IMG/VR virus record: IMGVR_UViG_2881085443_000001
Source of the DNA: an uncultured virus (IMG/VR IMGVR_UViG_2881085443_000001)
Taxonomy: Duplodnaviria > Heunggongvirae > Uroviricota > Caudoviricetes > Crassvirales
Strand: one strand, 5' to 3'
Length of the DNA: 64,000 nucleotides
Part shown: one piece after another, positions 1-64,000 of the stretch
Layout: each line of letters opens with the position of its first letter
Position numbering within the stretch: the first letter of the stretch is position 1
Made by a program: the position numbers and the translations under genes
Notes under the pieces: generated by a model
Told to the model about the DNA's origin: nothing
What the model saw: only the letters and a program-made list of their open reading frames with translations
Database searches by the model: none

Positions 1-435
1 TTAATCAGTAACTGATTTATTATTCATTAATTGTTCCAAGTCTTTAATTAAATTAAGATCCCTATCAGTTTCGCCTGTAGGGATTTCGTTTTTTACTAAT
101 TCGGTAATTTTTTCTTTAAATAGTATAGAATTGAAAAGAAGTTCAATTAACGATCTGGTATAATCGTTCTCGTGTTGTATATTTTGCAAGACGGAGCGTT
201 CAATGTTTACTTCTGCAGGCTCTCTCAGCATTTCTCCTTCACCTCTTAGCAACCATATTGGTGAAATATCTTTATAGGTATCAAGAATACTGTTTATAGT
301 ACTGTCTTTTAAATTAGATTGTCTTTTAATCGCAGTCTGAATACTGTTGTTAGACATGCCGGTTTCTTGTTCAAATGCGCTTATTGAAATCCCTTTAAAT
401 TTTATTAGTTTTTCTACCCTGTCTATTGGTTTCAT
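1..435 (-). CDS. XRE/CI-like phage repressor (N-terminal HTH)
   Basis: N-terminal HTH-like region (ISAFEQETGMSNNSI) followed by WLLRGEGEM, typical of Bacteroidetes phage repressors; divergent from the early operon; ATG at 435 preferred over TTG at 441. Confidence 0.75.
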   Translation of the reverse strand: MKPIDRVEKLIKFKGISISAFEQETGMSNNSIQTAIKRQSNLKDSTINSILDTYKDISPIWLLRGEGEMLREPAEVNIERSVLQNIQHENDYTRSLIELLFNSILFKEKITELVKNEIPTGETDRDLNLIKDLEQLMNNKSVTD

Positions 436-489
436 TATCAATTAGTTAGAATATTCTTTCAATTTATTTTAAAATAAATTAGAATATTG

Positions 490-520
490 TTTGCGTATTA
501 GAATAGTGTTTATATATTTG
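490..520 (+). promoter_or_regulatory. Bacteroidetes primary-sigma promoter for the early operon
   Basis: TTTG (490-493), 19-nt spacer, TATATTTG (513-520): matches the -33/-7 consensus TTTG-N19-21-TAnnTTTG. Confidence 0.75.
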
Positions 521-627
521 CTTCAACGAAAAAGCATATAAACTAAGATACAAATTTAATTATTTCTTTCAATTTATTTAAAGAAATATCTGTTTAAATA
601 CGTTTATAAACGATAAAGAACGAAAAT

Positions 628-804
628 ATGACTACATCTGAAATTTTCAACAACTACAATTTAGAGTTGACTAATAAAAGAATTCCAATAGGAACAGAGC
701 TGATTGAAGCTGGTTCAACAACGGATCCTGCAGACGTAGTTTTTCAAACTTCTTTCTCAGAATTATGCAAATCAAGTATTTCAAAAACCTTTTTTTTGGA
801 ATAA
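628..804 (+). CDS. small hypothetical protein (58 aa)
   Basis: ATG 628 after AACGAAAAT, open to TAA 802-804; below the ORF-track cutoff. Confidence 0.4.
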   Translation: MTTSEIFNNYNLELTNKRIPIGTELIEAGSTTDPADVVFQTSFSELCKSSISKTFFLE

Positions 805-856
805 ATAATATAAATTATTGTTACTATTAATATCAATTTAAATCTTAATTATTTTT

Positions 857-2212
857 ATGTCAAACGAAAACGAAAAAAAAGAATTACCTATTACCGAGAA
901 AGGATTAATTAGTATCCAGGATCTGACTCCTGCTAATTTCTTAAACGTGGACCTTTTCAAAAGCAACCAACAACAATTGATCGATAACAACCCGGTTATT
1001 GAAATTGTAGATGAAGCCACTTTTAAAATTTCTGACACCAGCAGGAAAGCATTAAAAAAAGGGAGAACAACTACAAACGCTTCCAAAAAAATTGATATTG
1101 ATGCTTTAAAAAACAATATACTTGAACCTTTGATAGCTACCTACGACGAGATTGCTACAATGACACAACCACTGGAAGAGCTACACGATGCCAATTGTGA
1201 AGCCTGGAAAGCGAAAATTGCTGCAATCGAAAAAGCCAAAGCCGAAGCGGAAGAGTTGAGAAAATCAACAATCAAAAATACGATTGCTGAATTTCAGGAC
1301 ACTTGGAATGATAAACTTACGAAACTGGATTATAACGGTATTGAAGCACTTGACGCTGAATTTACCAAATTTACTGAAGATTTAGTTTTAGAAGACTTTC
1401 AAGAGTTTCAAATTGAGTTTTCAGTAAAGCATCAAGCTGTTTTAGATCGTTTAAAATCGTCCGTGACACTTCTTACTCAAAACGAAGAAACAAGGCTAGA
1501 AAACGAACGATTACTTGCCTATAATGTTAGACTAGAAGCATTACTTTTTATAGGCGCCACTATTTCTGAACTTGGAATTACACTAGTTAATACCGCTACA
1601 GAAGATCCTTCTGAATTTGTTTCTAAAGAAAATCTAAAGTCAATGACTGTAGAAGATTGGAATATCTGCTGTAATTCATTTATTAAAGTAAATAAAGCCA
1701 ACGAAGCTAAAATTTTAGAAGACCGTTCCAAAGCCAGGGTAAAACAAATCAAGGATTTATCTTTTGTATTAAATAAAGAGAATAAAAGTTATGATTTTGA
1801 GCTAAAAGACAAATCAAAAATTGAATGCTTTTTTAGTCATATCAAATCAGGTACAGATGTTCATTGGAATGATCTTATAAAAGACTGGAATTTATTAATA
1901 GAAGAGGACAAAAAACCAATTCCGGAACCTGTAGAAGAAATTGCTGCTGTAATTCCTAAAGTAAGTATCCCGGCAGAAAACATAGTAGTAATTGAAGCTA
2001 AAGTAGTTGTTCCAGCAACACCGATAATCGAACAGCCAAAACCTATAAAAGTAACCGCAGCAGCAACAACAATTGAAGAGCCGGAAGAAGTTATACTAGA
2101 AGGCTGGCCCGCTATCGTATTGGAGTACTTCAATAGTGCGATGGAAGAGCCTACTCTTCTAAGCTTCTTAAGCTTCTTAGAAGAAAATTATAATCCACCA
2201 ACCCCAAAATAA
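857..2212 (+). CDS. hypothetical coiled-coil protein of the recombination module
   Basis: 451-aa ORF, helical charged N-half, Pro/Val/Glu-rich C-terminal linker. Confidence 0.6.
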   Translation: MSNENEKKELPITEKGLISIQDLTPANFLNVDLFKSNQQQLIDNNPVIEIVDEATFKISDTSRKALKKGRTTTNASKKIDIDALKNNILEPLIATYDEIATMTQPLEELHDANCEAWKAKIAAIEKAKAEAEELRKSTIKNTIAEFQDTWNDKLTKLDYNGIEALDAEFTKFTEDLVLEDFQEFQIEFSVKHQAVLDRLKSSVTLLTQNEETRLENERLLAYNVRLEALLFIGATISELGITLVNTATEDPSEFVSKENLKSMTVEDWNICCNSFIKVNKANEAKILEDRSKARVKQIKDLSFVLNKENKSYDFELKDKSKIECFFSHIKSGTDVHWNDLIKDWNLLIEEDKKPIPEPVEEIAAVIPKVSIPAENIVVIEAKVVVPATPIIEQPKPIKVTAAATTIEEPEEVILEGWPAIVLEYFNSAMEEPTLLSFLSFLEENYNPPTPK

Positions 2213-2214
2213 TT

Positions 2215-2481
2215 ATGGAAGTCACAATGAAACTTTCTGACGAAAATATTAACGCTATAGCGGTAAGAGTAGTCGAAATTCAAAATCAAAATAATCCTAA
2301 GCCAGAAACCGAATCAAAATCCAATTTGTTTACCGTAAAGCAAGTAGCGGCATGGACTAAAAAAACAGAAAACACTATCGCCAGACACATTAGAGATAAA
2401 ATTCTAAAAGCGGATAAAGTGGGTAAAAGCTGGCTAATAACTGAAGAAAACTTTAACAAATACATAAACAATGAACAATAG
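2215..2481 (+). CDS. excisionase-like HTH_17 DNA-binding protein
   Basis: LFTVKQVAAW...TIARHIRDKILKADKVGKSWLI fits the Xis/HTH_17 pattern. Confidence 0.75.
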   Translation: MEVTMKLSDENINAIAVRVVEIQNQNNPKPETESKSNLFTVKQVAAWTKKTENTIARHIRDKILKADKVGKSWLITEENFNKYINNEQ

Positions 2482-2725
2482 ATTTTACGTTGCCTCAGAA
2501 AAATTACAAGACATAGCAAACCTACTAATTGAAAAAGGTTATACAGAATTGGACGAAGTTGTTTCTCCAGATGAATTAGCTGATAAGCTTTTTATCGATA
2601 CCAAAAGAGAAACATTCTATTTTACAGACGAACAATGTGTAAAAGAAACAAATGAAATTTTAATCGAGAAATACAAAGTTTCTTATCAGTCAACCACCTT
2701 AAAAAAATTGAAATTATGGAAGTAG
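2471..2725 (+). CDS. hypothetical protein
   Basis: 84-aa ORF overlapping both neighbours in the operon. Confidence 0.6.
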   Translation: MNNRFYVASEKLQDIANLLIEKGYTELDEVVSPDELADKLFIDTKRETFYFTDEQCVKETNEILIEKYKVSYQSTTLKKLKLWK

Positions 2726-3651
2726 AAAAAATAGATCACTTAGAACTTTGGCATAAAGTTGAAAAAACAAATCCAAAGTACACTAAGAGCGCAAACGTAA
2801 AAGGCAATCAAATTACTAGCATAGGTCCACAATTTCAGATAATGAATGTAACGGAACAGTTTGGATCTTATGGAGCTACCTGGGGATTTAAAAATATAGA
2901 GTTGGATTATTCATTAGTTGCTACAGCGTTTAAAAGAGAAAAATCAGAAGGAGTTTATCCAAATAAAAAAATAGTTGGAACCGAAGATGCTTATATGGGT
3001 TTAGTAGTATTCAAAGCTGATTTCTTTTATCCTGGAGGGGAATTCCCAATAATTAACTCCATTAGTTTATTCACTAACAATGACATGACGAAACTGGACG
3101 ATAATTTTGCTAAAAAACTGGAAACAGATACGCTGACTAAAGCAATATCTAAACTTGGTTTTAATGCTGATATTTTTCTAGGGAAATTTGATGATACCCG
3201 ATATGTAGAAGAAATGAAAAACGAATTCAATCCTCCTGCAGCTCCGGTGCCACCAGCTCCAAAACCGCCAAAGCCACCTAAAGTAATTGATGCCACATCA
3301 TTAAAAGCAATATTGCTAAGTGATTTAAAAGGATTGAATGCCACCATTGACGGGATCACTAATAAAAAAGTGATTGCAACAGCTGAACAAATCCTGCAGA
3401 TACAAAACAAGATTGTAGAGCTAACACCAGCGCCGGAAACGCCAGCAGAACCAGAACCGGAAAAAGTAATGACTTCAGAAGGACCAGAATCGCCATGGAT
3501 TACACCGGATCAGGTAAATACAGCTTTAGAAAGTACAGTGAAGCAATTGAAGTCAACTATTAATGTGATCAAAAAAGGAAAGCTTAAAGCCAGAGCTGGT
3601 GATTTAAAATTACTGGAAGATAAGCTAGCTAAATTAGAAAAAGTAGTTTAA
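2716..3651 (+). CDS. Rad52/Sak-like single-strand annealing protein
   Basis: LWHKVEKTNPKYTK...TEQFGSYGATWG...KKLETDTLTKAISKLGFNADIF pattern; adjacent to a nuclease and SSB. Confidence 0.6.
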   Translation: MEVEKIDHLELWHKVEKTNPKYTKSANVKGNQITSIGPQFQIMNVTEQFGSYGATWGFKNIELDYSLVATAFKREKSEGVYPNKKIVGTEDAYMGLVVFKADFFYPGGEFPIINSISLFTNNDMTKLDDNFAKKLETDTLTKAISKLGFNADIFLGKFDDTRYVEEMKNEFNPPAAPVPPAPKPPKPPKVIDATSLKAILLSDLKGLNATIDGITNKKVIATAEQILQIQNKIVELTPAPETPAEPEPEKVMTSEGPESPWITPDQVNTALESTVKQLKSTINVIKKGKLKARAGDLKLLEDKLAKLEKVV

Positions 3652-3653
3652 TA

Positions 3654-4622
3654 ATGGGATTGTCTAAACAAACATTCGAAGATATGAACCAGCAGCAAGA
3701 ACAGATTATTCCAGTACCGGAGCAAGAACCAACTCCAAGAGAAATTTTAATAGAGAAAATTAGAAAGAAACAATTGCGATTGTCATTCTCTTCTTTAAAA
3801 TCGTTTACTTCTCCAAAAGAATTTTTAGAATACAAACTAAAAAAATTCAAAGCAAGTCCAGATATGATTTTTGGATCCTTATGCCACGTGCTTATTTTGC
3901 AGCCGCATTTATTTGACGAAAAATTTGTAGTAGTTTCCAAAGGACCTTCAACAGATAATCAGATTGCTTTTGCTGCAGATTATTTATCCGGATTACCAAT
4001 TGAAGAGGCTTATAGCAACAATTATAAAACAGGGAGTCATACCAAGATTTACGAGGAACTGAAAGATTATTTTGCAGCAGTACAATCTGGTAAAGAGATC
4101 ATCACGAATGAAGTGTACGACAAAGCAAAAAAACTAACTGATTATCTCATTAGTACTCCTTTATTTTTAAAATACCTGGAAGTATTATCAGATGTAGAAG
4201 TCGAGGTAAAATGGGTAGCAAACGGCTGGTATTTCTTAGGATATATTGACGGCCAAATTACCGGTTTAAAGTTTGACCTAAAATACACCAAGAATGCCAA
4301 TCCGGATGCTTTTGAACGTGATATTGTCAAAATGAAATATTACATGCAGGCCGGAATGTATGATGATGCTACACCAGGAACACTGGATAAATATGTAATC
4401 ATTGCTTTTGATGCCAAAGGGAATTTTTGTGATATTGTTATTGATCGTTCATTTATCGAATACGGCAAACGAGAATACAAATACCTTTTATCCATGCTCG
4501 AAAAATGCGCTGCAGAGGACCGATGGGAAGAAAGTTATAATTTCTTTGATCATTCACAACGTACACTTTTTAAACCTAAATATCTAAAAGGATTCGCGAC
4601 TGATCCTGACGGTATTGAATAA
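3654..4622 (+). CDS. PD-(D/E)XK exonuclease (RecE/ExoVIII-like)
   Basis: LSFSSLKSF, FGSLCH, GYIDG...DLKYT and YYMQAGMY motifs. Confidence 0.75.
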   Translation: MGLSKQTFEDMNQQQEQIIPVPEQEPTPREILIEKIRKKQLRLSFSSLKSFTSPKEFLEYKLKKFKASPDMIFGSLCHVLILQPHLFDEKFVVVSKGPSTDNQIAFAADYLSGLPIEEAYSNNYKTGSHTKIYEELKDYFAAVQSGKEIITNEVYDKAKKLTDYLISTPLFLKYLEVLSDVEVEVKWVANGWYFLGYIDGQITGLKFDLKYTKNANPDAFERDIVKMKYYMQAGMYDDATPGTLDKYVIIAFDAKGNFCDIVIDRSFIEYGKREYKYLLSMLEKCAAEDRWEESYNFFDHSQRTLFKPKYLKGFATDPDGIE

Positions 4623-4633
4623 TCTCAAACGAA

Positions 4634-5134
4634 ATGTCAACAACAATAAAAAACGAAAAATTATTTTGCACTAATTGTGGCGGTGAATTTACTTTAAAAT
4701 TTCCTTTACAGATTCCTGAAATGAATAGCAAAATCAAATTATTTGCCGATTTACACAAAGATTGCGAACAAACGTATGTAGAGCCAGTAGCGGATCAATC
4801 AAAAGATATTGAAACAAAGGCTTTATGGTGGATCGCAAACGGACACGTAGGTTTAAGTTCGAAAACAATGTGGCTGTTTTTTCTACACCAAGATAACCCT
4901 CTAATTAACCATCCGCATGATCCAGATGATTTTAGCAGATGTTACAAATTATTAGAAGCGGTCCCGGAATGGAAAGGAAGAATATTAGAACTTTCGAAAC
5001 TATCTCTTCCTTGGAAAAATTTAGCCGAAAACTGGGAGAAGCTTACAGCAATGTACGAGCAAAACAAAAAAGAGGATTGGAAAAATTCAGAAAAAATTGG
5101 CATGTACGAATTCATGCAAACATTAACTAGATAA
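4634..5134 (+). CDS. hypothetical phage protein with N-terminal CxxC
   Basis: 166-aa ORF with CTNC and HPHDPDDFSRC. Confidence 0.65.
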   Translation: MSTTIKNEKLFCTNCGGEFTLKFPLQIPEMNSKIKLFADLHKDCEQTYVEPVADQSKDIETKALWWIANGHVGLSSKTMWLFFLHQDNPLINHPHDPDDFSRCYKLLEAVPEWKGRILELSKLSLPWKNLAENWEKLTAMYEQNKKEDWKNSEKIGMYEFMQTLTR

Positions 5135-5161
5135 TAAAAACAACTTTTAAAAATAAAAAAA

Positions 5162-5548
5162 ATGCAAGTAGAAGGAAAAATTAAAATGATTGGAGAAGTA
5201 AAAAAGGTAGGTGCCGGTGATTTTGTCAAAATAGAATTGGTAGTGACCACCGAAGAGCAATACCCACAACATATTCTAATTGAATTTGTTCAGGATAAAG
5301 TTGATTTAGTAGATCCGTACAAAGTAGGCGAAGCGGTAAAAGTCTCTATAAATTTGAGAGGCCGTGAATGGGTAGATCCACAAGGAGTAACTAAATATTT
5401 CAACCAGATCCAAGGCTGGAGAATTGAGCGCCAGGATACGTCAAAGCACCCACAACCAGCTGCTGACAACGCAGCACAATACAAAGCTCCGGCTCCGGCT
5501 GCTGCTCTACCTTCAGAAGAGGAAGAAGACGACGACTTGCCTTTTTAA
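5162..5548 (+). CDS. single-stranded DNA-binding protein (DUF3127 family)
   Basis: OB-fold-like INLRGREW...YFNQIQGWRI and acidic tail ending DDDLPF. Confidence 0.85.
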   Translation: MQVEGKIKMIGEVKKVGAGDFVKIELVVTTEEQYPQHILIEFVQDKVDLVDPYKVGEAVKVSINLRGREWVDPQGVTKYFNQIQGWRIERQDTSKHPQPAADNAAQYKAPAPAAALPSEEEEDDDLPF

Positions 5549-5553
5549 TATAA

Positions 5554-5727
5554 ATGGAAACCGATTTTTTTATCGTTCCGGCACTCTATGATCAAAGCAC
5601 GTATTTTCTGTTCAGAGATTATGCAATTGAAATAAAATTCACAGTCATAGCAGGAACAATAAGAATAATTGGCAAAGGCTACCTATTACCAGGAGAAGTC
5701 ACATTCATAAAAGAGAATTTTGCATGA
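5554..5727 (+). CDS. small hypothetical protein (57 aa)
   Basis: ATG 5554 to TGA 5725-5727 fills the gap after the SSB gene. Confidence 0.45.
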   Translation: METDFFIVPALYDQSTYFLFRDYAIEIKFTVIAGTIRIIGKGYLLPGEVTFIKENFA

Positions 5728-5769
5728 TATTTTTAGTACAAATAATTTGTATTATCAGTATAACTTTCC

Positions 5770-5882
5770 TAAGTTTGCTCCGTAGATCATCCACCTACAT
5801 TAAGAGCTACTGGTTTTTAAACCAAAACAACCTTTAAATGAAACGGAGTGGATGCCGGTTGATTTTAAAGGTTTTGTTTTTT
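5770..5882 (+). promoter_or_regulatory. promoter plus structured leader/attenuator of the replication operon
   Basis: TAAGTTTG at 5770-5777, then two hairpins with complementary loops and a long stem followed by a T-run. Confidence 0.55.
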
Positions 5883-5888
5883 AATGAT

Positions 5889-6161
5889 ATGAGTCTATTA
5901 CCTCAACCAAAAAGCAACCGGCAAGAAGTGTTACTAACGCTAATAAAAAACGGCAAAGTATCAATTGAAGATTATCCATACTTATCCGGTTTCAGGACCA
6001 GAGTTTCTGAATTGACATTAGAACATGGATTAATACTGAAATCAAAACCGGTGAATGCTAAAAATAAGTTTGGCCGCACAATTACCTATGTTGAACATCA
6101 TTTAGAAGAAAATGAAATTGAAAACGCAATTGCAATCTATAACTCGATAAATAATTTATGA
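5889..6161 (+). CDS. small winged-HTH protein
   Basis: YLSGFRTRVSELTLEHGLIL pattern; ATG 5889 preferred over 5838, which lies inside the leader hairpin. Confidence 0.55.
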   Translation: MSLLPQPKSNRQEVLLTLIKNGKVSIEDYPYLSGFRTRVSELTLEHGLILKSKPVNAKNKFGRTITYVEHHLEENEIENAIAIYNSINNL

Positions 6162-6514
6162 CTTATTTAGAAAAACTTAAAAGTCCTAAATGGCAAAAAA
6201 AAAGGCTTGAAATATTAGAAAGAGATAATTTTTCTTGTAAATGTTGTGGCGATTTTGAAACAAGTCTTCATGTTCATCATACAAAATACTTAGCTAATAC
6301 TGATCCTTGGGAATATGAAAATGATTCTTTAATAACACTTTGCGAAACGTGTCATGCAGAAGTTACTTGGAAGAAAAAAGAGGTGAAAAGAATAATTGAT
6401 GAAGAGTTTATTTATCCAGACTTATTATCTGAATTACATCTTTTATTATTAGAGGTAAGTAAAATGAACCCATATACAATTTTAGAATTAACAAAATCAA
6501 TTACTCATGAGTAA
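6158..6514 (+). CDS. HNH endonuclease
   Basis: RDNFSCKCCG...LHVHH...LITLCETCH. Confidence 0.9.
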   Translation: MTYLEKLKSPKWQKKRLEILERDNFSCKCCGDFETSLHVHHTKYLANTDPWEYENDSLITLCETCHAEVTWKKKEVKRIIDEEFIYPDLLSELHLLLLEVSKMNPYTILELTKSITHE

Positions 6515-7268
6515 AGATCCAGCATTTTTGTTTTATCACCAAGACTTCTTCACCGGAGTTTCAGACATGACAAATGAAGAAACCGGAGCTTACATAAAAT
6601 GCATGTGTATTCAGGCTTCAAAAAACGGTATTTCTGAAAAACATATGTCAATCATATGTCAATCAAGTGATATACATAATTTAATCAAAAGCAAGTTTGT
6701 TTTGAATATAGAAACAAATTTATTCGAAAATTTAAGATTAAAAACGGAGATAGAAAAAAGAAAAAGATACTCCGAAAGTCGCTCTACCAATAGAAAAAAA
6801 GGTTTAAAAGATATTAATAAAGACGGTTTCATATCTAAATCATATGATAAACATATGGAAAATGAAATTGAAATTGAAGATGAAATTGAAAATACAAATG
6901 AAAAAGGAGAAAAAGCAAAAATTGATTTCAAAAAAATAGTTGACGCTTTTAATATGGTTTGTAATAACTCTCCACAAGTGGAAAAAATAACGGAGTCAAG
7001 GAAAACAGCTCTCAGAAAAATAATTAAGGAAAATGGACTAGAAAAATTAGGAGAGGCATTCCAAAAAGTTTCTGAAAGTGATTTTTTAAACGGAGCTGGA
7101 CCTACAGGATGGAAAGCAGATTTTGACTGGATATTAAAAACCAACAATTTCGTAAAAATACTTGAAGGTAATTACCAAAACAAAAAAAGTTCCGCGGAAA
7201 AAGAAAAGCCACTAGCCGGACGAATGACCGAGACAGCAATCAAAAACAGTATCAACGCATTTATATAA
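6507..7268 (+). CDS. phage replication initiator (DUF1376/O-like)
   Basis: N-terminal KDPAFLFYHQDF...MTNEETGAYI and C-terminal WKADFDWIL...KILEGNY. Confidence 0.75.
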   Translation: MSKDPAFLFYHQDFFTGVSDMTNEETGAYIKCMCIQASKNGISEKHMSIICQSSDIHNLIKSKFVLNIETNLFENLRLKTEIEKRKRYSESRSTNRKKGLKDINKDGFISKSYDKHMENEIEIEDEIENTNEKGEKAKIDFKKIVDAFNMVCNNSPQVEKITESRKTALRKIIKENGLEKLGEAFQKVSESDFLNGAGPTGWKADFDWILKTNNFVKILEGNYQNKKSSAEKEKPLAGRMTETAIKNSINAFI

Positions 7269-7272
7269 GCAA

Positions 7273-8130
7273 ATGGAAAACAATCATTACAGAATAGATA
7301 CCGCAGCGCTACAGGTGCAGCAAGAAATAAGAGTAAGTGATTCCATTGCTATAATCGAACAAAAATGCATGCTCGCTCCGGTCCAGTTCTTAAAATCGAA
7401 CTTAGATAACAAAAAGTTAAGAGAAAGAACAACGGAGCCGGATATTAAGATCACTATTGGGACCATGCTTATCAAAATTGGAACGCTGGCCGGCATAAAA
7501 AATGAAATAGATTCTTTGGTAGGTCAAGACATTATGAGGATGATTTTAACCACGTATGCTGATCTAACCTTGGAAGAAATATACAAAGCGTTTGAATTAG
7601 AAAGATACGGAAGCTTCGAGGACAAAACAGAACATTTTCAGCTTTTTAATGCGGATTACATCGCTAAGATTCTGAAAAAATACAAAAATTGGAAACTGAA
7701 TATGAAAATGAATCACGATATATCGAAAAACAGCACTTTGCAACTTGCTGCAGTTACCGAAGGACAAAAGGAACAAATCCTGATTGATGGCGTAAACAGA
7801 GTTTTTCAGGAATATCAGGAAACTAACACAATATCGGATCCAAGTGAATATATTTTTGACTTCCTGGTTGAAAAAGGAAAAATAAAAAATAGCAATAATC
7901 CGAAATTGCTGGAGTATTACCAATTGAAACTGCAGCAAGCCAAAACAGAACTATCAAAAGAGCAATCTAAAAAAACATCTACAGATAAACTAGAGCGCCA
8001 GCGCATCAAAGTAGATATGGAACAAATTGTAGCAGGTTATTCGCCAAAAATCATTATCCGGGCCAAAAGAAATATCCTAAAGGAATACTTCGACAAGCAA
8101 ATTTCATTAAAAGCAGAAAAAATAATTTAA
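7273..8130 (+). CDS. hypothetical replication-associated protein
   Basis: 285-aa ORF directly after the initiator; function inferred from position only. Confidence 0.55.
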   Translation: MENNHYRIDTAALQVQQEIRVSDSIAIIEQKCMLAPVQFLKSNLDNKKLRERTTEPDIKITIGTMLIKIGTLAGIKNEIDSLVGQDIMRMILTTYADLTLEEIYKAFELERYGSFEDKTEHFQLFNADYIAKILKKYKNWKLNMKMNHDISKNSTLQLAAVTEGQKEQILIDGVNRVFQEYQETNTISDPSEYIFDFLVEKGKIKNSNNPKLLEYYQLKLQQAKTELSKEQSKKTSTDKLERQRIKVDMEQIVAGYSPKIIIRAKRNILKEYFDKQISLKAEKII

Positions 8131-8131
8131 C

Positions 8132-8686
8132 ATGACTGTAACCAACAACTTTTTACCAAAACAAGCATTCAAGGACCTGCAGGAATACTGTGCAGCAAAT
8201 GAATTCCAGATTGTAAAAGCAGCAGACAGAGAATTTTCAGTACTGGATACTCCAAAATATTTACTGGAATTTTTTAAAATTCCGGGATACGAATTGGTAC
8301 TGACATTTATCCGAAGTGCTTACGCTGGTTTCGATATGGATCTAAACATTCACGCTGATAATCTGGTAAACGGCCACAAGACAGCAATTGCTTCAGTTTT
8401 GTATATCAACGAGCAACTGGGAACTACTCCAAACGGCACTTGTTTTTATAATCATAAAACTCATGGTCCTGAACTTACTGCAGCAGTTACAAACGAAGAG
8501 TTTGATCGGTTAATCATTGAAGACGCAAACGACGAAACCAAATGGGAAAAAACAGATGTAGTCACCAGTTACCCAAACCGATTACTAAAATACAATGCAC
8601 AAAGCTTCCATAGTAAATATCCTAAAGAAATAACCCAAGGAAAGAGAATCGTGCTGGTATGTTTCTACAAAAAAAATAAAAATTAA
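8132..8686 (+). CDS. 2OG-Fe(II) oxygenase family protein
   Basis: IHAD (HxD), GTCFY, NRLLKY...FHS...R motifs. Confidence 0.75.
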   Translation: MTVTNNFLPKQAFKDLQEYCAANEFQIVKAADREFSVLDTPKYLLEFFKIPGYELVLTFIRSAYAGFDMDLNIHADNLVNGHKTAIASVLYINEQLGTTPNGTCFYNHKTHGPELTAAVTNEEFDRLIIEDANDETKWEKTDVVTSYPNRLLKYNAQSFHSKYPKEITQGKRIVLVCFYKKNKN

Positions 8687-8720
8687 AAACCCGATTGCAA
8701 GGGAAAGTGCTACAACGCTT

Positions 8721-8942
8721 ATGGCAAAGGTAAAAAAAGGTCGTCTTATCAACGTTGATAATTCGAAAAGAGAGTTTGGTGCAGCTTTATCGTATAAAGC
8801 TATTTGGGTAGAGGATTCTAACGGTATAAATGAGCGTTGCTTGTTGTTTACCGATGCCGAGATTAAGAAAGCGGAACAGCGTGCTAAGAAGAATCAGGAG
8901 GATTTAACAAAAAAGGGTTTCTGGAGTAACATATTAGATTAA
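8721..8942 (+). CDS. hypothetical protein
   Basis: 73-aa ORF in operon. Confidence 0.55.
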   Translation: MAKVKKGRLINVDNSKREFGAALSYKAIWVEDSNGINERCLLFTDAEIKKAEQRAKKNQEDLTKKGFWSNILD

Positions 8943-8944
8943 CC

Positions 8945-9172
8945 ATGCTAATTAAATCCCTGCATCACGATCATTTTCATACGCAAGATTGCGTGGTTTT
9001 TGAAACCGTTCAAACAAATGAAGGTTTTCTTGATGTAGTGGTTTTAATATTAGATTGCTATTACCCAAACCACAAAATACTCACGGAAGCAATGATAGAT
9101 TACCTCAACAGGTATATAGAAATGTTTCCACCAAAACAACCAGAAGCTAACGAACAATTAGCCTTATTTTAA
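8945..9172 (+). CDS. hypothetical protein
   Basis: 75-aa ORF ending QLALF, a clamp-binding-like pentapeptide. Confidence 0.5.
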   Translation: MLIKSLHHDHFHTQDCVVFETVQTNEGFLDVVVLILDCYYPNHKILTEAMIDYLNRYIEMFPPKQPEANEQLALF

Positions 9173-9204
9173 ACCGATTGGGAAATCAAATAAAAACGAA
9201 AATT

Positions 9205-9807
9205 ATGCAAGTAAAATTTATCAATTCGACGGAGGTTAAATACACTCATTTAAAAAACATCGCAAGTAACGATGATCTACGTCCGGTAATGTGCGGAGTT
9301 TACATTGACTTCAAAGAAAAAAAATTAGTAGCTACAGATGCTCATGTGCTAATAGCCTATCCAATTGAAATTACAGATAACGATTCTGAATTAGAAGGCG
9401 TTATTGTTCCTGTAGAATATTTTAATAGGCTGCGATACATGGTTGCTTTGCCTACTAAAAGCAAAATGACATTAGATATTGAATATATTCTTACTGATAC
9501 CTATGCGGAGATTCACTGGTTCGGAGAAATGATTTACAGATGTAAATATATCGAAGGTAAATACCCTCAATATAACAATCCAGCTATAATTCCAAATCCA
9601 AAAGACTTTCCAGAGAAACCTGCAGAAGTTGGCATAAATGCTCATATTCTAAAAAAAATGCTTTTAGGGATTCCAAGTGCAAATCCACAAACGTTGAGAA
9701 TGGAAACCACAACTGCTAATAAAGCAATTTTATTCACGACCACTAATTTAGATTACGATAGGCAAATTATCGCAATCGTTATGCCGGCAATGTTAAACGC
9801 AATCTAA
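9205..9807 (+). CDS. DNA polymerase III beta-clamp-like protein (short, about 200 aa)
   Basis: ASNDDLRPVMCGVY...LVATDAHVL, IEGKYPQY and IVMP motifs of DnaN domains 2-3. Confidence 0.7.
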   Translation: MQVKFINSTEVKYTHLKNIASNDDLRPVMCGVYIDFKEKKLVATDAHVLIAYPIEITDNDSELEGVIVPVEYFNRLRYMVALPTKSKMTLDIEYILTDTYAEIHWFGEMIYRCKYIEGKYPQYNNPAIIPNPKDFPEKPAEVGINAHILKKMLLGIPSANPQTLRMETTTANKAILFTTTNLDYDRQIIAIVMPAMLNAI

Positions 9808-9822
9808 AACCAAACGAAAATT

Positions 9823-10506
9823 ATGAACTTAAACAATGAAATTCAAGTAGCAACAGACAAGTTCCTTGCCGAAAAACTACCACAATTAGTAGAAGAAAAA
9901 GTGTCTAAAATGGTTAATGATGTTTTAGATGATGTATTCCGAAGCTACAGTGACACAGCCAAAGCTATAAAGTCTAAAATTGAAGAAAAACTAGATGTAA
10001 ACCTTCAAGAATTTGATTTGGTAGATTACAATCATTTAGTATCCAAAGCCATAAACGACAATTTGATGCAATTGGTAAATGTACAGCCAATTATGGATTT
10101 ATGCCAAGACGCTATTGGTTTTGTTAAACAAAAGACAATTAAACTTTCCGATATAGTTGAAATGTTTAAAGATGCTGCCATGGAAGATAGCTCTGACTCT
10201 AACGGAGAAATTACAGTAATTGTGGAAGTCGATGAAAAACACGGTTGGACAGAAGTATGGTTAGACTTAGATGCAAATACAAAACAGCATAATTGCGGAA
10301 TTAAATTTATCATTTCAGATAGTAGAAAGAAAATATTTTCTTTTAAATCCTCTTCTTATTTATCAAATTTAGGAAATGTATCGCCAAGCAAAATGACTCA
10401 ATTATCAAGTATAGAACATAAAGTGTTCAGGCTATATTCTGCACAAGTTGAAGTAGTTGTTGATGAATTAAAGTATGACAATAACTGGTATAGAGACGAA
10501 TATTAA
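9823..10506 (+). CDS. hypothetical protein
   Basis: 227-aa ORF with a good start context. Confidence 0.65.
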   Translation: MNLNNEIQVATDKFLAEKLPQLVEEKVSKMVNDVLDDVFRSYSDTAKAIKSKIEEKLDVNLQEFDLVDYNHLVSKAINDNLMQLVNVQPIMDLCQDAIGFVKQKTIKLSDIVEMFKDAAMEDSSDSNGEITVIVEVDEKHGWTEVWLDLDANTKQHNCGIKFIISDSRKKIFSFKSSSYLSNLGNVSPSKMTQLSSIEHKVFRLYSAQVEVVVDELKYDNNWYRDEY

Positions 10507-10520
10507 TCCAAACGAAAACC

Positions 10521-10715
10521 ATGACATTAGAAACAATTAATCAAGTAGAACAAGAAGTCTATCGATTCATGAAACGCCTTGACGCAGCCAAAGAAAGGAT
10601 TAAATCAGACAATTATTATCCATGCAGCGGAACGAAAGAAATAGGAGCTTTAAAACGCAGCGCCTTAGACTTAAAAAACGAATTAACTAAAATAACACAG
10701 CCAAAAAATGATTAA
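10521..10715 (+). CDS. hypothetical protein
   Basis: 64-aa ORF in operon. Confidence 0.55.
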   Translation: MTLETINQVEQEVYRFMKRLDAAKERIKSDNYYPCSGTKEIGALKRSALDLKNELTKITQPKND

Positions 10716-11760
10716 CTTATATAACACACAAATCGAAAGTTTGTCACTCCACAAAGTTGGAAACAAAAGCCGCAACGAGCCAATTTTTTTATCCAATGAA
10801 CCGTACCGCCTAAACGACGAAATTACGCCGTTGATCAAAGAATTTTTCTTTAAACCGTTCCGCGAAAAAGAAGAAAACTATTTTCAATTCGCTCATGATA
10901 TTGACCTGGAGTATAATGATATGTATCTTTTTGCTACAAAAATCTTTAATAATCCAAGTGATATTCATGATGTTTCTAAAGTTATAACCAAACATTTATT
11001 CGAACAATCCAATCATCCGCACATTAAGAACGGAGAAGTTTACGTGACGTACTTGACAAATGTTTCTATTGATAACAATGTGGTTGACGCTATTGGAATT
11101 TTCAAATCAGAAATAAAAAATGACTTCATTGAACTCAATGAAAACGAAAGTCATTTGGATATGATTTTGAAACAAGGAATTTCTTTGGACAAACTAGACA
11201 AAGGCTGCATCATTTTCAATTATAAAAAAGAGGAAGGATATAAGATCCTTACTGTAGATAGCAATCGATACGACAGCCGCTACTGGTTAGAGCATTTTTT
11301 ATCTGTAGATGCTTTTCACGACGAAAATTTCTTAACAAAGAAGTATCTTAAGTTTTGTCAGGATTTTGGTAAAGAAGTGATCGCGCCAGCCGAAGACAAA
11401 AAAGAAGAGGTGATGTTTATGAATCGTTCGATGAATTATTTCGCCAAAAATGACGAATTCGAAGAGACAGCATTTTTAAATGAAGTAATTGACAATCCAG
11501 ATCTAATACCGGAATTCAAAAGTTACAAAGCAGACAAAGGAGAAAAATACAGCATCGAAGACGTCTCTTCCTTTCCAATATCAAACTCAGCAGTTACCGA
11601 TGCCAGAAAGAAGTTCAAAAACGTGATTAATCTGGATACCAATATCAGTATCAGATTGGATTTTATCAACCCGGAAAATGCCGAAAAGTTTATCGAGAAA
11701 GGTTGGGACGAAGAGCGCCAAATGTATTATTACTTGGCTTATTTCAATAAAGAAGTATAA
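10708..11760 (+). CDS. nucleoid-associated protein (NdpA/YejK-like, Bacteroidetes type)
   Basis: LSLHKVGNKSRNE, HLFEQSNHPHIKNGEVYV, AIGIFKSE and KLDKGCIIFN motifs. Confidence 0.8.
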   Translation: MINLYNTQIESLSLHKVGNKSRNEPIFLSNEPYRLNDEITPLIKEFFFKPFREKEENYFQFAHDIDLEYNDMYLFATKIFNNPSDIHDVSKVITKHLFEQSNHPHIKNGEVYVTYLTNVSIDNNVVDAIGIFKSEIKNDFIELNENESHLDMILKQGISLDKLDKGCIIFNYKKEEGYKILTVDSNRYDSRYWLEHFLSVDAFHDENFLTKKYLKFCQDFGKEVIAPAEDKKEEVMFMNRSMNYFAKNDEFEETAFLNEVIDNPDLIPEFKSYKADKGEKYSIEDVSSFPISNSAVTDARKKFKNVINLDTNISIRLDFINPENAEKFIEKGWDEERQMYYYLAYFNKEV

Positions 11761-11795
11761 TTTTTAGTATAAATTATTTATACCAATAATATAAT

Positions 11796-12035
11796 ATGAC
11801 TGAAAATTTGAATCTGGCCTTCCATGAAAAAAGATTGATTGAGAAGGCCTTATTAAAAACGAAAGGAAATGTTGCCAAAGCCTATCTGTTAAACGTTCCT
11901 AAAGAAAATTACATGACGTACAAAACGTATCTGTACAAAATAAATCATGTGTACAAAATCGATAAAAAAAATATAAATGAACGAAAACAAAGTACGACAA
12001 ACGCTGCAGGAAGCGATCCACTTGTGGGGAAATGA
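11796..12035 (+). CDS. Fis-like HTH protein
   Basis: EKRLIEKALLKTKGNVAKA resembles HTH_8. Confidence 0.55.
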   Translation: MTENLNLAFHEKRLIEKALLKTKGNVAKAYLLNVPKENYMTYKTYLYKINHVYKIDKKNINERKQSTTNAAGSDPLVGK

Positions 12036-12441
12036 TGCTCAGATAAAGCTGCTTCATGAAGAAATAGGTGAACTTATGCAGGCGATAAGCAAACAGAACA
12101 GAAAGCCAAACCCAGAAAACTTCAGTCATTTATGTGAAGAAATTGCAGACGTAAAAATAATGTTGAGTCAATTAGAATTAATAACGGATCCAGATGCAGT
12201 AGCAGATCATTATTATTTCAAAATGCAAAGGTTACAAAGAAGAATTGCAGACGAGAGAACAAGAAGACTGGAAAATATTGAAAAAGCAAAAAGTCAAATT
12301 GATCCAGAAAAATACAAATTATTTGCATTGCTATGCGAAATAGGAACCAGTCCATTAGATAGCCAAATTGACGAACTGATTGCAGAAGTTAAAGAATACT
12401 CAGAAATAAAAAAAGAACAAGAATTTAATAACCTTTTTTAA
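11977..12441 (+). CDS. MazG-like NTP pyrophosphohydrolase
   Basis: EEIGELMQAISK...EEIADV acidic pairs. Confidence 0.8.
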   Translation: MNENKVRQTLQEAIHLWGNDAQIKLLHEEIGELMQAISKQNRKPNPENFSHLCEEIADVKIMLSQLELITDPDAVADHYYFKMQRLQRRIADERTRRLENIEKAKSQIDPEKYKLFALLCEIGTSPLDSQIDELIAEVKEYSEIKKEQEFNNLF

Positions 12442-12453
12442 CCAAAAAAAACA

Positions 12454-13383
12454 ATGTCAAAAATAGATCACAAATTTCACGAATTATGCCGCTTAATCCT
12501 TACTGCTGGCGTTGAATACAACAACAAGAACAGAGGCGTAAAAAGACTCCAGATTCCAAGCTTTACGCTTCGCCATGAATTCAAAGACGGATTCCCGGCC
12601 ATTACCAACAAAAGATTGTATTGGAAAGGAACCACCGGAGAATTAATCTGGTTTTTACGTGGCGATAACAACGTAGAATACCTGAACAAAAACGGAATCG
12701 TATTCTGGAATGAAGACGCCTATAACTGGCATAAAAAATACGCGAATCACGTAGTATCGTTTGAGAATTTCCAGGAACGCGGCGTAGGTTCGGTAGGCCA
12801 AAACTACTCCGTACAATGGAGGAACTTCAACGGCAAAACAGATCAGATCCAATTGCTGATTGACGGCATGAAAAAAGATATTATGTCAAGCCGTTTAAAA
12901 GTAAATGCATGGAACCCTAGCGAATTGGACCAAACAGCATTACCGCCATGCCATTCTGAATTTCAGATTATTGGCGTGCCATTAGAAAACGGAACTTTTG
13001 GTTTTGAATTGCATTGGAACCAGCGCAGCGTAGATACTTTTCTGGGACTTCCATTAAATATTGCTTCTTATGGATTACTGGCTAAAATGTTAGAGCAAAT
13101 AACGGGATTCAAAGCATTAGCAATCGAAGGAACTTTAAAATGTGTTCACTTTTATGATAATCAATACGAAGCGGCAAAGGAATTATTAGAAAGAGATCCG
13201 GATCACCATCAAAATTGTGAACTAGAAATAAACGACGAATTCAAATTAAATTGCGAAGGTTTTGCAAGAGGAATAATCACTTTAGATACATTAATGCAGC
13301 TAACAGACATTAATATGTTTAAACTAAAAGGCTACACTTGTGATGCTGAAATCAAAGTAGCAATGTTGGCACCAAAACAGTAA
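12454..13383 (+). CDS. thyA: thymidylate synthase
   Basis: ELIWFLRG, AWNP...ALPPCH, QRSVDTFLGLPLNIASY and HFYDNQ. Confidence 0.95.
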   Translation: MSKIDHKFHELCRLILTAGVEYNNKNRGVKRLQIPSFTLRHEFKDGFPAITNKRLYWKGTTGELIWFLRGDNNVEYLNKNGIVFWNEDAYNWHKKYANHVVSFENFQERGVGSVGQNYSVQWRNFNGKTDQIQLLIDGMKKDIMSSRLKVNAWNPSELDQTALPPCHSEFQIIGVPLENGTFGFELHWNQRSVDTFLGLPLNIASYGLLAKMLEQITGFKALAIEGTLKCVHFYDNQYEAAKELLERDPDHHQNCELEINDEFKLNCEGFARGIITLDTLMQLTDINMFKLKGYTCDAEIKVAMLAPKQ

Positions 13384-13414
13384 CCATAAATAAATACCTA
13401 AAACCCAAATTAAA

Positions 13415-13660
13415 ATGAGAGCATTAGAAGAGTTTGAAATTACAAAAATTAAACAAGTTATTGCGGATAAAACAGATGTTGATTTAGAGAAAGTCACTGA
13501 AGATTCTAATCTACAAGACCACCTTGGAATAGATAGTCTGGATATAGTGGAGATCATTATAGAGTTGGAAGAAATGTTTAAATGTACCATTCCGGATGAA
13601 GACTATGAACATACAGTAAACGTTAAGGACCTGCTCAAAATCGTAGAGCAAAATTTATAA
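13415..13660 (+). CDS. acpP: acyl carrier protein
   Basis: LGIDSLDIVEIIIELEEMF with the phosphopantetheine-attachment Ser. Confidence 0.9.
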   Translation: MRALEEFEITKIKQVIADKTDVDLEKVTEDSNLQDHLGIDSLDIVEIIIELEEMFKCTIPDEDYEHTVNVKDLLKIVEQNL

Positions 13661-13738
13661 AATCTAAAGTGGTCAAATTCGACCACTTTAAAAATACATT
13701 TTAAACCTCGCTTGTATAGGTAAAAGCTAATCTATATT

Positions 13739-13990
13739 ATGAATAAAGCACAATTAGTAAAAGAAGTTGCTTCGGCAACAGGGCAAACGCTTGCGGAAGC
13801 AAACGCATCAGTAGAAGCAGTTTTAACAGCTATCAAAACTGGATTATCAAGTGAAGGTCAAACAAGAGTTTTAGGTTTTGGAGTTTTCAAAAACGTGATC
13901 CGAAAAGCCAGATCCGGACGTAATCCTTCAACGGGAGAGATTCTGTACCTTCCTGAAAAAACAGTGGTAAAATTTAAACCATTTTTCTAA
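13739..13990 (+). CDS. HU/IHF family DNA-binding protein
   Basis: MNKAQLV...GFGVF...RKARSGRNPSTGE. Confidence 0.92.
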   Translation: MNKAQLVKEVASATGQTLAEANASVEAVLTAIKTGLSSEGQTRVLGFGVFKNVIRKARSGRNPSTGEILYLPEKTVVKFKPFF

Positions 13991-13994
13991 AACC

Positions 13995-14026
13995 AAAAAA
14001 CCTTACTATAACAGTAAGGTTTTTTT
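13995..14026 (+). terminator. intrinsic terminator
   Basis: AAAAAACCTTACT-ATAAC-AGTAAGGTTTTTT hairpin with T-run. Confidence 0.75.
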
Positions 14027-14057
14027 CAACACTAACTATTAATTAAGATATAAAATT

Positions 14058-14288
14058 ATGATTAGATTTTTAAAAATTACAGGAATTTATCTTGATGATA
14101 AAAAAAGCTTTGCATTTTACAATACAGTCACTAATAAATTATTAGAATTTGATGGAAATCAAGTTTTTGATGATTTAGAAGATTTTGATTTATATTACAC
14201 TTCAAAATGCGGTTATGATTATGACAGATTAACTGGATTAATTCCTTTGGGTTATTTTTCTGAAGATTCCAACGAAGCTGACGCATAA
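14058..14288 (+). CDS. hypothetical acidic protein flanked by 19-bp direct repeats
   Basis: 76-aa ORF; ATAACAGTAAGGTTTTTTT at 14008 and 14285. Confidence 0.6.
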   Translation: MIRFLKITGIYLDDKKSFAFYNTVTNKLLEFDGNQVFDDLEDFDLYYTSKCGYDYDRLTGLIPLGYFSEDSNEADA

Positions 14289-14334
14289 CAGTAAGGTTTT
14301 TTTTATTATATTTGGTTAACGAAAATAGTAAACC

Positions 14335-14550
14335 ATGAAAAATTTATCTTTAATAGCAATAGCTATAGTATTGTTGTCTTGCTCTAAGGACGATGATTGT
14401 CAGATAGTAACAGGATTAGAAGCTGTACAAACCAGTACCGGTTGGAAATATACAATCGAACTCGATAGAAGCGATCCTATTATTACCAATAAGGCTACCA
14501 CTGATTTTTACCGGGGACGAAGCGGAATGTGCTTTGAAGGATACAAATAA
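14335..14550 (+). CDS. small lipoprotein
   Basis: Signal peptide with lipobox LLSC followed by SKDDD; TATATTTG promoter element just upstream. Confidence 0.75.
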   Translation: MKNLSLIAIAIVLLSCSKDDDCQIVTGLEAVQTSTGWKYTIELDRSDPIITNKATTDFYRGRSGMCFEGYK

Positions 14551-14552
14551 TT

Positions 14553-14579
14553 AAAACGCCCTATTCCGGGCGTTTTTTT
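14553..14579. terminator. bidirectional terminator between convergent operons
   Basis: AAAACGCCC-TATTCC-GGGCGTTTT. Confidence 0.7.
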
Positions 14580-17500
14580 GTTGCTAATTCTTTTTTTAGT
14601 TTGTTGTAGGCCTGCATCGTGGCAGGAGTCAATATCCCTTTAGCTTTTTTCATTTGTATCATTACAGCTCGGCTATCTTTGGATCCGTCAAAAATATCTC
14701 CGTAATAATGCATGATCATTAATGCCTTGGCCTCATTTCCTTGCTCGTATTTTATATCCAGAATTGTTCCGTCAACATCTTTCAATCGGATTTTGTCCTT
14801 GATTTTGTTATAAATACGTTTCTTTTCAATCGGTTCCAGCTCTCCCATTTTAGAATCTAAATCAGCTTTCGAAATTTCTTTGTTTACAAATTGTTTCGTC
14901 AGCGTATTAAATTCGGCTTTGGTGCGGTGCTTCTCTATGTTGATAGCGTCCAGTTTCTCCTGCATTTCTTTCTTACCTGCTAATTGTCGGTTAAAATCAG
15001 AAGTATAACTATGCGTTCTTTTCGTGAACGATTTTAAAGTTGTCTTCGCTAATTCACTCCCTATTTGTTTCATTCCTTTGTCAGAACCTGCAGCATCGGC
15101 ACCACCATAAAGCATGCCTACAAATGGATTGGTTCCCGGTGAAGTAATCAAACTTTCTACAAATCCTTTGGTCCTAACGGGAGATAAACCAAAATTCTCA
15201 CCAATTTTCTTGTAAAAATCCTCAGTACTCGATAACGTAATCCCTTCCACTGCTAATGGAACTTTTCCAATATCAAATGATAACGGTTCGTCCTTAAAGA
15301 AATCGTATCCGGTTGCATACGTCATAGTCGCCTTGATAGCAGGACTTCTGGTAAAAAAACCTGCAGGACTTGTCACGTCAACTGGCATAATATGATTAAA
15401 AGCAGATAAACCTTCTGCTGTTATTTTTCCGGCGCTTTTCTTTTCTTGTCCGGCCAGACTTCGGATCAGGTTATTAAAAATATTATCGGTCAATGACATA
15501 ACCGGAGCAAGCTCTTGTGCTTTAGCTATTTTTATCACCATATATTGTCCGTCTTCATTTTTAAAAGGAGTTGGAATATTCATGTATTTCTCTTTCTGAT
15601 AACTACTGATTCCTGCAACAGCATCCAGATAAATTTCATAGGTCGTTTTGTCTTCATCATCATCGCTTTTCATAGCGGATATTAAAGCTAATGAAATTCC
15701 TATTGGCACCGTACTAGCTAATGTAGCGACTTGCAAAACTTTGGCTGTAGTGCCTACAGGATCTTTTTCAAAGGCCGTTGCAGCTACTCTACCTCCCTGG
15801 AAGGCCACATTGATATAAGGAATAAAAGCTTCCATATCTTTAGTGATGGATCCACCTTGGTTGAAATCCAGAATTCCTCTGGCACTGGCAACTGCTTGAC
15901 TGTAAATATCGTCAATTTGTTGCTTGTCGGTAACTTCTGAAATATCGCTGAATCTTAGATCTTTCAACTGGTTTTGAATCGTACGCTGAAAAATACCCAA
16001 ACGAAACATCATTTCGCTGTACTGAGATATTTTATGTAAAGTAACTTTATTGAAAATTGATTTGGCAATATCCCTGGTATTGGCTGAAACTGCTTTTTCT
16101 AAGACTTGTCCCATTACCGACTCTTTTTTCAACTTTCCTTGTGAACTCAAAAAATCCATGGCACCACCGTATTCAATGTATTTTTTTAATACATCACTTT
16201 GCGGCTTGCGTATTTCTTTGATTGCTTTTGCCACATCTTTTGCTACCTGAAACATCGCTTTGGGTACAATATTGCTGTACTGATCGGAGAAAGTAAGCGT
16301 AAACAAAAAGTCACGCGGCGTATTAACAATCGGAAATGCAGGATTATTACCCGTTGCAATGGCTTTGACTAATGCAGCTCCCGAAGCATACGATATGAAT
16401 TCCTTAGCATTACTGCTTAAAAATCCGGCTACATTATTATTCCAGGATTCATGTAATTCGTCTTCTAAAAAGAATTCCTGTCGCTGGCCGTTCACGTAAT
16501 AATACGCTTTCGAAAAGTTCGCAGGAGTTTTGTCGTAAAGGTATTTGTTGGTTGTACTATTAAAAGGATTGTCAATGACTTTTGAAGACAATTCCTTGAA
16601 ATATTTATAAAAACGAACGTCGTCACCTTTCAAATTTTTAGGATTTAATTTGTCAAAACGTGCTTTTGCTTTTTGAAATTCGCCCGTCATGAATCGCTTA
16701 TTGATATTATTCATCGCCATTGCTTTGGACCTGGACGATAACGAATTAGTAAGCAGCCATTCGGAATTCAAAACCAAACTGTTAGCGTCTCCTTCTGACA
16801 TAGATTTAATCTGATCTGAACTTAAACCACCGCTATCTACATTATTGGTTCGCTTGGCGGTTTCAATATCGCCATTAAAATCAGTGACAAACTGCAAAAA
16901 TACACGCGGCTGGTAATCTACATCGCTCATAGAATCAAATGACTCTTGTGATAGCAATCCGTTATCCAGCATATCTTTTAGTATTCCTTTATACGTGTCA
17001 AAATAAGCTTCGGAACGTTCTACCAGCTCATTAAATTTTTCGGTACCCAATTCCTTTTCTAATTGAGATAAGAATTTCTCCGATTTGTTTTTATCTATAA
17101 AATTAGGGTGCGAAACCGGATCCAGTCCTCTAGCTTCACGATTCGTATCTATTGCAATAAAACGTTTGGCCTGAATGATTTCATCAAGAATAGCGCGTTC
17201 TGCTGTAGTCAGTCCTTTGTAAATTTTATTGTAAGCTTCTTCAAATTGTATTTTAGCTCTACCAGAAGCGCCTTGTGCATTGACAATTAAATTCTGGATC
17301 ACTTTCATTCCGGATTTATTCAACAAGCTTTTAGCTAAATATTGGCGGTCCGTGAACTTCTTTACAAAATTACGGTAGGCGTCTCTTATATATTCTGAAG
17401 GAAGTTTTTTGTTTTTTAATTCGGCACGTGCTTTTGCAAATGTGGCCTTCACTTCATTGTAAGCATCCTCTTCTGAAATATTCTCGGAAGCAGCACGATT

Positions 17501-20500
17501 TAATAAATTCTCAGCTTGGCGTTCGTTGGCCGGATCAATAGCGCTTATTTTATTCAAAAAATTAGTCTGAAAATCATTTTCAATATCAGCTTGCTCTGTT
17601 TGTGTTAGGTTTTTGAACCAGTCACTTTGTTTTACAGCGTCAAGTCCTGCCTGAATAATTTCTGCAGCTAATTTACCAGCTTTTACCGCTATTTTCATTG
17701 CCTGAATAGCAGCTTTAGCCACAACAATAGGAATTCCCACTGATAGGTTGTCTCTACCAAAATCATTAAGCTCCTTTTCAGCATTTTCTAACCATTCCAG
17801 GATTTGATCCGGAGTCGATTTGTCGTCTATTTCAAAATTGATTTCTTTAGTAGAAACCACTTCTCCATTTTCAATTTTTGCTTTTAAATCGGTTAATTGT
17901 TTGATCTCTGCCTGAGCATCTTTAATCGCCTGGCGCTCTTTGGCCGTTGCTTTGTTTCTGGCGTCAACATCTACTCTTTCATCAAAAAGCTTGTTTTCAT
18001 TCTGGTTTGGTCGCTCTCCAAAAATATCTTCATTGTCTTTTAGCAATTCTTTATCTAAGAGTTTTGCTTTGCGGTCCAATGCTTCCTTAGCAATTCTAAG
18101 GTTTTCATTCGCTTGCGCCAGTTTAGCATTTACTTCTTTTAATTCCGGGGATTCAGCATTTATTTCTTTGCCTTTTTCTTGTCCTCCGCGTACTTCTTCG
18201 CTATCGCTAATCGCATCGCCTTCATTCGGATCAGGTAATCCTTGTCGGTCTGATTCGTGTTGGTCGTAGAGTTCTCTTTGCTGTTCTCCTGTAAGGGATT
18301 CAATGGATTTTTCGTATTCATTTTGATAGTATTTTAGTTTTTCACTTTCGTTCAAATTGTCTTCGGCTTGTACCGCGTCAAATAAGGTTTGTTCTGCTTC
18401 AGTTATAAATTCTTTATTCGCTTCAATAGCGTCTGCTTCGTTCATGCCGTAGAACGGATCAATTGATCTTTTATACATTTCATGCACACTTTCCTTTACA
18501 TCATTGACACTGCCAAAACCAGCGATAATATCAATCAAATGATCTCTTACTGCCTTTTCATCCAATTCAACAAAATCAGCTCCGGAAACAATCCCTTCCG
18601 CTACATTTTCAATGCTAGGTAATTTCTTTGTGGAAAACGGATCGGTGGCCCACTTGCTGTCCATGTTTCCTACTTCGGTCTGAATACTTTCTTTAGAGAA
18701 CTTTACGCCTCTGGCAATTTCTAATAACGCATATTCATACTCGGTAGTAGGTATAAAGTTATCAATACTATCTTGAATTTGCTTTTTATTTTCAATATTT
18801 ATTTCATTGTCCGATAAACCGCCTTCTGCAATAGCTAATATTTTGTAATAATTGGCGTTTTTAACAGGTTTGTAGACAGGTTTATTGTCAACCAGTTTTT
18901 TTAGCTTCCGTTGCGTGTATTTTGGAACCTCGGTACCGTCTTTTTTGAAAATCTTTACTTCGCCTTTGCTGTCAGTTTCAACGGTAAATTCAGTTTCCTT
19001 ACCCCAACTTTTATATTTTACGGTTTTCTTTACAACGTCGCTTTTCGCTGCAGGTGGTCCTAACAGCTTTTCTACCGCTGTAACTAATTCTGGATTAGAT
19101 CCATCTAATTTAGCTTTGTGGTATCCTTCTGCAATAGTTTTAGAATAAGGTTGTGAAAATATTTTATCATCAGCTACAGCGTATTTAAAGTCGGTTACAC
19201 CTGACGCTAATTGAGCTTTTACTCTATTGTTACCGTCTAATATTTTACCATTTTTATCTAGTAAAATTACATTATTAGGCAACTTTCCTCCGTTTTTTAA
19301 AAACTCATATATTTTATACGCACTTCCTACTTCTTTATCTATCTTTTCAGGACTATTTACATACCGATCAAAAGGTAATGCGAAATCACTCTGTTTTATA
19401 TCTTTGTAATTTATTGTGCCTTCTAATGGTAATGCATTAATTGCAAAAGCAAAAGCTTGCTCTTTAGGGATTACGGTTTCAAGCGCCTTAGCAGTGCTTT
19501 CCACATCTTTTAACGGATCGATTCCTTTATTTTCTCCGGCGTCAGCGGCACCCGGTACACTTTCTTTTGCAGGACCTTCCGGCTTGGCATTTCCGTTTTC
19601 TCCCACATTGTCAGCTCCAATTCGAAGGTTTCCATCAGCAGGAGTATTTGTTGGCGGTGCTGCTTCATTTGTTCCTTGTTTATTTATTATTTCACTGGAC
19701 AACAATTCTTTAAAAGAATTTACTGTCGGAGCTATTTTTTCAAGCGCATTGGTCTTCTGATCAGATGTTAAACTATTAAAAGTCATACCTGGAGGTAAAA
19801 AAGCTTTTGCTAATTCCTTTGCGATTTTAGTCAATTCAACTTCCGTTAATACGTCTTGGTTGTTTCTAACGGAGTCATAGCCTGAATCCTTTGTTGAAAA
19901 TCTCTTAGTAAGGCTTTCTTTTATTGCAGTTTCTAATTGATACTGCTTTTCTTTATTTTTAAAATACTTAGGAATATTTAGTTTGTTATTTATTATATCA
20001 TTTAAAATGTCCTTAAAAACAGTGTTGTTATGGTTTTCTAATGTAGATCGGTCTTTTGCATTTTGTCGTATTTCCGAATTTGAATTTATTTTTTCAAAAA
20101 TCTCCGACTTAGGAATGCCTTGCGCTAAATACTCTTTCTCTAATCTTTCAGAAATCTCGTCATGTTTTTTGTCGTAGGAGTCATTATGAGTATTTATCTC
20201 TTCTGGAGTGTAAAAAGTTTTCTTAACCTCTTTTGTGTTTGCAACAACCGGAGCAACTTCATTTGTTGACGTCGCTGCTTCATTAATAATCTGATTTATT
20301 TTGGCATTATATTCTGCCTCTATTTTTCTATTATTAATATAAGACGGCGTTTTAACAAGTTCACTTTCTTCAAGTCCTTGTGGCTCTAATAGCAATTTAC
20401 TATTTCTTTCTTCCTCTAAGTTTTTTAACGTTTCTTTTTGGTTATCTGATAGTTCAGAAACACTAGGAACCGGACTAGCTTCCGCAGCCGGTTCTTTCGT

Positions 20501-23083
20501 GTCAGTCGTAGTTTGCTCAACTACGGGTGGGTTTTGAATTTCTGCTAGTTTTGCTTCAGCTTCTGGCGCTGGCGCTTCTGCTTGTGGTGCATTTTGCGTT
20601 GGTGGATCCACGATATTGTAATCTGCAGGAACGGTTGGTAACGGATTCTCATTTACAGCAGGATTCTCATTAGCTTTGGATTCCGCATAGATTTTATTGG
20701 CACGTTCCACAACTTGTTCGTTTGTAATGGTAATGTCTTTTGATCCGTCCGGATTCAGTTCATTAACCAAGTCTTCCATCGCTTGCATTTTAAGCGTTTC
20801 CTGCTCTTTTAATGGTAATACATCAACAACAGTAGTTTTGCCGTCTATGATACCGTTTCTTTTTTCCTGCAGCGCTTTGTAGTCGTCACTAAGTCCTTTT
20901 AGCAAGGCTTCTTTGTTGGGTAAATTCCCGTCGTTTATTGCTCTGGCTTGTGATTTTATTTCTCCGGCTTTGGAGTTTAATGAAATCGCTTCGTCGTACA
21001 ATACACCAGGCATATCCGTTATTTTACCAATCGTATTGGCCACGATTTTTGAACTTTCGGCTGTAACTTTATCAATCTGTTTTTGAATAACAGTTTTTTC
21101 AACATCAGTTAATCCGTCGGTATTTAATTGGCTGGAATACTCAATGATTTTACGTGAATTTTCATCCAGCGTTCCTAAATCAGTTTTGGATTGAAATGGT
21201 TTTGCAATAACTCCAAAAACGTGCGGAGCTACTTTCAAAATAGAAGTAAGTGTAAAAGTATCTTTGAAAACTTTACCGGTATTGTCCAATAGTCCTACAT
21301 CTTTTTTGCCTAAAATAAACTTGTCGTTAAAGTTTTGCGTGAAATTTGTAAACTGCTCTCCTGACATTTCTTTACCCATATCGATCCCGTAATCCTTAGA
21401 CCAGTCAATTGCTTTTTGCGTAGCAGTTCTGGTAATCAATTCCGCTTCATTTCTGGCGATAGATTCAATCACTCTACCTCCTTTTTTCAGGATTGATAAT
21501 GTAGGTATTTCAGATATTACTTCAGCACCACCGTACAAAAATGGAGAAACTGCCATTTGCAAAGGAGTATAACTGGCTTTCCCTTGGCGTACTTCTTCAT
21601 TCATTTCGGTGTATTTCTGTCCGGTTGAAGACATACCAACAGCTGCCAGTCCTCCGGTACCGGTAGAGGTTGCTACCAAAATCGGAATTTGATTGGCTAA
21701 TAAATCTGAAGTGTAGTTCAAAAAACCTTCCGCGCTTTCTATACTTTCAACGGGTTTACGTAAATTTTCACGTGCGCCTTTTAGATCAGCTGCAAATTGG
21801 GACGCTACTTCTTGTCCTTGCATGGCGCCTATACGGTCCATTGGATTCCCACTCATGCCGGCGAAGTAATTGATACTTCCCAAAATACCGGTTGCTATCT
21901 CGCCTGTAGTAACAGCAATATTTCCGGCAAAATTATTAAAATCGCCAGATTCTCTTTTGAATAAATCAAATTCTTGTTGTGCCGTTCCTAAATCTTTTTT
22001 GTTGTTGAGTACGTATTGCTCGTTTTTGCTTAAAGTAGCGCCTAATTGCTTGATCTCTGCTCCTAGCGAAGTGTATTTGTTATACAGTTCCTCCGGGAAT
22101 GACTGGCCGCTTTCTTTAAGTTGCTGCAATTGGGATTCTACCGCTTTGTAGTCTTCAATTTTATCTTCAGCTACGGTTTGTAATGCGGCATTGTATTTCA
22201 GCCTTTTTACATTATCTTCCTGAAGGTGAATGCTTTTATCGTATCGATCTTGTTTCAGCAAATTCTTATCCTCCGTATCCATATTGTCCAGGAAGGAATT
22301 GGCACGATCCAAAAATAAGTTTTCTTTCTCTTTTTCTTTAAACAATTCTTTGGCACGTTGATTAACCTCAGCCTCTGACAATTGCTCTTTGTTTTTTAAT
22401 GCTGCTTTTTTTACCGTCTCTTTTTCTCCGGACAATGGATCTTCATTGATTTTAAATTCAAGTAATCCAACGTTTTTAGAAGCGATAACCGCCCCGTCAA
22501 TAACTGTATTTACTGCTTTTTTAGCAATTGATTTTACGTTATTCCAAACGCCATTTGTATTTACCGCGTCATTCAATCGTTGCTCCGCTACAGCATCGTC
22601 GTCATTGTCTTGTGTAGCAGAATAAAATGATGTTTCCAGTTCTTTTACACGCTGGCTTTTAGCTTGTGCTTTGGCTTTTTCGTTAGTCTTGATAGAGGAA
22701 GACAATGCATCCGTTTCAGCCATAACCGCATCCATATTTTCAGGAGTCACTTTTACATTGGCTAATTTTTGACGTAAACGTTTTTCTTTGTTTGCAGAAC
22801 TTTCTGTTTGTGGTTGCGCTCCCATTCCCGGAGCTACACTGTTGGTATCGATCTTAGGAAATCCTTTAGAACTTGCACCAGCCGAAGAACCAGTGGTTGC
22901 CTCCGACGCCAATTTCTTTTCTGGAACAGTACCAGTAGATTTTTCTTTTTTTTTTAATGCATCATTAGAAAACATTGCCGTGTAGTCCGAAGCCATTTTA
23001 TCAACATCTTCATTACTTCCTCCATTGGCGATTAATTCTTTAATATTAGAATCTAATTGTTTTGCGTATTTTGGCTGTAACAT
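14561..23083 (-). CDS. giant internal virion/DNA-ejection protein (polyvalent; LPD38-like C-terminus, internal ParB-like domain)
   Basis: 2840 aa at the end of a podovirus structural operon; FIPYINVAFQGG C-terminal motif; ILDGNNRVKA ParB-N-like motif. Confidence 0.65.
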   Translation of the reverse strand: MLQPKYAKQLDSNIKELIANGGSNEDVDKMASDYTAMFSNDALKKKEKSTGTVPEKKLASEATTGSSAGASSKGFPKIDTNSVAPGMGAQPQTESSANKEKRLRQKLANVKVTPENMDAVMAETDALSSSIKTNEKAKAQAKSQRVKELETSFYSATQDNDDDAVAEQRLNDAVNTNGVWNNVKSIAKKAVNTVIDGAVIASKNVGLLEFKINEDPLSGEKETVKKAALKNKEQLSEAEVNQRAKELFKEKEKENLFLDRANSFLDNMDTEDKNLLKQDRYDKSIHLQEDNVKRLKYNAALQTVAEDKIEDYKAVESQLQQLKESGQSFPEELYNKYTSLGAEIKQLGATLSKNEQYVLNNKKDLGTAQQEFDLFKRESGDFNNFAGNIAVTTGEIATGILGSINYFAGMSGNPMDRIGAMQGQEVASQFAADLKGARENLRKPVESIESAEGFLNYTSDLLANQIPILVATSTGTGGLAAVGMSSTGQKYTEMNEEVRQGKASYTPLQMAVSPFLYGGAEVISEIPTLSILKKGGRVIESIARNEAELITRTATQKAIDWSKDYGIDMGKEMSGEQFTNFTQNFNDKFILGKKDVGLLDNTGKVFKDTFTLTSILKVAPHVFGVIAKPFQSKTDLGTLDENSRKIIEYSSQLNTDGLTDVEKTVIQKQIDKVTAESSKIVANTIGKITDMPGVLYDEAISLNSKAGEIKSQARAINDGNLPNKEALLKGLSDDYKALQEKRNGIIDGKTTVVDVLPLKEQETLKMQAMEDLVNELNPDGSKDITITNEQVVERANKIYAESKANENPAVNENPLPTVPADYNIVDPPTQNAPQAEAPAPEAEAKLAEIQNPPVVEQTTTDTKEPAAEASPVPSVSELSDNQKETLKNLEEERNSKLLLEPQGLEESELVKTPSYINNRKIEAEYNAKINQIINEAATSTNEVAPVVANTKEVKKTFYTPEEINTHNDSYDKKHDEISERLEKEYLAQGIPKSEIFEKINSNSEIRQNAKDRSTLENHNNTVFKDILNDIINNKLNIPKYFKNKEKQYQLETAIKESLTKRFSTKDSGYDSVRNNQDVLTEVELTKIAKELAKAFLPPGMTFNSLTSDQKTNALEKIAPTVNSFKELLSSEIINKQGTNEAAPPTNTPADGNLRIGADNVGENGNAKPEGPAKESVPGAADAGENKGIDPLKDVESTAKALETVIPKEQAFAFAINALPLEGTINYKDIKQSDFALPFDRYVNSPEKIDKEVGSAYKIYEFLKNGGKLPNNVILLDKNGKILDGNNRVKAQLASGVTDFKYAVADDKIFSQPYSKTIAEGYHKAKLDGSNPELVTAVEKLLGPPAAKSDVVKKTVKYKSWGKETEFTVETDSKGEVKIFKKDGTEVPKYTQRKLKKLVDNKPVYKPVKNANYYKILAIAEGGLSDNEINIENKKQIQDSIDNFIPTTEYEYALLEIARGVKFSKESIQTEVGNMDSKWATDPFSTKKLPSIENVAEGIVSGADFVELDEKAVRDHLIDIIAGFGSVNDVKESVHEMYKRSIDPFYGMNEADAIEANKEFITEAEQTLFDAVQAEDNLNESEKLKYYQNEYEKSIESLTGEQQRELYDQHESDRQGLPDPNEGDAISDSEEVRGGQEKGKEINAESPELKEVNAKLAQANENLRIAKEALDRKAKLLDKELLKDNEDIFGERPNQNENKLFDERVDVDARNKATAKERQAIKDAQAEIKQLTDLKAKIENGEVVSTKEINFEIDDKSTPDQILEWLENAEKELNDFGRDNLSVGIPIVVAKAAIQAMKIAVKAGKLAAEIIQAGLDAVKQSDWFKNLTQTEQADIENDFQTNFLNKISAIDPANERQAENLLNRAASENISEEDAYNEVKATFAKARAELKNKKLPSEYIRDAYRNFVKKFTDRQYLAKSLLNKSGMKVIQNLIVNAQGASGRAKIQFEEAYNKIYKGLTTAERAILDEIIQAKRFIAIDTNREARGLDPVSHPNFIDKNKSEKFLSQLEKELGTEKFNELVERSEAYFDTYKGILKDMLDNGLLSQESFDSMSDVDYQPRVFLQFVTDFNGDIETAKRTNNVDSGGLSSDQIKSMSEGDANSLVLNSEWLLTNSLSSRSKAMAMNNINKRFMTGEFQKAKARFDKLNPKNLKGDDVRFYKYFKELSSKVIDNPFNSTTNKYLYDKTPANFSKAYYYVNGQRQEFFLEDELHESWNNNVAGFLSSNAKEFISYASGAALVKAIATGNNPAFPIVNTPRDFLFTLTFSDQYSNIVPKAMFQVAKDVAKAIKEIRKPQSDVLKKYIEYGGAMDFLSSQGKLKKESVMGQVLEKAVSANTRDIAKSIFNKVTLHKISQYSEMMFRLGIFQRTIQNQLKDLRFSDISEVTDKQQIDDIYSQAVASARGILDFNQGGSITKDMEAFIPYINVAFQGGRVAATAFEKDPVGTTAKVLQVATLASTVPIGISLALISAMKSDDDEDKTTYEIYLDAVAGISSYQKEKYMNIPTPFKNEDGQYMVIKIAKAQELAPVMSLTDNIFNNLIRSLAGQEKKSAGKITAEGLSAFNHIMPVDVTSPAGFFTRSPAIKATMTYATGYDFFKDEPLSFDIGKVPLAVEGITLSSTEDFYKKIGENFGLSPVRTKGFVESLITSPGTNPFVGMLYGGADAAGSDKGMKQIGSELAKTTLKSFTKRTHSYTSDFNRQLAGKKEMQEKLDAINIEKHRTKAEFNTLTKQFVNKEISKADLDSKMGELEPIEKKRIYNKIKDKIRLKDVDGTILDIKYEQGNEAKALMIMHYYGDIFDGSKDSRAVMIQMKKAKGILTPATMQAYNKLKKELATKKRPE

Positions 23084-23089
23084 AGTTTT

Positions 23090-24274
23090 TTATTTGTAGA
23101 TTGCTTTTCCTGTTTTTGGATCGATGCCGGCGTACACTTTCTTTTTAGTAGTTGTGTTCGTGTTCGATTTAGTTTTGCCATTACCTTGACTTTTTGTAGT
23201 GGTAACGGTATTCCCTTCATTATCCATTGTAGCGGTTGCGACTGTCGTTTTACCTGCAGCCTCTTGCTCTAATCTTTCTGTTCTGGCTTCTGCTGCTGAT
23301 TTACGGTTTTTAGCTCCTTCCGATTCTGTTATCCTTAATCGCTCTCTGGCAATTCTGTTGTTTTCCGCGTCATTCAAAATCTTCTGTTCTAAGGCTTGCT
23401 GGGCCGTATCCGGTTTTACGCGTAACAAAACATCATTGGTGTAATTAGTAGCAATTACTTTTAACGCTGCAGTATTGGTATAATCAGTAATTCCTGCGTC
23501 CCTGGCATACGATTTTAAACGCGCTGTAGGTGTTACCCCGTCCAGTTCATACAATTGACTGTTGGTGTAAGCAGTTAATAAATCCTTATCGTTTGCATTG
23601 GGTTGCAGGTTTTTTGAAGTGGCGATCAAATCTGCATTTCTGTCAAAACGTTGTTGTATTTCGTACTTAGGAACTACATTCTGGATCTGGTCGTAGGTTT
23701 CTAAATCGTCTTTTCCATCGCCGTCAAGATCTTTAAAAGCAACCATTGGCATTCCGTTATCATCCAGCGCCAATAATTTGTTTTGAAATCCTTCCTGGTA
23801 ATTTTTATCATAAACCGGATCCGCAAACATAGTGCCTGCTGCAATTCCTTTTTTTATTGCTAAATCTCTTTCGGTTAGTGTTTTTGTCATAGAAGACAAA
23901 TTCTCCGGTAGATTATTAATGTTTTGCAATTTTATGGTAGCTTTTAACCGTTCGTCGTCGGACGCATTCGGATTGTTCACTACAGCCATTAATGGAACGT
24001 ATTCTTTTTGCGCTTCAAGTATCAATCTTCCTTGCGCTTCATTGAGCGACTTGGATCCAGTATCGTAATTGGATAAAGGCTTAACGTGTTTTTCCCAAAG
24101 CTCCCTTTTTTCTTTCTCAGCTTTATCAATTCTGTCTTGCTTGGTTTTTTCTTCTTGTGATTTTAGATGCTGTCTTTTAAAACTGTTGTCTTGCTGTTGC
24201 TGCATATCATCAGCAATACTGCCTTCCAGCGGTTTTAATTGACGGTAAGCGGTGTACGTTCCGGAGTTTGCCAT
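23090..24274 (-). CDS. putative internal virion/ejection protein
   Basis: 394 aa, helical, between two other ejection-type genes. Confidence 0.55.
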   Translation of the reverse strand: MANSGTYTAYRQLKPLEGSIADDMQQQQDNSFKRQHLKSQEEKTKQDRIDKAEKEKRELWEKHVKPLSNYDTGSKSLNEAQGRLILEAQKEYVPLMAVVNNPNASDDERLKATIKLQNINNLPENLSSMTKTLTERDLAIKKGIAAGTMFADPVYDKNYQEGFQNKLLALDDNGMPMVAFKDLDGDGKDDLETYDQIQNVVPKYEIQQRFDRNADLIATSKNLQPNANDKDLLTAYTNSQLYELDGVTPTARLKSYARDAGITDYTNTAALKVIATNYTNDVLLRVKPDTAQQALEQKILNDAENNRIARERLRITESEGAKNRKSAAEARTERLEQEAAGKTTVATATMDNEGNTVTTTKSQGNGKTKSNTNTTTKKKVYAGIDPKTGKAIYK

Positions 24275-24276
24275 GG

Positions 24277-24912
24277 TTAAAATTTATTAAAGTCTTTAAG
24301 CATGCTGGTATATCTAGGCATGTAGCTATTATTGAATTGATTTTGATTCATTGCACCACCTCCCATATTTGCCATGTCTTTATCTGCCTGACTTCCCGAT
24401 CCGTCTTTACTCCAATCAACATTATTGGCGGCATACATTAGCGAGCTGCCTACGCCACGAATCCCACTCCACATATTTTGCTGGCCGGATTGTATTTGTT
24501 GTCCTATTCCTGCTAAATCAGCATTTTCTCGGTCTTCTTTCATGCCACGAATAGCGGTCTGATCACCAGCAATCGCATAGCTTCTTTTGTTGATTTGATT
24601 GTCGATATAATCTCGTCCCTCTTGATTGTTTCTGTTGTCATTTGCCAATACTCCTGGCAACATCGCAACGCCTCTCGAACCCATATTGCGTAATGCATCT
24701 ACAGTATTTGCGGAACTTCTTTGCGCCTCTTCACGCATAATATCACTGCCAACAGTACTGATAGCAATATTCTCATACGCATTAGATTGATCCAGATCCT
24801 GACGGTTGTAGTCCTGACGTGCTTTTTCTCCTTTGCGTTTGTCTTCAATTCCTTGCCATGCTTGAAATCCTGACATTCCTAATCCTAAAACCGAGGTTGT
24901 AACTGCTGCCAT
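24277..24912 (-). CDS. putative internal virion (pilot-type) protein
   Basis: Hydrophobic Gly/Ala N-terminus and Gln/Asn-rich body, as in podovirus small ejection proteins. Confidence 0.55.
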   Translation of the reverse strand: MAAVTTSVLGLGMSGFQAWQGIEDKRKGEKARQDYNRQDLDQSNAYENIAISTVGSDIMREEAQRSSANTVDALRNMGSRGVAMLPGVLANDNRNNQEGRDYIDNQINKRSYAIAGDQTAIRGMKEDRENADLAGIGQQIQSGQQNMWSGIRGVGSSLMYAANNVDWSKDGSGSQADKDMANMGGGAMNQNQFNNSYMPRYTSMLKDFNKF

Positions 24913-25011
24913 AGTAAATTCATTTAAATCTCTAAAATTACACTAATAATAGAAATTATTTATATCAAATACAAATGTAATAAATATTTAGTATCGTTTT
25001 ATTGTATTTTT

Positions 25012-25034
25012 AGTATAATTATTTTATACTTTTG
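25012..25034 (+). promoter_or_regulatory. promoter (-7 TACTTTTG) overlapped by a 19-bp palindromic box, driving the RNA operon
   Basis: AGTATAATTATTTTATACT at 25012-25030 and TACTTTTG at 25027-25034; divergent CAAATGTA at 24972. Confidence 0.6.
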
Positions 25035-25116
25035 AAAAGTCGAACTAACGTACTTCACCGCCTTTCTTGTGAAGGAGATAAAGAGAAATAAAATGGTTTT
25101 TAGTTAGTTCGGTTTT

Positions 25117-25227
25117 GGGGAAGTAGCTCAGTAGGCTAGAGCGATTGCAAAACTATCGATTATCATTTTTTAAAATGTAGATAGTTAATTCGACAGTAGG
25201 TCAGCGGTTCGAGTCCGTTCTTCTCCA
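25117..25227 (+). ncRNA. tRNA-Ala-like RNA with anticodon loop replaced by a long hairpin
   Basis: Acceptor GGGGAAG/CTTCTCC-A with G3-U70, D-arm GCTC/GAGC, T-arm AGCGG-TTCGAGT-CCGTT, and an extended arm of about 55 nt. Confidence 0.7.
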
Positions 25228-25378
25228 CGAGGATCTGTTAAGAAAGTACTGACAATGTATTCACAGATGGGGGTAGTAATAGGATTCTTACCAATGCTAC
25301 ACGCGAAAATGATAGTTCAACCGGTAAATACAATCGTAAGTCATTAGGTATTGACAGCTTGGAAAGACAAGCAAAAAC

Positions 25379-25489
25379 AGGGATGTGGCGGAATGGTAGA
25401 CGCTAGATATGGATAGAGAATTGAGTCGATTTAAATTCATCGAGTTAAGAGAATCACTTAACGTTTGGGTTCGAGTCCCAGCTTCCCAA
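25379..25489 (+). ncRNA. tRNA-Leu-like RNA with an insertion between D and anticodon arms
   Basis: TGGCGGAATGGTAGACGC D-arm, GTTAAG/CTTAAC variable arm, TTGGG-TTCGAGT-CCCAG T-arm, imperfect acceptor stem. Confidence 0.6.
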
Positions 25490-25644
25490 CAAAGTCGAGG
25501 TGCTTAATGCTTGTTTGACGACTTTTACAAAAACATAGAAGCTTTGACAGCCGGAATAGACGGATCGGTAGTTTTCGGTACTCACATAATAGAACCGATG
25601 GCGAAAAAGGAAAAGAACTTTTGACAGTAGGAAAGACTACGGTT

Positions 25645-25731
25645 AAAGAAGTGCCGTATATCCGGATCGTGAAAGCGAATATGTGAAATTCATAGACTTA
25701 GGAAATGCAGATTCGAATTCTGTCTTCTTTG
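25645..25731 (+). ncRNA. degenerate tRNA-like RNA with an extra GAAA-tetraloop hairpin
   Basis: AAAGAAG/CTTCTTT acceptor and GCAGA-TTCGAAT-TCTGT T-arm. Confidence 0.5.
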
Positions 25732-25866
25732 CGAAATAATGCGGATAGCTCTACGGGAGATTAGGGAAGACTAATAACAATGCTATGCTGTGAGGTAATG
25801 TCCCTCGCTTTAATCCGTAGGAATCCTGGCACAGGAGAGTGTAGTTATAATACATTACACAATATT

Positions 25867-25938
25867 GGGACTGTAGCTTAGACGGTAAAGCATATACCCG
25901 AAAAGGTATAGACGGCGGTTCGATTCCGCCCTCGCCCG
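25867..25938 (+). ncRNA. tRNA-like RNA with mismatched acceptor stem and 6-bp/6-nt anticodon arm
   Basis: D-arm GCTT/AAGC, TATACC-CGAAAA-GGTATA, 3-nt GAC connector, GGCGG-TTCGATT-CCGCC T-arm. Confidence 0.6.
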
Positions 25939-25943
25939 CAAAA

Positions 25944-26003
25944 TTGTTCGTTGACGTATTACAAGTTTTTGTATGGACCGGAGTTCGATTCTCCGCGCCT
26001 CCA
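25944..26003 (+). ncRNA. ssrA: two-piece tmRNA, acceptor piece
   Basis: GGAC-CGGAG-TTCGATT-CTCCG-CGCCTCC-A; pairs with the downstream GGGGGCG; 5' boundary approximate. Confidence 0.85.
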
Positions 26004-26147
26004 CGAATCGCTCGCCACGATGTAAGTTTCTTTATTCTTTAAAAATAAAGTGGTGGAGTCACCGAGAAATCGTTGACCTAAGTTTATGAAATGCGAATGT
26101 GGTTTTTACTTCCTGAAAATGGTTTAAAAATAAAACCCATTAGAAAA

Positions 26148-26290
26148 GGGGGCGACTGGTTTTGACAGCAATGCACGAGTAGTAAAGAGAACTTTTTTAT
26201 TTTTTAACCGGCAAATTAATTAGCCTTAACAATGCACCGCTTAGAGCAGTAGCGTAGTTACGAAACTTGGGAGAGCGTCAATCTCCCTTT
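26148..26290 (+). ncRNA. ssrA: two-piece tmRNA, coding piece (tag ORF 26210-26257, GKLISLNNAPLRAVA)
   Basis: Begins GGGGGCGACTGGTTTTGACAGC like Bacteroidetes tmRNA 5' ends; resume codon GGC after TAACC; tag ends AVA-stop. Confidence 0.85.
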
Positions 26291-26295
26291 TTTTT
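26269..26295 (+). terminator. intrinsic terminator closing the RNA operon
   Basis: GGGAGA-GCGTCAA-TCTCCC followed by T8. Confidence 0.75.
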
Positions 26296-26698
26296 ACAAA
26301 ACTAAAACCATTTCATCTACCTTAACGCTGCCGTTAGCGTATCCCATTTCCTGGTAGATCTTTTTCAAATTTTGGTTTTTTACGACGGTATAAATGTATT
26401 TGCTTCCTTTTCTTTTGGCTAGCTCATTCAGTTCATAGATCAGGATCTTAATCGCTTCTTTGCGGTCCTTGTCTTTATAATCAAAATTGGATATGATAAA
26501 CTCACTCCAAGCAATAGCGCTATTGGTAAAATAAATAAAACCGGCCACAATATTCACGCCGTCCTTATGCACCATCATTCCTCCGGTGCCGTTCTCCGGC
26601 AAAAAATCCCTTGGCGGTGCGGTCCATCGAAAGGCTTTCCACCACTGGCACAAAACATCGTAATCAGTTTCGTTTAAAAATCGTACGGAGAATTCCAT
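26294..26698 (-). CDS. GNAT-fold virion assembly protein
   Basis: 134 aa, acetyltransferase-like pattern, in the usual podovirus position between tail and ejection genes. Confidence 0.55.
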   Translation of the reverse strand: MEFSVRFLNETDYDVLCQWWKAFRWTAPPRDFLPENGTGGMMVHKDGVNIVAGFIYFTNSAIAWSEFIISNFDYKDKDRKEAIKILIYELNELAKRKGSKYIYTVVKNQNLKKIYQEMGYANGSVKVDEMVLVL

Positions 26699-26699
26699 T

Positions 26700-27440
26700 T
26701 TATCTTTCGGTTAAAGTGATCGATGATTTTACGGCATTGGTATTTACGGCAAATAATTCTACTTTCTCGGTATCGGTATTTTCAAGATCCACTTCCAGGT
26801 AATATCCTCGTATTTCTCCACCTTCTATTCTGGCATTCTTCTTAGAGAAACTGTAATATCCGGCCACTGGTGCTGTGATAATTGCAGCAAGTGTAATTGT
26901 GTTCTCGAATACATCTGCAATCGTTCCTATAGGCTCATTTGCGCTTCCATTCAACTGGTACAATACATCGCCAATACTGACAAAGTTTGAAACAGCTTTG
27001 AAAGTAATATTGAGTCCTGCAATAGTTTGAATGACTCCAATTCCCTGTACCGTATTCCCGTGAAAATCATTTGCGTTTTCGTTTTTACGGATATACGCAA
27101 ACTGCCTGCTTTCTCGTTTATTGAATTCAGTGCTTTTGATTGTGCTTTCGGTGTAGTTTGTTTTTAGCGCGACTTCCCACGGATTGTTTCCTTCTAAAAC
27201 GATTGTTTTAAAAATCTTGTCTTCGGCGCTGGATTCATTGATTATCATTTTGATCTTGGACGAATACTGAACGCCATAAAAATTGTTCTGAACTCCCGTG
27301 TCTTCGTTATGCAGGTACAGTTGTCCGTTTTTTATCGAATAAAACCGATTGTTCAGTTTGAGCATCAGGTCCGGAATGTAACTCCAGAAAGAAGTCCAGC
27401 CATGTGATTTTTCAGAATGCGATAATGTGTGTTGGGCCAT
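26700..27440 (-). CDS. tail structural protein
   Basis: GWTSFWSYIPD...KIFKTIVLEG...GEIRGYY resembles the C-terminal part of podovirus nozzle/stabilisation proteins. Confidence 0.55.
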   Translation of the reverse strand: MAQHTLSHSEKSHGWTSFWSYIPDLMLKLNNRFYSIKNGQLYLHNEDTGVQNNFYGVQYSSKIKMIINESSAEDKIFKTIVLEGNNPWEVALKTNYTESTIKSTEFNKRESRQFAYIRKNENANDFHGNTVQGIGVIQTIAGLNITFKAVSNFVSIGDVLYQLNGSANEPIGTIADVFENTITLAAIITAPVAGYYSFSKKNARIEGGEIRGYYLEVDLENTDTEKVELFAVNTNAVKSSITLTER

Positions 27441-27450
27441 GGTGTTTTGT

Positions 27451-30400
27451 TTAAGGATTACAAATAGCCGCGCCTGCGCTACTTACTATTGACTGCGCTA
27501 TTATCTCTTCACATGGATTGTCGCCTGTCTCTGTTCTGGTTAAGATATGTATCTGTTCTGATCCGAATTCGTCAATATAAACAACATGATCATTCGCCGG
27601 ATGAATTGAAGGGTGTATTGCAATGTACCAAAAAGAAGATGTTGGCTGAGGCAATGTTCCAGCGGCATTTACGGTAATATTAATTGTTGCTGTACTAGAG
27701 GCAATTCCGTTACTTACTTGGTAAACGATGCTGTCTGTAAGCGTTGCTGTGCCGTCATGTGTATAAGTAATTGTGTTGTCCAGATTTACTACTGCTAATC
27801 CGTTTACCGGAGGTGCTGCAATGGTCACTACTGGCGTGCCTGTAATCTGATCGTTAAATAAAACATTTACAGTAGTACTGGCCGCATTATTCAATGTTAC
27901 ATTGTCGTTGACTAAAACGGGTTTTCTTTCGGTGTAATCCCAAATCAAATATAAAATTTCATCAGGTTCTGTTCTGTTGAAAAGAAAACTGGCCGTATTG
28001 GTTTCGAAAAATCCAGGTTCCATAATTTTAGTAACCGTCAAAAAAGTAGCTTGTGCCAAAATTATGTTTATATCTGCTTCGGTATAAACGGTATCGGAAA
28101 CTAAATAACCAATGCGGTTGAAATTTTCCAGCGAAAACTTACCGGAGGCCAAATTATCTTTAAAAGACTGTATCGTGAAAACAGAATTATTTAACGGGAA
28201 TTTACCAACTCCTTCAATACCTGTCTCAATTAGAAATTTACTTACCGGAGCAGTATCAAATAAATCATCTGTCGCGTACAACAATGACGCTCCCCATTTG
28301 AATCTGTTGGTAATGTTTTTACCAATATCTGCTGCATCGTTTACAATGATGCTGGCTATTTTTAGTTCAGCGCCAATAGGACAAACATTAGCTATTTCGT
28401 AACTTATTGAAGCGCTGACTGCAGTTACAGTTACGGTAACAATGTTTTTTACCAAACTACTTCTGTTAAACGTGATGTTCCCTAAGCCGGTCACATTAGA
28501 AACAACTTCTGTTGCACCGTCAAATAACGCTTCAATGGTAGCGTTCCCAGAAACAATATTATAATTCAATATAATATCTCCAGCAAGATCATTTAACTTA
28601 AATTGGTACGTGAACGTTCCGCTTTGTTTTTCTTTGATAATCTGATTACCACAACTTAGCTGCAATAACTTTACAGGTTCATCGGCTATTGAAACCACAT
28701 ATTGCTTGGTGTACGGATCAAAACCACCTAGCTTTTTAGCGTTCGGCTGCAATCTGAAAATATCACGGAACCAGTCCACCATTCCATCTACAATAGCAGT
28801 TACGCCGTCAATAGACAATCTTACAATATTTCCTTGTTTGGTATTGGCGTAGTAAATCTGGTAATCGTTTTCGGCAAAACTCTCTGGGTTTTTACCAATT
28901 CCATTATCTCCCAAGTACGTCAGCTCCGGTCCTAGTATTTGATTCGTTGCGCTTACGTTAGAACTTCCGTCGCTGTTGTAAATCAATCCTTTTTCGAACA
29001 TTACTTTAGAAGCCTTCGATTCTTTCAATACTAAAATATCATTGTCGCGACTGTGTAATTTCTGGATACTTCCGTACTGCTTGTCTAGCTCTTTTGAATT
29101 TCCTGTAGCTACATTGAACACATTCAATCCATTAATATTACTGCTTTCCACGTATGATTCGCTGTAGATCAAGTCTGCATAACGTCGTACGGCTTTATAT
29201 TTTTCAATAGAAACCACCGACGGACGTAAATCAATATTCAGGTATGGTTTATTGAACGCGTCTTTTATAACATAACTCTCGGCGCCGTTTCCTTGGCAAA
29301 AGCAATTGTAAAAATCCAAATCAATTTCAGCAGGGAGTACCGTTGTTTGGTTTTGTAAATTACCTTGATGCAATCCGTTTTTTATTTCGAATGTTTGTGC
29401 CGTTTCATAATAAATCTCAGCATCAATCGATTTTTTCTCTTCGGTTTCCAGAACTATCAATCCATTAGCAGCTGTTATTTTTATAGAGCCATTCATATAC
29501 GATTGGTGGCCTGTACTTCCAAATATACCCAAGTCTTCTCCGTTTCCGTTTAATTCATTATGGATTCTTAAATATAAAGCTCCGGTTTCACTTTCTACAA
29601 AACGGCTAAATAAACCTACCTCAGTAACTCCACGAACTACGCCGTTTGTAGGATATACAAAAGGAAAGGTATTGTCGCTTACCTCAGCATCGTACCATAA
29701 CTTAAAATTAGCATAATCCGCACTGGCGTAAAACGTTTTCGTGAATTTTTTATCTCCACCTGCGCTGCCGTATTTAACGTTAGTTAATTCAATGTCAATC
29801 CTGGATCCTTGTACAATAGGTTTATCCGTATATAATCCGGTCACTGGATCTTTGTCTGAAAACGGACCAACATACATATCAAAACTATCGCCTCTGCTTG
29901 CTGCTTGTCCAGTTTTTTCTAAAAATCCATCTGGAATATAATCCATAGAAATTCCTGCAGGGATCTTTATTTTCATATAAAGTCCCGGTAATTCTTTGAT
30001 TTCAGTGTTGTTAAAATCTACATTCCCTTCAAGGAATTCTTTTTCTTTTGTGGCGATTTCCAATACTTTTACCTTTGTCAATGTAGGAACAAAACCATTT
30101 GTATCTGATTTAAAAATAAGAATGTCGCCAACTTTTACTTTGTCTTTGTTGTCGTTCTCTAATTTGATCCAGCGAAACAATCCTTCAACGTAAAAAGTAG
30201 TGGCGTAAATAGTTTGAAACTGTAGCGTTTGCTGTTTTACCACAATCTTATATCTATCAGCGTATGCCGGTGGATTACTTAATAAACTGACTTTTATTTT
30301 GTTTTTTGATAGCGCTAAATTTTGCGGTATAAAAATAGTGTTATTCAGCTGCGTCAAAACCGTAGTTTGTCTATTGAATTCGTCCATATAAATCAATCCT

Positions 30401-31980
30401 GCTTCATAACTTCTGTTGGTTTTTAATGTAGAAACAGAACCAATTTCATAAAAAAGTACGCTAGTAGCACTGTTGAAACCCCAGTTGATTGTTTCCTGCA
30501 CATTATTTAACTCGTAAATTAATGCAACTGATTTTAGTATTATGGCATTAGCAGTATAACTCTCGATTACAAAAGTAGTATTCGATATAAATTCATAACC
30601 AGGAATATCCGCAATGGTATAATTGCTCAAAAATAAATTAGTGATGTAATTAGTAATGAAAAATATAAAATCAGGATCCTGTGCTAAAGCGGCAGCATCC
30701 TCATAATTCTTAGTAAGTAGAAACGAAAAATTATCATTGTATTTTTTTTGTTCCGTCTGGTTGTTGTCTAAACTAAAAAACAGATTGATTTTGCTTCCTG
30801 ATTTTAAGTTCATTCCTGTTAGATCGATTCTCAGCTTATTGTTAGCAATAGGTACTTGTGAAGTAATCGAAATTGGAACAGTAACACCTTCTAAACTTTC
30901 TGAAACAATTGATAAATTATAATTTGGTTTTACTTTATTGTTGTTTTTATCAATTAAATCATACCCTTGCACAAAGTTTCCCATTACAATTCTGTTACCA
31001 ATAACAGTTTGTGATTTGGCTTTTAATGGAATGCCGTCTGAGGACCGGTACAGTTCTTTTTCTGGAAGTATCGTGTATATTTTATTGTTCGAAAAAACAA
31101 AGCTTCTGGTTTCGTTGTTTCCCCAGCCTTCATTTTCTTTATTGAAAGTTTCAATAATATATAAATTTTCTGAAGTGCTTCCTTTTACGATGCATTGTAT
31201 GTCGGTAACGCGTTTGTCTCCTGTATTGATTGATAATCGTACGGCATTATAGGCGTTGATCATTCCTATATTATCCAAAACCTCATAATCCAATTGGAAT
31301 GGATTTGGGTGAAAATTATAATTCGAATAGGAAGACAAAGCGGAATATTCTCCATCTAAATATTTGTATCGGTAACTGAAAGACAAGAACTTTTCTTCGA
31401 TGTTGTTGCTGGCTCCATCAGCAAAAACCAAAGTAGTAGTTGGTGCAAATCTAGGTGGTTTTTTGATCAGAAGAATATCCTCTTTATCAAAACCGTTTGC
31501 TCCATATTTTTTGGCACGTTCGATATTAAAACACAACGGTTGCAAGTTATCGTCATTCAGCAATATCAAATCCTTTTCAGGATCTTCGCTTATGATTTTA
31601 TTGATTGCTGTTATTAAATGCGTTTCTTTTAAATCCAAAACTCTATTGGTTCCTACACGCGTATCTTCCAGTACTTTTGAAACCACTTCGTTTTTTACAT
31701 CATATTCTAAAACGTAGCATCCTGCATCTGATTTTATAATCCAATATAGTTTCTGGGTAGCTTCATCTGAAAAACCGCCTAAGCAAGCCGGATTCGTGCC
31801 AAAATCGATACTGGTCAGCTTCCTGTTGGACAATGAATTCTGAATAGCGCCTACATCAGATCCTTCAGAATCTAAAACTAATATATTTTCGGCATGACGG
31901 TAATCGCCATCTTTTAAAACTCGCTCGTCCAAATCTTTATTCATGCGTCCGGAAAGGAATGTTCTTCTGATATTTGCCAT
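27451..31980 (-). CDS. tail nozzle/stabilisation protein with C-terminal Ig-like domain
   Basis: GRMNKDLDER N-terminus, FSYRYKYLDGEYSALS, and a Big_9-like VLFND...TITYTH...DSIVYQVSNG segment. Confidence 0.65.
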   Translation of the reverse strand: MANIRRTFLSGRMNKDLDERVLKDGDYRHAENILVLDSEGSDVGAIQNSLSNRKLTSIDFGTNPACLGGFSDEATQKLYWIIKSDAGCYVLEYDVKNEVVSKVLEDTRVGTNRVLDLKETHLITAINKIISEDPEKDLILLNDDNLQPLCFNIERAKKYGANGFDKEDILLIKKPPRFAPTTTLVFADGASNNIEEKFLSFSYRYKYLDGEYSALSSYSNYNFHPNPFQLDYEVLDNIGMINAYNAVRLSINTGDKRVTDIQCIVKGSTSENLYIIETFNKENEGWGNNETRSFVFSNNKIYTILPEKELYRSSDGIPLKAKSQTVIGNRIVMGNFVQGYDLIDKNNNKVKPNYNLSIVSESLEGVTVPISITSQVPIANNKLRIDLTGMNLKSGSKINLFFSLDNNQTEQKKYNDNFSFLLTKNYEDAAALAQDPDFIFFITNYITNLFLSNYTIADIPGYEFISNTTFVIESYTANAIILKSVALIYELNNVQETINWGFNSATSVLFYEIGSVSTLKTNRSYEAGLIYMDEFNRQTTVLTQLNNTIFIPQNLALSKNKIKVSLLSNPPAYADRYKIVVKQQTLQFQTIYATTFYVEGLFRWIKLENDNKDKVKVGDILIFKSDTNGFVPTLTKVKVLEIATKEKEFLEGNVDFNNTEIKELPGLYMKIKIPAGISMDYIPDGFLEKTGQAASRGDSFDMYVGPFSDKDPVTGLYTDKPIVQGSRIDIELTNVKYGSAGGDKKFTKTFYASADYANFKLWYDAEVSDNTFPFVYPTNGVVRGVTEVGLFSRFVESETGALYLRIHNELNGNGEDLGIFGSTGHQSYMNGSIKITAANGLIVLETEEKKSIDAEIYYETAQTFEIKNGLHQGNLQNQTTVLPAEIDLDFYNCFCQGNGAESYVIKDAFNKPYLNIDLRPSVVSIEKYKAVRRYADLIYSESYVESSNINGLNVFNVATGNSKELDKQYGSIQKLHSRDNDILVLKESKASKVMFEKGLIYNSDGSSNVSATNQILGPELTYLGDNGIGKNPESFAENDYQIYYANTKQGNIVRLSIDGVTAIVDGMVDWFRDIFRLQPNAKKLGGFDPYTKQYVVSIADEPVKLLQLSCGNQIIKEKQSGTFTYQFKLNDLAGDIILNYNIVSGNATIEALFDGATEVVSNVTGLGNITFNRSSLVKNIVTVTVTAVSASISYEIANVCPIGAELKIASIIVNDAADIGKNITNRFKWGASLLYATDDLFDTAPVSKFLIETGIEGVGKFPLNNSVFTIQSFKDNLASGKFSLENFNRIGYLVSDTVYTEADINIILAQATFLTVTKIMEPGFFETNTASFLFNRTEPDEILYLIWDYTERKPVLVNDNVTLNNAASTTVNVLFNDQITGTPVVTIAAPPVNGLAVVNLDNTITYTHDGTATLTDSIVYQVSNGIASSTATINITVNAAGTLPQPTSSFWYIAIHPSIHPANDHVVYIDEFGSEQIHILTRTETGDNPCEEIIAQSIVSSAGAAICNP

Positions 31981-32825
31981 TATAAAAATTTAGATTTAGA
32001 TCGCATTTCTCGTGCAATTTGTTTTAGGTTTAGTCCGGATCTGTCTTTCTTAGCTTTAAAACTGGTTGTTTTGTACCTGTCCAACGCTCTTCTTTTTTCC
32101 CGGTCCGGCACCGTCATTCTTTGCTCAATACAATAATAGTAGATCCAGTCCTTCAACGCTTGCTCCAGGTACTTATGTACTTTTATTTCGCCTTCATTAA
32201 ATGATTCCCATTGCAGTCCATCGGATTTATATTGCAATACAATTTCTTTGTCAATCAACCGCGCGTCCAGTACTAACTTTCCGTTTTCTTCATCTACCTT
32301 GTACTCCCCGTTTACGCTGAAATTAGATCCGTCTGTAAAAGAGTTGCCTCCATTATACCCACTGATAAACTCATAAGACTTAAACGGCATGTTATACGCA
32401 TTGGAAGCATCTGCAGTTAGTATAAAACCATTGTCGTCAAATAAGATTTTAGCATTATCGTCTTGCAAAATACCGGTGACCGTATTGATATTTTGGTTTC
32501 GGTCTAAAGGGCATAATTTTCTGGTCCCCTCACTGTCAACCACAGCGGATACGCTTACGCAACTAACAAAATCCTGCGGCAAAACAATACAAGAGTCCTC
32601 GCCAACGGTCATTTCAATAGCCAAAGTAGCTCCGGAAATAGATTTAGTCAGTTCTTTAATTCCCATTTTACCATGGTAAATTAAAATGCTGCGGTTCGTA
32701 TTCTTTATATAGTTGTCCGATTCTAATCTGCCCATTAGCATTCCGTCAATGATTTCTTTTAAGGTAGAAAATTGATAGCTGCCGTGTGAGTCTTTGTTGC
32801 CGTGATATTGTTCAGGAGTCTCCAT
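31980..32825 (-). CDS. tail ring/adaptor protein
   Basis: 281 aa in the structural operon; call from position and LPQDFV...YKSDGL pattern. Confidence 0.5.
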   Translation of the reverse strand: METPEQYHGNKDSHGSYQFSTLKEIIDGMLMGRLESDNYIKNTNRSILIYHGKMGIKELTKSISGATLAIEMTVGEDSCIVLPQDFVSCVSVSAVVDSEGTRKLCPLDRNQNINTVTGILQDDNAKILFDDNGFILTADASNAYNMPFKSYEFISGYNGGNSFTDGSNFSVNGEYKVDEENGKLVLDARLIDKEIVLQYKSDGLQWESFNEGEIKVHKYLEQALKDWIYYYCIEQRMTVPDREKRRALDRYKTTSFKAKKDRSGLNLKQIAREMRSKSKFL

Positions 32826-33523
32826 TAATTAGCGGTTTTTTTGTTGTCTTCTTGCATTTCGTCGTTGTTCCCGGCCATTTGTAAATCTTGCTCTTTAAGA
32901 TTGATTCCAAACTTGACACATAACCTGGACACAATATCGTCTTCTTCAGAAGCATGCATGTCAATGTCTTGAAAATCCAACGCATCAGGATTAAAAACTT
33001 CAACATCACTAATCACCACAAAGGTCCATTTAGGCACCAATGGCTTGCGAAGGTAATAAGCGGTTACTTTGTCAGTGATTGCAGCAGGAAGTACCTCGAT
33101 TACATTATTGATTTTTAAACCTATAGGATAATCAATACTGGGTTGCGTATGTTTAAATCGTCGTAGTTGGTTGAATTCTGACATGTTTTTACAAATACTG
33201 ATTTCGCTTAATCCGTTATATAGAATCGATTCCATATACCCCACGTTTGCCGGAATAGTGAATTTACCTTCAGTATAAGTCAGGAGGCCGGACGTTAAGA
33301 AGTGTTCCATCTTAGCTCGGATAATATCAGGAAGGTTTTCTACACCGTTCCCTACTAATCCTCTGTTTTGTCTGTTCAGATATTTGGTAAGATCAAAAGG
33401 ATACTCTTCAAATTTCTCCGTCATTACATTATAAAGCGCTTTGTCAAAATCAGATGGTTTCATGTTTCCACGAACATCACTATTGGCAAGCATCTTAACA
33501 GTTTGATATACTCTATCGATCAT
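32825..33523 (-). CDS. tail ring/adaptor protein
   Basis: 232 aa with YLRKPLVPKW; own promoter element CAAATGTA at 33571. Confidence 0.5.
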   Translation of the reverse strand: MIDRVYQTVKMLANSDVRGNMKPSDFDKALYNVMTEKFEEYPFDLTKYLNRQNRGLVGNGVENLPDIIRAKMEHFLTSGLLTYTEGKFTIPANVGYMESILYNGLSEISICKNMSEFNQLRRFKHTQPSIDYPIGLKINNVIEVLPAAITDKVTAYYLRKPLVPKWTFVVISDVEVFNPDALDFQDIDMHASEEDDIVSRLCVKFGINLKEQDLQMAGNNDEMQEDNKKTAN

Positions 33524-33751
33524 AATAAAACAGATTTTACACTAATAATAACAAAAACTTATACTTAATACAAATGTAATAAATTTTAAGTATCATTAAC
33601 AGACAGTTTTAATACAAATTATTTATATTTTTGGTAAAAATAAATATGTTATGAATTACGACGACGAGCGAGCTAATATGATGCTACAACTTTTTATAAG
33701 GTTTTGCCTGGTAATTGGATTGATAATACTAATCGGAATTCCTTTTTTGAC

Positions 33752-33958
33752 ATGGATCATACCAAGACTGTAAAAGAAGCTATTGACATAAAACACAAAA
33801 GTTCTAATGGAAGTTGCGGCACTTTAATTCCGGATCTGGCAATCAGTACAGGAATACCGTACGAAGAATTGTATCCGGTACTTCGGGTGCTATATGATCA
33901 GAAGTATTTTGTTATGAAACAGGGCATTAATGGTAAAATGATATTTAAGAGGAAATGA
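33752..33958 (+). CDS. small winged-HTH-like protein, first gene of the accessory island
   Basis: ATG 33752; helix-turn-helix-wing pattern ending KQGINGKMIF; start uncertain. Confidence 0.45.
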   Translation: MDHTKTVKEAIDIKHKSSNGSCGTLIPDLAISTGIPYEELYPVLRVLYDQKYFVMKQGINGKMIFKRK

Positions 33959-34194
33959 AAAAAATTATAGCTGTTATAGGTCACGTAGATCACGGAAGAA
34001 CTTGTTTGCAAAGTGCAATTGATAGAGTTCTGGAAAAAGAAAGAGGAATTACTATTGTAAATCCAGAAGAGGCAAACGAAATAAAAGAAAATTATTATTT
34101 CAAAAATGAAGCATTGAAATTAAAATGCTTTAATGAACCCGAACCAATTCAGGAGCAAATATTCGACAAACCAAAATCTAAATTTCATAAATAA
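33955..34194 (+). CDS. 79-aa protein carrying EF-Tu-like G1 and G2 motifs
   Basis: IAVIGHVDHGRT and EKERGITI. Confidence 0.7.
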   Translation: MKKIIAVIGHVDHGRTCLQSAIDRVLEKERGITIVNPEEANEIKENYYFKNEALKLKCFNEPEPIQEQIFDKPKSKFHK

Positions 34195-34210
34195 CGGAAT
34201 CGTAGTATTC

Positions 34211-34303
34211 CTGATAACGGCCGATGATTGTGGCTGTTTGCCACTACAGAAGTTGAATAGGAATAAAATGATTGTGCAAATAGCCACAATCATTTGTTAT
34301 CAG
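34211..34303. repeat. attC-like site 1
   Basis: CTGATAAC...ATGATTGTGGCTGTTTGC / GCAAATAGCCACAATCAT...GTTATCAG. Confidence 0.8.
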
Positions 34304-34338
34304 CATACCACTTAACACTAATTTTAAAAATATAAATT

Positions 34339-34740
34339 ATGGCTTACGATATTTACGGAAATGATTTAAGAAGAGGATATTGCGAAGTTCATCCTCACGT
34401 GCATCAAGAATATCCTTGTGATATTTGTTGCAGAGAAATAGAACAAAGTAATCGTCAAAACGAATATAATAAGCAAATGCAAAAGGATTATTATAAAAGT
34501 ATTGACCCGTCTTTTGATATGGAAACGACACGAATTGTAATTGATTTACTTGTAGTCAGGATTCCAAAAACTGATTTAAATTCAGGTTTATTAGATATTG
34601 ATTTTAACGGACAATATTTGATACAGATAAAAAAAGAAGATGATTCTGATTTGTGGAAAGTAACTAATGCGATGAATGGTTACGGGCATAATTGCTTTGA
34701 GGAATTTAAAAAATCAGAAGTTTCGTTTTTGAGTAACTAA
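34339..34740 (+). CDS. cassette 1 hypothetical protein (Cys/His-rich N-terminus)
   Basis: 133-aa ORF with CEVHPHVHQEYPCDIC. Confidence 0.7.
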   Translation: MAYDIYGNDLRRGYCEVHPHVHQEYPCDICCREIEQSNRQNEYNKQMQKDYYKSIDPSFDMETTRIVIDLLVVRIPKTDLNSGLLDIDFNGQYLIQIKKEDDSDLWKVTNAMNGYGHNCFEEFKKSEVSFLSN

Positions 34741-34766
34741 TTATCGACAACGTGTAGCTTCGGTTG

Positions 34767-34899
34767 CTGATAACGTTCATTATTGTACTTGTAGCGAACT
34801 GACACAAGACAATTTATCGGATTAAAGACTAATAAAAACAAGAATTACAAATCATCAAATTAAGCCGAGTAAAGCTATAAGTACAATATATTGTTATAT
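34767..34899. repeat. attC-like site 2
   Basis: CTGATAAC...TATTGTACTTGTAGC / GCTATAAGTACAATA...GTTATAT. Confidence 0.8.
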
Positions 34900-34943
34900 T
34901 CTCGGCTTTTTTTACTAAATATTAATCAATAAATAAAAATAAA

Positions 34944-35171
34944 ATGACAAAAGAACAAGTAGAAATATACGAATATTGCAAAAAGCACTTAGAAGAATTA
35001 GAGATAGAAAGTAAAAACTCTACTTTTAAAAGGCAAAAATATGGTTGCGGAACAGGAAGCCCAACAATAACATTTAATTTAGAAAGAATTAATCAAGATA
35101 TGTACAGTGAGATTTTTGAAGCTGTAAATAAAGCAAAAAATAGTATACAAAAAATTATCGATGAACTATAA
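34944..35171 (+). CDS. cassette 2 hypothetical protein
   Basis: 75-aa ORF between sites 2 and 3. Confidence 0.7.
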   Translation: MTKEQVEIYEYCKKHLEELEIESKNSTFKRQKYGCGTGSPTITFNLERINQDMYSEIFEAVNKAKNSIQKIIDEL

Positions 35172-35220
35172 CAAAATGACAGCCAGAGTTACTTTCGCCA
35201 GAAAGTTGCTCGAAGCTGGA

Positions 35221-35356
35221 ATATAACGCTTGCCGCTTGTTTTTCGGCTTGAAAAGACATAAAACCATATTTACCTAATCACAAATATTAAAAAGTACAA
35301 GACAATGAAAACAGAAATCACAGATAAAAAAGCTGAAAATCAAGCGGCTGTTAGTG
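35221..35356. repeat. attC-like site 3
   Basis: ATATAAC...GCCGCTTGTTTTTCGGCTT / AAGCTGAAAATCAAGCGGC-T-GTTAGTG. Confidence 0.8.
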
Positions 35357-35613
35357 GCAGTAGATTGATTGGAAAAACAAACGTGATGATTTTAGGGATG
35401 ATTACCGAGCTACAAAAAGGAGGTAAAGTTGGGGTTGTAGGTTGTAAAGACCCGAAAGATATTACTGAACGACTAAAAGCAAAAGGTATCGAAGTAAAAA
35501 GCGAACCAATTATTAGAAAAGGACAAGCACAACCAATATATGACGATGAAGGAATTATTGGTTTTGAAAATAGTGATGATGTACAGACAGGGTTTCTGTT
35601 CTATTGCCACTAA
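35305..35613 (+). CDS. cassette 3 hypothetical protein (starts inside site 3)
   Basis: 102-aa ORF; stop codon is the TAA of the next TAAC core. Confidence 0.65.
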   Translation: MKTEITDKKAENQAAVSGSRLIGKTNVMILGMITELQKGGKVGVVGCKDPKDITERLKAKGIEVKSEPIIRKGQAQPIYDDEGIIGFENSDDVQTGFLFYCH

Positions 35614-35742
35614 CGTCCATCGCTACACTTTCGGCTTGGCGTAAACAAGCGAGGTGTTTCGGATGAAAAACAATAATTACAAATAAAAAACAATATTAAC
35701 CCAATGCCAAATGCAAAAGCTGAAATGTAGCGATTGTTAGTG
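35608..35742. repeat. attC-like site 4
   Basis: CACTAAC...ATCGCTACACTTTCGGCTT / AAGCTGAAATGTAGCGAT-T-GTTAGTG. Confidence 0.8.
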
Positions 35743-35767
35743 GCATACCACGTAAAACTTATAAATT

Positions 35768-35950
35768 ATGGAATATCCAGAACCTATATGCCAAGATTGT
35801 GGAAAACATTGTAATATGTCAGAAGAAATTGATACAGGCGGAGGAAATGAAAAAGGATTTAGCTACATCGAATTGTGGTGTTACTGTGAAAAGTGTGACA
35901 GAGAAACAAATCACCCAATACCTTCTGACAACAATAATTACCCAGAATAG
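35768..35950 (+). CDS. cassette 4 zinc-ribbon protein
   Basis: CQDC...CEKC, 60 aa. Confidence 0.65.
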   Translation: MEYPEPICQDCGKHCNMSEEIDTGGGNEKGFSYIELWCYCEKCDRETNHPIPSDNNNYPE

Positions 35951-35958
35951 GCGGTTGC

Positions 35959-36091
35959 CACTAACGTCCCGCTACTATTAGATGTTGACGAAAAGGACAA
36001 AACCAGTTGTCAAGGATTACTTGACAACTGAAAACACAAAACAATAACAACCAAAGCCTGATACGGCAATAGCTTATAGTAGCTGTTATAT
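35959..36091. repeat. attC-like site 5 with an internal hairpin
   Basis: CACTAAC...GCTACTAT / ATAGTAGC-T-GTTATAT; inner CAGTTGTCAAG/CTTGACAACTG. Confidence 0.75.
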
Positions 36092-36130
36092 TCTCGGCTT
36101 TTTTACATTAACAAATTAAATATAAACAAA

Positions 36131-36349
36131 ATGAAAACACTAAAAGAACAAATTGAAGAAGTAGATTTAATCCAAACAGGTTACGAAGATTTTTATATGG
36201 ATTCTGATAAAATAGTTAAAGTAACAGAAAACTATGTAAATGAAAAAATAGATAAACTAATACAAAAAATAGAAGGTGAAACTTTAGCTCATTATGCTTA
36301 TGAAGCAATTATAGGTATGCTTGAAGATTTAAAATTTCAGCGAGAGTAG
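36131..36349 (+). CDS. cassette 5 acidic hypothetical protein
   Basis: 72-aa ORF. Confidence 0.7.
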   Translation: MKTLKEQIEEVDLIQTGYEDFYMDSDKIVKVTENYVNEKIDKLIQKIEGETLAHYAYEAIIGMLEDLKFQRE

Positions 36350-36377
36350 CTTTGGTTACAAAGTTGCTCAAGCTGGA

Positions 36378-36509
36378 ATATAACGGCGGATGCTACACGA
36401 TGGCTGGGAAAAGCACACACCCAGACTTCGGATAATGACAGATTAAAAAGGTGCAAAACAGACTTTAAATTTAACCCGAAACCCAGCTATTGTGTAGCAT
36501 ATGTTACTG
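36378..36509. repeat. attC-like site 6
   Basis: ATATAAC...ATGCTACACGATGGCTGGG / CCCAGCTATTGTGTAGCAT-AT-GTTACTG. Confidence 0.8.
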
Positions 36510-36533
36510 GCTGTGTTTTTAAAATCAAACGTG

Positions 36534-36938
36534 ATGAACGGACAACAAATTGAAAAATTAGTAAAAGAGCTTATTAAAAAAGAAGTTGATTATAGAAGCT
36601 ATGACGGTAAAATGTCTAAAACATCTTTAATCGAAAGAGGAAGCGAAACCATTTTAGAGCAAATAATTAGACAACATTTATTGGATAATCGTGATGAAAA
36701 ATTAGGTTCATTAGAAGCGAAAGTTTTTGTTTATGAAGAAATGATTGCCAAAAGCACATTTGCTCCAATGCTTGTTGAAAAAGAAGTAGAAACCATAAAA
36801 GAACCTGAACCTTACCGAAGAGAAATGATTTTTACTCAAACGCAAATTGAACACTTACAACACAAAATATTTGAAATTACTGGCGAGGGCGAAGTAATGA
36901 AATTGTTCAATGAAATGTTGGGCGTATCTGTTGGGTAA
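36534..36938 (+). CDS. cassette 6 hypothetical protein
   Basis: ORF open from 36501; internal ATG at 36534 is the likely start. Confidence 0.65.
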   Translation: MNGQQIEKLVKELIKKEVDYRSYDGKMSKTSLIERGSETILEQIIRQHLLDNRDEKLGSLEAKVFVYEEMIAKSTFAPMLVEKEVETIKEPEPYRREMIFTQTQIEHLQHKIFEITGEGEVMKLFNEMLGVSVG

Positions 36939-36944
36939 CATAGC

Positions 36945-37073
36945 CAGTAACGTTCATTATTGTACTTGTATCGAACAAGTAAGCAAAACATCGAGATTCA
37001 AGACAAATCTCGCAGAATTTACAAATAATTAAATCAAGCCTGATATAGCTATAAGTACAATATATTGTTACAG
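36945..37073. repeat. attC-like site 7 (same arms as site 2)
   Basis: CAGTAAC-GTTCATTATTGTACTTGTA...GCTATAAGTACAATATATT-GTTACAG. Confidence 0.8.
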
Positions 37074-37104
37074 GACGGCACTAATTTTTAAAGCAAATAA
37101 AATT

Positions 37105-37398
37105 ATGAAATTAACAGGGAAATGCAAAGAAGATTTTGATAAATGGTTTTATGATAATTATCCATATAAGGAATTTTTATTTTATAGTGATAATTTTAAA
37201 TGCACGTATATTATTGAGTTCTTTGATTCGTATGGGGTTTATTTATGCATAACCCCTGTATTCCCAATAAATAAATACGGATTCTCTTATTCTGTAGATT
37301 TAAAATATTATTATGATATTTTTAACACACGAACCGAAGCAGCAAAGGCAGCTATAATAAAAGCAAATGAAATTTATAATGACAAACATAAATTATGA
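37105..37398 (+). CDS. cassette 7 gene A, hypothetical phage protein
   Basis: 97 aa, MKLTGKCKEDFDKW...TRTEAAKAAIIKANEIYN. Confidence 0.7.
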   Translation: MKLTGKCKEDFDKWFYDNYPYKEFLFYSDNFKCTYIIEFFDSYGVYLCITPVFPINKYGFSYSVDLKYYYDIFNTRTEAAKAAIIKANEIYNDKHKL

Positions 37399-37835
37399 GT
37401 AGAGAAATTAAGTTTAGGGGAATGACAAAAGCTAACAATGTAATGGTTTTTGGAGATTTAATTGTTTGTCCTAATGGAGAGCATAGAATGTTATGGTTTG
37501 AACTAAAAGGAGAATTACCATTAGACTTAGATTACAATTCATTTAATGAAGTTGTACAATCTAGTACTATTAGTCAATTCACAGGGCTACAAGATAAAAA
37601 CGGTTTAGATATTTATGAGGGTGATATTTTACATAAAAAAATAGAACTTGAAGGAGGCATAAAAGGAAATTGGATTGTTGTTTATGGTGAAGGTGGTTTT
37701 GATATTAAAAACATTGATACATCTGCGGAGGTTAAAACAATGTATCTAAAAAAATACTGGAAACATTCTTATGAGGTCATTGGAAATATTTACGAAAATC
37801 CAGAACTATTAGCCGTTCCTACCGCTGTCCTGTAA
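37395..37835 (+). CDS. cassette 7 gene B, YopX family protein
   Basis: REIKFRG, QFTGLQDKNGLDIYEGDI and EVIGNIYENPELL. Confidence 0.9.
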   Translation: MSREIKFRGMTKANNVMVFGDLIVCPNGEHRMLWFELKGELPLDLDYNSFNEVVQSSTISQFTGLQDKNGLDIYEGDILHKKIELEGGIKGNWIVVYGEGGFDIKNIDTSAEVKTMYLKKYWKHSYEVIGNIYENPELLAVPTAVL

Positions 37836-37963
37836 CGGATTGTGGCTTTGTCTTGTTGCCAAAAAACACAAGACCAACTTTAAATTAAAGACAAATTATG
37901 GAATCACAAAACAATAATTCAGTTCAAGACCAATCTGGCAATAAGTCAAAACCGTTGTTAGCA
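37830..37963. repeat. attC-like site 8
   Basis: CTGTAAC...GGCTTTGTCTTGTTGCCA / TGGCAATAAGTCAAAACC...GTTAGCA. Confidence 0.75.
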
Positions 37964-38422
37964 AATCGGCTTTTTAGAGGTTATTCTAAAAAGCATAATA
38001 ATTGGATTTATGGCGACTTAATTCACACTCCCGAAAAACAAACAAGAATTATAAATTATACAGATATTAGCAGCGATGGAGTTGATGATTTTGTAACTAT
38101 AAATGAATTAGTTGAAATAAATTCTATTGGTCAATTTACAAGCTCAATTGATAAAAATGCAGAAACAATTTGTGAAGGCGATATATTATCAAAAGTAGAA
38201 ATTGAAAAATTAGGTGAAAATATACAGTATTTTTATGTTGTAAAGTGGTCAAGTTCTAACGATGGCTACAGATGTATTCAATATAAATTAGATGAAGATG
38301 AAAACGGTGTTTATTGGAGAAAAATAGACAGTTCAAGCGCAATATCAATGGTAATTTGTTATAATCACATTATAGGAACTGTTTTTGAAAATCAGCATCT
38401 TTTTAACCGTAATTTTGAGTAA
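37898..38422 (+). CDS. cassette 8 YopX family protein (start codon inside site 8)
   Basis: RLFRG...WIYGDL...GQFTSSIDKNAETICEGDI...IIGTVFEN. Confidence 0.8.
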   Translation: MESQNNNSVQDQSGNKSKPLLANRLFRGYSKKHNNWIYGDLIHTPEKQTRIINYTDISSDGVDDFVTINELVEINSIGQFTSSIDKNAETICEGDILSKVEIEKLGENIQYFYVVKWSSSNDGYRCIQYKLDEDENGVYWRKIDSSSAISMVICYNHIIGTVFENQHLFNRNFE

Positions 38423-38428
38423 GCTGTT

Positions 38429-38558
38429 TGCTAACGGAAAAGCTAACCGATGTTCAGGAAAAGTAAGGACTGAACTTCGGATTATTACAAATCTTACAGA
38501 CACAAAACAATAATTAAATTTAACCTAAAGCCTGAATAGCGGTTAGCGTATGTTATCA
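38429..38558. repeat. attC-like site 9
   Basis: TGCTAAC...GCTAACCGATGTTCAGG / CCTGAATAGCGGTTAGC...GTTATCA. Confidence 0.8.
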
Positions 38559-38582
38559 CTTCGGCTTTTTATTCCACTAAAT

Positions 38583-38831
38583 ATGAACTCAAAAGAATTG
38601 AAAAAAGAGCAATTTATCGCAAAAGCTATGGAAAACAAAAAGAAATTTGAAATACATAAAAGACTTATTGAGGAAAATTTATGTATTGGTGGCGAAATGT
38701 ATATTAAAGATTTAAAAGTATTTGCTAACTATCAGATAGTAGATAATCAATTGCTTTTAAATTTAATGGAATATGCTGAAAGTTTTGCTAAAGAATATGC
38801 AGAATTACAAGCTTCCAACCAAGCTGAGTGA
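38583..38831 (+). CDS. cassette 9 hypothetical protein
   Basis: ORF open from 38550; ATG at 38583 is the likely start. Confidence 0.65.
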   Translation: MNSKELKKEQFIAKAMENKKKFEIHKRLIEENLCIGGEMYIKDLKVFANYQIVDNQLLLNLMEYAESFAKEYAELQASNQAE

Positions 38832-38848
38832 TAACTTGTTTATAGGCG
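38829..38848 (-). other. attI-like site
   Basis: Minus strand reads CGCCTATAAACAAG|TTATCA; core present but no hairpin partner. Confidence 0.5.
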
Positions 38849-38951
38849 TGATTCATAATATTGCACCACCCAGCAATCATTGAGGTTAGCAGACAAATAA
38901 AAATATAAATTCATAAATTTATACTACATATCAACTTCAAAAAATTGCACC

Positions 38952-39176
38952 ATGAAATTATCAGAAAAGATAAAAGAGCATTTAAGTGAAAGAATTGAAA
39001 ATGGAGAATTGAACAATGACGACATGGTACAAATAATAGAACACCTCGGCTCCTATCTGAATTTAAAAACAATTCCGGATTACGCCAAAGAAAACAAACG
39101 CTCCTACAACGGAGTAAAAAACCACAGAACTATACGGATTATTTTTAATGTTAAATTCGTGATAGACAATGACTAA
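38952..39176 (+). CDS. small putative DNA-binding protein
   Basis: 74 aa; LKTIPDYAKENKRSYNGVK is HTH-like. Confidence 0.55.
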   Translation: MKLSEKIKEHLSERIENGELNNDDMVQIIEHLGSYLNLKTIPDYAKENKRSYNGVKNHRTIRIIFNVKFVIDND

Positions 39177-39185
39177 ACCAAAACC

Positions 39186-39713
39186 ATGAGTAAAACTATT
39201 GAACTAGCTAAAAAATTAAAAGCGCTTGCTGACAAAGGAATTGGCGGCGAGAAAATCAATGCTGAAAAAATGCTTACTGATTTACTGAAAAAACATAATT
39301 TGACTATTGAAGAAATAGAAGGAGAAAAAGAACAAGACTATTTTTTTATTGTTTCAAAAGAGGATTTTAAATTATGGTACCAGATCGTGAAAAAAGTAAA
39401 CAATGATATAAAAGTCTTTGGTCCGTTCCCTATTAAGATGCAAAAAGAAATGTATCTAAAAGGAAACTATATGGTTTCTTGCTCGGTTTCAAACTACATT
39501 GAAATTGAAGCTAAAAATGATTTTTATCAACGTTTGTTCAAGGATGAATTGGACTTGTTTAGCTCGGCATTTATTCACGCCAATGATCTAGAAGTGGACC
39601 TGTCCGGTAAAGAAGCTCCGGAACTTTCCAGGGAAGAGTACAATCAATTAATCAGGGTGCGCGACATGGCTGACAAAATTAAGAAAGGTACGTTTTTAAA
39701 ACAGTTACAATAA
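39186..39713 (+). CDS. DUF2786-like protein
   Basis: KKLKALADKGIGGEKINAEKMLTDLLKKHNL N-terminus. Confidence 0.65.
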   Translation: MSKTIELAKKLKALADKGIGGEKINAEKMLTDLLKKHNLTIEEIEGEKEQDYFFIVSKEDFKLWYQIVKKVNNDIKVFGPFPIKMQKEMYLKGNYMVSCSVSNYIEIEAKNDFYQRLFKDELDLFSSAFIHANDLEVDLSGKEAPELSREEYNQLIRVRDMADKIKKGTFLKQLQ

Positions 39714-39896
39714 ATGCAGCAATTCACGATACAATACTGGTTTTATTACCAAGGCGCAAACGAAAAAGACTTCGACGAAACGACCATACCTGCAGCGACC
39801 TACGAAGCAGCAGTAGCTATATTAAAATCAATACGCAAAAATATTTTTAATCTAACTGATAAAACCAATTATAAATTATGTCAAATTTCACAATAG
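39714..39896 (+). CDS. hypothetical protein
   Basis: 60-aa ORF coupled to the upstream stop codon. Confidence 0.5.
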   Translation: MQQFTIQYWFYYQGANEKDFDETTIPAATYEAAVAILKSIRKNIFNLTDKTNYKLCQISQ

Positions 39897-40249
39897 ATTT
39901 CTTTGAATTATTATTTCTAGCAGAAGTTTGTGTACCACCACGGCCCATTGCTAGGGCGATGTTTTGGGAAAGCATGAGTGATGTTCATTATCACAAAATG
40001 TCAGACGATGAACGCTTGAAAATGTTCGAGTTTCTAAAACCAAAATTAGATTTAGAAAATGAAGATTGCAGGTATTTCTTCGCCAGATACAATCCATTAA
40101 ATCAATACATGGTAAGCTGTTTTCATAACGGCAAAGCAGAAGAGATTCATTGCTTCCGTTTCAACGAACAATTTCATACTTCAAAAAACAGACACATAAA
40201 TCCGGACTATATTAAAAGTTCTGTGAAAGTCACGGTTACTGTACAATAG
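39878..40249 (+). CDS. hypothetical protein
   Basis: 123-aa ORF ending at a terminator. Confidence 0.65.
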   Translation: MSNFTIDFFELLFLAEVCVPPRPIARAMFWESMSDVHYHKMSDDERLKMFEFLKPKLDLENEDCRYFFARYNPLNQYMVSCFHNGKAEEIHCFRFNEQFHTSKNRHINPDYIKSSVKVTVTVQ

Positions 40250-40250
40250 A

Positions 40251-40277
40251 AAAAGCCTGCTCAATAGCAGGCTTCTT
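40251..40277. terminator. terminator between convergent units
   Basis: AAGCCTGCT-CAAT-AGCAGGCTT. Confidence 0.7.
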
Positions 40278-40315
40278 CATGACTGGGAAAAGTCAAACCA
40301 AACGAAAATGGTATT

Positions 40316-41332
40316 TTATAGAGCTTTATGCTCTGCTATTTTTTTTGTGATCCAATCCGCATCATTCATGAATCTTGGAGACAAGTCCTTTCCAAGTACT
40401 GCAACATATTCTTCTCTTAGTTTTTCTAAGTCAGATGTTTCGGCAGCTGCTTCTTTTTTAGCTTCTACAGCAGGAACTTCTTGTTTTACTACATCAGTGG
40501 CCGCTTCGTTTTTTGGTGCGTATTCCAGCTCCATTTCAGCTCTGATCTCTGCGCGAAGTTCTGCTTCTGATTTAGTAGCAACAACTTCAACGTCATTAAC
40601 AACTACATTCGCAACTTCGGTTTTCTCTCCTATTCTTTGCAATACGCCAGTTGAAGTCTCATTTTCTTTTGATAAAAATTCTCCTAATTTATCAATTCCA
40701 GTTTCTCCTTCAGCAACTCTTACAATAATTCCTTCTTTACCGTCGTTCCATACAACAGCCGTTCTGTGCGCGTTGTATTTTACGATTTTTTTAGTGAATG
40801 CTAATGCTGCAATAAGACGACTTTCGTAATCTGGTTTCGCCATTTCAGCTAGCAATACTTTGCTGTGATTCTTGGCGTATTTCAACAACTCTGTTTTGCA
40901 TTTGAATGCACCCCAGTCAGCCGCTTCTAATGAAACTACGATCATAGCCATTGCCTGCAATTTGAATTCGTCTTTCTCCGTGATGATAGAGTTTGATGCT
41001 CTGGTAAGAATTTCAAATTCATTTACCTCAGCTTCTGCAGTTGCTTCTTCGTTTACCAAAACATAATGTTTGCCAAACCAAGAGTGTTTTTTTAATAATT
41101 CGTTTAGCACCCAGTTTTCATCAGCAACTCTGATCTCTCCGTCTTCAAACCATACGGCTTTTGAAGCTTCATCCCCTTTGTAGTCCTCGACAAAAATACT
41201 GTCCGAACCTGGAATATAATGGATCTTTTTTAATCTTTTCTCTCCATCAACCATCTTTGCAACCATTTCTGTTCTGATTGGCAGTTGATATGATCCAGAA
41301 GTTTTCCCGTTTTTTAATTTGTAAACATTCAT
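40316..41332 (-). CDS. hypothetical protein following the capsid gene
   Basis: 338 aa with strongly biased codon usage. Confidence 0.6.
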   Translation of the reverse strand: MNVYKLKNGKTSGSYQLPIRTEMVAKMVDGEKRLKKIHYIPGSDSIFVEDYKGDEASKAVWFEDGEIRVADENWVLNELLKKHSWFGKHYVLVNEEATAEAEVNEFEILTRASNSIITEKDEFKLQAMAMIVVSLEAADWGAFKCKTELLKYAKNHSKVLLAEMAKPDYESRLIAALAFTKKIVKYNAHRTAVVWNDGKEGIIVRVAEGETGIDKLGEFLSKENETSTGVLQRIGEKTEVANVVVNDVEVVATKSEAELRAEIRAEMELEYAPKNEAATDVVKQEVPAVEAKKEAAAETSDLEKLREEYVAVLGKDLSPRFMNDADWITKKIAEHKAL

Positions 41333-41350
41333 AATTTTTGAAATTAAGTT

Positions 41351-41390
41351 AAAAAAAATACAGCAGTGTCATTACAACACTGCTGTTATT
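41351..41390 (-). terminator. terminator after the major capsid gene
   Basis: ACAGCAGTGT/ACACTGCTGT stem followed on the minus strand by a T-run. Confidence 0.7.
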
Positions 41391-41395
41391 TATTA

Positions 41396-42745
41396 CTATG
41401 TATAGGCGATGTTACGTCTTCCTACAATGTATTCATTTGCTCCAATTACTTGGTTCAATTGCTCTTGTGTAAAGTGAGCTTCCATAGTATCTTTCTTGTG
41501 TTCTGTAAATCCAGGACCAAAAAGTTTTACTTGTTTCTTTCTGTCAGTAAACTGAGATTTTCTGTAACGAATAGAAAGGTAAGCCTTGTCTATTGTTGCT
41601 CCGTCTTCAGTGACTGATTTAAATCCTGCTGGTACCATGATAAACGCTGGAGCAGTAGTTTTGAAATGTTCAGCTCCTAAGAACTGTGGATCGTCCAATA
41701 CTCTCAAACCAGTAATAAAGAAAGTAATTCCTAAGATAGAAACACTTTGGAAGTCTAACGCAAGCGCCATTTCTTTACTGTTATTGAAAATACCGTAGTT
41801 AGCACCGTTTACAAATCCTGCATTCACGCCAGCCAACATAGTGTTGAACTTGAACATTTGTGTGTGATCTGCGTAGATTGTGTAACTAGTACAACCACCT
41901 TGCTGCTTGATTCTATAAGCAATGTCAGCCAAGTCTTCGATGTTCTCGATGTACTCATTAGCTACATTTCCTCTTTCCTCAATTTGCTGGATAATACCTT
42001 TCATACCACGCGTTTTACCTGCAGTAGTAGAGGCAGCATTGTCAGCAGCTCTATTGTGGAACAAGTGTGTCAACTCAGCCAAGTTGTCAAAATAACGAGA
42101 GTTATTCGAAAGCTCGTAGTTAAACCACATTGGACCGTCCGGAGTTTCTAACCACGTATCATGCGCTCTATCAGAGTCATTAATGTCGTAGAATCCTTTT
42201 AGGATATGACTGTAGTTTTTGTAGATACTTGGATCCCAGTGGAAACCTTGTGAGAAGTTCTCAGTACCTTTAGCAAAACGGTTAGAAGAGCTAAACAAAG
42301 TTACATTTCCTGCAAAAGCAAAAGCAGCAACAGTATCACTCAACGCCGTGAATACTTTAGAAGAGGCAACAGCAGTAACGATTGCTTGATCTTCATTGGT
42401 ACCATCAGAAATACGGATTACATCATCTACACGCAATTGGTGATCAGTTGGTGATGTGAAAACATTACCGGCTACGGCAACATTTTTAGAAATTGTATGC
42501 AATCTGTTTTGTTCTCCGTGTTGGATTTGATCAGATGCATAAGTACCCTCAGAGCCAGTCATACGAGTGAAACCAAGTATAGAACCTTTTCCGTGTCTCA
42601 TGTGAAACTTGGAAACTAATTCTGGTTGGTACACCATTGCGTAATCGTAAGGATCAATGAAAGTAGCAGCGGATTTAATTGCGTTAGCAGGTCTGTCAAT
42701 AACAGCTGCGCCCAATAAATTGTTGTCGGTTAATTCGAAGGCCAT
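41396..42745 (-). CDS. major capsid protein
   Basis: 449 aa, highly biased codons, RGMKGIIQQIEERGN motif; follows the scaffold gene and precedes a terminator. Confidence 0.75.
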   Translation of the reverse strand: MAFELTDNNLLGAAVIDRPANAIKSAATFIDPYDYAMVYQPELVSKFHMRHGKGSILGFTRMTGSEGTYASDQIQHGEQNRLHTISKNVAVAGNVFTSPTDHQLRVDDVIRISDGTNEDQAIVTAVASSKVFTALSDTVAAFAFAGNVTLFSSSNRFAKGTENFSQGFHWDPSIYKNYSHILKGFYDINDSDRAHDTWLETPDGPMWFNYELSNNSRYFDNLAELTHLFHNRAADNAASTTAGKTRGMKGIIQQIEERGNVANEYIENIEDLADIAYRIKQQGGCTSYTIYADHTQMFKFNTMLAGVNAGFVNGANYGIFNNSKEMALALDFQSVSILGITFFITGLRVLDDPQFLGAEHFKTTAPAFIMVPAGFKSVTEDGATIDKAYLSIRYRKSQFTDRKKQVKLFGPGFTEHKKDTMEAHFTQEQLNQVIGANEYIVGRRNIAYT

Positions 42746-42767
42746 TATTTTTTAATTTAGAGTGTGA

Positions 42768-43910
42768 TTAAATACCAAATTGTACTCCAAATCCCCTTGG
42801 TTTTTCAAAAATATCTTTACTTCCGGAAGCATTCCCATTACTGGCAATACGATTCCTGCTGTAGTTGATATTGTTTTCATTTTGAAGCAAGCGCTCTGTG
42901 TTTTCGGCAACAGCCTTATTCACAATTGCGGAAACTTCCTTTTCCCAGTTTTTAGGATCCAAACGCCAAATACCTTTTGCTAGGCCCTGGTGGTCAAATC
43001 CTTTTTCGGTGCGAAATAATTTAGCTACGGTCTGATCTACGTCTTCTGTTAAAGCAAACATGTTTTTCTTGTCTTCTTTATCATGCTCGTATTCATAGGT
43101 AGAAACTTCTTTCTTACCGTTATTATCAAACTCCATACTTAAAGAGGTTTTGGCGACACTGTCCACCGCTACTTTCATTTCTTCAATATAAGCTTGTCTT
43201 GTTCTTTGATGTTCGTCAAAGATTGTTTTTTCAACTTGTTGTCCATCGGCCAGCGTTACCATTTCCTTTCCGGAAACATTCTCTGTAGCTAATGGCGTTT
43301 TGTATTTTTCTTGCGAAATTTTAAGTTCCGCTTTGTATTCTTTTACAAACTTGTTCAGTTTTATTTTATCCACTGAACTCAAATCCTTTAGATCAGATAA
43401 ATCAATTCCCAAAACGTCTTCGATGTAGGCTTGTGCATCCTCAGCAGATAAATCCATTCCGGTTTCTTCTTTGGCCTTGGCTACTGCTAAATCCAGAACT
43501 GGAATTTCATCTATGTTTTGCTGTAATTTTTGGTAATCGGATAAGCCTCTTCCGGTTTCTTTATTGTAATCCAAAATAGCTTTAAGCTCCGGGTTAATCC
43601 CTTCGTACGGATTGACTTCTTTTACTTTTTCCTGGAATAAATCATCAAGATTCTCTACTTCTCTTCCTTTGGATTTAAAATAAGAACGAACTTGATCGTC
43701 ATTTAATGCTACTTCATCTGTGCTTGTAGGGTGATTGGCTATAATATCATTTGATGCTTCAGCAGCATTCGTAGCCTCGGCAGTGGTTTCCACGGATTCC
43801 TCAGTAGTTGTAGCCGTTGGTTCAGCAGCAGCTGTTTGAGTTGCTGTAGCTTCTGCAGTAGCAGTGTTTTCTAACGCTGATTCCATTTCTTTGTTAATAC
43901 CAAATGCCAT
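42768..43910 (-). CDS. capsid scaffolding protein
   Basis: Acidic Ala/Thr/Glu-rich N-terminus, helical, immediately upstream of the capsid gene. Confidence 0.6.
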   Translation of the reverse strand: MAFGINKEMESALENTATAEATATQTAAAEPTATTTEESVETTAEATNAAEASNDIIANHPTSTDEVALNDDQVRSYFKSKGREVENLDDLFQEKVKEVNPYEGINPELKAILDYNKETGRGLSDYQKLQQNIDEIPVLDLAVAKAKEETGMDLSAEDAQAYIEDVLGIDLSDLKDLSSVDKIKLNKFVKEYKAELKISQEKYKTPLATENVSGKEMVTLADGQQVEKTIFDEHQRTRQAYIEEMKVAVDSVAKTSLSMEFDNNGKKEVSTYEYEHDKEDKKNMFALTEDVDQTVAKLFRTEKGFDHQGLAKGIWRLDPKNWEKEVSAIVNKAVAENTERLLQNENNINYSRNRIASNGNASGSKDIFEKPRGFGVQFGI

Positions 43911-44075
43911 AATAATAGTTTTTCGTTATGATTGTAGCAAATGTAATAAATAATATTTATCAAATACAAATTATTTATACTAAAAATAGTTTTTGACTAT
44001 TGAAATTACTATACCAATCGATAAAAAGTGTTTTGAAGTTGTATTATTAGTGTAAATAATTTATACTTTTGAAAA

Positions 44076-44819
44076 ATGATAATTTTCAAGAACGAACATA
44101 ATAGTATTGTTTTCAATAAGCCTTGGCAGGAAACAACAAAACATATTCCTGACGGATATTTTGATTACGTAGTTGATGATGTTCCTTATGGAATTAACGT
44201 TGGCAAAATGGCGTTTTTAAATGAAACTAAGAATACAACAAAACAGAAAAACGGGAGTCGATTAAGTGCTAATAAAAATAAAAAAGTTTATACTTTAAAA
44301 GATTGGGATAATTCAGCTCCTGGTCAAGAATATTTTGATGAAATGAGAAGGATCTCTAAACATCAAATAATCTTTGGAGTTGAATATGTAAGTTGGAATG
44401 GTTTAGGAAGTGGCAGGATAAAATGGAATAAAGGAGTTCCAGAAGGAATGAGTTTTAAAGATAATGAAATGGCTTATTGTTCTAGCATTAATCATACTCA
44501 TGAAATAGATTTGTTATGGGCAGGAATGCAGCAAGCGGAGAATTTAAAAAATCCAATGCGCCAGCAAGGAAATAAAAAATTAAATGAAAAAAGAATACAC
44601 CCTTGTCATAAACCTATTCTTTTATATAAAAAAATAGCTATTGATTTTGAATTAGAAGGAAAGAAAGTATATTGTGGTCACAATGGTTCAGGAAGTGATA
44701 GGATTGCTCTTTACAACTACGCTAGTGAATTTGTTGCAAATGAAATAGATAAAGAATATTTCGATTTACAAGAATCACGTTTTAAAATTCATATTAATCA
44801 ACAATCATTATTCTTATAA
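44076..44819 (+). CDS. DNA N6/N4 methyltransferase (beta class), stand-alone
   Basis: DVPYG catalytic-type motif, IHPCHKP and GHNGSGS...NEIDKEYF; own promoter (TACTTTTG 44064) and terminator (44827-44857). Confidence 0.8.
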   Translation: MIIFKNEHNSIVFNKPWQETTKHIPDGYFDYVVDDVPYGINVGKMAFLNETKNTTKQKNGSRLSANKNKKVYTLKDWDNSAPGQEYFDEMRRISKHQIIFGVEYVSWNGLGSGRIKWNKGVPEGMSFKDNEMAYCSSINHTHEIDLLWAGMQQAENLKNPMRQQGNKKLNEKRIHPCHKPILLYKKIAIDFELEGKKVYCGHNGSGSDRIALYNYASEFVANEIDKEYFDLQESRFKIHINQQSLFL

Positions 44820-44881
44820 ACAAAAAAAAAGAGCCGGATTTTAAGTCCAGCTCTTTTGTATATTGTGTTTCTTGGTATGTT

Positions 44882-45199
44882 TTATTTATAAATATCGATA
44901 AGCCAAACCACATCTTTCTGATTTCGGCACCAGGGATAACTATAATTATAAGTAAATCGCTTGGTAACTTTGAGATCAGGAACTACAGTTGCGATTGCTA
45001 CTTCCTTCTTTCGATGTTCCTGAAAAGCAACAACACTATGAGGTACAAACGATACTTTTTTTACCTCTACAGGAGCCGTAGCTTCAAAGGCAATCTTTTC
45101 TGTTTTATGCTTTTCTGGATACACCTTGGGGACCGCTAAGGTCGCAAAAGAAGAAAAAACAAAACAGACTAAAAACGTCATTAAAAATAATTTTTTCAT
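44882..45199 (-). CDS. secreted hypothetical protein
   Basis: Signal peptide MKKLFLMTFLVCFVFSSFA; CAAACATA promoter element at 45234. Confidence 0.6.
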   Translation of the reverse strand: MKKLFLMTFLVCFVFSSFATLAVPKVYPEKHKTEKIAFEATAPVEVKKVSFVPHSVVAFQEHRKKEVAIATVVPDLKVTKRFTYNYSYPWCRNQKDVVWLIDIYK

Positions 45200-45275
45200 T
45201 GTTTTAATATTTGGTTAAACATTTAGTGAATACAAACATAATAAAAATTTACATTGATAGTATAATAAATTTGTA

Positions 45276-47684
45276 CTAATTAGAAAATAATTTAGAAATA
45301 TCAAACTCTTCCTTGAAGTCTATTGGCGCGGATCCGTCTTTTCTTTGCGTAATCATTTCAGAGTTTTGCGAAGCGGCCACATCTTGCCTTTTGTCTTTGG
45401 CATCTTCCTTGTATTTGTTCAGGTTCATCGTAGTAGAAACTTTCATTTGCTCCAGATATACTTCTTGCTCAAACTTAATTTGTTCTCCGGGAGCGTCAAT
45501 TTCTTTTTTCTTTTGGTATTCCATTAAACGAATACTGGAAAGTTTAGCTTCGGTATCAATGTCGATTTGTTTCTGCATACCATAAGACTGCGTTTTTGCC
45601 TGCACTGCTGCTTGCGCGGAAGCCATATCGTTTTGGCTTTTTTCTTGTGCCATAATAGACTGCTCTTCCATGCGTTGCTTGATGCGTTTTCTTCTGCGGT
45701 ATTTCAGGTATTCATGCGCCAATTTAATATTGGTTCTGGCGATCCGTTGCGCTTCAATTTTGTCTTCCACGTCAATGGTCCCTTCTTTCATCGCAATGCC
45801 TAAATCTTCTGCGAATTCCTGCATTTCTTTTTGCGCCGGTACCATTTCTACAGAAAAACCAAATTCATGCAAGCTGCGATCTGACAATGCTTCTAATGCT
45901 TCGAGATTGTGTTTTCCTACGGCATTTTCGTAGATTCTTTTTAAATACCCTGATTTATCATGTTTGAAAATAGAATGTATTCTGGAAGAGATCAGTTCAG
46001 CGACTCTTTTATTAAAATCAGTGGCGGCATCTACAATATGCTGCGTAGCGGTATTACTGGCTAATTGTGCCATTTCGTTTACGCCTAACAATGCATCTGC
46101 AGGAAGTGATCCGTCACGGGCCGGATTTACACCGGTAACATCACGAATTAAATTGTAATAATGCGCCCAAGTATTCAACAACGGAGCTAATGCGCTTCCT
46201 TGCTGACTTGAAATAGGTCTTGCTCCTGCGCCTTCTTTCATTCCTAGTTCGCCCATATCCGTTCGCTGGGTAATCACAACACCTTTGGTATTCAAAAGGT
46301 TTAACGCCATTTGCCAATTCTCTTTTTTGTCGCCTCCTTCTTCTCCTTCACCACTTAAATCAGCAAGGCTATCCAAGTCAATTTGCGTTAAATCCGGTTT
46401 CAACTCGGCAACTAATTGTTGAATTTTTAAATGTTCGCGCTGCAATTGTTTACACATCGGTTGAATATCGCCTAAGAACGAATGCAGCCTGTTTTTATAA
46501 ATGTTGGTAGCAATAACCACAAACGGAGATTTGGCTTTATTCATGTCGTCACGAACTAAATTCTCACATTCTTGGTACCCGTAAATCTCATTGGATCCTA
46601 CCACATAATTTCCTTCGTACCAAGTGTCCAAAACTTTTGATGATTTTAATTCCGTCATTGGTGGATCAAAACTATCGTCTCTTTGGCTTACTTTGGTAAC
46701 TTGCCCTTTTTTATTAATGGTCTTTTTAAACGTAATTCTTTTGGCTGATTTGAATGTAAAGCGCATCACGTGAATTCTCATGTCCAGTAAGCTTTCCATG
46801 TTACACTCTTCAAAATTTTCATTGAAAAGCATGTTGTTTGCTGCAGCTTGTTTCTTAGCGATACGTCTCAATACAATATCATCAAAACCGCTTTCTCTTT
46901 TAATATCATTAATGCTGATAGTATCCACATAGAAATGATAAAAAGCATCGTCGAAATTATTTTTATTTACATAACTGTGTCCGTAAGTTTCCGCATCTAT
47001 AATCTGAACTTTTACGCCGTCATTTTTATCGGTATAAACACGCGCTACGGCGATTCCTATTTCAACTAAATCTTTATTCTTTTCTCTTTCGATTGTATTC
47101 CATTCATTTGTTTTTTTGACGTAATCAATCATGATTTCTTCAGCAATCTCAATTCGTGGACGGTCTTTGATTTCCATGTACAAATTCAATTCGTCTTCGT
47201 CTTCCGGTACAAAACCTTTTGGAACCAAATCAATACCCAAAACCTTTTTGGCTTTTTCAAGCATCGGTTTAGCATACATAGCCGTCTTGAACAAATTAAT
47301 GCGGTCCTGTTTTAATTTTACAGAAATAGCGTCAAAAGCTCTAATATCCAGATTGTAATATTTGTCCTGAATTCCATTGGAAACGATCCTGCAGAATTTT
47401 TGTGAAATATTCAATTGCGACCAGTCCAGATTGATATAATCTAAATCACCGGTATTTCTGGATAACAAATTCTTGTCGTCACCGGAGTCGGATTCCGCAC
47501 GAACAAATAATCGTTTTTCTTCGATCCATTTACCACGCGTCATGAATTGGCTGCCTTTGGATTCAATGCCGCCATTGAACCATTCACTTTCAATAAAGTG
47601 GGCCATCTGTAAACCGTAAGTAGGATCTGCTTTTACAGTGTCAGGAGCTAAAGGATCTGGGATTTTGTGTGTGTTTTTTGACAT
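45276..47684 (-). CDS. portal protein
   Basis: 802 aa directly after the terminase; YINLDW and IRDVTGVNPARDG motifs; C-terminal coiled coil. Confidence 0.8.
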   Translation of the reverse strand: MSKNTHKIPDPLAPDTVKADPTYGLQMAHFIESEWFNGGIESKGSQFMTRGKWIEEKRLFVRAESDSGDDKNLLSRNTGDLDYINLDWSQLNISQKFCRIVSNGIQDKYYNLDIRAFDAISVKLKQDRINLFKTAMYAKPMLEKAKKVLGIDLVPKGFVPEDEDELNLYMEIKDRPRIEIAEEIMIDYVKKTNEWNTIEREKNKDLVEIGIAVARVYTDKNDGVKVQIIDAETYGHSYVNKNNFDDAFYHFYVDTISINDIKRESGFDDIVLRRIAKKQAAANNMLFNENFEECNMESLLDMRIHVMRFTFKSAKRITFKKTINKKGQVTKVSQRDDSFDPPMTELKSSKVLDTWYEGNYVVGSNEIYGYQECENLVRDDMNKAKSPFVVIATNIYKNRLHSFLGDIQPMCKQLQREHLKIQQLVAELKPDLTQIDLDSLADLSGEGEEGGDKKENWQMALNLLNTKGVVITQRTDMGELGMKEGAGARPISSQQGSALAPLLNTWAHYYNLIRDVTGVNPARDGSLPADALLGVNEMAQLASNTATQHIVDAATDFNKRVAELISSRIHSIFKHDKSGYLKRIYENAVGKHNLEALEALSDRSLHEFGFSVEMVPAQKEMQEFAEDLGIAMKEGTIDVEDKIEAQRIARTNIKLAHEYLKYRRRKRIKQRMEEQSIMAQEKSQNDMASAQAAVQAKTQSYGMQKQIDIDTEAKLSSIRLMEYQKKKEIDAPGEQIKFEQEVYLEQMKVSTTMNLNKYKEDAKDKRQDVAASQNSEMITQRKDGSAPIDFKEEFDISKLFSN

Positions 47685-47690
47685 GGTTTA

Positions 47691-49895
47691 CTATTTTGCT
47701 GTTGATAAATTTCCGACGTTGTTGTATTTCTGAAAAGGATTCCCTCTTCGTCTGGTTTTGGGTGCTTCGACTTCTATTTTTTGGTTTCCTAAAAGCGATA
47801 AGGAAGAGCTGATATAGGCATCAAACTTTGTTCTTTGGTTAGGATCTACCTCTTTCCACTGCATTAAAGTCCTGGTAAAAGGCATAAATGCTATCGTTTC
47901 TTTTGCTCTGTTTATTTCTTCTCTGGCAACGCCCACATGATCTTCGATATAACTTTGAATGGCGTAAAACTGAGCGTCGCCAATTTTTACATTTTGCGCC
48001 GGACAACCTCCAAACTCCTTTTCGTTTGGACCTAAATCAACAAAGTTTTTAAACGGATTGTTCATGCTGAAATGACGGTACCTGCGATCTCTGATCATCG
48101 TCAGAAACTGGTAGTTCGATAATTCGCAAAGCATTGGCATAGAAAAATATACCATGGCCATTAAAACATCTTCAAAGAACATTTCTATTTTTGGCGCTCG
48201 GTCCAGGTATTCTAATATAAAAGCGTTGTTGGGAAGGTTGCTGGTATTGAGTTTTGTACTCAAATGCACCGCGCCGCGCGAACCTCTGCCGTCTGCTGAT
48301 TTTGTGGTATTGTACGGATCGACTCCAAAACAACCAATATTTAATGCTGTTGGCGCCCACGCGGAAACGCCGTTGATAAACTTCATTTCTTTTTTGTTGC
48401 GAAATTCCGGAGCTGGATGGCAACCTCTGGCGATCCAAAACCTACCGTTAGGATCTGGATTCCATTGTACCGCTGTATCCGGTATGCCGTTTTCCCAAGA
48501 GAAATTCCCTCTTTCTATTTCGTCCGGAAGCATATCGAATTCGTTGTGATCTATTTGCTCCGTGATTTTTATCAGGTTAAACGAACAGTCCGTCGCTTCA
48601 TCACGGAACGCGTCGCGAACGGTATCCGGGAACTGGCGTTTTTGTTCATTGAGTTCTTCAGGATCGTTTTTCAACGCTTCCTCTACATTTTTCAAATGCG
48701 TTACAGATCCAACTTTTGTTTTTACTCCAATATCAGTCATGACTTCAAACTCCTGGTCTTCGACTATGGTGAAACCGTATTCATCAAACTTTCCTTCTAA
48801 GCAATATTTAGCAGCAATAAAAATGCGATACAATCCTGATTTAGTTTGTCCATTGGCATTTCGTTCGTTTACATCGCTGTCTTTCCAGATTTTCTCATAC
48901 TCCGCACCACCTTTGCTTTTCGCATTTACCGTAGAAACCACCATGGATTTTCCTGTAATATTCACTCCTTTGGTATGAGACGTTTTTACGATATACCAGT
49001 ACTTATCGAATGGAACATCTTTAGGGTATTTACCGGATTCATCCAGCAGCGAACGAAAGATAGCGTCCCCATCCATCGCATTTATTTCGGTGTTGTGCCA
49101 AGAGATTACAGATCCAAGACCGTCTTCATTAACGACCTCGTTTTTGGCTCTTCTTTTGGTAGGAACATCAAGGACCAATTCCTTTTTAGGCGTATTGGTA
49201 CCGTCCCATAACGGTTGAAAGAAACAAGGCAAACGTTTAAATCCTTTGATTAATCGATTGAAAATTTTCTTGGAATCGTCTCCTTTTTTAGAAACAATGC
49301 CTAACAATTTATCTTCGTTAATGGTTCCTGATTCCAGTAATTCCACCACGGCCAGGTACGAAGCTCCAATACGTCTGTTTTTCACGTACTGCATTCCATA
49401 GCATCTGTTGTCTGCTTTACAGGCTTCCCAGAAAATCATCAATTCGTTTTGAATTACCCTGAAGTCCGGAAACTCTTTTTCCTCCCGGATCCATTGTATG
49501 CCGTAATAATAAGTCCCGGTAATATAGATAGGAATTCCTTTTACATAGGCCCAAACTCCTTTTTCCCTGCGCTCGTATTCACGATCTATATAATCAGAAT
49601 ATTTAGGATTGTGCATCGTAGCTTCCGTCAATCCAACTGGAATTTCCTCACGTTTGAATTTTTGATTGGCTGCGGTTTTATCGTGATTTAAGATGTTCTG
49701 CTTATTGGGAACTTCCGGAAAACCAATATTGATTCCACTTACGCTGTAAATTTCCCCAAGAGTTCCGACCTTAGATATTATAACGGTATCAATAGAAGCG
49801 TCATAGCCGTATTCCCAAGACTTGGCCTTGTTTTTAGCTAGACGAACTTTATGGTCCGTTACGTTATCGACTTTATCTCCTAAGTAAAATATCAT
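47691..49895 (-). CDS. terminase large subunit
   Basis: Walker A-like KNRRIGASY, Walker B LLDESGK, VSTVN, nuclease FGVDPY and RTKFDAYISS. Confidence 0.9.
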   Translation of the reverse strand: MIFYLGDKVDNVTDHKVRLAKNKAKSWEYGYDASIDTVIISKVGTLGEIYSVSGINIGFPEVPNKQNILNHDKTAANQKFKREEIPVGLTEATMHNPKYSDYIDREYERREKGVWAYVKGIPIYITGTYYYGIQWIREEKEFPDFRVIQNELMIFWEACKADNRCYGMQYVKNRRIGASYLAVVELLESGTINEDKLLGIVSKKGDDSKKIFNRLIKGFKRLPCFFQPLWDGTNTPKKELVLDVPTKRRAKNEVVNEDGLGSVISWHNTEINAMDGDAIFRSLLDESGKYPKDVPFDKYWYIVKTSHTKGVNITGKSMVVSTVNAKSKGGAEYEKIWKDSDVNERNANGQTKSGLYRIFIAAKYCLEGKFDEYGFTIVEDQEFEVMTDIGVKTKVGSVTHLKNVEEALKNDPEELNEQKRQFPDTVRDAFRDEATDCSFNLIKITEQIDHNEFDMLPDEIERGNFSWENGIPDTAVQWNPDPNGRFWIARGCHPAPEFRNKKEMKFINGVSAWAPTALNIGCFGVDPYNTTKSADGRGSRGAVHLSTKLNTSNLPNNAFILEYLDRAPKIEMFFEDVLMAMVYFSMPMLCELSNYQFLTMIRDRRYRHFSMNNPFKNFVDLGPNEKEFGGCPAQNVKIGDAQFYAIQSYIEDHVGVAREEINRAKETIAFMPFTRTLMQWKEVDPNQRTKFDAYISSSLSLLGNQKIEVEAPKTRRRGNPFQKYNNVGNLSTAK

Positions 49896-50191
49896 TTGTT
49901 AGCTTGTTGCGCGTATCTTTTGGCTGGATTAGCTGAAAGTGATTTGGTTTCTTGCTCTTCTTCCACGCCGTTAAATTCATTTTCTAAATCATCGATTCTT
50001 TTTAAGGTCCAGATCACATCTTCTGAGGCTTGTCTTTTAGCTTTCAAAACATTAAAAAGTTTATCATCAGTAATATCGTCTTCAATATCACTGTCGATTA
50101 TCGTTTCTATTTTACTGATCGAATTTTTTAACCTTTCAATAAGATTCGGAAGGTTCTGTTTATAGTAACTTTCTTTTTTTACTTCACTCAT
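49892..50191 (-). CDS. putative terminase small subunit
   Basis: 99-aa helical protein overlapping the terL start; positional inference. Confidence 0.45.
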   Translation of the reverse strand: MSEVKKESYYKQNLPNLIERLKNSISKIETIIDSDIEDDITDDKLFNVLKAKRQASEDVIWTLKRIDDLENEFNGVEEEQETKSLSANPAKRYAQQANK

Positions 50192-50772
50192 ACCGCTAAT
50201 ACATCTTTAGATCGTATCCAATACATTGTTTCGTTTTTAAAGAAAAAAGGTATTCCGCACGATGGGTTTATAAATATTTCTTGTCCGTTAACGACTCCCT
50301 GTTCTGCTAGAAAATCATTGTTGTATTTTACAATTGCTTTGCCTTTTACGTTTTTTTCTGTGGCCGGACCGGTAATGATCCCAGAAACAACTTGCGCTTC
50401 CTCTTTGATAAAAGAAACCATCAAATTATTGTTGTAACCTTTCCATTCTGAATTTTCGTTTTCACGGTACAGAATAATCATATCCGATTCTGTTTTATAC
50501 CAGGACTTTGCTGCGTTTACCAAATGGATACTTTCCTGTACGCCTTCCTTATAGATTTGTTGGTACAAAATGGTTGCGTCAAAAATGATTTCGTATCCTT
50601 CTTTAAGGATTGTTTCATCACCAAATGCCGGTAAACTAACTATCGTCCCAAAACGATTGGAAGCGCGGTCCCTTGATATTTTTTTATCTACAAATAGTTC
50701 AACTGCTCCAACTGAAATAGTATCCTTAAAAGGATTTTTTACTTCAATAATAAAATGACTTATTCCCTTCAT
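50188..50772 (-). CDS. GroES-like protein (two tandem domains)
   Basis: VSGIITGP...KGKAIVKY...YWIRSKDVLAV resembles cpn10. Confidence 0.5.
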   Translation of the reverse strand: MKGISHFIIEVKNPFKDTISVGAVELFVDKKISRDRASNRFGTIVSLPAFGDETILKEGYEIIFDATILYQQIYKEGVQESIHLVNAAKSWYKTESDMIILYRENENSEWKGYNNNLMVSFIKEEAQVVSGIITGPATEKNVKGKAIVKYNNDFLAEQGVVNGQEIFINPSCGIPFFFKNETMYWIRSKDVLAV

Positions 50773-50829
50773 TTTTTTGTATTATTAGTATACTTTATTT
50801 GTACTAAAATAGACAAAATAAACCTATGT

Positions 50830-51438
50830 TTAATCTTCTACTCTTGTTATATTTATTGTTTCACTGACTCCGCATGTACTCGATAAATACGCCTTGCCTT
50901 CCAGTTTGCCAAATAATCTGGTTTGAAACCAAAGGAACTTCCATTTTTTTCTTTCGAGATAAGCGATTGCTGTCGTGGTATCTTTGAATTCTTTTTTGGT
51001 AATGTCAAAAGACAATTGCTTATTGATATACTTTATTGTTCCCTCTACCGGATTACATGCTGACGAATCCCTGAACGGCATTGTAATATCATTGTTGGCA
51101 TTGATAGCGGCAAGCACCGGTTGTAAATCAGCTCGGAACGGAATAGTATCAGTGTACGTCAATCGCTGTTGCTGTATGTTCTGAATACGGTCCACTTTGA
51201 TTTTATTGTTTCTAATAATTTCGGCCAAGTCTTCGCTCTCAGCTATGTACTGTTTCATTTGGTCAAAAGTGAATTTAAAAAATTTCGCTTCTTCAATGGA
51301 TTGTTTTTGGTTCGCTATCTGGTCCTGATTCATTTTGTCAAGACGTTTGTTGACATTATTCGAAACATACCATCCTCCGGCACATATCACGATCAGGGCA
51401 AAAATTACAATTGCGGCAATAGATTTTAGATTTGTCAT
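50830..51438 (-). CDS. putative spanin-like membrane protein
   Basis: N-terminal TM helix, coiled coil and ERKKWKFLWF; downstream of the lysin. Confidence 0.5.
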   Translation of the reverse strand: MTNLKSIAAIVIFALIVICAGGWYVSNNVNKRLDKMNQDQIANQKQSIEEAKFFKFTFDQMKQYIAESEDLAEIIRNNKIKVDRIQNIQQQRLTYTDTIPFRADLQPVLAAINANNDITMPFRDSSACNPVEGTIKYINKQLSFDITKKEFKDTTTAIAYLERKKWKFLWFQTRLFGKLEGKAYLSSTCGVSETINITRVED

Positions 51439-51472
51439 TATTTTTCGTTTTTAGAAATGAATTACTTTTTAA

Positions 51473-51973
51473 TTAAACTCGATGCATCCAGCCGTTAAAG
51501 AAGATTTCCTGAGTCTTATCTTTTTCGCAAATAGATACGTAACGTGAAAACTGAAGACCGTTCAGTACCTTAAACAAAATATCTTTGTTTACTTTGTTGT
51601 ACGCACCAATTGTGTCTTTTCCTGCTAAACCATCAACCTTTAAATCCGGAAAATCTTTTTGGTTGCGATTCATTAAATTCAACCCGTTTTGAAACATTCT
51701 GGACGCTGTACCAACTCCCATATTCACGGCTATATCAAATAATTCAATAGCGTTTTTTTCGTCAATTAAATCCAAATTCATTTGGGCTGTTTTCCAATAA
51801 TTGGAATAGTATATTTTTTTGGCAGCGTCAATTGTCAAGTTTCTAATGTCGAGATCAGGAAATGATTTTTGAGAAATGCCATAGTTGGTTAAGCCGCCGC
51901 GATCATTTTTGTGGTCCGCTAAACCGCCTTCAATTCCTATTATTATTTCAAATGCTTTATTAAATTTTTCCAT
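51473..51973 (-). CDS. endolysin, glycoside hydrolase family 108
   Basis: IEGG...DRGGLTNYGIS, FDIAVNMG, VDGLAGKDT and FFNGWMHRV. Confidence 0.9.
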   Translation of the reverse strand: MEKFNKAFEIIIGIEGGLADHKNDRGGLTNYGISQKSFPDLDIRNLTIDAAKKIYYSNYWKTAQMNLDLIDEKNAIELFDIAVNMGVGTASRMFQNGLNLMNRNQKDFPDLKVDGLAGKDTIGAYNKVNKDILFKVLNGLQFSRYVSICEKDKTQEIFFNGWMHRV

Positions 51974-51983
51974 TTTGTTTTTT

Positions 51984-52220
51984 TTATTCTTTACTTTTTT
52001 GCGTGGCTAATCTTTTTTTGATCTCTTCTATTTCAATTGAATTTTCTTCAGCGTTTGCCTTGACAATCTCAAAAATGCTGTCGCGAACATGCTCTCGTTT
52101 TATGATGTGAAGATTCATGATTTTTGGTTCAGTGTACGGTTGTGCTTCAGGTGTTTTCCTAAAGTAATCACCGACTGTAATAATCATGGTGCATATCAGA
52201 AGTACTCCAAAATTTTTCAT
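51984..52220 (-). CDS. small membrane-anchored protein of the lysis cluster
   Basis: N-terminal hydrophobic helix. Confidence 0.55.
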   Translation of the reverse strand: MKNFGVLLICTMIITVGDYFRKTPEAQPYTEPKIMNLHIIKREHVRDSIFEIVKANAEENSIEIEEIKKRLATQKSKE

Positions 52221-52585
52221 TCGTTTATCTCTTTAATTTGTTCCTTATTTTTATCCGTAACCTGTTCCACTGCCTGAAGGTCCTTGATTTGTTTTTCGAC
52301 CATGAGAAGGTACCTGAACTGCCAAAAGTTGACTTTTTTTTCAGCCATAATAACATTCCGATCACTTCTAAGAATATAAGCAGTTTCATCATTTTCGTAT
52401 TCCATTATTTTCAGACTGAAAACTCCTATCACTACAAGTAGTATTAAAGTCCATCTGCCGTTTTGTTTAGTACTTTCGCTTTTGGAGATCCACCATTTCT
52501 CGCATTTTAGAAATATTACACCAAGTTCTTTGATAAAAGAAATAAATGGCTTGGCGAGCTTTGTTAAAAAAAGAGAAATGTCCAT
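52217..52585 (-). CDS. membrane protein of the lysis cluster
   Basis: One TM helix and a C-terminal coiled coil. Confidence 0.55.
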   Translation of the reverse strand: MDISLFLTKLAKPFISFIKELGVIFLKCEKWWISKSESTKQNGRWTLILLVVIGVFSLKIMEYENDETAYILRSDRNVIMAEKKVNFWQFRYLLMVEKQIKDLQAVEQVTDKNKEQIKEINE

Positions 52586-52629
52586 TAATTTTTGTTTTAA
52601 AAGGTAAAGTATTCCGTAGGCGCTGATTT

Positions 52630-52869
52630 CTATTCCAAACTTTCAGGCTCTTTACTCTCAAAACCTTCAATTTCTTTAGTCTGTTCACCTCCTGTCATTC
52701 TAAGGATTAGATTCAGGATTCCGGTAACAAAACCGATTACATACAGATAAGCCTGAGTGTTCACAACGCCTACTGCAGTTAGTAATGTTTCATCTACCAA
52801 TGGCAATATTCCTAAGATGATTGCGATAAGGTTTACCCAAATTGTTTTACTCTGATACCATTTTTTCAT
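52630..52869 (-). CDS. holin
   Basis: MKKWYQSKTIWVN, two TM helices, NLILR. Confidence 0.75.
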   Translation of the reverse strand: MKKWYQSKTIWVNLIAIILGILPLVDETLLTAVGVVNTQAYLYVIGFVTGILNLILRMTGGEQTKEIEGFESKEPESLE

Positions 52870-52908
52870 TTTAATTTAATTTAATTGTTAATAATTATTG
52901 ATTTATTT

Positions 52909-53271
52909 TTATTCTGTAAATTCCCAAATATTAGGATTTGTTCTGTAAAGAGTTAAACCATCAGGGAACAAGACATACTGCGTGTCAAACATCAATGCTT
53001 CTTTGAGTTTCTTCCAATCAATTTCTGATTTGGTCATTCCTGAGAAGTCATGATCAGAAAACAAATAAGCATCCAGTGTGTCCATTTCTAATGTAGAGTA
53101 GAAATCTTCAGTAGCTTTGTGAATAGTTTTTACTCCATCAACAAAAACGTAGTCATGAATCAGTAAATTGATTCCCTCGTGAGTTACTGAATACGAAAAA
53201 ATTTCTGTTTCTATAATTGATTTTTTAGGGCCTCTGTCCTCGTAATAAACTTCTTCAGTAGTGCGTATCAT
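52909..53271 (-). CDS. hypothetical protein (possible tail fibre chaperone)
   Basis: 120 aa directly after the fibre gene. Confidence 0.5.
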   Translation of the reverse strand: MIRTTEEVYYEDRGPKKSIIETEIFSYSVTHEGINLLIHDYVFVDGVKTIHKATEDFYSTLEMDTLDAYLFSDHDFSGMTKSEIDWKKLKEALMFDTQYVLFPDGLTLYRTNPNIWEFTE

Positions 53272-53282
53272 ATTTTTGAGTT

Positions 53283-56200
53283 TTAAGGTTTGTGGAAAAT
53301 TGTTCTATTTCCTGTTAGTTTATATGCTGCTCCTGATGGTAAATCAATGTCTGCATCTGCTGCAGCATCATTAGCATAAGAAGGTATTGAGATATATACA
53401 TGATAACCATTTTCATCAATATATTCTCTTAAAGTTTCAATCTGCATATCTGTTCCTGATGTAGTTTTTTGTCCTGTCCAAACTTGCCAACGAGATTTTC
53501 CTGTTCCTTTTCCCGTTCCAGCTTTATGTACTATAGTACCTCCATCTAAATTATATGTACCTAAAGCATCATTTGATTGTTTGTAAATACCACCTGCTTT
53601 TAAAGCAGCATAAACATCTGTTCCTAAAGAGGTCATTGCATACCAAGTTCTAGCTACTTGACCTAAAGCTAAAAAGTTACCTAAGCCTCCTATCTGAATA
53701 TAAATATCTCCTGCGTTACTTTGAGATCCTGCGCAAGCATATACGTTACCATTCGCAGTAGTCATAGCACCCCATCCTCTAAGTGTTTGTCCTAGTGCTA
53801 CAAAATTCCCTACACCTCCTGTTTGTTTGTATATATCACCTGTAAGTGTTCCAAAATTTTGATTACCTACAGCCGCATAAACATCTGAACCTAAAGAGGT
53901 CATAGCATTCCATCCTAATACAGATTGCCCAAGTCCTACAAAGTTTCCTACACCCCCTGTTTGCATATATATATCACCTAATACTGCTGAAACATATATG
54001 TTTCCATTTGCGCTAGTCATACCTCTATAATTTCTTTGAGTTTGACCTAAAGCTACAAAGTTACCCACACCTCCTGTTTGTTTGTAAATGTCTCCAACAG
54101 TACCAAACTGGCTTCCAACACAAGCATAAACATCAGAACCTAAAGAACACATACCATTCCACGGTCTTTGTGCTTGCCCAAGTGCAACAAAAGTTCCGAT
54201 ACCACCAGTTTGCATATAAATATCTCCAGAATTAACACAAGCATACACATTACCATTTGCAGAAGCCATTCCATGCCATACTCTAGCTGTTTCATCTAAA
54301 ACGTTAAAATTAGTATTAGGTTGAAAATTAATTGTTCTTCCTGCTGATATAACTAAATCCCTACCCTTGTTGATATTAGGACTTTGTTCAACACCTATTT
54401 CTCTATTAGCTTGGTTTCCTAAAGTAAAATCCTTAGTAGGTGCATAAAATGTACCAATTCCAAAAAATACCCCATCATCAAAAAGCCTACTTATTATTAA
54501 ATTAGTTGCATTTAATGACTTTGTAATGTAGTTAGTTGTTCCTGTAAATACAGACTGTTTAGTTGCCAATGCAGTATTGATTGTGCTTAAATCCGTATTA
54601 TCTAAGAGTGTTCCATCCCTATTTTGTAAAGTATAATACCTTGCAGCAGTATTTGCATTTCTAAAAAATGATGTGAATGTATTTGCAGCATTTCTTAATC
54701 CTAATTTATCATGTAGAAATATTTTTAGTCCTGAAACTGTTTGAACATCAGCAAGAACCATATCGCCACCACCGGTAGCTGTAGAACTAATTACAGGAGC
54801 GAGTGGATTTGTATTGTCAATAGTGATCCCTGCCCCTTGTGTGAACTTAGGTTGAAATCTACCTACACACCAATCATAAATTGCTTTGACACTTCCGTAT
54901 TTAGTTATCGATGCTTTGTCAGTTTCAATATCTTGTGATTTATTAGAGGTATCTTCTTTTCCTGATATATCAACAGTGTCTCCAAGTTTATCCCAAACTG
55001 TTCCAGTCCATCCATAATTAGCTCCTGTGTCATTCAAATTATACACATGGCCTATTTCAAGTCCTACTGTTTCTGCTGGCGGTAAAGCACCAAAATTAGC
55101 TACGCTTCCTTTCCATACATAGACACTTGAAATTTTAGAATCTATTTCAGATTTAGTGTAGTAGTTTGCTAAGTCTTGTACTGCTTGGGTGAACGTTATC
55201 ATTTTACCAACAGCACTAACAATCAATCCACCTAAACCTCTAAACTGAAACGTATCGTCTTTGACTGTAGCATTAACATTTCCGTTATCAGTGATAATGG
55301 TTTTTAAAGCTATTTGTTCGGGCGAACTTATTCCTGCTCCTACAGATAAAACAATGTTATCCATTTTAAATCCAGAAGCATTTGCTCCGGCAAGAACAAT
55401 ATCGATTCTATTGAATGCTGAACCGCTAAACGTAAAGTCGCTTAATGGAATAACAATAGTTTGATATGCATTAATGGTAGTTCTAACAAAATTATATTTA
55501 CCCGAATCCACATTGACTGCAGAACTGATCAGCGTATTGTTATTGTAAAAGCGAATAGAGAATTTTGCTGTACTTGCAAAAGCAGCTTTTAGATTTACAT
55601 AAAATTTTATTAGCGCGAAGTCAGCAACTTGTCTGGTTGTTATATCAGTAAACTTTAAGTATTGTCCATTGCTAAAAGCACCGCAATCAATATGTTTTGC
55701 TCCTTGAAACGAACCTGCTCCGGCATTAAAGTTAACGGTTCCGTTATTGGAGACTCCTGTAAATTCTACGTTCTCTTTATAGACAGCAAGCTCACTTACA
55801 TTAGTTGGCGTTACAGCACCCGTATTTAGATAAACTGTAGTGATTAATATTTGAGTATCGGTATTTACAGTAGCCGCAACCGGATCTGCGGTAGCATCAC
55901 CCGTAATTTTTATGGCTCCCGTAGCATCAACCGCAATAGCATCTATTCTTGGATTAACTAAATCAGAATCATCAAGTGTTATTTGTTCTTGATTGCCCGG
56001 ATATAAAATATAATCAATATAATAATCTGGGTAAAAAACATCATACACTAAACCTACACCACTCCATATTGCATACGCTTTGCCTGTAAAATTTGTTCGT
56101 AGGTTTTGCAGGCCTTGAAGTACTTCAATGTCAGTTTGTATTTCAGTGATCAAAGCTAAATCAACAGATTCTCCATCTGCTCCAGGCACCCCTTGAATTC

Positions 56201-57140
56201 CTTGTATCCCTTGCTCTCCTTGTAACCCTTGCCCACCATCAGTTCCATTAAAACCTTGAATACCTTGCGCTCCGGTTTCTCCCTGATTACCGGTTTCCCC
56301 TTGAAGTCCTGTTTCTCCCTGGATTCCTTGCTCGCCTTGGATTCCTTGAATACCTTGAAGTCCGGTATCTCCTTTTGATCCTTTGGCGCCCTGATCTCCC
56401 TGGATTCCCTGAATACCTTGCAATCCCTGAATACCTCTCGGACCAGATATACCTTGTAATCCTTGATCTCCTTTTACTCCCGGTATGCCCTGAATTCCCT
56501 GTAAACCTTGAATTCCAGTATCGCCTTTTATTCCTTTCAGTCCCTGATCTCCTTTTATTCCCTGAATACCTTGCGGTCCGGTTTCTCCTTGGATTCCTTG
56601 CGCTCCGTCCTCGCCTACAACTCCGTCTTTTTTAATGTCAAAACGAAAACTGTAAATGGTATTGTCCACTAATTCCCCAGAGAAAAAGTCTTGAAAAACT
56701 TCTATGTTAAAAACATAAAAATCGGTTTCGTTGGTAATGGATACTATTCTGAAGCTAAAAAAGTTATTTGCGTTGGCCGGATTTTCAATTTTGATCACTA
56801 TATGATCGATTTCCGCTAGTCTATTGAACAGCATATTCAAATCCTTTGGCAGCAACGACTGTTTGTTTAATATCAGTTTCGTAAAATTTGCAGGATTTGT
56901 TTCGTTGGTATCAGTAAAGAAATAGCCTCTACTGTAATAATCAATTTGCGGATTAGAGCCGTCTGAAAATATAAATTGTAAATTATTGATTCCGTTGACT
57001 TCATTTATAAGTCCAATAATGGAATTCAATCGATAACTTTTATTTTTTTTTTGGTTATCAAATTCAGTCCCGAACAAGTAATCCTTTAAGCTAGGATACT
57101 CGTCGTAATTGTAAATGTCAGTGTCATTTGCTTTTGGCAT
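53283..57140 (-). CDS. tail fibre with collagen-like repeat and C-terminal beta-propeller repeats
   Basis: About 50 Gly-X-Y triplets (56180-56620) and ~40-aa repeats containing GDIYxQTGGxGNFVALGQ (53580-54300). Confidence 0.8.
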   Translation of the reverse strand: MPKANDTDIYNYDEYPSLKDYLFGTEFDNQKKNKSYRLNSIIGLINEVNGINNLQFIFSDGSNPQIDYYSRGYFFTDTNETNPANFTKLILNKQSLLPKDLNMLFNRLAEIDHIVIKIENPANANNFFSFRIVSITNETDFYVFNIEVFQDFFSGELVDNTIYSFRFDIKKDGVVGEDGAQGIQGETGPQGIQGIKGDQGLKGIKGDTGIQGLQGIQGIPGVKGDQGLQGISGPRGIQGLQGIQGIQGDQGAKGSKGDTGLQGIQGIQGEQGIQGETGLQGETGNQGETGAQGIQGFNGTDGGQGLQGEQGIQGIQGVPGADGESVDLALITEIQTDIEVLQGLQNLRTNFTGKAYAIWSGVGLVYDVFYPDYYIDYILYPGNQEQITLDDSDLVNPRIDAIAVDATGAIKITGDATADPVAATVNTDTQILITTVYLNTGAVTPTNVSELAVYKENVEFTGVSNNGTVNFNAGAGSFQGAKHIDCGAFSNGQYLKFTDITTRQVADFALIKFYVNLKAAFASTAKFSIRFYNNNTLISSAVNVDSGKYNFVRTTINAYQTIVIPLSDFTFSGSAFNRIDIVLAGANASGFKMDNIVLSVGAGISSPEQIALKTIITDNGNVNATVKDDTFQFRGLGGLIVSAVGKMITFTQAVQDLANYYTKSEIDSKISSVYVWKGSVANFGALPPAETVGLEIGHVYNLNDTGANYGWTGTVWDKLGDTVDISGKEDTSNKSQDIETDKASITKYGSVKAIYDWCVGRFQPKFTQGAGITIDNTNPLAPVISSTATGGGDMVLADVQTVSGLKIFLHDKLGLRNAANTFTSFFRNANTAARYYTLQNRDGTLLDNTDLSTINTALATKQSVFTGTTNYITKSLNATNLIISRLFDDGVFFGIGTFYAPTKDFTLGNQANREIGVEQSPNINKGRDLVISAGRTINFQPNTNFNVLDETARVWHGMASANGNVYACVNSGDIYMQTGGIGTFVALGQAQRPWNGMCSLGSDVYACVGSQFGTVGDIYKQTGGVGNFVALGQTQRNYRGMTSANGNIYVSAVLGDIYMQTGGVGNFVGLGQSVLGWNAMTSLGSDVYAAVGNQNFGTLTGDIYKQTGGVGNFVALGQTLRGWGAMTTANGNVYACAGSQSNAGDIYIQIGGLGNFLALGQVARTWYAMTSLGTDVYAALKAGGIYKQSNDALGTYNLDGGTIVHKAGTGKGTGKSRWQVWTGQKTTSGTDMQIETLREYIDENGYHVYISIPSYANDAAADADIDLPSGAAYKLTGNRTIFHKP

Positions 57141-57251
57141 TACTGTTGAAATTTGATAATTAAAAACTATTAAAAAAACAAAGATAATAGTTTTTATTTA
57201 TTATAGTGCAATCTAATTATATTTGTAGTGTAATTTATTTATACTTAAAAG

Positions 57252-57827
57252 ATGAAGAAGAAACCGGTAAAAGAAATGGTATCTGAACAAGTGTACAAAA
57301 CACTAAAAGAAGGTAATGTAAAGCTAGTATATGACTATAATGCCGAAGCAAAAAAGAACAAATATTCAAAGCGGCTGCACTTAAAATTATTTGAAGGATA
57401 TGACTTGCTCGAAAATTTTATTGTCGCGCGGCCTTATATCCAGAAGAAATACAAAATAGATTTGGGATTGTTCGAGATTTTGTTGTTCCTGCATGGGAAG
57501 AAATTCTTTAACCAAAAAGATTATGCCGAAATGCCAAAACAATTCAAGTACCGTTCGATAAAAAACCTGCTCAATACGGGATATGTGGGGATTGTGCAAA
57601 ACGGCGAAAATCTGGCAAAACATGTGTACCGACTCAATACTCCAGGCACCATAATTATAAAAGAATTTTACGAAGTGTTGTCTGGCGAAAAGAAATTTCT
57701 GGAAGACTACAACAATCCATTGGCGCGTAAGAAAACCAGAACGGCATTTGACAAAAAGAAAATGGATCTGATTTTGAAAATCAATCAGGCTCCGGCACCT
57801 GAAAAGAAGAAGGCTTTATACCGGTAA
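57252..57827 (+). CDS. putative winged-helix regulator
   Basis: 191 aa, basic; FEILLFL...IKNLLNTGYV...YRLNTPG is MarR-like. Confidence 0.5.
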   Translation: MKKKPVKEMVSEQVYKTLKEGNVKLVYDYNAEAKKNKYSKRLHLKLFEGYDLLENFIVARPYIQKKYKIDLGLFEILLFLHGKKFFNQKDYAEMPKQFKYRSIKNLLNTGYVGIVQNGENLAKHVYRLNTPGTIIIKEFYEVLSGEKKFLEDYNNPLARKKTRTAFDKKKMDLILKINQAPAPEKKKALYR

Positions 57828-58301
57828 GTAGTTTTCGTCGTAGTTTATTAATGGGTTCTTTGTTGATTGCTTCGAGAATGTTACGCAATACTTTGGCGCG
57901 CTGCTCTTCGGAACCGCGAAAAAAGAAAACCGGACTGACCTGGTATAATCCTCTTCCTTTGGTTTTCGAAATTAAATGCGACTTCGCCAGATTAGCAAAA
58001 CAGCGGTGTATCGTAGTATCTGAATAAATATCCTGTCCTATTTTTGTAAGTAACGAATTGAATTTGTCACGCACCTGAGCGCTATTGGCGATAAAATTAT
58101 TGTCGTCCATTTCCTCCGTGATAAAATCCAGGAAGATCCGTTCTGATTTGGACAACTTCATTAATAGCAATAATGAATTGAAATAGCGTTTTGTAAAAGC
58201 AGATTCTACCGCCACGGACGCAAAACGAAGCAACTCCAATTGTTCATTGTAGCTTCGGGAAACGTCTTTGGCAAGATAAGATATTACTTTTTTTTTTTCA
58301 T
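57781..58301 (-). CDS. RepL-like winged-helix protein, start interrupted by an A11 tract
   Basis: TIHRCFANLAKSHLISK..GRGLYQVSPVFFFRG; nearest ATG (58301) is out of frame, alternative in-frame start at 58371. Confidence 0.6.
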
Positions 58302-58303
58302 TG

Positions 58304-58579
58304 TTATTTAAAATTCCATTTATCTGTTGGTTTATTAAAATGATGATATTTAAGTACTCTGATAATATCATTTAACCATTCACTATATTCTTCGTCTTCT
58401 TTTAAAAAAGTTGGAATTAAAGTTACTGAGTTTTTACTTGGAGTTTCTTTATTAAAAAAACTTAAACGCATTGATGAATTATGTTTTACTAATTCAAAAA
58501 CAATGTCTTCAGGTAGTTCTTTACCTAATTTGTTTTCTAAATCTTTTTTTACTTCACATAGAAAAATTTCTTTATTCAT
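58304..58579 (-). CDS. hypothetical protein
   Basis: 91-aa ORF. Confidence 0.55.
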   Translation of the reverse strand: MNKEIFLCEVKKDLENKLGKELPEDIVFELVKHNSSMRLSFFNKETPSKNSVTLIPTFLKEDEEYSEWLNDIIRVLKYHHFNKPTDKWNFK

Positions 58580-58589
58580 AATTACATAA

Positions 58590-58841
58590 TTAATTCCATT
58601 TGAAATTCATTTGATTTCTTATTTTTTGCTTTACCGATTCGTAGGATTCTTTTACTGTATAAGTTTCTCCATTAGAAAATACGTCACAATATCCTTTTTC
58701 GTCATGAGGTCGTATAGCGGCTATTAAATAAAATGTATGTATCCTAGTGGTACAATCTTTAATTGGCACTTCCATTCCTGCTTCCTGCTGCGGTATTAAT
58801 TCCTCTGGAAGCCAAAGAACTTCTAAATCTAATTCTATCAT
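58590..58841 (-). CDS. hypothetical protein
   Basis: 83-aa ORF. Confidence 0.6.
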   Translation of the reverse strand: MIELDLEVLWLPEELIPQQEAGMEVPIKDCTTRIHTFYLIAAIRPHDEKGYCDVFSNGETYTVKESYESVKQKIRNQMNFKWN

Positions 58842-59101
58842 AATATCAGTTCTAGTTCAGTTTTTTCTTTAAGAAAAATGCAGTTTTTACCTTCGTATTC
58901 TATTGTAATTCCGCAATGATCATAGTAGCGAACGGTATCGCCAACTTGTACAGATTGCACATCTGGACCTACCATGATTACTTTCCCTTCCAGCGGTTTC
59001 TTGATCGCTTCGCCCGGCAAAAATATTCCGGAAGCAGTTTGTGTGACAGCTTCCGAAATTTCTACCAAAACTTTGCTGCGGATTAATTGTTTTATTTTCA
59101 T
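58838..59101 (-). CDS. groES: co-chaperonin GroES (cpn10)
   Basis: TQTASGIFLP...EGKVIMVGPDVQSVQVGDTV. Confidence 0.9.
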   Translation of the reverse strand: MKIKQLIRSKVLVEISEAVTQTASGIFLPGEAIKKPLEGKVIMVGPDVQSVQVGDTVRYYDHCGITIEYEGKNCIFLKEKTELELIL

Positions 59102-59104
59102 TGC

Positions 59105-59824
59105 TTACATTATTACTTCCCTAGTTTGATTTTTATGATTATACACTTTCTCAATGTTATACATATACAATTTGACGCTAGCTTGACGATCCATCAACAT
59201 GGGTGCCTGGGAAATTTTACTTTTTAATTTTTCAAAACTGCAAAGTCCTTTCTTTTGCAGTTCCTGGACCGCGCCAATAAGGTTTCTATCTTTAGAAAAA
59301 CGATACTGTCCAAATAATTCATCTGATAATGTTAGTAAAGCGTCCGTCTCTTCAAAATACTTACATTCGAATCCACCACTTTGAAACGTTTCAGTTGATT
59401 TTACCTTTGGATTATTATACATTAATAAATCAATTGATAATTTAATTGCGATTTTATGCTTATTCATTATCTCAATGATTTTCTCGTAATCCGTAATGCC
59501 TAATTTTATATAGCAATTTAAGAAGTCATTCGGTTTCCATTTTTCGCCACGGCTATTCAATTGAGCGATTTGTTTTAGCGTTAACGTATTGCAAACAACA
59601 AAATATACTGGGTTTCCTGTTTGTTTACTTATTTCATATCGGTGCTGGCCGTCTATGATACAATACAATCCGTCCTTTTCTGAAACAATTATTGGACAAA
59701 AAGGAAGCATATTAAATCCTTGGGTAACATCGTTTATGATTTTTTCAATCTTAGATTTACTCAACAATCTATTCCCTGTTATATTTTCAAATAATTCGTA
59801 ATTTGTTGTTTGCTGGATTTCCAT
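59105..59824 (-). CDS. ParB N-terminal domain protein
   Basis: GNR...PIIV...IIDGQHR. Confidence 0.8.
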   Translation of the reverse strand: MEIQQTTNYELFENITGNRLLSKSKIEKIINDVTQGFNMLPFCPIIVSEKDGLYCIIDGQHRYEISKQTGNPVYFVVCNTLTLKQIAQLNSRGEKWKPNDFLNCYIKLGITDYEKIIEIMNKHKIAIKLSIDLLMYNNPKVKSTETFQSGGFECKYFEETDALLTLSDELFGQYRFSKDRNLIGAVQELQKKGLCSFEKLKSKISQAPMLMDRQASVKLYMYNIEKVYNHKNQTREVIM

Positions 59825-59827
59825 TTT

Positions 59828-60043
59828 TTAACTTTTATTATTAACTGAATTTACAATTGTGGCAAACACTCCTTTTTTCCAGAACGTAATAGCACCGCCT
59901 ACAGAAGTCCAGATCCTAGCTTCTTTATCATATTCAAAAGAAGTGATTCCGGTAACGTCGATATTCATTTTGTTTGTGATACATTCTACGGTTTTAGCTG
60001 TAGCAAAATGTTGTCTTACTGCTTTTCGCGTTGGTCTTTTCAT
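59828..60043 (-). CDS. hypothetical protein
   Basis: 71-aa ORF. Confidence 0.55.
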   Translation of the reverse strand: MKRPTRKAVRQHFATAKTVECITNKMNIDVTGITSFEYDKEARIWTSVGGAITFWKKGVFATIVNSVNNKS

Positions 60044-60177
60044 AGGATTATATAGTTTCTGTTTTTAATACCGTACCAAATCACATAAGATCCATCGGCT
60101 TTATCAATCCTTGGCTTCAACCACGTTTCTACTAAAAAAGCTATTACGATAATAGCGACTAACAATATTTTCATAGT

Positions 60178-60630
60178 TTATAGAATTAACAGAAAAGCGT
60201 CGCGCTGTTCCTGATTGGATTTTTTAGGGAAACCGGGAGCGATCATTTCAATTTCCTTGTGGGTAATTTTGCCGTTTGCTCCTTTCCAGTGTTTTTTTAG
60301 TGGCTTAACCTGAACAAAAGGAATGTCTTTATGAATACACATTTCTACAATCTTTCGGCCTACTTCGTGATTGGCTCCGGTTTTAGAGCCAATTCTGGAA
60401 GCAACACCAGTTCCCATATTATTGCTATGCCAATTGGTTTTTTTGATCAACCAGGAAGCCTCTATTCGAACTTCCTTTATGAATTCCTTATGGAGTTCTA
60501 AGTAGTCGAATAGTTCAAAAAAAGTTAATGTTTTCAATTCGAAAGTTTTCGTTTTCTTATCGATGCAGGCGACTCCTGATTTACTAACATCAGGATCAAT
60601 TCCTATCACTAAATTTTGTAGGCTGTTCAT
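60178..60630 (-). CDS. RuvC-like Holliday junction resolvase
   Basis: VIGIDPD...VRIE...NQEQRDA. Confidence 0.75.
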   Translation of the reverse strand: MNSLQNLVIGIDPDVSKSGVACIDKKTKTFELKTLTFFELFDYLELHKEFIKEVRIEASWLIKKTNWHSNNMGTGVASRIGSKTGANHEVGRKIVEMCIHKDIPFVQVKPLKKHWKGANGKITHKEIEMIAPGFPKKSNQEQRDAFLLIL

Positions 60631-60795
60631 GGGTTATTTTACTGTTGTGGTTTCTTTATAAATTGAAATCCCTAGAAATCGTATTGTAATTTCTTTTTTT
60701 GAGAAGTTCGTACAGCCTGTACCATCGTTATAATCTGGTGTTAAAACTACTGTCTTAGTAATCATTGCTAATTTTTTCATAATGAGTTATTTTTT

Positions 60796-61464
60796 TTAGT
60801 TTCCTTCTTCGTTTCTGATATTCACATCATCGAGCATAATTTGTCTGCCAATGTATTTTGTAGGATCCGCATTATACTCGTCATAAATGGAGTTGAGGTA
60901 GAAAAATTCGTGCGGTAATGATTTAGCCATTCTGGAAACAAAACCGTCAATTGCATTGAATATATTAGTCAACATTTGTGGATCAGCACCATAAACCTGA
61001 CTCAAATGTTTATTGGCTTTACGCTCTAAACCTTTGTTCGCTTTTTTAAGCAGGTTGTTTAAGTACGGATCATGCTCTACCGTTTCAATAAGATTGTCAT
61101 TAGCTTCTACAGCAAGTTGGTTGTAGATAAGTGATTTTAAGACGTTGTTTTTATACGCCATCACTTCTTCTGTATATACTTTTTCTTTCCAGGAATCGTC
61201 GCCAGCAGCATAGAATTTCCAGGTCCCGTTAGCTACTTCAAAAGAAAGCATAGCAGCCGGACAAGTGGTTAATTGGTTTCCTTCAATCAATGAAAGATAC
61301 ACGGAGGTTAAATCTTTTTTGGCTATTTTGTAATAGTTGCCGTTTGGGTGGCCTACTACTCCCTGGTACATTTCTTCAATAGTGTACACTGGTTTTTCTG
61401 GAACAAAAGAAAGTACGTCTTTAGTACTTAAATCTTTTGTGCTTGCGCTTGTGTTGTTCTTCAT
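60796..61464 (-). CDS. hypothetical protein
   Basis: 222-aa ORF. Confidence 0.65.
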   Translation of the reverse strand: MKNNTSASTKDLSTKDVLSFVPEKPVYTIEEMYQGVVGHPNGNYYKIAKKDLTSVYLSLIEGNQLTTCPAAMLSFEVANGTWKFYAAGDDSWKEKVYTEEVMAYKNNVLKSLIYNQLAVEANDNLIETVEHDPYLNNLLKKANKGLERKANKHLSQVYGADPQMLTNIFNAIDGFVSRMAKSLPHEFFYLNSIYDEYNADPTKYIGRQIMLDDVNIRNEEGN

Positions 61465-61669
61465 TTACTCGTTTTTTTGGTTTAACTGTTTTACTTTCCC
61501 TTGTATTCCTTTTACTTTTACCGATGTGAAACCGGCCACATATTTTACATTTGTAAATTTCAGAAGCTCCATCTGAATGCTCATTCTGTAAAAAATAGTT
61601 TGCTGATAACTTTGTTTTGTGCTGCGTCTTTCCGGCGCAACCTTTCATAAAGCTATTAGTACATGCCAT
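61421..61669 (-). CDS. small basic zinc-finger protein
   Basis: CAGK...YKCKICGRFHIG. Confidence 0.6.
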   Translation of the reverse strand: MACTNSFMKGCAGKTQHKTKLSANYFLQNEHSDGASEIYKCKICGRFHIGKSKRNTRESKTVKPKKRVNEEQHKRKHKRFKY

Positions 61670-61674
61670 TGTTC

Positions 61675-61977
61675 TTAATTTTGATTCTTATTTAAATCGT
61701 GCCATAAAGCCTCTACAGTGATTATTAATTCCTCTCCGATCTTACCAAAGTTCATTTCAAAACAATAGTGTTCTATCATACAGAAACCGTCTTGTTTAGG
61801 AAAATGAGTTTGTAGAAAACTAATAATAGCTTTTATCAGAATGCTATTATCATAAGGGTTCATTCCATCGGAATTAAATATTTCAGCTAAAGTGACAGCG
61901 TTATTCCTGTCTTTAAGTATTTGTAACCTAATAGCCTCTATTAATAGAATAAAACTATCTATTGTAATTCCTACCAT
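61675..61977 (-). CDS. hypothetical protein, first gene of the leftward operon
   Basis: 100 aa; CAAATATA promoter element at 62003. Confidence 0.65.
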   Translation of the reverse strand: MVGITIDSFILLIEAIRLQILKDRNNAVTLAEIFNSDGMNPYDNSILIKAIISFLQTHFPKQDGFCMIEHYCFEMNFGKIGEELIITVEALWHDLNKNQN

Positions 61978-62047
61978 TTGTTTTTTTCGTTTTAAGCTTT
62001 TACAAATATAATTATTTTATACTAATAGTGTAATAATTTGTTACCAA

Positions 62048-62088
62048 ATTACCAACCAGTGGTAATATAGTTACCACCCAGTGGTAAT
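62048..62088. repeat. tandem 19-bp palindromic boxes
   Basis: ATTACCAACCAGTGGTAAT (62048) and GTTACCACCCAGTGGTAAT (62070). Confidence 0.8.
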
Positions 62089-63239
62089 ATCAAATGACAA
62101 ATTAAATTATAACTTATTGAATAATAATAATATACATGTCAAAACAACCAAATAAACTCCATAGTAATTACTTTGAGTAACTTAGTATTATTGTAATAAA
62201 CAAATAAATAATCAATTTTAACATTTATTAATTAATAGTTTATTGTTAATGTGTTGATTGTTAGTATATTATAAATATTAATATTTTAGTATTATTCTTA
62301 TATTTTATATATGATTGATTTGTAGGGAGGGTATAGGGGTACGGAGGCGTTGCGAAAAAAAAGGAAACCGGATTTATTTCGGGTATGGGGTGCGTTTTTT
62401 CCCCGGATCGCTACAATTTTTCGACTTTTTTATTCCTGCTGTTACGACTGGTTTTTTGCGTACTACTACATACTTAATCCTAGTTAGGTCACATTAATAC
62501 TTCGTTAACACCTATCAATTAAGGAACTAGCAATATTATACTGTAATTATCCCGACAATCGACACGACAACTACAAAAATCTATGTAATTAATCAATAAA
62601 TTATAATCTCAACCCTCTGAGCTTTCGATATTTCAAAATTAATTGGCATTGGTACGGTATAATTAAACCATAACATCAGTAAAAGCGCTGATTCTACTGA
62701 CTTACAAGCGAATCCAGTACCATTACAATATCACCCTATAAAACAAAATAGCATCTAAATAATAAATTCAACAATTAAATCAATTAAGCAATCAAAAAAG
62801 CAATCAAATAAACAGTATTAAAACAATCTAATTAAATATGATATAAGTATAAATTAATAGATCACATTAATATCTAATGAAGGAATAAATATAAAACTTA
62901 ACACCTGGTAAAACATTATATAAGTATAACATATTGATATTAATATAAAGGAATAAGCGACGATAAAATAATCTAGTAATATAATACGATAGCAGCAAAA
63001 ACAAGGCTTTAAAACCAACTATAAATAAAAGCAATAGTTTTTCTTATTAGTATAAATATTTCGTATCAAATTAATAGTATCAATTTGTTATACTAATGAT
63101 ATAAAGTCCTATATTTGTAGGGTACTAAAGAAGTACAAAAAAGCTCATTGAAATATCGAATAAAAAATAACGGTTTACAATATGATTGTACTAGGTCGAG
63201 CGAAACGGCAGCCGCTAACTAATTATAAAAACTAATCCA

Positions 63240-63458
63240 ATGAAAAAGTTAACAACACATTACATAATATTAATACTTATAGCTTCTTACTTCATGTTTA
63301 ACGGTTGTATTAATAGAACGCCAGCGAACGACTGGAAAGCATACGCCAACGATTTACAAAGCGAAGGTTGGAGTATTGAAGCAGCGGAACACATTGCAAA
63401 GGTAGAGTTTAAGATCCTGCCAATTGACGAAGAATACACCGCATATATTGAAGACTAA
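63240..63458 (+). CDS. small membrane or lipoprotein
   Basis: Hydrophobic N-terminus ending FNGC; promoter element TATATTTG at 63110. Confidence 0.55.
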   Translation: MKKLTTHYIILILIASYFMFNGCINRTPANDWKAYANDLQSEGWSIEAAEHIAKVEFKILPIDEEYTAYIED

Positions 63459-63505
63459 AAACAATAACAAAACAAATATTTAAAAATCATAAAAAAAACA
63501 AAGCC

Positions 63506-63634
63506 ATGAACACAAGCAACACTCCGCCAGTAGAAGACAAAACAAAAGAAATTTTAGGAAAAGTAATTTTTTGGACAGTAGTAACAATTATAATAGTATT
63601 TATTTATTCAAGTACTCCGCTACGTTACAGATAA
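63506..63634 (+). CDS. small single-TM protein (42 aa)
   Basis: ATG 63506 to TAA 63632-63634; VIFWTVVTIIIVFIY. Confidence 0.45.
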   Translation: MNTSNTPPVEDKTKEILGKVIFWTVVTIIIVFIYSSTPLRYR

Positions 63635-63685
63635 AATCATAAAACCAACAAATAAAACATTTAAAAACTTATAAAAATTTATATC

Positions 63686-64000
63686 ATGGAAAACACTGCA
63701 AAATTATTCGTAACAGATTACGCTAGTTATAACGAAGGAAAACAATTTGAGTTTGGTTATTGGGTTGAGTTAAACGATTTTAACGATGCTGAAGAATTCA
63801 ATACATACATAACAACACATTTTAATAATGTTGTAGGATTACAAGACTTTGAGCCAATGTACACCGATTTCGAGGGGTTTCCTGATTCATTATATAGTGA
63901 GTCTATGAGTGAATCAGAACTTGAAAAAATATTTAAATATATAGAACTGGATTACGAAAATAAAGACGACAGCGAAAAAGTTTCTTTATGGAATGAGTAT
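63686..64000 (+). CDS. ardA: ArdA-like antirestriction protein (5' part, runs off the window)
   Basis: Translated by hand: MENTAKLFVTDYASYNEGKQFEFGYWVELNDFNDAEEF...EPMYTDFEGFPDSLYSES; very acidic. Confidence 0.75.
   Translation, partial: MENTAKLFVTDYASYNEGKQFEFGYWVELNDFNDAEEFNTYITTHFNNVVGLQDFEPMYTDFEGFPDSLYSESMSESELEKIFKYIELDYENKDDSEKVSLWNEY

Follow-up and report, generated by a model that had tools for sequence, protein, structure and literature searches.

A plus-strand non-coding unit in a crAss-like prophage

The window, that is, the whole stretch of 64,000 nucleotides analyzed here (IMG/VR record IMGVR_UViG_2881085443_000001), sits within a 3.8-Mb bacterial genome contig from a near-complete assembly (99.99% by marker genes) and contains phage hallmarks, namely a crAss muzzle domain, portal, terminase and virion protein PHROGs. 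The source of the locus is a crAss-like prophage. Between two minus-strand blocks of virion genes of this prophage lies a non-coding plus-strand unit of approximately 1.25 kb, which consists of four tRNA-shaped elements followed by a two-piece (permuted) tmRNA gene and a terminator. The four elements, denoted RNA1 to RNA4, were confirmed on the plus strand at positions 25117-25227, 25379-25489, 25645-25731 and 25867-25938, respectively, and all are devoid of an encoded CCA. The permuted tmRNA gene (25945-26297), the GAAAGA-loop hairpins that precede RNA2 and RNA3, and the phage context are absent from the earlier note in which the four elements were described.

Reading of the upstream sequence identified a promoter-like box TACTTTTG (25027..25034, plus strand), which we take to be of the Bacteroidota -7 type TAnnTTTG; a sigma-70 promoter scan yielded nothing above chance. 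The TATACTTTTGAAAA string is also found upstream of a single tRNA-Met at the syntenic slot of the relative L036, and a relative with 55-69% identity has a single ordinary tRNA-Met in the slot, with the same promoter box ahead of it. The box is followed by a leader (25040..25116, plus strand) in which a long-range inverted repeat, 25040-25049 TCGAACTAAC and 25103-25112 GTTAGTTCGG, ends 4 nt before RNA1. Five leader positions vary in relatives (25075, 25076, 25080, 25083 and 25100), four of them in the purine-rich unpaired part and the last one three bases upstream of the repeat's 3' arm. The unit ends with a predicted intrinsic terminator, GGGAGAGCGTCAATCTCCC followed by T8 (26269..26297, plus strand).

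The close relatives compared are contigs from runs X1, X2, X3 and X15, the last of which is labelled RNA-Seq and probably consists of DNA; none of the listed runs that contain the stretch is recorded as RNA. A DNA similarity search against 50,697 phage records produced no match, and comparison of the region with 400 genomes of the host's family produced matches limited to the ends of the host tmRNA and to tRNA T arms. In these phage records and host-family genomes, spacers 1-3 have no homologues beyond the close relatives. Searches with the neighboring proteins recovered one and six related loci, respectively, none of which contains the array. Likewise, scans of IMG/VR and of genome and metagenome contigs detected no homologues of the specific RNA2, RNA3 and RNA4 sequences beyond close relatives. 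There is no canonical tRNA in the 64-kb window (ARAGORN at default settings made 0 tRNA or tmRNA calls), and none of the 78 phage ORFs scanned with Pfam encodes a tRNA-handling enzyme. No target of any insert came to light, and matches antisense to inserts or spacers in the host genome were limited to low-complexity ones. A small ORF of 26 codons, noticed by eye in spacer 1, was dropped because it has no counterpart in the other spacers.

The four tRNA-shaped elements and the family of RNA1

The Rfam tRNA model (RF00005, gathering score 29 bits) recognizes RNA1 (46.3 bits) and RNA4 (40.0 bits), whereas RNA2 falls under the threshold (24.3 bits, E 0.028) and RNA3 gives no hit at E<=10. The T-loop pattern RTTCGANTYC has five matches in the window against 2.1 expected, and four of these fall within 25207-25927 on one strand. 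Folding-energy z-scores are -2.25, -0.38, -0.47 and -1.45 for RNA1 to RNA4; energies alone are not distinctive, and those of RNA2-4 are unremarkable. As previously claimed, a normal anticodon arm is missing throughout: no element contains a 5-bp anticodon stem and a 7-nt loop with U33 and an anticodon. Instead, RNA1 carries a 46-nt insert in the Rfam alignment, RNA2 has an 8-nt loop after 22 extra nucleotides, RNA3 has two small hairpins, and RNA4 has the 6-nt loop CGAAAA. The alanine identity set (G3:U70 and A73) is present in RNA1 only; the respective positions are G3-C70/A73 in RNA2, A3-U70/G73 in RNA3 and G3-C70/G73 in RNA4. The perfect T arm that had been attributed to all four is found in RNA4, whereas the T stems of RNA1, RNA2 and RNA3 each hold one G.U pair.

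In RNA1 (25117..25227, plus strand), a structured insert takes the place of exactly the anticodon arm of a phage tRNA-Ala(UGC) body; the best global match of the element is host tRNA-Ala(UGC). The acceptor stem GGGGAAG/CTTCTCC includes G3:U70 and is followed by A73 and the letters CGA instead of CCA; the D stem has 4 bp (GCTC/GAGC) with a GG-containing loop. In place of the anticodon arm, there is a cargo of 56 nt (25143..25198, plus strand), delineated by reading, folding and family comparison, in which 4 bp of the old stem are left (ATTG/CAGT) and lead into a hairpin AACTATC...GATAGTT with the tip CATTT-TTTA-AAATG. The acceptor features and the hairpin agree with their earlier description. 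In the relatives from X1 and X3, 65 other letters substitute exactly for 25143-25198 between flanks that are 96-99% alike, and in the relative from X2 the cargo begins with CAAAGAAAA, as does the cargo of the IMG/VR loci L022, L027 and L030.

RNA1 belongs to a widespread phage family in which the body of an alanine tRNA carries inserts that can be exchanged. The exact 22-nt 3' half of RNA1 is found in 14 IMG/VR contigs, and the corresponding Ala-type 5' half is present in every one of them (14/14). Adding the window gives 15 members with 13 distinct middles of 14-96 nt. ARAGORN calls only two of the 14, as Leu(tag) and '???'. When the 5' half alone was used as the query, 19 IMG/VR contigs were detected, including nine canonical 74-nt tRNA-Ala(UGC) genes, one tRNA-Asn with C70/G73, and nine genes in which the arm is replaced and the middle measures 8-69 nt (four of these nine were from contigs already in the 3'-half set). 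Unrelated inserts on the alanine body thus span 8-96 nt overall, and the minimal armless forms (L026 and L289) are a minority. Different inserts are also observed between homologous flanks (L030 vs L033, and L027 vs L029), and between L286 and L298, which share an insert type, a stem G-C pair is swapped for A-U and a G.U pair is changed to A-U. Consensus folding of three type-A members detected no covariation, with too few sequences. The combination of G3:U70 and A73 recurs in anticodon-less look-alikes with other stems, namely the second unit of L035 (GGGGGAT/ATCCTCC) and L155, which has a different T stem. Most members of the family have no tmRNA nearby: Rfam searches of the 14 loci gave only sub-threshold tmRNA matches that overlap the mimics themselves. 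The identity of the alanine body across contigs could come from recent spread or gene conversion rather than from selection for charging. Full-text literature searches returned no account of phage tRNA-Ala-bodied RNAs with a replaced anticodon arm.

RNA2 (25379..25489, plus strand) combines a class-II (Leu/Ser-like) D arm and a T arm with an acceptor stem in which five of the seven pairs form, the mismatches being A1.A72 and U6.U67. The middle part comprises the 22-nt linker, a TCGAT/ATCGA hairpin with the 8-nt loop, and a GTTAAG/CTTAAC hairpin with a 7-nt loop; the class-II D arm, extra nucleotides, first stem and loop were all correctly read before. Class-II bodies with long middles are also present in L022, L047, L086, L098, L114, L117 and L140, and the acceptor stems of these look-alikes are perfectly paired and covarying while differing in sequence. 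We take RNA2 to be a class-II body of the same design as RNA1. In genome contigs, the 3' half of RNA2 has two unrelated hits (a Mollicutes and a Clostridia assembly), and the junction of the preceding hairpin with RNA2 has no hits in metagenome contigs.

This hairpin, TTGACAG followed by GCTTG-GAAAGA-CAAGC (25351..25373, plus strand, sequence reading), is located 6 nt before RNA2, and a second one, TTGACAG followed by GTAG-GAAAGA-CTAC (25621..25640, plus strand, reading and motif scan), is located 4 nt before RNA3. Among the matches listed, the TTGACAG/GAAAGA motif with covarying stems is found in 92 of 120 IMG/VR loci. Additional plus-strand copies in the unit include a variant inside spacer 2, TTTGACAG followed by CCG-GAATAGA-CGG (25543..25563), identified by reading, and a degenerate hairpin in spacer 3, ATTAG-GGAAGA-CTAAT (25760..25775), which is also a weak motif match. 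Elsewhere in the window, the GGAAAGAC match at 61626 was rejected on reading, the hairpin being absent; the match at 48879 lies inside a 734-aa ORF (47691-49895).

RNA3 (25645..25731, plus strand) is a cloverleaf-like element for which the minimum free energy structure coincides with the centroid and which ARAGORN detects at a relaxed threshold only. Its acceptor stem is perfect (7 bp, AAAGAAG/CTTCTTT, with G73 and then CGA), and its T arm is GCAGA-TTCGAAT-TCTGT, with A53-U61 and the G.U pair in the stem. The D-arm-like stem previously noted in all four elements is reduced here to 3 bp, with a loop that has no GG (no G18G19). The middle consists of a GAAA-tetraloop hairpin (TCGT-GAAA-GCGA, which agrees with the earlier reading) and a triloop hairpin. 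In the relatives from X3 and X15, C25654>T is accompanied by G25665>A, which converts a C-G pair of the D-like stem to U-A, and the GAAA loop is altered while its stem is retained. We take RNA3 as a further unit of the same design as RNA1. An exact-pattern scan of IMG/VR with the 3' half of RNA3 gave no hits, nor did the same scan with that of RNA4.

RNA4 (25867..25938, plus strand) has a tRNA-Lys-like body, with fully Watson-Crick D and anticodon stems, a 6-bp stem capped by the CGAAAA loop, and a 3x3 mismatch block in the acceptor (4:69, 5:68 and 6:67); the stem, loop and three mismatches had been correctly described. The relative from X15 has no such element (join 25733>25941), that from X3 has 162 other letters instead, and that from X1 has a canonical-looking Lys(UUU) anticodon arm, TTACC-CTTTTAA-GGTAA, joined to RNA4's T arm at this slot. 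The 28 letters between the 5' part of RNA1 and the T arm of RNA4 in a relative's contig have no hits in IMG/VR. Judging from sequence, RNA4 resembles a remodelled tRNA-Lys(UUU) that is optional among relatives, and it may be on its way out.

The downstream permuted tmRNA gene

RNA4 ends 6 nt before the acceptor piece of the tmRNA (25945..26006, plus strand), and in the relative from X15 RNA3 is joined directly to this piece. The acceptor piece comprises the P2 3' strand, GGAC, the T arm CGGAG/CTCCG, the acceptor 3' strand CGCCTCC and A73, followed by CGA. The Rfam family RF04321 (tmRNA_permuted) matches with 46.3 bits, 0.7 bit short of its gathering score of 47 (E 1.3e-7, model positions 1-133 of 213). 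Compared to the host tmRNA, there are two compensatory differences, namely 5:68 U-A to G-C and a T-stem C-G to G-C. The segment between the two pieces (26007..26147, plus strand) is hypervariable, with many indels and substitutions in some relatives and 62-68 other letters instead in others. The coding piece (26148..26268, plus strand), identified by Rfam and host comparison, starts with GGGGGCG ACTGGTTTTGACAGC and includes a candidate tag frame, 26210-26257, GKLISLNNAPLRAVA. In relatives, this frame reads ...NNTELRAAA, and two of the five changed codons are synonymous; GGC as the resume codon, together with the sequence upstream of it, is similar to the host tmRNA, the tag of which is GENNYALAA. 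The features of a permuted tmRNA are thus present, with the acceptor piece upstream of the coding piece, G3:U70 and A73, and a candidate tag frame with an Ala-rich C-terminus. The 24-mer from the tmRNA 3' end is found in at least 120 metagenome loci, with CCA next in all those listed; in our reading, these loci are ordinary tmRNA genes of bacteria and are therefore uninformative.

The order of acceptor piece, spacer and coding piece is the same as in the two-piece tmRNA of methylophage Melnitz (PMC9004378), and two-piece forms are reported to account for 53 of 133 unique phage tmRNA structures. Like such phage genes, the element downstream of RNA4 combines the alanine identity set with a candidate tag frame. 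Unlike in the alpha-proteobacterial and cyanobacterial permuted lineages, the ends resemble the one-piece tmRNA of a Bacteroidota-type host. The coding piece is short, about 120 nt, and the gene is missed by ARAGORN.

Interpretation and comparison with known systems

On balance, we lean toward reading this stretch as the main part of a phage 'tRNA-slot' operon, the products of which would be non-decoding RNAs with tRNA bodies. Under this scheme, the stack of acceptor and T arm together with the elbow would recruit the host RNase P, 3'-end trimming enzymes and the CCA-adding enzyme, so that host tRNA enzymes would excise, finish and stabilize each unit. The same cuts might release the RNAs on either side and also free the tmRNA acceptor piece, downstream of RNA4, at its 5' end. 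With the full alanine identity set kept, RNA1 is probably charged by AlaRS, and the replacement for the anticodon arm would be the variable working end, for example, a protein-binding or decoy hairpin. RNA2 and RNA3 would be additional units of this design, and RNA4 a remodelled tRNA-Lys-like unit. Near-identical relatives carry other RNA1 inserts and have gained, lost or replaced whole units. On paper, each of RNA2-4 is a weak substrate: RNA2 has two mismatches in the acceptor stem, RNA3 lacks both an Rfam hit and G18G19, and RNA4 has three acceptor mismatches and is missing from some relatives. A bolder and more doubtful proposal is that the alanine-tRNA body might be a natural plug-in chassis in phages, with exchangeable anticodon-arm cargo (aptamer, sponge or decoy) swapped by recombination across invariant halves, matured by the host and perhaps protected by alanylation, that is, an accessory-cassette system at the RNA level, which at this locus would share an operon with other tRNA-bodied units and the two-piece tmRNA of the phage.

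The earlier note had suggested two functions. One of these, that the mimics are decoys that soak up a nuclease or modifying toxin of host tRNA-targeting defence and so spare host or phage tRNAs, is unlikely in our judgment. The slot is hypervariable in near-identical relatives, as an arms race predicts, RNA4 looks like tRNA-Lys(UUU), on which PrrC- and PARIS-type nucleases classically act, and acceptor-end enzymes could still engage the Ala acceptor end, which is kept to the letter. However, neither a defence system nor a tRNA repair gene is seen in the window, and anticodon nucleases recognize the anticodon loop, which is exactly the part missing in all four elements, so the specific role as anticodon-nuclease decoys is unsupported and unlikely. 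The other suggestion, processing guides for RNase P/Z, is plausible because 6 nt separate RNA4 from the downstream tmRNA acceptor piece and RNA3 takes this position in one relative. The stronger version, in which the tRNA shapes are pure 'cut-here' signals that free spacer RNAs and the pieces of the tmRNA without any further role, seems to us unlikely as well. It gains from the spacing (spacers of about 130-155 nt, each closed by a conserved hairpin that immediately precedes the next unit) and from RNase P processing of tRNA-like non-tRNA substrates, as described in PMC11143913, but punctuation alone needs neither G3:U70 and A73 nor long inserts with conserved structure, the minimal armless forms are in the minority, and the spacers have no homologues beyond close relatives.

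Decay of tRNA genes remaining in a tRNA slot would account for the canonical tRNA-Ala with the same body in 9 of 19 contigs, for the Lys(UUU) arm at the place of RNA4 in one relative and its loss or replacement in others, and for the acceptor mismatches of RNA2 and RNA4 and the failure of Rfam to recognize RNA3. Against this, damage affects the anticodon arm only, the rest of the RNA1 body (acceptor, D and T arms) is identical across contigs that carry 13 distinct middles, compensatory changes are found in the insert and in RNA3, and RNA4 keeps its Watson-Crick stems and perfect T arm; we therefore consider pseudogenes rather improbable as a general account and decay of RNA1 unlikely. The earlier view of non-decoding mimics rather than decay products holds best for RNA1, given a body identical or nearly so to that of canonical phage tRNA-Ala(UGC) genes, the varied structured inserts, the exchange of inserts between close relatives and the compensatory insert change, and is weakened in part for RNA4 by the canonical-looking arm in the relative from X1. 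Splicing of intron-containing tRNAs into decoders, which like simple decay fits poorly, is hardly credible. ARAGORN in intron mode (-i) models RNA1 as Leu(UAA) with a 19-nt intron and RNA2 as an ochre suppressor (UUA) with a 15-nt intron, yet the idea fails because neither the anticodon nor the position agrees between family members in this mode (His, Thr, Val and Cys in Ala-bodied members). Furthermore, the predicted introns are at non-canonical positions, the supposed anticodon base 25433 is changed A>C in relatives, the long ORFs of the phage are open in the standard code, and we know of no short-intron splicing system in bacteria. It is also distinctly improbable that RNA1 modulates trans-translation as a 'TLD-only' mini-tmRNA-like competitor for SmpB, AlaRS or stalled ribosomes alongside the phage tmRNA. 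RNA1 shares the operon, the Ala identity set and the ...CCACGA end with the two-piece tmRNA, and PMC4131195 cites a TLD-only tmRNA of phage DS6A as well as the reported inhibition of tmRNA by such a molecule, but RNA1 possesses the ordinary D arm of a tRNA, GG loop included, rather than the stem-less tmRNA D-loop, derives from tRNA-Ala and not from tmRNA, and belongs to a family in which tmRNA is mostly not nearby.

Standard tRNA finders miss such genes or label them pseudo-tRNAs, and phage annotations accordingly hide a recurrent RNA class. Should the chassis proposal be true, it would represent the RNA counterpart of the protein accessory-gene cassettes of phages and a natural precedent for engineered tRNA scaffolds. 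The locus is a good test case, with a near-complete assembly, relatives with alternative inserts, and four units next to a phage tmRNA; it also bears on the cutting of two-piece tmRNA precursors because a tRNA-shaped unit directly precedes the acceptor piece.

Among known systems, canonical phage tRNA-Ala(UGC) has the same alanine identity set, the same variable loop and the same acceptor, D and T arms as RNA1. RNA1 differs in that positions ~26-44 are replaced by 56 nt, with no 7-nt loop or anticodon and no ARAGORN call. The engineered 'tRNA scaffold' is a laboratory design in which a recombinant RNA is placed in the anticodon arm of a tRNA; it is similar in the intact tRNA body, the foreign RNA in place of the anticodon stem-loop and the reliance on host tRNA processing and stability, whereas the arrangement described here would be natural, recurrent and exchangeable. 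YrlA and related Y RNA-like molecules (RF02553) are likewise bacterial or phage non-coding RNAs with a tRNA-like module, but the score here is 21.6 bits against a gathering score of 69, and there is neither a Ro-binding helix nor an Rsr gene nearby. The TLD-only tmRNA of mycobacteriophage DS6A and the message-less mitochondrial tmRNAs (PMC4131195) resemble RNA1 in having an alanine-type acceptor, no anticodon and no message, and the former is also phage-encoded. Unlike RNA1, which is tRNA-Ala-derived and has a normal D arm, these molecules are tmRNA-derived with a stem-less D-loop. The tmRNA-type domain is marked by this loop and by a GAC/GGAC junction to helix 2, whereas RNA1 has a 4-bp D stem and aligns to tRNA-Ala; a separate complete two-piece tmRNA is also present at our locus. 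Finally, plant mitochondrial t-elements (PMC1920247) and tRNA-mimic substrates of RNase P (PMC11143913) are comparable as tRNA-shaped folds within longer transcripts and possible cut sites that define the ends of neighbors; the RNA1 family, the processing of which is a prediction, keeps an aminoacylation identity and carries long inserts of conserved structure, neither of which punctuation would require.

Detection of the four RNAs and their relatives

ARAGORN with default settings reports no tRNA and no tmRNA in the 64-kb window. RNA1 (25117-25227) and RNA4 (25867-25938) match the Rfam tRNA model above its gathering score (46.3 bits, with 46 nt inserted in the anticodon arm, and 40.0 bits, respectively). 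RNA2 (25379-25489; 24.3 bits, E 0.028) is seen at loose thresholds only, and RNA3 (25645-25731), which has no Rfam match even with such thresholds, is called by ARAGORN only at a relaxed threshold. The T-loop pattern occurs five times in the window vs 2.1 expected, with four of the matches located on one strand within 720 nt; the folding-energy z values of RNA1 to RNA4 (-2.25, -0.38, -0.47 and -1.45) are not distinctive. The structural details described in the earlier note are correct on reading of the sequence, except for some that needed correction.

The best alignment of both halves of RNA1 is with the host tRNA-Ala(UGC). The exact 22-nt 3' half is present in 14 IMG/VR contigs, all 14 with a matching Ala-type 5' half (ARAGORN calls only two of them). 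With the window counted in, the middles are of 13 different kinds and 14-96 nt long; one has no arm at all, and in two the insert is in the D loop. A second search, with the 5' half as the query and the 3' half free, yielded 19 IMG/VR contigs: nine canonical 74-nt tRNA-Ala(UGC), one tRNA-Asn with C70 and G73, and nine with replaced arms, four of these from contigs of the 3'-half set. A new member from this search has 59 nt and an 8-nt middle. The RNA1-type mimics are thus, on this sequence comparison, descendants of a real phage tRNA-Ala, with change limited to the anticodon arm. The tRNA-Asn(GUU) of locus L299 is letter-identical to the tRNA-Ala body over its first 26 nt, with C70 and G73 at the acceptor end; a single 5' half can be common to phage tRNA genes that differ in identity.

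Within one insert type, two contigs are distinguished by a G-C to A-U exchange in the insert's main stem. Different inserts are found between homologous flanks in loci L030 and L033 (79% identity over 145 nt downstream) and in L027 and L029 (82% over 80 nt upstream). The ~145-nt spacer of L030 and L033, which extends from the Ala-type mimic to the next unit, is 79% identical and ends with a GAAAGA hairpin, may itself be a structured RNA. No antisense match of inserts or spacers was found in the host genome.

Contigs of four public sequencing runs (X1, X2, X3 and X15) were aligned on 25040-26300 at a likeness of at least 80%. In the X1 and X3 relatives, 25040-25142 and 25199-25493 are nearly unchanged and the RNA1 insert (25143-25198) is swapped for 65 other letters; in the X2 relative, the insert begins CAAAGAAAA, as in L022, L027 and L030. 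In the X15 relative, 25733 is joined to 25941; it thus lacks spacer 3 and RNA4, and its RNA3 lies directly against the tmRNA acceptor piece. In the X3 relative, 162 other letters replace 25737-25927. In RNA3 of X3 and X15, C25654>T is accompanied by G25665>A, and the D-like stem stays paired; the GAAA loop is altered in relatives with its stem kept. The only differences in RNA2 are at 25397 (D loop) and 25433 (hairpin loop). In other phages, class-II look-alikes have perfect acceptor stems of differing sequence, which supports the RNA2 design as a real class although the RNA2 copy itself is imperfect.

A 132-nt X1 contig links the leader and the first 19 nt of RNA1, through 28 letters, to the RNA4 T arm and the tmRNA piece. 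These letters read as a normal D-arm end and an arm TTACC-CTTTTAA-GGTAA (Lys, UUU). The RNA4 middle is recognisably similar to them in a by-eye alignment. As a lead from a single short contig (likeness of at least 80%), this points to RNA4 as a remodelled tRNA-Lys. For several phage tRNA-like genes, ARAGORN gives 'tRNA-???' with two-base or four-base 'anticodons' (6-nt loops in L033, L076, L113, L138 and L140; an 8-nt loop in L142); thus, RNA4-like 6-nt loops recur in unrelated phage tRNA arrays.

Genomic setting and the two-piece tmRNA

The window corresponds to 273358-337357 of contig C12 in a bacterial genome of 3.84 Mb (99.99% complete). Its gene content is of the crAss-like phage type, with the Crassvirus muzzle C-terminal domain (PF25729), PHROG matches to portal, large terminase and numerous 'virion structural protein' families, and a virion protein of 2840 aa. 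Because it sits within a contig of >736 kb, the crAss-like genome looks integrated beside a tRNA; no match to the tyrosine integrase family PF00589 was found near it. A host tRNA-Arg(ACG) (G000:C12:272992-273066) lies 292 nt ahead of the window start and is followed by a 451-aa ORF (857-2212) without a Pfam match that belongs to PHROG 6347, of unknown function. No tRNA-handling enzyme was identified among the 78 phage ORFs in the Pfam scan.

The array occupies a 1.38-kb gap (24913-26293) flanked by two minus-strand virion gene blocks, and the four RNAs, the tmRNA pieces, the promoter-like box, the terminator and the hairpins are all on the + strand. The box TACTTTTG (25027-25034), read from the sequence and also present in one relative, is a candidate promoter that fits the Bacteroidota -7 type; the intrinsic terminator (26269-26297) is the sole one from the terminator scan. 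A TTGACAG followed by a GAAAGA-loop hairpin is located 6 nt ahead of RNA2 (25351-25373) and 4 nt ahead of RNA3 (25621-25640), with variants at 25543-25563 and 25760-25775. Among the IMG/VR loci listed (L042-L161, contigs of all GC contents), 92 of 120 contain TGACAG, stem, GAAAGA loop and stem, and the stems covary. The hairpin is found 4-8 nt ahead of tRNAs and tRNA look-alikes, directly ahead of long-hairpin small RNAs and ~20-70 nt ahead of start codons, and may be a processing signal, a stabiliser or a promoter. In L064, a 322-kb contig, it starts each of five tandem 78-nt units. Spacer 1 also contains a 26-codon ORF, read by eye (MGVVIGFLPMLHAKMIVQPVNTIVSH and a stop, 25268-25348, +), with no counterpart in the other spacers.

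Directly 3' of RNA4, the Rfam permuted-tmRNA model matches 25945-26193 (46.3 bits, 0.7 bit short of the gathering score of 47; E 1.3e-7). The predicted two-piece gene (25945-26297, +), missed by ARAGORN, consists of an acceptor piece (T arm, CGCCTCC, A73), a variable spacer of ~140 nt, a coding piece with the 5' strand GGGGGCG and then ACTGGTTTTGACAGC from 26148, and the terminator. The candidate tag frame from GGC (26210) reads GKLISLNNAPLRAVA and a stop. The host has an ordinary one-piece tmRNA gene with the tag GENNYALAA. Compared with it, the phage tmRNA has one compensatory pair difference in the acceptor stem and another in the T stem. In relatives' contigs, the frame ends with NNTELRAAA and a stop (two of five changed codons are synonymous) and the segment between the pieces shows many indels or outright replacement. 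On these observations, 25945-26297 is taken as a putative working two-piece tmRNA gene. The resemblance of its ends to the host one-piece tmRNA suggests that the permutation arose independently; phage tmRNAs in two pieces have been described before (PMC9004378).

Alternative explanations and proposed mechanism

We infer that the array consists of modular, fast-changing non-decoding RNAs built on tRNA bodies, with predicted expression together with the phage tmRNA from the tRNA slot. Intron-containing tRNAs that are spliced into decoders could be proposed instead, given that ARAGORN in intron mode models RNA1 as Leu(UAA) and RNA2 as an ochre suppressor. This explanation was rejected because isotypes and positions are inconsistent: applied to members of the Ala family, this mode yields His, Thr, Val and Cys, with positions that vary. 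Moreover, the supposed RNA2 anticodon base varies in relatives, and the long phage ORFs read through without interruption in the standard code. Decay of tRNA genes is a fair reading for RNA4 and a possible one for RNA2 but does not account for 13 structured middles that differ from one another on a body that stays invariant; the dismissal of random decay in the earlier note, which covered all four RNAs, is best supported for RNA1.

The same note proposed decoys for anticodon nucleases, an unlikely role because the part needed, the anticodon loop, is the one missing. The tRNA shapes could also serve purely as cut signals, in line with the position of RNA4, and of RNA3 in the X15 relative, right before the tmRNA piece; however, retention of G3:U70 and A73 and the structured inserts do not fit such a role. 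A TLD-only tmRNA of phage DS6A, and the finding that molecules of this type inhibit tmRNA, are cited in PMC4131195; the normal D arm of RNA1 makes a role of this kind less likely for it.

For non-decoding RNAs on tRNA bodies, the most likely mechanism would be recognition by host tRNA enzymes, which would excise and finish the units, with the excision also setting the ends of neighbouring RNAs. RNA1 would probably be alanylated, and the replaced arm would be the functional, exchangeable portion of the RNA.

Relation to known RNAs

Anticodon-less tRNA mimics appear recurrent in phage sequence data and, as far as found, are not in print. Non-decoding tRNA-like RNAs are known, namely TLD-only tmRNA, t-elements, Y-RNA-like RNAs and other RNase P substrates, but the literature searched (full-text) yielded no account of phages in which a tRNA-Ala body bears exchangeable inserts.

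What the first reader, a model, noticed from the sequence alone, without database searches (positions are those of the whole stretch)
25944..26295. Compact circularly permuted (two-piece) tmRNA in a Bacteroidetes phage
Seen: the tmRNA 3' end (GGAC, T-arm, CGCCTCC-A at 26003) lies upstream of its 5' end (GGGGGCGACTGGTTTTGACAGC at 26148), separated by 144 nt. The ends form a 7-bp acceptor stem with the G3-U70 alanine determinant and A73. The pieces can also pair through GCAA/TTGT, GTAGTA/TATTAC and GAAC/GTTC. A tag ORF runs from resume codon GGC (26210) as GKLISLNNAPLRAVA-stop, followed by a terminator. The mature RNA would be only about 200 nt, with no room for pseudoknots 2-4 and a simple hairpin where pk1 is expected. 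Established: two-piece tmRNAs are known mainly from Alphaproteobacteria, some Betaproteobacteria and marine cyanobacteria, while Bacteroidetes hosts typically use one-piece genes. Inference: an independent permutation that rescues ribosomes during infection using host SmpB, with a non-host tag.
Basis: partly seen in the sequence, partly recalled or inferred. Interest (0 to 1): 0.88.

Follow-up and report, generated by a model that had tools for sequence, protein, structure and literature searches.

The report
Minimal two-piece tmRNA in flavobacterial prophage
A prophage inside a Bacteroidota bacterium carries its own small, back-to-front (two-piece) gene for tmRNA, the RNA that frees stalled ribosomes; it is real but belongs to a phage family seen before, so it is a variant, not a new kind.

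Summary
Window 25939-26295 (+) is a circularly permuted tmRNA gene. The acceptor piece (25939-26003) lies upstream, then a 144-nt intervening segment, then the coding piece (26148-26295) with the tag GKLISLNNAPLRAVA and a terminator.

Evidence:
- Rfam RF04321 gives 45.1 bits (cut-off 47; E 1.5e-7 genome-wide).
- A covariance model built from 12 other family members gives 102.8 bits (E 3.4e-21).
- In 21 aligned sequences the acceptor stem across the intervening segment is paired in every cell. Two positions covary, and G3:U70 is invariant.
- A syntenic orthologue (L049) has three compensatory acceptor changes and the same tag frame.

There are no pseudoknots, and the mature RNA would be about 210 nt. 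Its tRNA-like halves resemble the host's own one-piece tmRNA (23/26 and 33/41 identical), so this permutation is separate from the alpha, beta and cyanobacterial lineages.

It is not unique. 22 of 32 IMG/VR hits are permuted, Maribacter phage Panino has an annotated member, and crAss-like phage cr53_1 has an unannotated one. This scan has met the family on other DNA several times.

Processing, charging and tagging are inferred, not shown. ARAGORN misses this copy.

The parts
25867..25938 (+). tRNA-like element that directly abuts the acceptor piece. It has 3 acceptor mismatches and a 6-nt CGAAAA loop where the anticodon loop should be. It is the likely RNase P/RNase Z processing handle that frees the 5' end of the acceptor piece.
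   Evidence: Rfam tRNA 40 bits; fold. In 7 of 23 family sequences a tRNA-type T arm ends just before the acceptor piece. Panino has tRNA-Asp at this place. L049 has a tRNA-like element with a GNRA-capped arm there.
25939..26003 (+). Acceptor piece, 65 nt as encoded. It holds the P2 3' strands (GTTC 25946-25949, TATTAC 25957-25962, TTGT 25969-25972), GGAC 25975-25978, the T arm 25979-25995, the acceptor 3' strand 25996-26002 and discriminator A 26003. CCA is not encoded.
   Evidence: Metagenome contigs rejoin the window at 25939-25941 from three different left junctions.
26004..26147 (+). Intervening segment, 144 nt, presumably removed during maturation. By eye, its first ~90 nt are largely conserved in the orthologue L049. 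A GGTGGAGTC-[hairpin]-GACCTAA motif is shared with L005 and L028.
   Evidence: Segment length varies from 20 to 266 nt in the family. In L026 the segment is a whole tRNA-Ala. Its fold is no better than shuffled sequence, z -0.25.
26148..26209 (+). 5' part of the coding piece. It holds the acceptor 5' strand GGGGGCG (26148-26154), the D-loop analogue ACTGGTTTTGACAG, the P2 5' strands (26168-26192) and a 17-nt U/A-rich linker ending in TTAACC before the resume codon. There is no pseudoknot 1.
   Evidence: 23 of 26 nt are identical to the host tmRNA 5' end.
26210..26257 (+). Tag reading frame: resume codon GGC, 15 codons reading GKLISLNNAPLRAVA, then stop TAG.
   Evidence: L006 encodes GKVISLNNAPLRAVA; of its four base changes, two are synonymous and one turns the stop TAG into TAA. 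L049 encodes GKLISLNNTELRAAA. 18 of 19 tags read by the script end in Ala.
26269..26295 (+). Intrinsic-terminator-like hairpin (GGGAGA/TCTCCC stem, 7-nt loop) plus T8. This is the probable 3' end of the coding piece.
   Evidence: The family sequences I checked by eye show a hairpin plus T-run after the tag. Metagenome contigs diverge from the window at 26294-26298.

Best explanation
This is a genuine phage-borne, circularly permuted tmRNA (ssrA) gene of a pseudoknot-free family found in phages of Bacteroidota.

Proposed pathway (inferred):
1. The RNA cluster is transcribed on the + strand, opposite to the flanking virion genes, as a precursor.
2. Cleavage after the upstream tRNA-like element sets the 5' end of the acceptor piece at about 25939.
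3. The acceptor stem forms across the 144-nt intervening segment and, with the T arm, makes a tRNA-like substrate.
4. RNase P cuts before G26148.
5. A 3' processing activity trims after A26003, and the CCA-adding enzyme completes the end.
6. The terminator sets the 3' end of the coding piece.

The two pieces (about 68 nt and about 148 nt) stay together through the 7-bp acceptor stem and a three-part helix P2.

Proposed action (inferred): alanyl-tRNA synthetase charges the RNA through G3:U70 and A73. The host's single SmpB delivers it to stalled ribosomes. Translation resumes at GGC 26210 and adds GKLISLNNAPLRAVA. This frees ribosomes and marks the products, to the benefit of phage protein synthesis.

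Shown here: homology, gene order, covariation, tag-frame conservation and context. Not shown: every processing, charging and tagging step.
For: Model matches:
- RF04321 tmRNA_permuted matches over its whole length at 45.1 bits, E 2.9e-7, and E 1.5e-7 genome-wide.
- Model R1, built from 12 family members without this sequence or its orthologue, gives 102.8 bits, E 3.4e-21. Other members not used in the model score 87-122 bits.

Structure and covariation:
- RNAalifold on an unguided MAFFT alignment of 21 sequences recovers the T arm, the acceptor stem across the segment, and P2a.
- Pair counts: acceptor stem 100% of cells paired. Two pairs covary (AU16/GC4/UA1 and CG8/GC7/AU3/UA2/GU1). G3:U70 is present in 21 of 21.
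- T arm 98% paired, P2a 91%. The whole structure is 83.6% paired, against 48-56% when partners are slid; 0 of 500 shuffles reach the observed value.
- P2 duplex energy is -13.67 for cognate pieces and -9.21 kcal/mol for non-cognate pieces, over 26 sequences.

Orthologue and tags:
- L049 lies at the same locus of a related phage. It has acceptor GGGGAGG/CCTCTCC (three compensatory changes), the same terminator, and tag GKLISLNNTELRAAA.
- Tags open 56-63 nt from the 5' end in 19 of 23 sequences read by script, after a UAAC-like motif. 18 of those 19 end in Ala.

Context:
- The host has its own one-piece tmRNA (134 bits, tag GENNYALAA).
- The genome has one SmpB, outside the prophage.
- The tRNA-like halves are 23/26 and 33/41 identical to the host tmRNA.
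- Related metagenome contigs rejoin the window at 25939-25941 and leave it at 26294-26298, matching the predicted gene ends.
Against: - No expression or processing data were obtained.
- ARAGORN finds nothing here, even at lowered thresholds.
- The Rfam score is 1.9 bits under the curated cut-off.
- All four pseudoknots of ordinary tmRNA are missing.
- The outer P2 helices are only 53% and 73% paired on the MAFFT alignment, and no column-consistent outer helix could be defined on the second alignment.
- The single-sequence cofold prefers other pairings.
- Only 2 of 67 syntenic relatives carry the gene, and the cultured relative phi18:3 shows no credible match (best E 0.14, 11.4 bits). The gene is therefore dispensable.
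- The tag ends in AVA, not the host's LAA, so its action as a degron is uncertain.
Confidence: 0.85

Rival explanations
1. The RNA is a real two-piece tmRNA homologue that works against the host rather than as a rescue factor. It could compete with the host tmRNA for the single SmpB, AlaRS and EF-Tu. Or it could add a tag that is not a degron, or is a different one. Either way the phage would silence or redirect host trans-translation.
For: The tag differs from the host tag (GKLISLNNAPLRAVA against GENNYALAA). A sub-family shares the core APLRA[VT]A (WIN, L006, L030, L004). There is one SmpB for two tmRNAs. A tRNA-like-domain-only tmRNA of mycobacteriophage DS6A has been reported as an inhibitor of tmRNA (passages of PMC4131195, and PMC11915505). 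Anticodon-less tRNA-Ala-like genes sit in the same RNA cluster.
Against: A complete tag frame with resume context, stop codon and an Ala-rich end is kept across the family. An inhibitor would not need this. 13 of 19 tags end in AA, like ordinary degrons.
Confidence: 0.1
2. It is a decaying or non-functional remnant: for example leftovers of an ssrA attachment site, or a dead cassette carried along in the phage tRNA cluster.
For: It is patchy: 2 of 67 syntenic relatives carry it. ARAGORN does not call it. It sits among degenerate tRNA-like elements.
Against: Both halves are present and covary with each other. The tag frame is intact and conserved. The host ssrA lies about 170 kb away on the same contig, so this is not an attachment-site duplicate. 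The score on the family model is as high as for other members.
Confidence: 0.04
3. It is a chance juxtaposition of a tRNA 3' half and a tmRNA-like 5' motif.
For: Such false calls do occur. The 'permuted tmRNA' that ARAGORN reports in Cellulophaga phage phi4:1 lies over tRNA genes and matches neither RF04321 nor the family HMMs. The one genome contigs pattern hit (L118) is a tRNA-Ala gene followed by a standard tmRNA.
Against: E 3.4e-21 on an independent family model. Compensatory changes are seen in the orthologue. Tag and terminator are conserved.
Confidence: 0.01

Closest known systems
tmRNA of Maribacter phage Panino (GenBank PP540027.1, feature 27557-27889; Environ Microbiome 2024, PMC11590407)
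   Same: Same family. The gene order is permuted, the tRNA-like domain is of Bacteroidota type, there are no pseudoknots, and a tRNA sits immediately upstream. The tag GKVMNVSFAPTVRQFA starts with Gly. RF04321 gives 62.2 bits and the acceptor-piece HMM gives E 6.9e-15. The phage shares virion genes with this prophage.
   Different: Its intervening segment is 38-39 nt, against 144 nt here. It lies at another genome position, inside a 20-tRNA array. ARAGORN calls it and the record annotates it. [quoted passage not shown]
Two-piece tmRNAs of Alphaproteobacteria (Caulobacter), a betaproteobacterial lineage and cyanobacteria (Rfam RF04321, built from RF01849-51; PMC11915505)
   Same: The gene order is permuted, with the acceptor piece first. 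An intervening segment is excised by tRNA-processing enzymes. The pieces are held together by base pairing. The tag frame lies on the downstream piece.
   Different: Those are chromosomal, are the cell's only tmRNA, and keep pseudoknots. This one is phage-borne, sits beside an intact host one-piece gene, has no pseudoknots, and has a tRNA-like domain like that of Bacteroidota one-piece tmRNA. The RF04321 seed holds only alpha, beta and cyanobacterial sequences.
Phage-encoded two-piece tmRNAs of marine myophages (OM43 phage Melnitz, pelagimyophages; PMC9004378)
   Same: A phage-carried permuted ssrA gene, presumed to use the host SmpB.
   Different: Melnitz's gene is of alphaproteobacterial type and sits behind a glutamine riboswitch (abstract and passages). 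In that paper's supplementary table, the only 'Permuted' entry for a Bacteroidetes phage is Cellulophaga phage phi4:1. Here that entry looks like an ARAGORN false call.
The host's own one-piece tmRNA (G000:C12:127330-127726), and one-piece tmRNAs of Callevirus phages (Calle_2, MT732433.1, 42950-43309)
   Same: The 5' motif GACTGGTTTTGACAGC, the TTTGGAC-T arm-CTCCA 3' end, the GGC (Gly) resume codon and G3:U70 are shared.
   Different: Standard gene order, 360-397 nt. The host gene matches the standard model RF00023 at 134 bits and carries tag GENNYALAA.
Unannotated member in crAss-like phage cr53_1 (NC_055889.1, about 93.0-93.3 kb, Suoliviridae)
   Same: R1 gives 67.5 bits over the full model. 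The gene order is permuted. I read the tag GNTSYVMDYTGIAA by eye.
   Different: A different phage order (Crassvirales). There is no feature at this place in the record, and ARAGORN finds nothing.

Membership tests
tmRNA, permuted (two-piece) form | tRNA-like domain: 7-bp acceptor stem with G3:U70 and discriminator A73, and a T arm with a GTTCGAnTC loop | tested here: met
   Sequence; RF04321 alignment. In 21 family sequences the acceptor stem is 100% paired, G3:U70 is present in 21 of 21, and the T arm is 98% paired.
tmRNA, permuted (two-piece) form | The 3' half of the tRNA-like domain is encoded upstream of the 5' half, separated by an intervening segment | tested here: met
   The 3' end is at 26003 and the 5' end at 26148, 144 nt apart. 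22 of 32 viral loci show the same order.
tmRNA, permuted (two-piece) form | Score at or above the curated Rfam cut-off for RF04321 (47 bits) | tested here: inconclusive
   45.1 bits, which is 1.9 bits short; E 1.5e-7 genome-wide. The seed has no Bacteroidota or phage sequences. Relative Panino passes at 62.2 bits.
tmRNA, permuted (two-piece) form | Tag reading frame with a resume codon, a stop codon and a hydrophobic, Ala-rich C-terminus, conserved in relatives | tested here: met
   GKLISLNNAPLRAVA-TAG. L006 and L049 keep the frame. 18 of 19 script-read tags end in Ala.
tmRNA, permuted (two-piece) form | Pseudoknots PK1-PK4 (typical of tmRNA but not universal) | tested here: not met
   Only 17 unpaired nt lie between P2 and the resume codon. 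The terminator follows the tag after 11 nt. The same holds across the family. This is a departure from typical tmRNA, not from the definition of the permuted form.
tmRNA, permuted (two-piece) form | Cleavage into two RNAs, CCA addition, alanylation, SmpB binding and tagging | not testable with these tools
   The host SmpB gene is present. No RNA run that could show RNA ends was available.
   102.8 bits, E 3.4e-21, model positions 1-177. Members outside the model score 87-122 bits. The host one-piece tmRNA scores 36.3 bits.
Alpha, beta or cyanobacterial two-piece lineages | Lineage-specific sequence and pseudoknots (RF01849, RF01850, RF01851) | not tested
   The three models were not reported separately. 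One search left out lower-scoring overlapping clan matches. Indirect evidence: the tRNA-like halves are 23/26 and 33/41 identical to the Bacteroidota host's one-piece tmRNA, and 85-97% identical over 27-46 nt to tmRNA genes of the same genus.

The most novel reading that the evidence does not exclude
The cassette may not be a spare rescue RNA. It could be part of a phage 'alanyl-RNA toolkit'. On this reading a pseudoknot-free two-piece tmRNA, carrying a family-specific tag core (APLRA[VT]A) unlike the host degron, works together with the neighbouring anticodon-less tRNA-Ala-like RNAs. Together they would capture AlaRS and SmpB and re-route trans-translation. Possible uses are sparing phage products, marking host ones, or overcoming defences that cut mRNA or stall ribosomes. 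The lysogen would then hold two competing tmRNA systems on one SmpB.
Probability: 0.1. Interest if true: 0.8.

Novelty: new variant of a known kind. Interest (0 to 1): 0.45.

Why it matters
1. The family is a further origin of gene permutation in tmRNA. It derives from Bacteroidota-type tmRNA and appears confined to phages. With one pattern, 12 viral contigs matched, while the only match among the species-representative genomes was a false positive.

2. It is a natural minimal tmRNA of about 210 nt with a tag frame but no pseudoknots. This bears on the old question of what the pseudoknots are for. It also offers a small substrate for structural work with SmpB and the ribosome.

3. This copy sits in an integrated prophage, next to an intact host one-piece tmRNA and a single SmpB. 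If the strain is in culture, a lysogen is at hand in which processing, competition between the two RNAs and the fate of the two tags could be tested directly.

4. Standard annotation misses it. ARAGORN finds nothing and Rfam scores just under its cut-off. Family-specific models would therefore improve phage annotation.

Tried and rejected
- **ARAGORN:** default and lowered thresholds find no tmRNA in the window.
- **blastn against INPHARED:** the 1.4-kb cluster gave no match. Short queries found only one-piece Callevirus tmRNAs or unrelated tRNAs. The exception was a 27-nt seed that led to cr53_1.
- **Cultured relatives:** RF04321 found no credible permuted tmRNA in the four records searched: phi18:3, Podoviridae sp. 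ctfjg026 (MW202828.1), elemoE 6-9C and Calle_2. phi18:3 gave only E 0.14. The best Calle_2 match was 25.3 bits and began near the annotated 3' end of its one-piece tmRNA gene.
- **Expression:** no RNA holder was listed. The runs I laid are contigs, probably of DNA, and cannot show RNA ends or expression level.
- **First covariance model:** I rebuilt it from a shorter alignment.
- **Outer P2 helices:** no column-consistent outer helix could be defined on the MAFFT alignment. Per-sequence duplexes were used instead.
- **Alternative pairing:** the coding-piece tail (GAAACUUG, GCGUCAAU) can pair with the acceptor-piece 5' region in the cofold. I rejected it. L006 and L002 lack the complementarity, and L049's change breaks a pair without compensation.
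- **Attachment-site remnant:** rejected, because the host ssrA is about 170 kb away and both halves covary.
- **Cellulophaga phage phi4:1:** listed as 'Permuted' in a published supplementary table, but found to be a probable ARAGORN false call.
- **TTTGACAG motif:** 4 copies in the window against 3.47 expected, so the overall count is not unusual. Three of the four lie in the RNA cluster.
- **Supplementary Table S2 of PMC11915505:** this table gives tmRNA form by taxon. It could not be read because the stored file is cut. I therefore cannot say whether that database already holds this family.

Full report
**Observation.**
- T arm: CGGAG-TTCGATT-CTCCG, 25979-25995.
- Acceptor 3' strand: CGCCTCC, 25996-26002, followed by discriminator A26003 and then CGA. 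CCA is therefore not encoded.
- 5' strand: GGGGGCG, 26148-26154, which lies 144 nt further on. It is followed by ACTGGTTTTGACAGC.
- The two strands form seven pairs, including G3:U70.
- Tag frame: it opens at GGC 26210, reads GKLISLNNAPLRAVA, and stops at TAG 26255-26257.
- Terminator: a hairpin at 26269-26287 plus eight T.

ARAGORN reports nothing in the window, even at lowered thresholds. Rfam's permuted-tmRNA model RF04321 matches 25945-26257 over its whole length. The score is 45.1 bits against a cut-off of 47, with E 2.9e-7 in the local search and E 1.5e-7 over the whole genome.

**Context.**
- The window is G000:C12:273358-337357, inside an 862-kb contig of a 3.84-Mb, 99.99%-complete genome.
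- Many of the window's larger ORFs match phage protein families, and none that I scanned matched a typical host gene. Matches include portal, large terminase, virion proteins, a 2840-aa virion protein, replication and recombination genes, and endolysin.
- The terminase is 57% identical to those of Cellulophaga phages phi18:3, phi46:3, phi13:2 and phi19:3. phi18:3 is classified in Pachyviridae, genus Baltivirus.
- Host genes lie to the left. To the right are a large serine recombinase, then conjugative-transposon genes. This is an integrated prophage.
- The host has its own one-piece tmRNA at C12:127330-127726 (134 bits, tag GENNYALAA).
- The genome has one SmpB gene, at C12:577544, outside the prophage.
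- The RNA genes lie on the + strand, between virion genes that run on the - strand.

**A family, not a singleton.**
- A scan of IMG/VR for the 5' motif returned 32 loci.
- In 22 of them the matching T arm and 3' acceptor strand lie 20-266 nt upstream, so they are permuted.
- In 8 they lie about 355-376 nt downstream, which is the standard order. In 2 I found no partner.
- ARAGORN of 23 (the window plus the 22) as permuted tmRNA, but not the window copy.

**Covariation.** I aligned 21 sequences with MAFFT. I left out L017, which is identical to L002 here, and L020, whose segment is 266 nt.
- RNAalifold recovered the T arm, the acceptor stem across the segment, and helix P2a without guidance.
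- Pair counts:

| Helix | Cells paired | Notes |
|---|---|---|
| Acceptor stem | 100% | Two covarying pairs (AU16/GC4/UA1; CG8/GC7/AU3/UA2/GU1); G3:U70 in 21 of 21 |
| T arm | 98% | |
| P2a | 91% | |
| P2c | 73% | |
| P2b | 53% | |
| Whole structure | 83.6% | 48-56% with slid partners; 0 of 500 shuffles reach it |

- One caveat: I picked permuted loci by requiring at least 6 of 7 acceptor pairs. However, 22 of the 24 loci without a standard partner had such a partner.
- The outer helices shift register between sequences, so I compared duplex energies instead. Cognate pieces average -13.67 kcal/mol and non-cognate pieces -9.21, over 26 sequences.
- Per-sequence duplexes show the same three-part P2 built from different sequences.

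**Independent membership test.** I built covariance model R1 from 12 members with short segments. It excludes the window and its orthologue.
- R1 hits window 25936-26199 at 102.8 bits, E 3.4e-21, full length.
- Members outside the model score 87-122 bits.
- The host's one-piece tmRNA scores 36.3 bits.

**Orthologue.** The neighbouring gene (26294-26698, - strand) has 67 syntenic relatives in viral contigs. Only 2 of them, L049 and L050, carry the tmRNA; the tmRNA stretch I compared is identical between the two. In L049:
- The acceptor is GGGGAGG/CCTCTCC, three compensatory changes relative to the window.
- The tag is GKLISLNNTELRAAA, followed by TAG.
- By eye, the terminator and the first ~90 nt of the intervening segment are largely conserved.

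The gene is therefore an accessory cassette. Related metagenome contigs rejoin the window at 25939-25941 from three different left junctions and diverge at 26294-26298. These positions match the predicted gene ends. Those contigs say nothing about expression.

**Tags.**
- In 19 of 23 sequences a script found the resume codon (GGC or GAC) 56-63 nt from the 5' end, after a UAAC-like motif like the host's.
- 18 of the 19 tags end in Ala, and 13 end in AA.
- L006, from a different phage, encodes GKVISLNNAPLRAVA. It differs from the window by four base changes: two synonymous, one turning the stop TAG into TAA, and one Leu to Val.
- A sub-family shares the core APLRA[VT]A.

**Architecture.**
- Only a 17-nt U/A-rich linker lies between P2 and the resume codon.
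- The terminator follows the stop codon after 11 nt.
- There is no pseudoknot 1 and no room for pseudoknots 2-4.
- The A/U hairpin seen in a single-sequence fold is not conserved.
- The mature RNA would be about 68 + 148 nt.
- The 5' end of the acceptor piece abuts a tRNA-like element (25867-25938). A tRNA-type T arm ends just upstream of the acceptor piece in 7 of 23 family sequences, and Panino has tRNA-Asp there.
- In others a TAnnTTTG-like box precedes the piece. The Bacteroidota -7 promoter consensus is recalled from memory, not taken from a call.
- The discriminator A plus the following C is invariant, and the rest of CCA is not encoded.

**Origin.**
- The two tRNA-like halves are 23/26 and 33/41 identical to the host's own tmRNA.
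- I searched 400 other genomes of the genus. The best non-self match is 56.3 bits over 33 nt. The matches listed are 27-46 nt pieces (85-97% identical). Where I checked, as in G362, they lie in standard order about 370 nt apart, as in a host one-piece tmRNA gene. None of these genomes carries the permuted gene.
- A permuted-order pattern found 12 viral contigs.
- The same pattern found only one hit among the species-representative genomes. That hit is a tRNA-Ala gene followed by a standard tmRNA.
- The pattern with a 120-150 nt gap found none.
- The family therefore looks phage-confined and derived from Bacteroidota-type tmRNA. It is separate from the alpha, beta and cyanobacterial lineages that make up the Rfam seed (passages of PMC11915505).

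**What is known.**
- Phage-borne two-piece tmRNAs are published. The Melnitz paper (PMC9004378) reports 53 of 133 unique phage tmRNAs called two-piece by ARAGORN (abstract and passages).
- Its supplementary table lists one 'Permuted' entry for a Bacteroidetes phage, Cellulophaga phi4:1. Here that call lies over tRNA genes and matches neither RF04321 nor the family HMMs.
- Maribacter phage Panino carries a true member. It is annotated as tmRNA in PP540027.1, scores 62.2 bits on RF04321, and ARAGORN marks it 'Permuted'. [quoted passage not shown]
- crAss-like phage cr53_1 has an unannotated member.
- Full-text searches found no paper describing the family. The searches were: 'permuted tmRNA'+phage; 'two-piece tmRNA'; tmRNA+'crAss-like'; Panino/Maribacter/tmRNA; and tmRNA+two-piece+Bacteroidetes+phage.
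- I could not read Table S2 of PMC11915505. It may already list such sequences.
- Earlier notes of this scan report the same family on other DNA at least eight times.

**Verdict.** This is a real permuted tmRNA gene and a member of a pseudoknot-free family of Bacteroidota phages. Function is inferred from anatomy. It is a new variant of a known kind and of moderate interest. This copy has two added points: standard tools miss it, and it sits in a lysogen beside the host's own tmRNA.

Noticed in passing
window 25117-25227 (+); loci L152-L168: A tRNA-Ala-like gene: GGGGAAG...CTTCTCCA with G3:U70, normal D and T arms, Rfam tRNA 46.3 bits. Its anticodon arm is replaced by a 46-nt insert with a 7-bp hairpin. 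A viral-contig scan found 17 loci with the same ends, 97-120 nt long. Their inserts differ in sequence and in position (D loop in some, anticodon arm in others). Several keep only a mini-hairpin where the anticodon arm should be. They cannot decode codons, and their function is unknown.
   Followed up: partly
window 25379-25489 (+) and 25867-25938 (+): Two more aberrant tRNA-like elements. The first has a tRNA-Leu-like 5' half with a 55-nt insert (Rfam 24.3 bits). The second has three acceptor mismatches and a 6-nt CGAAAA loop, and ends one base before the tmRNA acceptor piece. L049 has a tRNA-like element with a GNRA-capped arm at the same place.
   Followed up: partly
window 26004-26095; L049, L005, L028: By eye, the first ~90 nt of the intervening segment are largely conserved between the window and L049, while the rest differs. 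A GGTGGAGTC-[short hairpin with covarying stem, GAAA or GUUA loop]-GACCTAA motif recurs in the segments of L005 and L028, which come from much larger phage contigs. In L026 the segment is a complete tRNA-Ala(TGC) gene. The segment may hold a functional element.
   Followed up: partly
G000:C12, about 273.3-344 kb (window plus L115 and L116): A Pachyviridae-like podophage genome is integrated in the chromosome. Host genes (MFS transporter, BlaI/BlaR-like) lie to the left. To the right are a 499-aa serine recombinase and an integrase-SAM-like protein, then conjugative-transposon genes (PRTRC, TraQ). No tyrosine integrase was found on this contig. The cultured relatives were isolated as lytic phages.
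   Followed up: partly
window 25203-25276 and 25465-25549 (+); 25543, 25620: Weak permuted-tmRNA-like matches were found (R1: 18.1 and 14.4 bits; RF04321: 21.9 bits). In each, the 3' end of an aberrant tRNA-like element is followed by a GGGG...GGATTC or ...TTTGACAGC motif. Three of the window's four TTTGACAG copies lie in this 1.4-kb cluster. These may be decayed tmRNA pieces or chance.
   Followed up: no
NC_021788.1 (Cellulophaga phage phi4:1), locus L148 13919-14580: ARAGORN's 'permuted tmRNA' in this phage is listed in a published supplementary table. It overlaps tRNA genes and matches neither RF04321 nor the family HMMs, so it is probably a false call.
   Followed up: yes

Follow-up and report, generated by a model that had tools for sequence, protein, structure and literature searches.

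Why a phage should encode a 79-residue protein whose N-terminal half reads like the beginning of the translational GTPase EF-Tu is the question raised by an open reading frame (ORF) in a 64,000-nucleotide stretch of DNA (hereafter the window), which corresponds to C12:273358-337357 of a 3.84-Mb, 28-contig bacterial genome (99.99% complete). The defence protease Lit cleaves EF-Tu inside the RGITI motif. The original prediction, which noted a P-loop-like GHVDHGRT and RGITI in the phage protein, interpreted it as a decoy for defence systems or toxins that target EF-Tu. The protein reads exactly as quoted in that prediction, and its start had been described correctly as clean, the ATG overlapping the stop codon of the preceding ORF as ATGA. 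The features of the locus are as follows:

33704..33958, plus strand: upstream 84-residue ORF, in ATGA translational overlap with the 79-residue ORF; phrog_14854, E 1.8e-10
33955..34194, plus strand: 79-residue ORF plus stop codon, belonging to a phage mini-protein family not described before
33964..34032, plus strand: residues 4-26, EF-Tu-like cassette (first strand, P-loop-like GHVDHGRT, helix); 14 of 23 residues identical to host EF-Tu
33979-34002, plus strand: P-loop-like GHVDHGRT
34033..34059, plus strand: residues 27-35, EKERGITIV, motif of G2 and of the strand that ends switch I, fused straight onto the helix; 19 residues missing in comparison with EF-Tu
34060..34161, plus strand: residues 36-69, variable middle, of the NDYFKNEALKLKCF type in the window and of other types in other members (alignments A1-A4)
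34162..34191, plus strand: residues 70-79, FDKPKSKFHK, the basic C-terminal tail that defines the family (72-sequence conservation)
34202..34311, plus strand: strong hairpin directly after the stop codon of the ORF, inner arms 34224-34241 and 34276-34293 (inverted repeat I12)

The virion structural genes located just upstream (phrog_14478, phrog_13977 and phrog_14543) are on the minus strand; thus, the 79-residue ORF is the second gene of a divergent plus-strand prophage block. The small ORFs of this block are separated by repeated intergenic elements, and the earlier placement of the gene immediately before a cassette array is loosely true, as it is itself the second ORF of the block. The 84-residue ORF is not a conserved partner: it is missing beside the relatives of the 79-residue ORF, and a contig of run X6 skips it, joining position 33655 to 33980. 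Its match, phrog_14854, is annotated as function unknown.

Alignment of residues 4-33 with the EF-Tu of the host showed 22 identical residues among 30 aligned, with a single 19-residue gap that removes switch I. When residues 1-34 were compared with the 3.84-Mb host genome by tblastn, tuf ranked first (E 1.1e-5), with the TypA, IF-2 and LepA-type genes below it. The best phmmer matches among PDB chains were N-termini of EF-Tu (E 7e-4), and the EF-Tu models of NCBIfam (8.3e-5) scored better than those of IF-2, SelB, aIF2-gamma and TypA, so that, of the translational GTPases, EF-Tu came first in each of the libraries searched (PDB, NCBIfam and the host genome). The matches to models of the whole domain or protein were under the curated cut-offs: 18.8 bits against a cut-off of 26.5 for Pfam GTP_EFTU (PF00009), where positions 5-36 of the 188-position profile were matched, and 21.5 bits against 522.4 for NCBIfam TIGR00485. 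A member of the same family, P0046, exceeded the GTP_EFTU cut-off with 31.7 bits over 29 residues, and another, P0044, is identical to the host EF-Tu segment at 17 of 23 residues. In these comparisons the likeness to EF-Tu is beyond chance, and the host tblastn, PDB and NCBIfam results agree with the earlier view of a genuine but shortened homology between the N-terminus and the EF-Tu stretch from G1 through helix A to G2. At the nucleotide level, the segment of 23 codons is 58% identical to host tuf, the same codon is used for six of the 14 identical residues, and the GC content is 29.5% for the phage gene and 38.7% for host tuf. The low nucleotide identity and the difference in GC content indicate that the EF-Tu copy is old and not a recent capture from the host.

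The correspondence with EF-Tu is limited to about 30 residues, and the rest of the phage protein is unrelated to EF-Tu. The first strand, the GHVDHG loop, the L..AI..VL helix and the EKERGITI strand are shared with the EF-Tu G domain (PF00009; TIGR00485), whereas the 19 switch-I residues, the Walker Lys, G3-G5 and domains II-III are missing from the phage protein. In host EF-Tu, the same G1 loop and helix are followed by 19 more residues and then by EKERGITIN; in the phage protein, RGITI is present at residues 30-34, but the 19 residues that precede it in the host protein are absent, as was expected from the shortened segment between G1 and G2 reported earlier. The substitution of the P-loop Lys by Arg (GHVDHGRT rather than GxxxxGK[ST]) and the absence of G3-G5 were likewise found as predicted, with no DxxG, NKxD or SAx motif in the 79 residues. 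The G domain of translational GTPases comprises about 190 residues. GTPase activity is impossible for a polypeptide that ends at residue 79, has Arg instead of the Walker Lys and lacks both DxxG and NKxD.

The original prediction had named two outcomes that would count against it, namely a lack of conserved short homologues and neutral decay of a fragment of a host GTPase gene; conserved short homologues and purifying selection were found instead. A profile built from 17 sequences was searched against 1.84 billion representatives at E<=1e-3 and retrieved 57 of them, all 59-106 residues long and none a long protein or long GTPase. A near-length search gave eight homologues of 71-78 residues with 51-89% identity, and further loci came from IMG/VR (eight), metagenomes (four) and a Flavobacterium sp. 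MAG record (one). The last of these is the one true member obtained, together with one chance match, when the contigs of the genome collection were rescanned with the smaller alignment A3; the first profile scan of these contigs had found no member. The window ORF itself (79 residues, start MKKIIAVIG) matched the family profile A4 with an E-value of 4.5e-25. The dN/dS ratios, calculated by the method of Nei and Gojobori, were 0.16 for the window and L005 (dS 0.40), 0.33 for L008 and L009, 0.27 for L011 and L014, and 0.20 for L013 and L009, indicating purifying selection in all four pairs, and the tail and the ERGI motif are kept across loci despite synonymous codon changes. In contigs of four runs from four studies, the ORF alone (33979-34219) was found between unrelated flanks at about 93-95% identity (13-17 differences). 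Among the listed differences of these environmental contigs, residues 9-23 and the PKSKFHK tail are unchanged, and the amino-acid changes of close variants fall mostly in the middle region, residues 36-69; the table of variants is incomplete and some contigs are shallow, and it was not used for rates.

Of 400 further genomes from the family to which the host belongs, 28 gave matches at E<=1e-3 (25.8 bits at most), and none of these is a true copy, since all 29 matches lie in open frames of 187-527 residues that belong to ordinary larger genes. In phage isolates, blastn with window positions 33000-36000 gave no matches and tblastn with the protein gave merely weak ones to bacterial GTPase and Nudix genes. 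The ESM Atlas yielded at most sub-threshold look-alikes, apparently N-terminal fragments of GTPases. The short length without G3-G5, the Pfam score under the cut-off and the location in a variable region of small ORFs would also be seen if the ORF had arisen by chance or were a neutrally decaying remnant of a GTPase gene captured from the host. However, the 57 representatives of similar length, the dN/dS values of 0.16-0.33, the 90%-conserved tail, invariant and without relation to EF-Tu, and the nucleotide distance from host tuf refute this explanation, to which we assign next to no probability.

Comparison of the members indicates that the hallmark of the family is its C-terminal tail, and not the EF-Tu motif. 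In a 72-sequence alignment, P73, K74, S75, K76, H78 and K79 are the sole columns with at least 90% conservation. The sequence PKSK[FY]H[KR] ends 54 of the 72 members, as a rule following [YF]DKxGKx[FL]; in a few proteins of the family the basic tail is duplicated or deviates from this pattern. The window protein terminates with FDKPKSKFHK followed by the stop codon, which fits the family C-terminus F[DE]xPKSK[FY]HK. The tail is covered by no Pfam, NCBIfam or PHROG model, and comparison of the tails of the members with host proteins revealed no host protein with the same tail. Apart from two automatic GTPase-type names, the members are annotated as 'hypothetical protein' in the sources consulted, and the motif strings PKSKYHK, PKSKFHK, KPKSKY and GHVDHGRT were not found in the literature. 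The mini-proteins of 59-106 residues are thus a previously undescribed phage family without a Pfam or NCBIfam model. Ten of the 72 members weakly match phrog_27465 (PHROGs v4, a 59-position profile of unknown function) over the P-loop and helix, with a best E-value of 2.5e-5; about 24 residues are covered, and the tail is not. The proteins behind this PHROG may be relatives, likewise short, phage-borne and EF-Tu-like.

The N-termini of the family follow a general plan, in which a short hydrophobic strand ending in Gly is followed by a variable loop and helix and by a second strand, often ERGI.IV. Sorting the 72 members by simple motifs gave an EF-Tu-like [GE]H[VI]xHG cassette in 16, a GADIPMGAQ-like one in nine, GxGxEGLEIA in five, another GxxxxG[KRQ][ST] loop in eight and a helix-only start without a loop in six, whereas 28 fitted none of these classes. 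Pfam GTP_EFTU matched 11 of the 72, and the other Pfam matches were scattered, weak ones to NAD/FAD-binding or other P-loop families. Among the 16 EF-Tu-like members, Lys itself stands at the P-loop Lys position in three, Arg in nine and other residues in four. The motif [ED]RGI.I occurs in 21 members, eight of the 16 in the EF-Tu-like class and 13 of the 56 outside it. P0044, P0046 and P0056 have the most EF-Tu-like P-loops of all, yet they lack RGITI; together with the 13 non-class members that carry [ED]RGI.I, this indicates that the G1-like and G2-like motifs are separable.

Evidence that the cassettes are exchanged came from mosaic pairs. P0002 and P0007 are identical at 34 of 34 residues in the N-half but only about 22% identical in the middle, whereas P0007 and P0010 are identical at 29 of 29 residues in the middle and 47% identical in the N-half; L009 and P0015 share 84% of the N-half and 26% of the middle. 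All four combinations of two cassettes with two middles therefore exist. Moreover, the EF-Tu-like and the GADIPMGAQ-like cassettes were each found with window-type, TNNHEIKD-type and PFEPEP-type middles, and such sharing of cassettes across middle types indicates that the segment between the MKKxxIIG and ERGI.IV flanks has been exchanged among phages. Residues 27-35 of the window protein sit at the junction of this exchange.

When the N-terminal cassettes of all 72 members were compared with the host genome, convincing matches were obtained for the EF-Tu-like ones alone. A profile of 45 members without the H[VI]xHG loop showed no detectable relation to the first 100 residues of host EF-Tu (hhalign probability 0.75%), the ERGI stretch alone being aligned. 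The family may thus have begun either as an EF-Tu fragment that has mostly decayed or with another N-terminus, the EF-Tu cassette being acquired later. Two weak hints would favour an older, longer EF-Tu fragment: L013/P0016 has near-full spacing (33 residues, compared with 37) before a perfect EKERGITIN, and in L006 the sequence can be aligned to the switch-I stretch of the host protein with no gaps, a GYC tripeptide among the shared residues (11 of 24 residues, E 0.078).

Structure prediction added little to this picture. The AF2 models reached a mean pLDDT of 56.2 and a pTM of 0.20 with a 14-sequence alignment, and 64.9 and 0.28 with the 72-sequence alignment; they contained, at low confidence, helices 14-29 and 37-46 alone, and the expected strands were not formed, so the strand-loop-helix-strand picture rests on the sequence pattern. 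Matches of the family profile to the PDB were all weak: TrkA (0.0067), CoA-disulfide reductase (0.0095), 6c2u (0.013) and N-terminal fragments of EF-Tu (0.014). The family loci lie in early, DNA-metabolism accessory regions, where the neighbours vary from locus to locus: a DNA methyltransferase gene is directly downstream in L005 and L014, and other neighbours encode dCTP deaminase, thymidylate synthase, integrase, SSB, Erf, exonuclease and phrog_98 proteins. No translation genes were found near the family loci. The suggested theme with tRNA mimics and tmRNA turned out to be local to this phage, as ARAGORN detected a tRNA or tmRNA gene in none of the 13 related loci, which were judged on the DNA around the gene and with a program that also missed the window's own Rfam hits.

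The explanation that we prefer, with a probability of roughly 0.5, is that the basic tail is the working end of the protein and the N-terminus an exchangeable cassette for folding, oligomerisation or specificity, which in this phage is a domesticated piece of EF-Tu. The protein would then be an accessory protein of the early region composed of two parts, a constant C-terminus and an exchangeable N-terminus. The C-terminal part, a putative basic hairpin-and-tail [YF]DKxGKx[FL]xxPKSK[FY]HK, would do the work, probably by docking on a conserved negatively charged partner, which could be nucleic acid or else a protein, from host or phage, that has an acidic pocket. The N-terminal part would be an exchangeable unit of strand, Gly-rich loop, helix and strand, represented in this phage by the first strand, P-loop, helix A and RGITI strand of EF-Tu minus the 19-residue switch-I loop, and would act as a compact unit for folding, oligomerisation or specificity. 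In our view the cassette neither works as a nucleotide switch nor has to resemble EF-Tu. What it has retained is chiefly the loop and the hydrophobic side of the helix. The helix residues retained from EF-Tu have the spacing i, i+3, i+4, i+7 and i+8 (L, A, I, V and L), and those between them are changed; such a hydrophobic face is what retention of a fold, rather than copying of a surface, would predict. On the other hand, both His residues of the H[VI]xHG loop are kept in all 16 EF-Tu-like members, and this conservation, with the cassette identity of P0002 and P0007, could reflect strong selection on EF-Tu-like side chains and not on a mere scaffold.

Two observations on the EF-Tu-like loop may be added here. 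Its His-x-x-His pattern, present throughout the class, speaks against a pure scaffold role, and a Cys follows the loop at the same spot in 11 of the 16 members.

The original prediction was thus borne out as to anatomy, homology and selection, but the decoy function was not supported and is weakened by the family comparison. According to that reading, the cassette shows the P-loop/RGITI face of EF-Tu and acts as a decoy or competitive inhibitor of EF-Tu-directed defence enzymes or toxins, such as a Lit-type metalloprotease or the caspase-like protease of type IV Thoeris. The exact local sequence around the cleavage sites, EKERGITI, is common to the host EF-Tu and the phage protein, and the cassette is strongly conserved within its class (34 of 34 residues between P0002 and P0007). 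Domains II-III of EF-Tu, which are absent from the phage protein, are bound by the Gol peptide. They are bound by Avs7 as well, according to a preprint that also names Lit and type IV Thoeris as EF-Tu-cleaving defences (bioRxiv 10.64898/2026.01.04.697583). The type IV Thoeris protease was described as a promiscuous, Arg-specific enzyme that cuts the EF-Tu of E. coli after R45 and after R59, where the sequence reads EEKAR (bioRxiv 10.1101/2024.10.24.620036); a site decoy would therefore have to compete with the whole proteome. The likeness of the phage protein to the targets of Lit/Gol exclusion, type IV Thoeris and Avs7 lies in the EKER|GITI site sequence, but the family as a whole has not conserved this motif. 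In P0005, RGITI has Ile in place of Arg, and P0006 has lost the motif; these are relatives at 67% and 62% identity, and half of the EF-Tu-like members, including P0044, P0046 and P0056, lack [ED]RGI.I. Even in this class the P-loop Lys/Arg position is not conserved, relatives with an identical remainder bear a cassette unlike EF-Tu, the family can do without the EF-Tu-like cassette, and its one invariant part, the tail, has no relation to EF-Tu. PF10463 (Lit) had no match in the host genome, as in the 14 control genomes (0/14) subjected to the same search. Among the best-ranked titles and abstract openings, the literature contained no phage-encoded EF-Tu mimic or anti-defence decoy of this kind. 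We regard a decoy function as rather improbable. The wider version, in which the family is a modular mimicry platform whose tail delivers or anchors the protein while the cassette copies a host-protein surface, appears similarly improbable; in this phage, the EF-Tu-face cassette would block or divert enzymes that cut or modify EF-Tu, or would disguise the protein as self, and the other cassettes of the relatives would aim at other targets. TadIV-1, the known phage inhibitor of type IV Thoeris, was considered and set aside as unrelated; it is a 92-residue signal sponge of Straboviridae (PMC13243611).

Two further explanations keep the cassette at the centre without requiring EF-Tu as the model. 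The protein could be a minimal phosphate-binding protein, a small sponge or a nucleic-acid binder, with a Gly-rich loop at the start of the helix for binding nucleotides, immune signals derived from them or the backbone of a nucleic acid, and a tail that assists. The mixture of Rossmann units, the designed phosphate-loop protein 6c2u and EF-Tu fragments among the weak PDB matches would suit such a protein, as would the division of the Pfam matches between GTP_EFTU and NAD/FAD-binding or other P-loop families, the neighbouring genes of DNA and nucleotide metabolism, and the kinship of P-loop and Rossmann strand-loop-helix-strand units (discussed in eLife 2020;9:e64415). Like the designed phosphate-loop mini-proteins (6c2u), the members have a short strand/Gly-rich loop/helix/strand unit outside a full NTPase domain, and, as in the idea of a P-loop/Rossmann fragment, Walker-A-like or GxGxxG-like loops occupy the same place; the phage proteins differ in being natural, in matching weakly and in often having no Gly-rich loop. 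Six of the 72 members have no loop and 28 have loops fitting neither motif, Lys is not kept at the Walker position, the matches in PDB and Pfam all fall short of significance or of the curated cut-offs, and the structure models are of low confidence; we consider a phosphate-binding protein of this kind unlikely. An arms race could also account for the exchange, if the loop and helix, lying between two conserved strands, formed a surface exposed to a host sensor or touching a variable target, and alleles were swapped accordingly; the EF-Tu-like allele might then be a self-like disguise. The recombination of EF-Tu-like and GADIPMGAQ-like alleles into at least three middle types would be expected in this case, and the exchange might take place at the conserved flanks MKKxxIIG and ERGI.IV. 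However, mosaicism of phage genes is common without an arms race, and the remaining cassettes match no protein of the host genome (best E-value for cassettes not like EF-Tu >0.01); the arms race, with its disguise, seems improbable to us.

Small phage accessory proteins made from pieces of host proteins are a known kind; what is new here is a family with an EF-Tu-derived exchangeable cassette. If the preferred explanation holds, that of a working tail and a replaceable cassette, the protein would clearly illustrate, with an example from nature, the domestication of about 30 residues of an essential host protein in a small phage accessory protein, with the EF-Tu piece traded as an allele against unrelated cassettes within a gene of 80 codons. 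As a natural strand/P-loop/helix/strand mini-protein, it bears on the question of minimal phosphate-binding units, and it is a concrete candidate for examination against the EF-Tu-using and EF-Tu-cutting defences, whose number is growing. The P0007 and P0010 types provide ready natural swap pairs for the role of the cassette.

Finally, the hairpin that follows the ORF has a dG of -42.8 kcal/mol (z -5.9). Its core is nearly identical in the unrelated locus L008, L005 has another hairpin instead, and the element is likely to be a terminator or a boundary element.

The 16 members of the EF-Tu-like class, defined by a [GE]H[VI]xHG loop within the family of 72, all carry the motif H-[VI]-x-H, and in 11 of the 16 a Cys lies four residues past the second His. 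The pattern might be a metal site acquired after domestication. A distant family member (locus L006, 2335-2565) reads GH, followed by GYCNAQ...EKERGIVI. The switch-I stretch of host EF-Tu could be aligned with it without gaps, including the GYC tripeptide, at 11/24 identities and an E-value of 0.078; this faintly suggests a pattern in which a different 19-residue piece was removed.

The mini-protein ORF is followed in the window by a strong hairpin:

34202-34311, hairpin, dG -42.8, z -5.9

Its core is nearly identical to a stretch located 5' of the homologue in L008 (about 5640-5760), an unrelated IMG/VR locus, and in L005 another hairpin (about 6238-6360) occupies the same place. Possibly the hairpin is mobile and acts as a terminator or marks a boundary. 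On the other side of the gene, a contig from sequencing run X6 joins window position 33655 to 33980 with 17 other letters in between. Because of this joint, the X6 relative lacks the upstream 84-aa ORF and has a start of its own, MKKIMII.

The 'cassette array' of the original prediction corresponds to repeated elements in the intergenic gaps between the small ORFs of window 34771-37070:

34771-34799 and 36948-36976, repeat pair, 97%
34845-34896 and 37019-37070, repeat pair, 87%
34892-34912 and 36084-36104, repeat pair, 100%

In three of the eight loci examined, a gene for a phrog_98 protein (a PHROG without assigned function) lies only a few kb away from the one for the mini-protein:

window, 37395-37835
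L008, 6738-7121
L014, 1941-2315

ARAGORN predicted no tRNA or tmRNA genes in the window. Rfam tRNA and permuted-tmRNA models matched the following segments:

25117-25227, + strand
25867-25938, + strand
25945-26193, + strand

The tRNA models scored 46.3 and 40 bits, and in the first tRNA match (25117-25227) the region of the anticodon arm is interrupted by 46 inserted nt. The adjoining permuted-tmRNA match (RF04321) scored 46.3 bits, slightly below the gathering score of 47.
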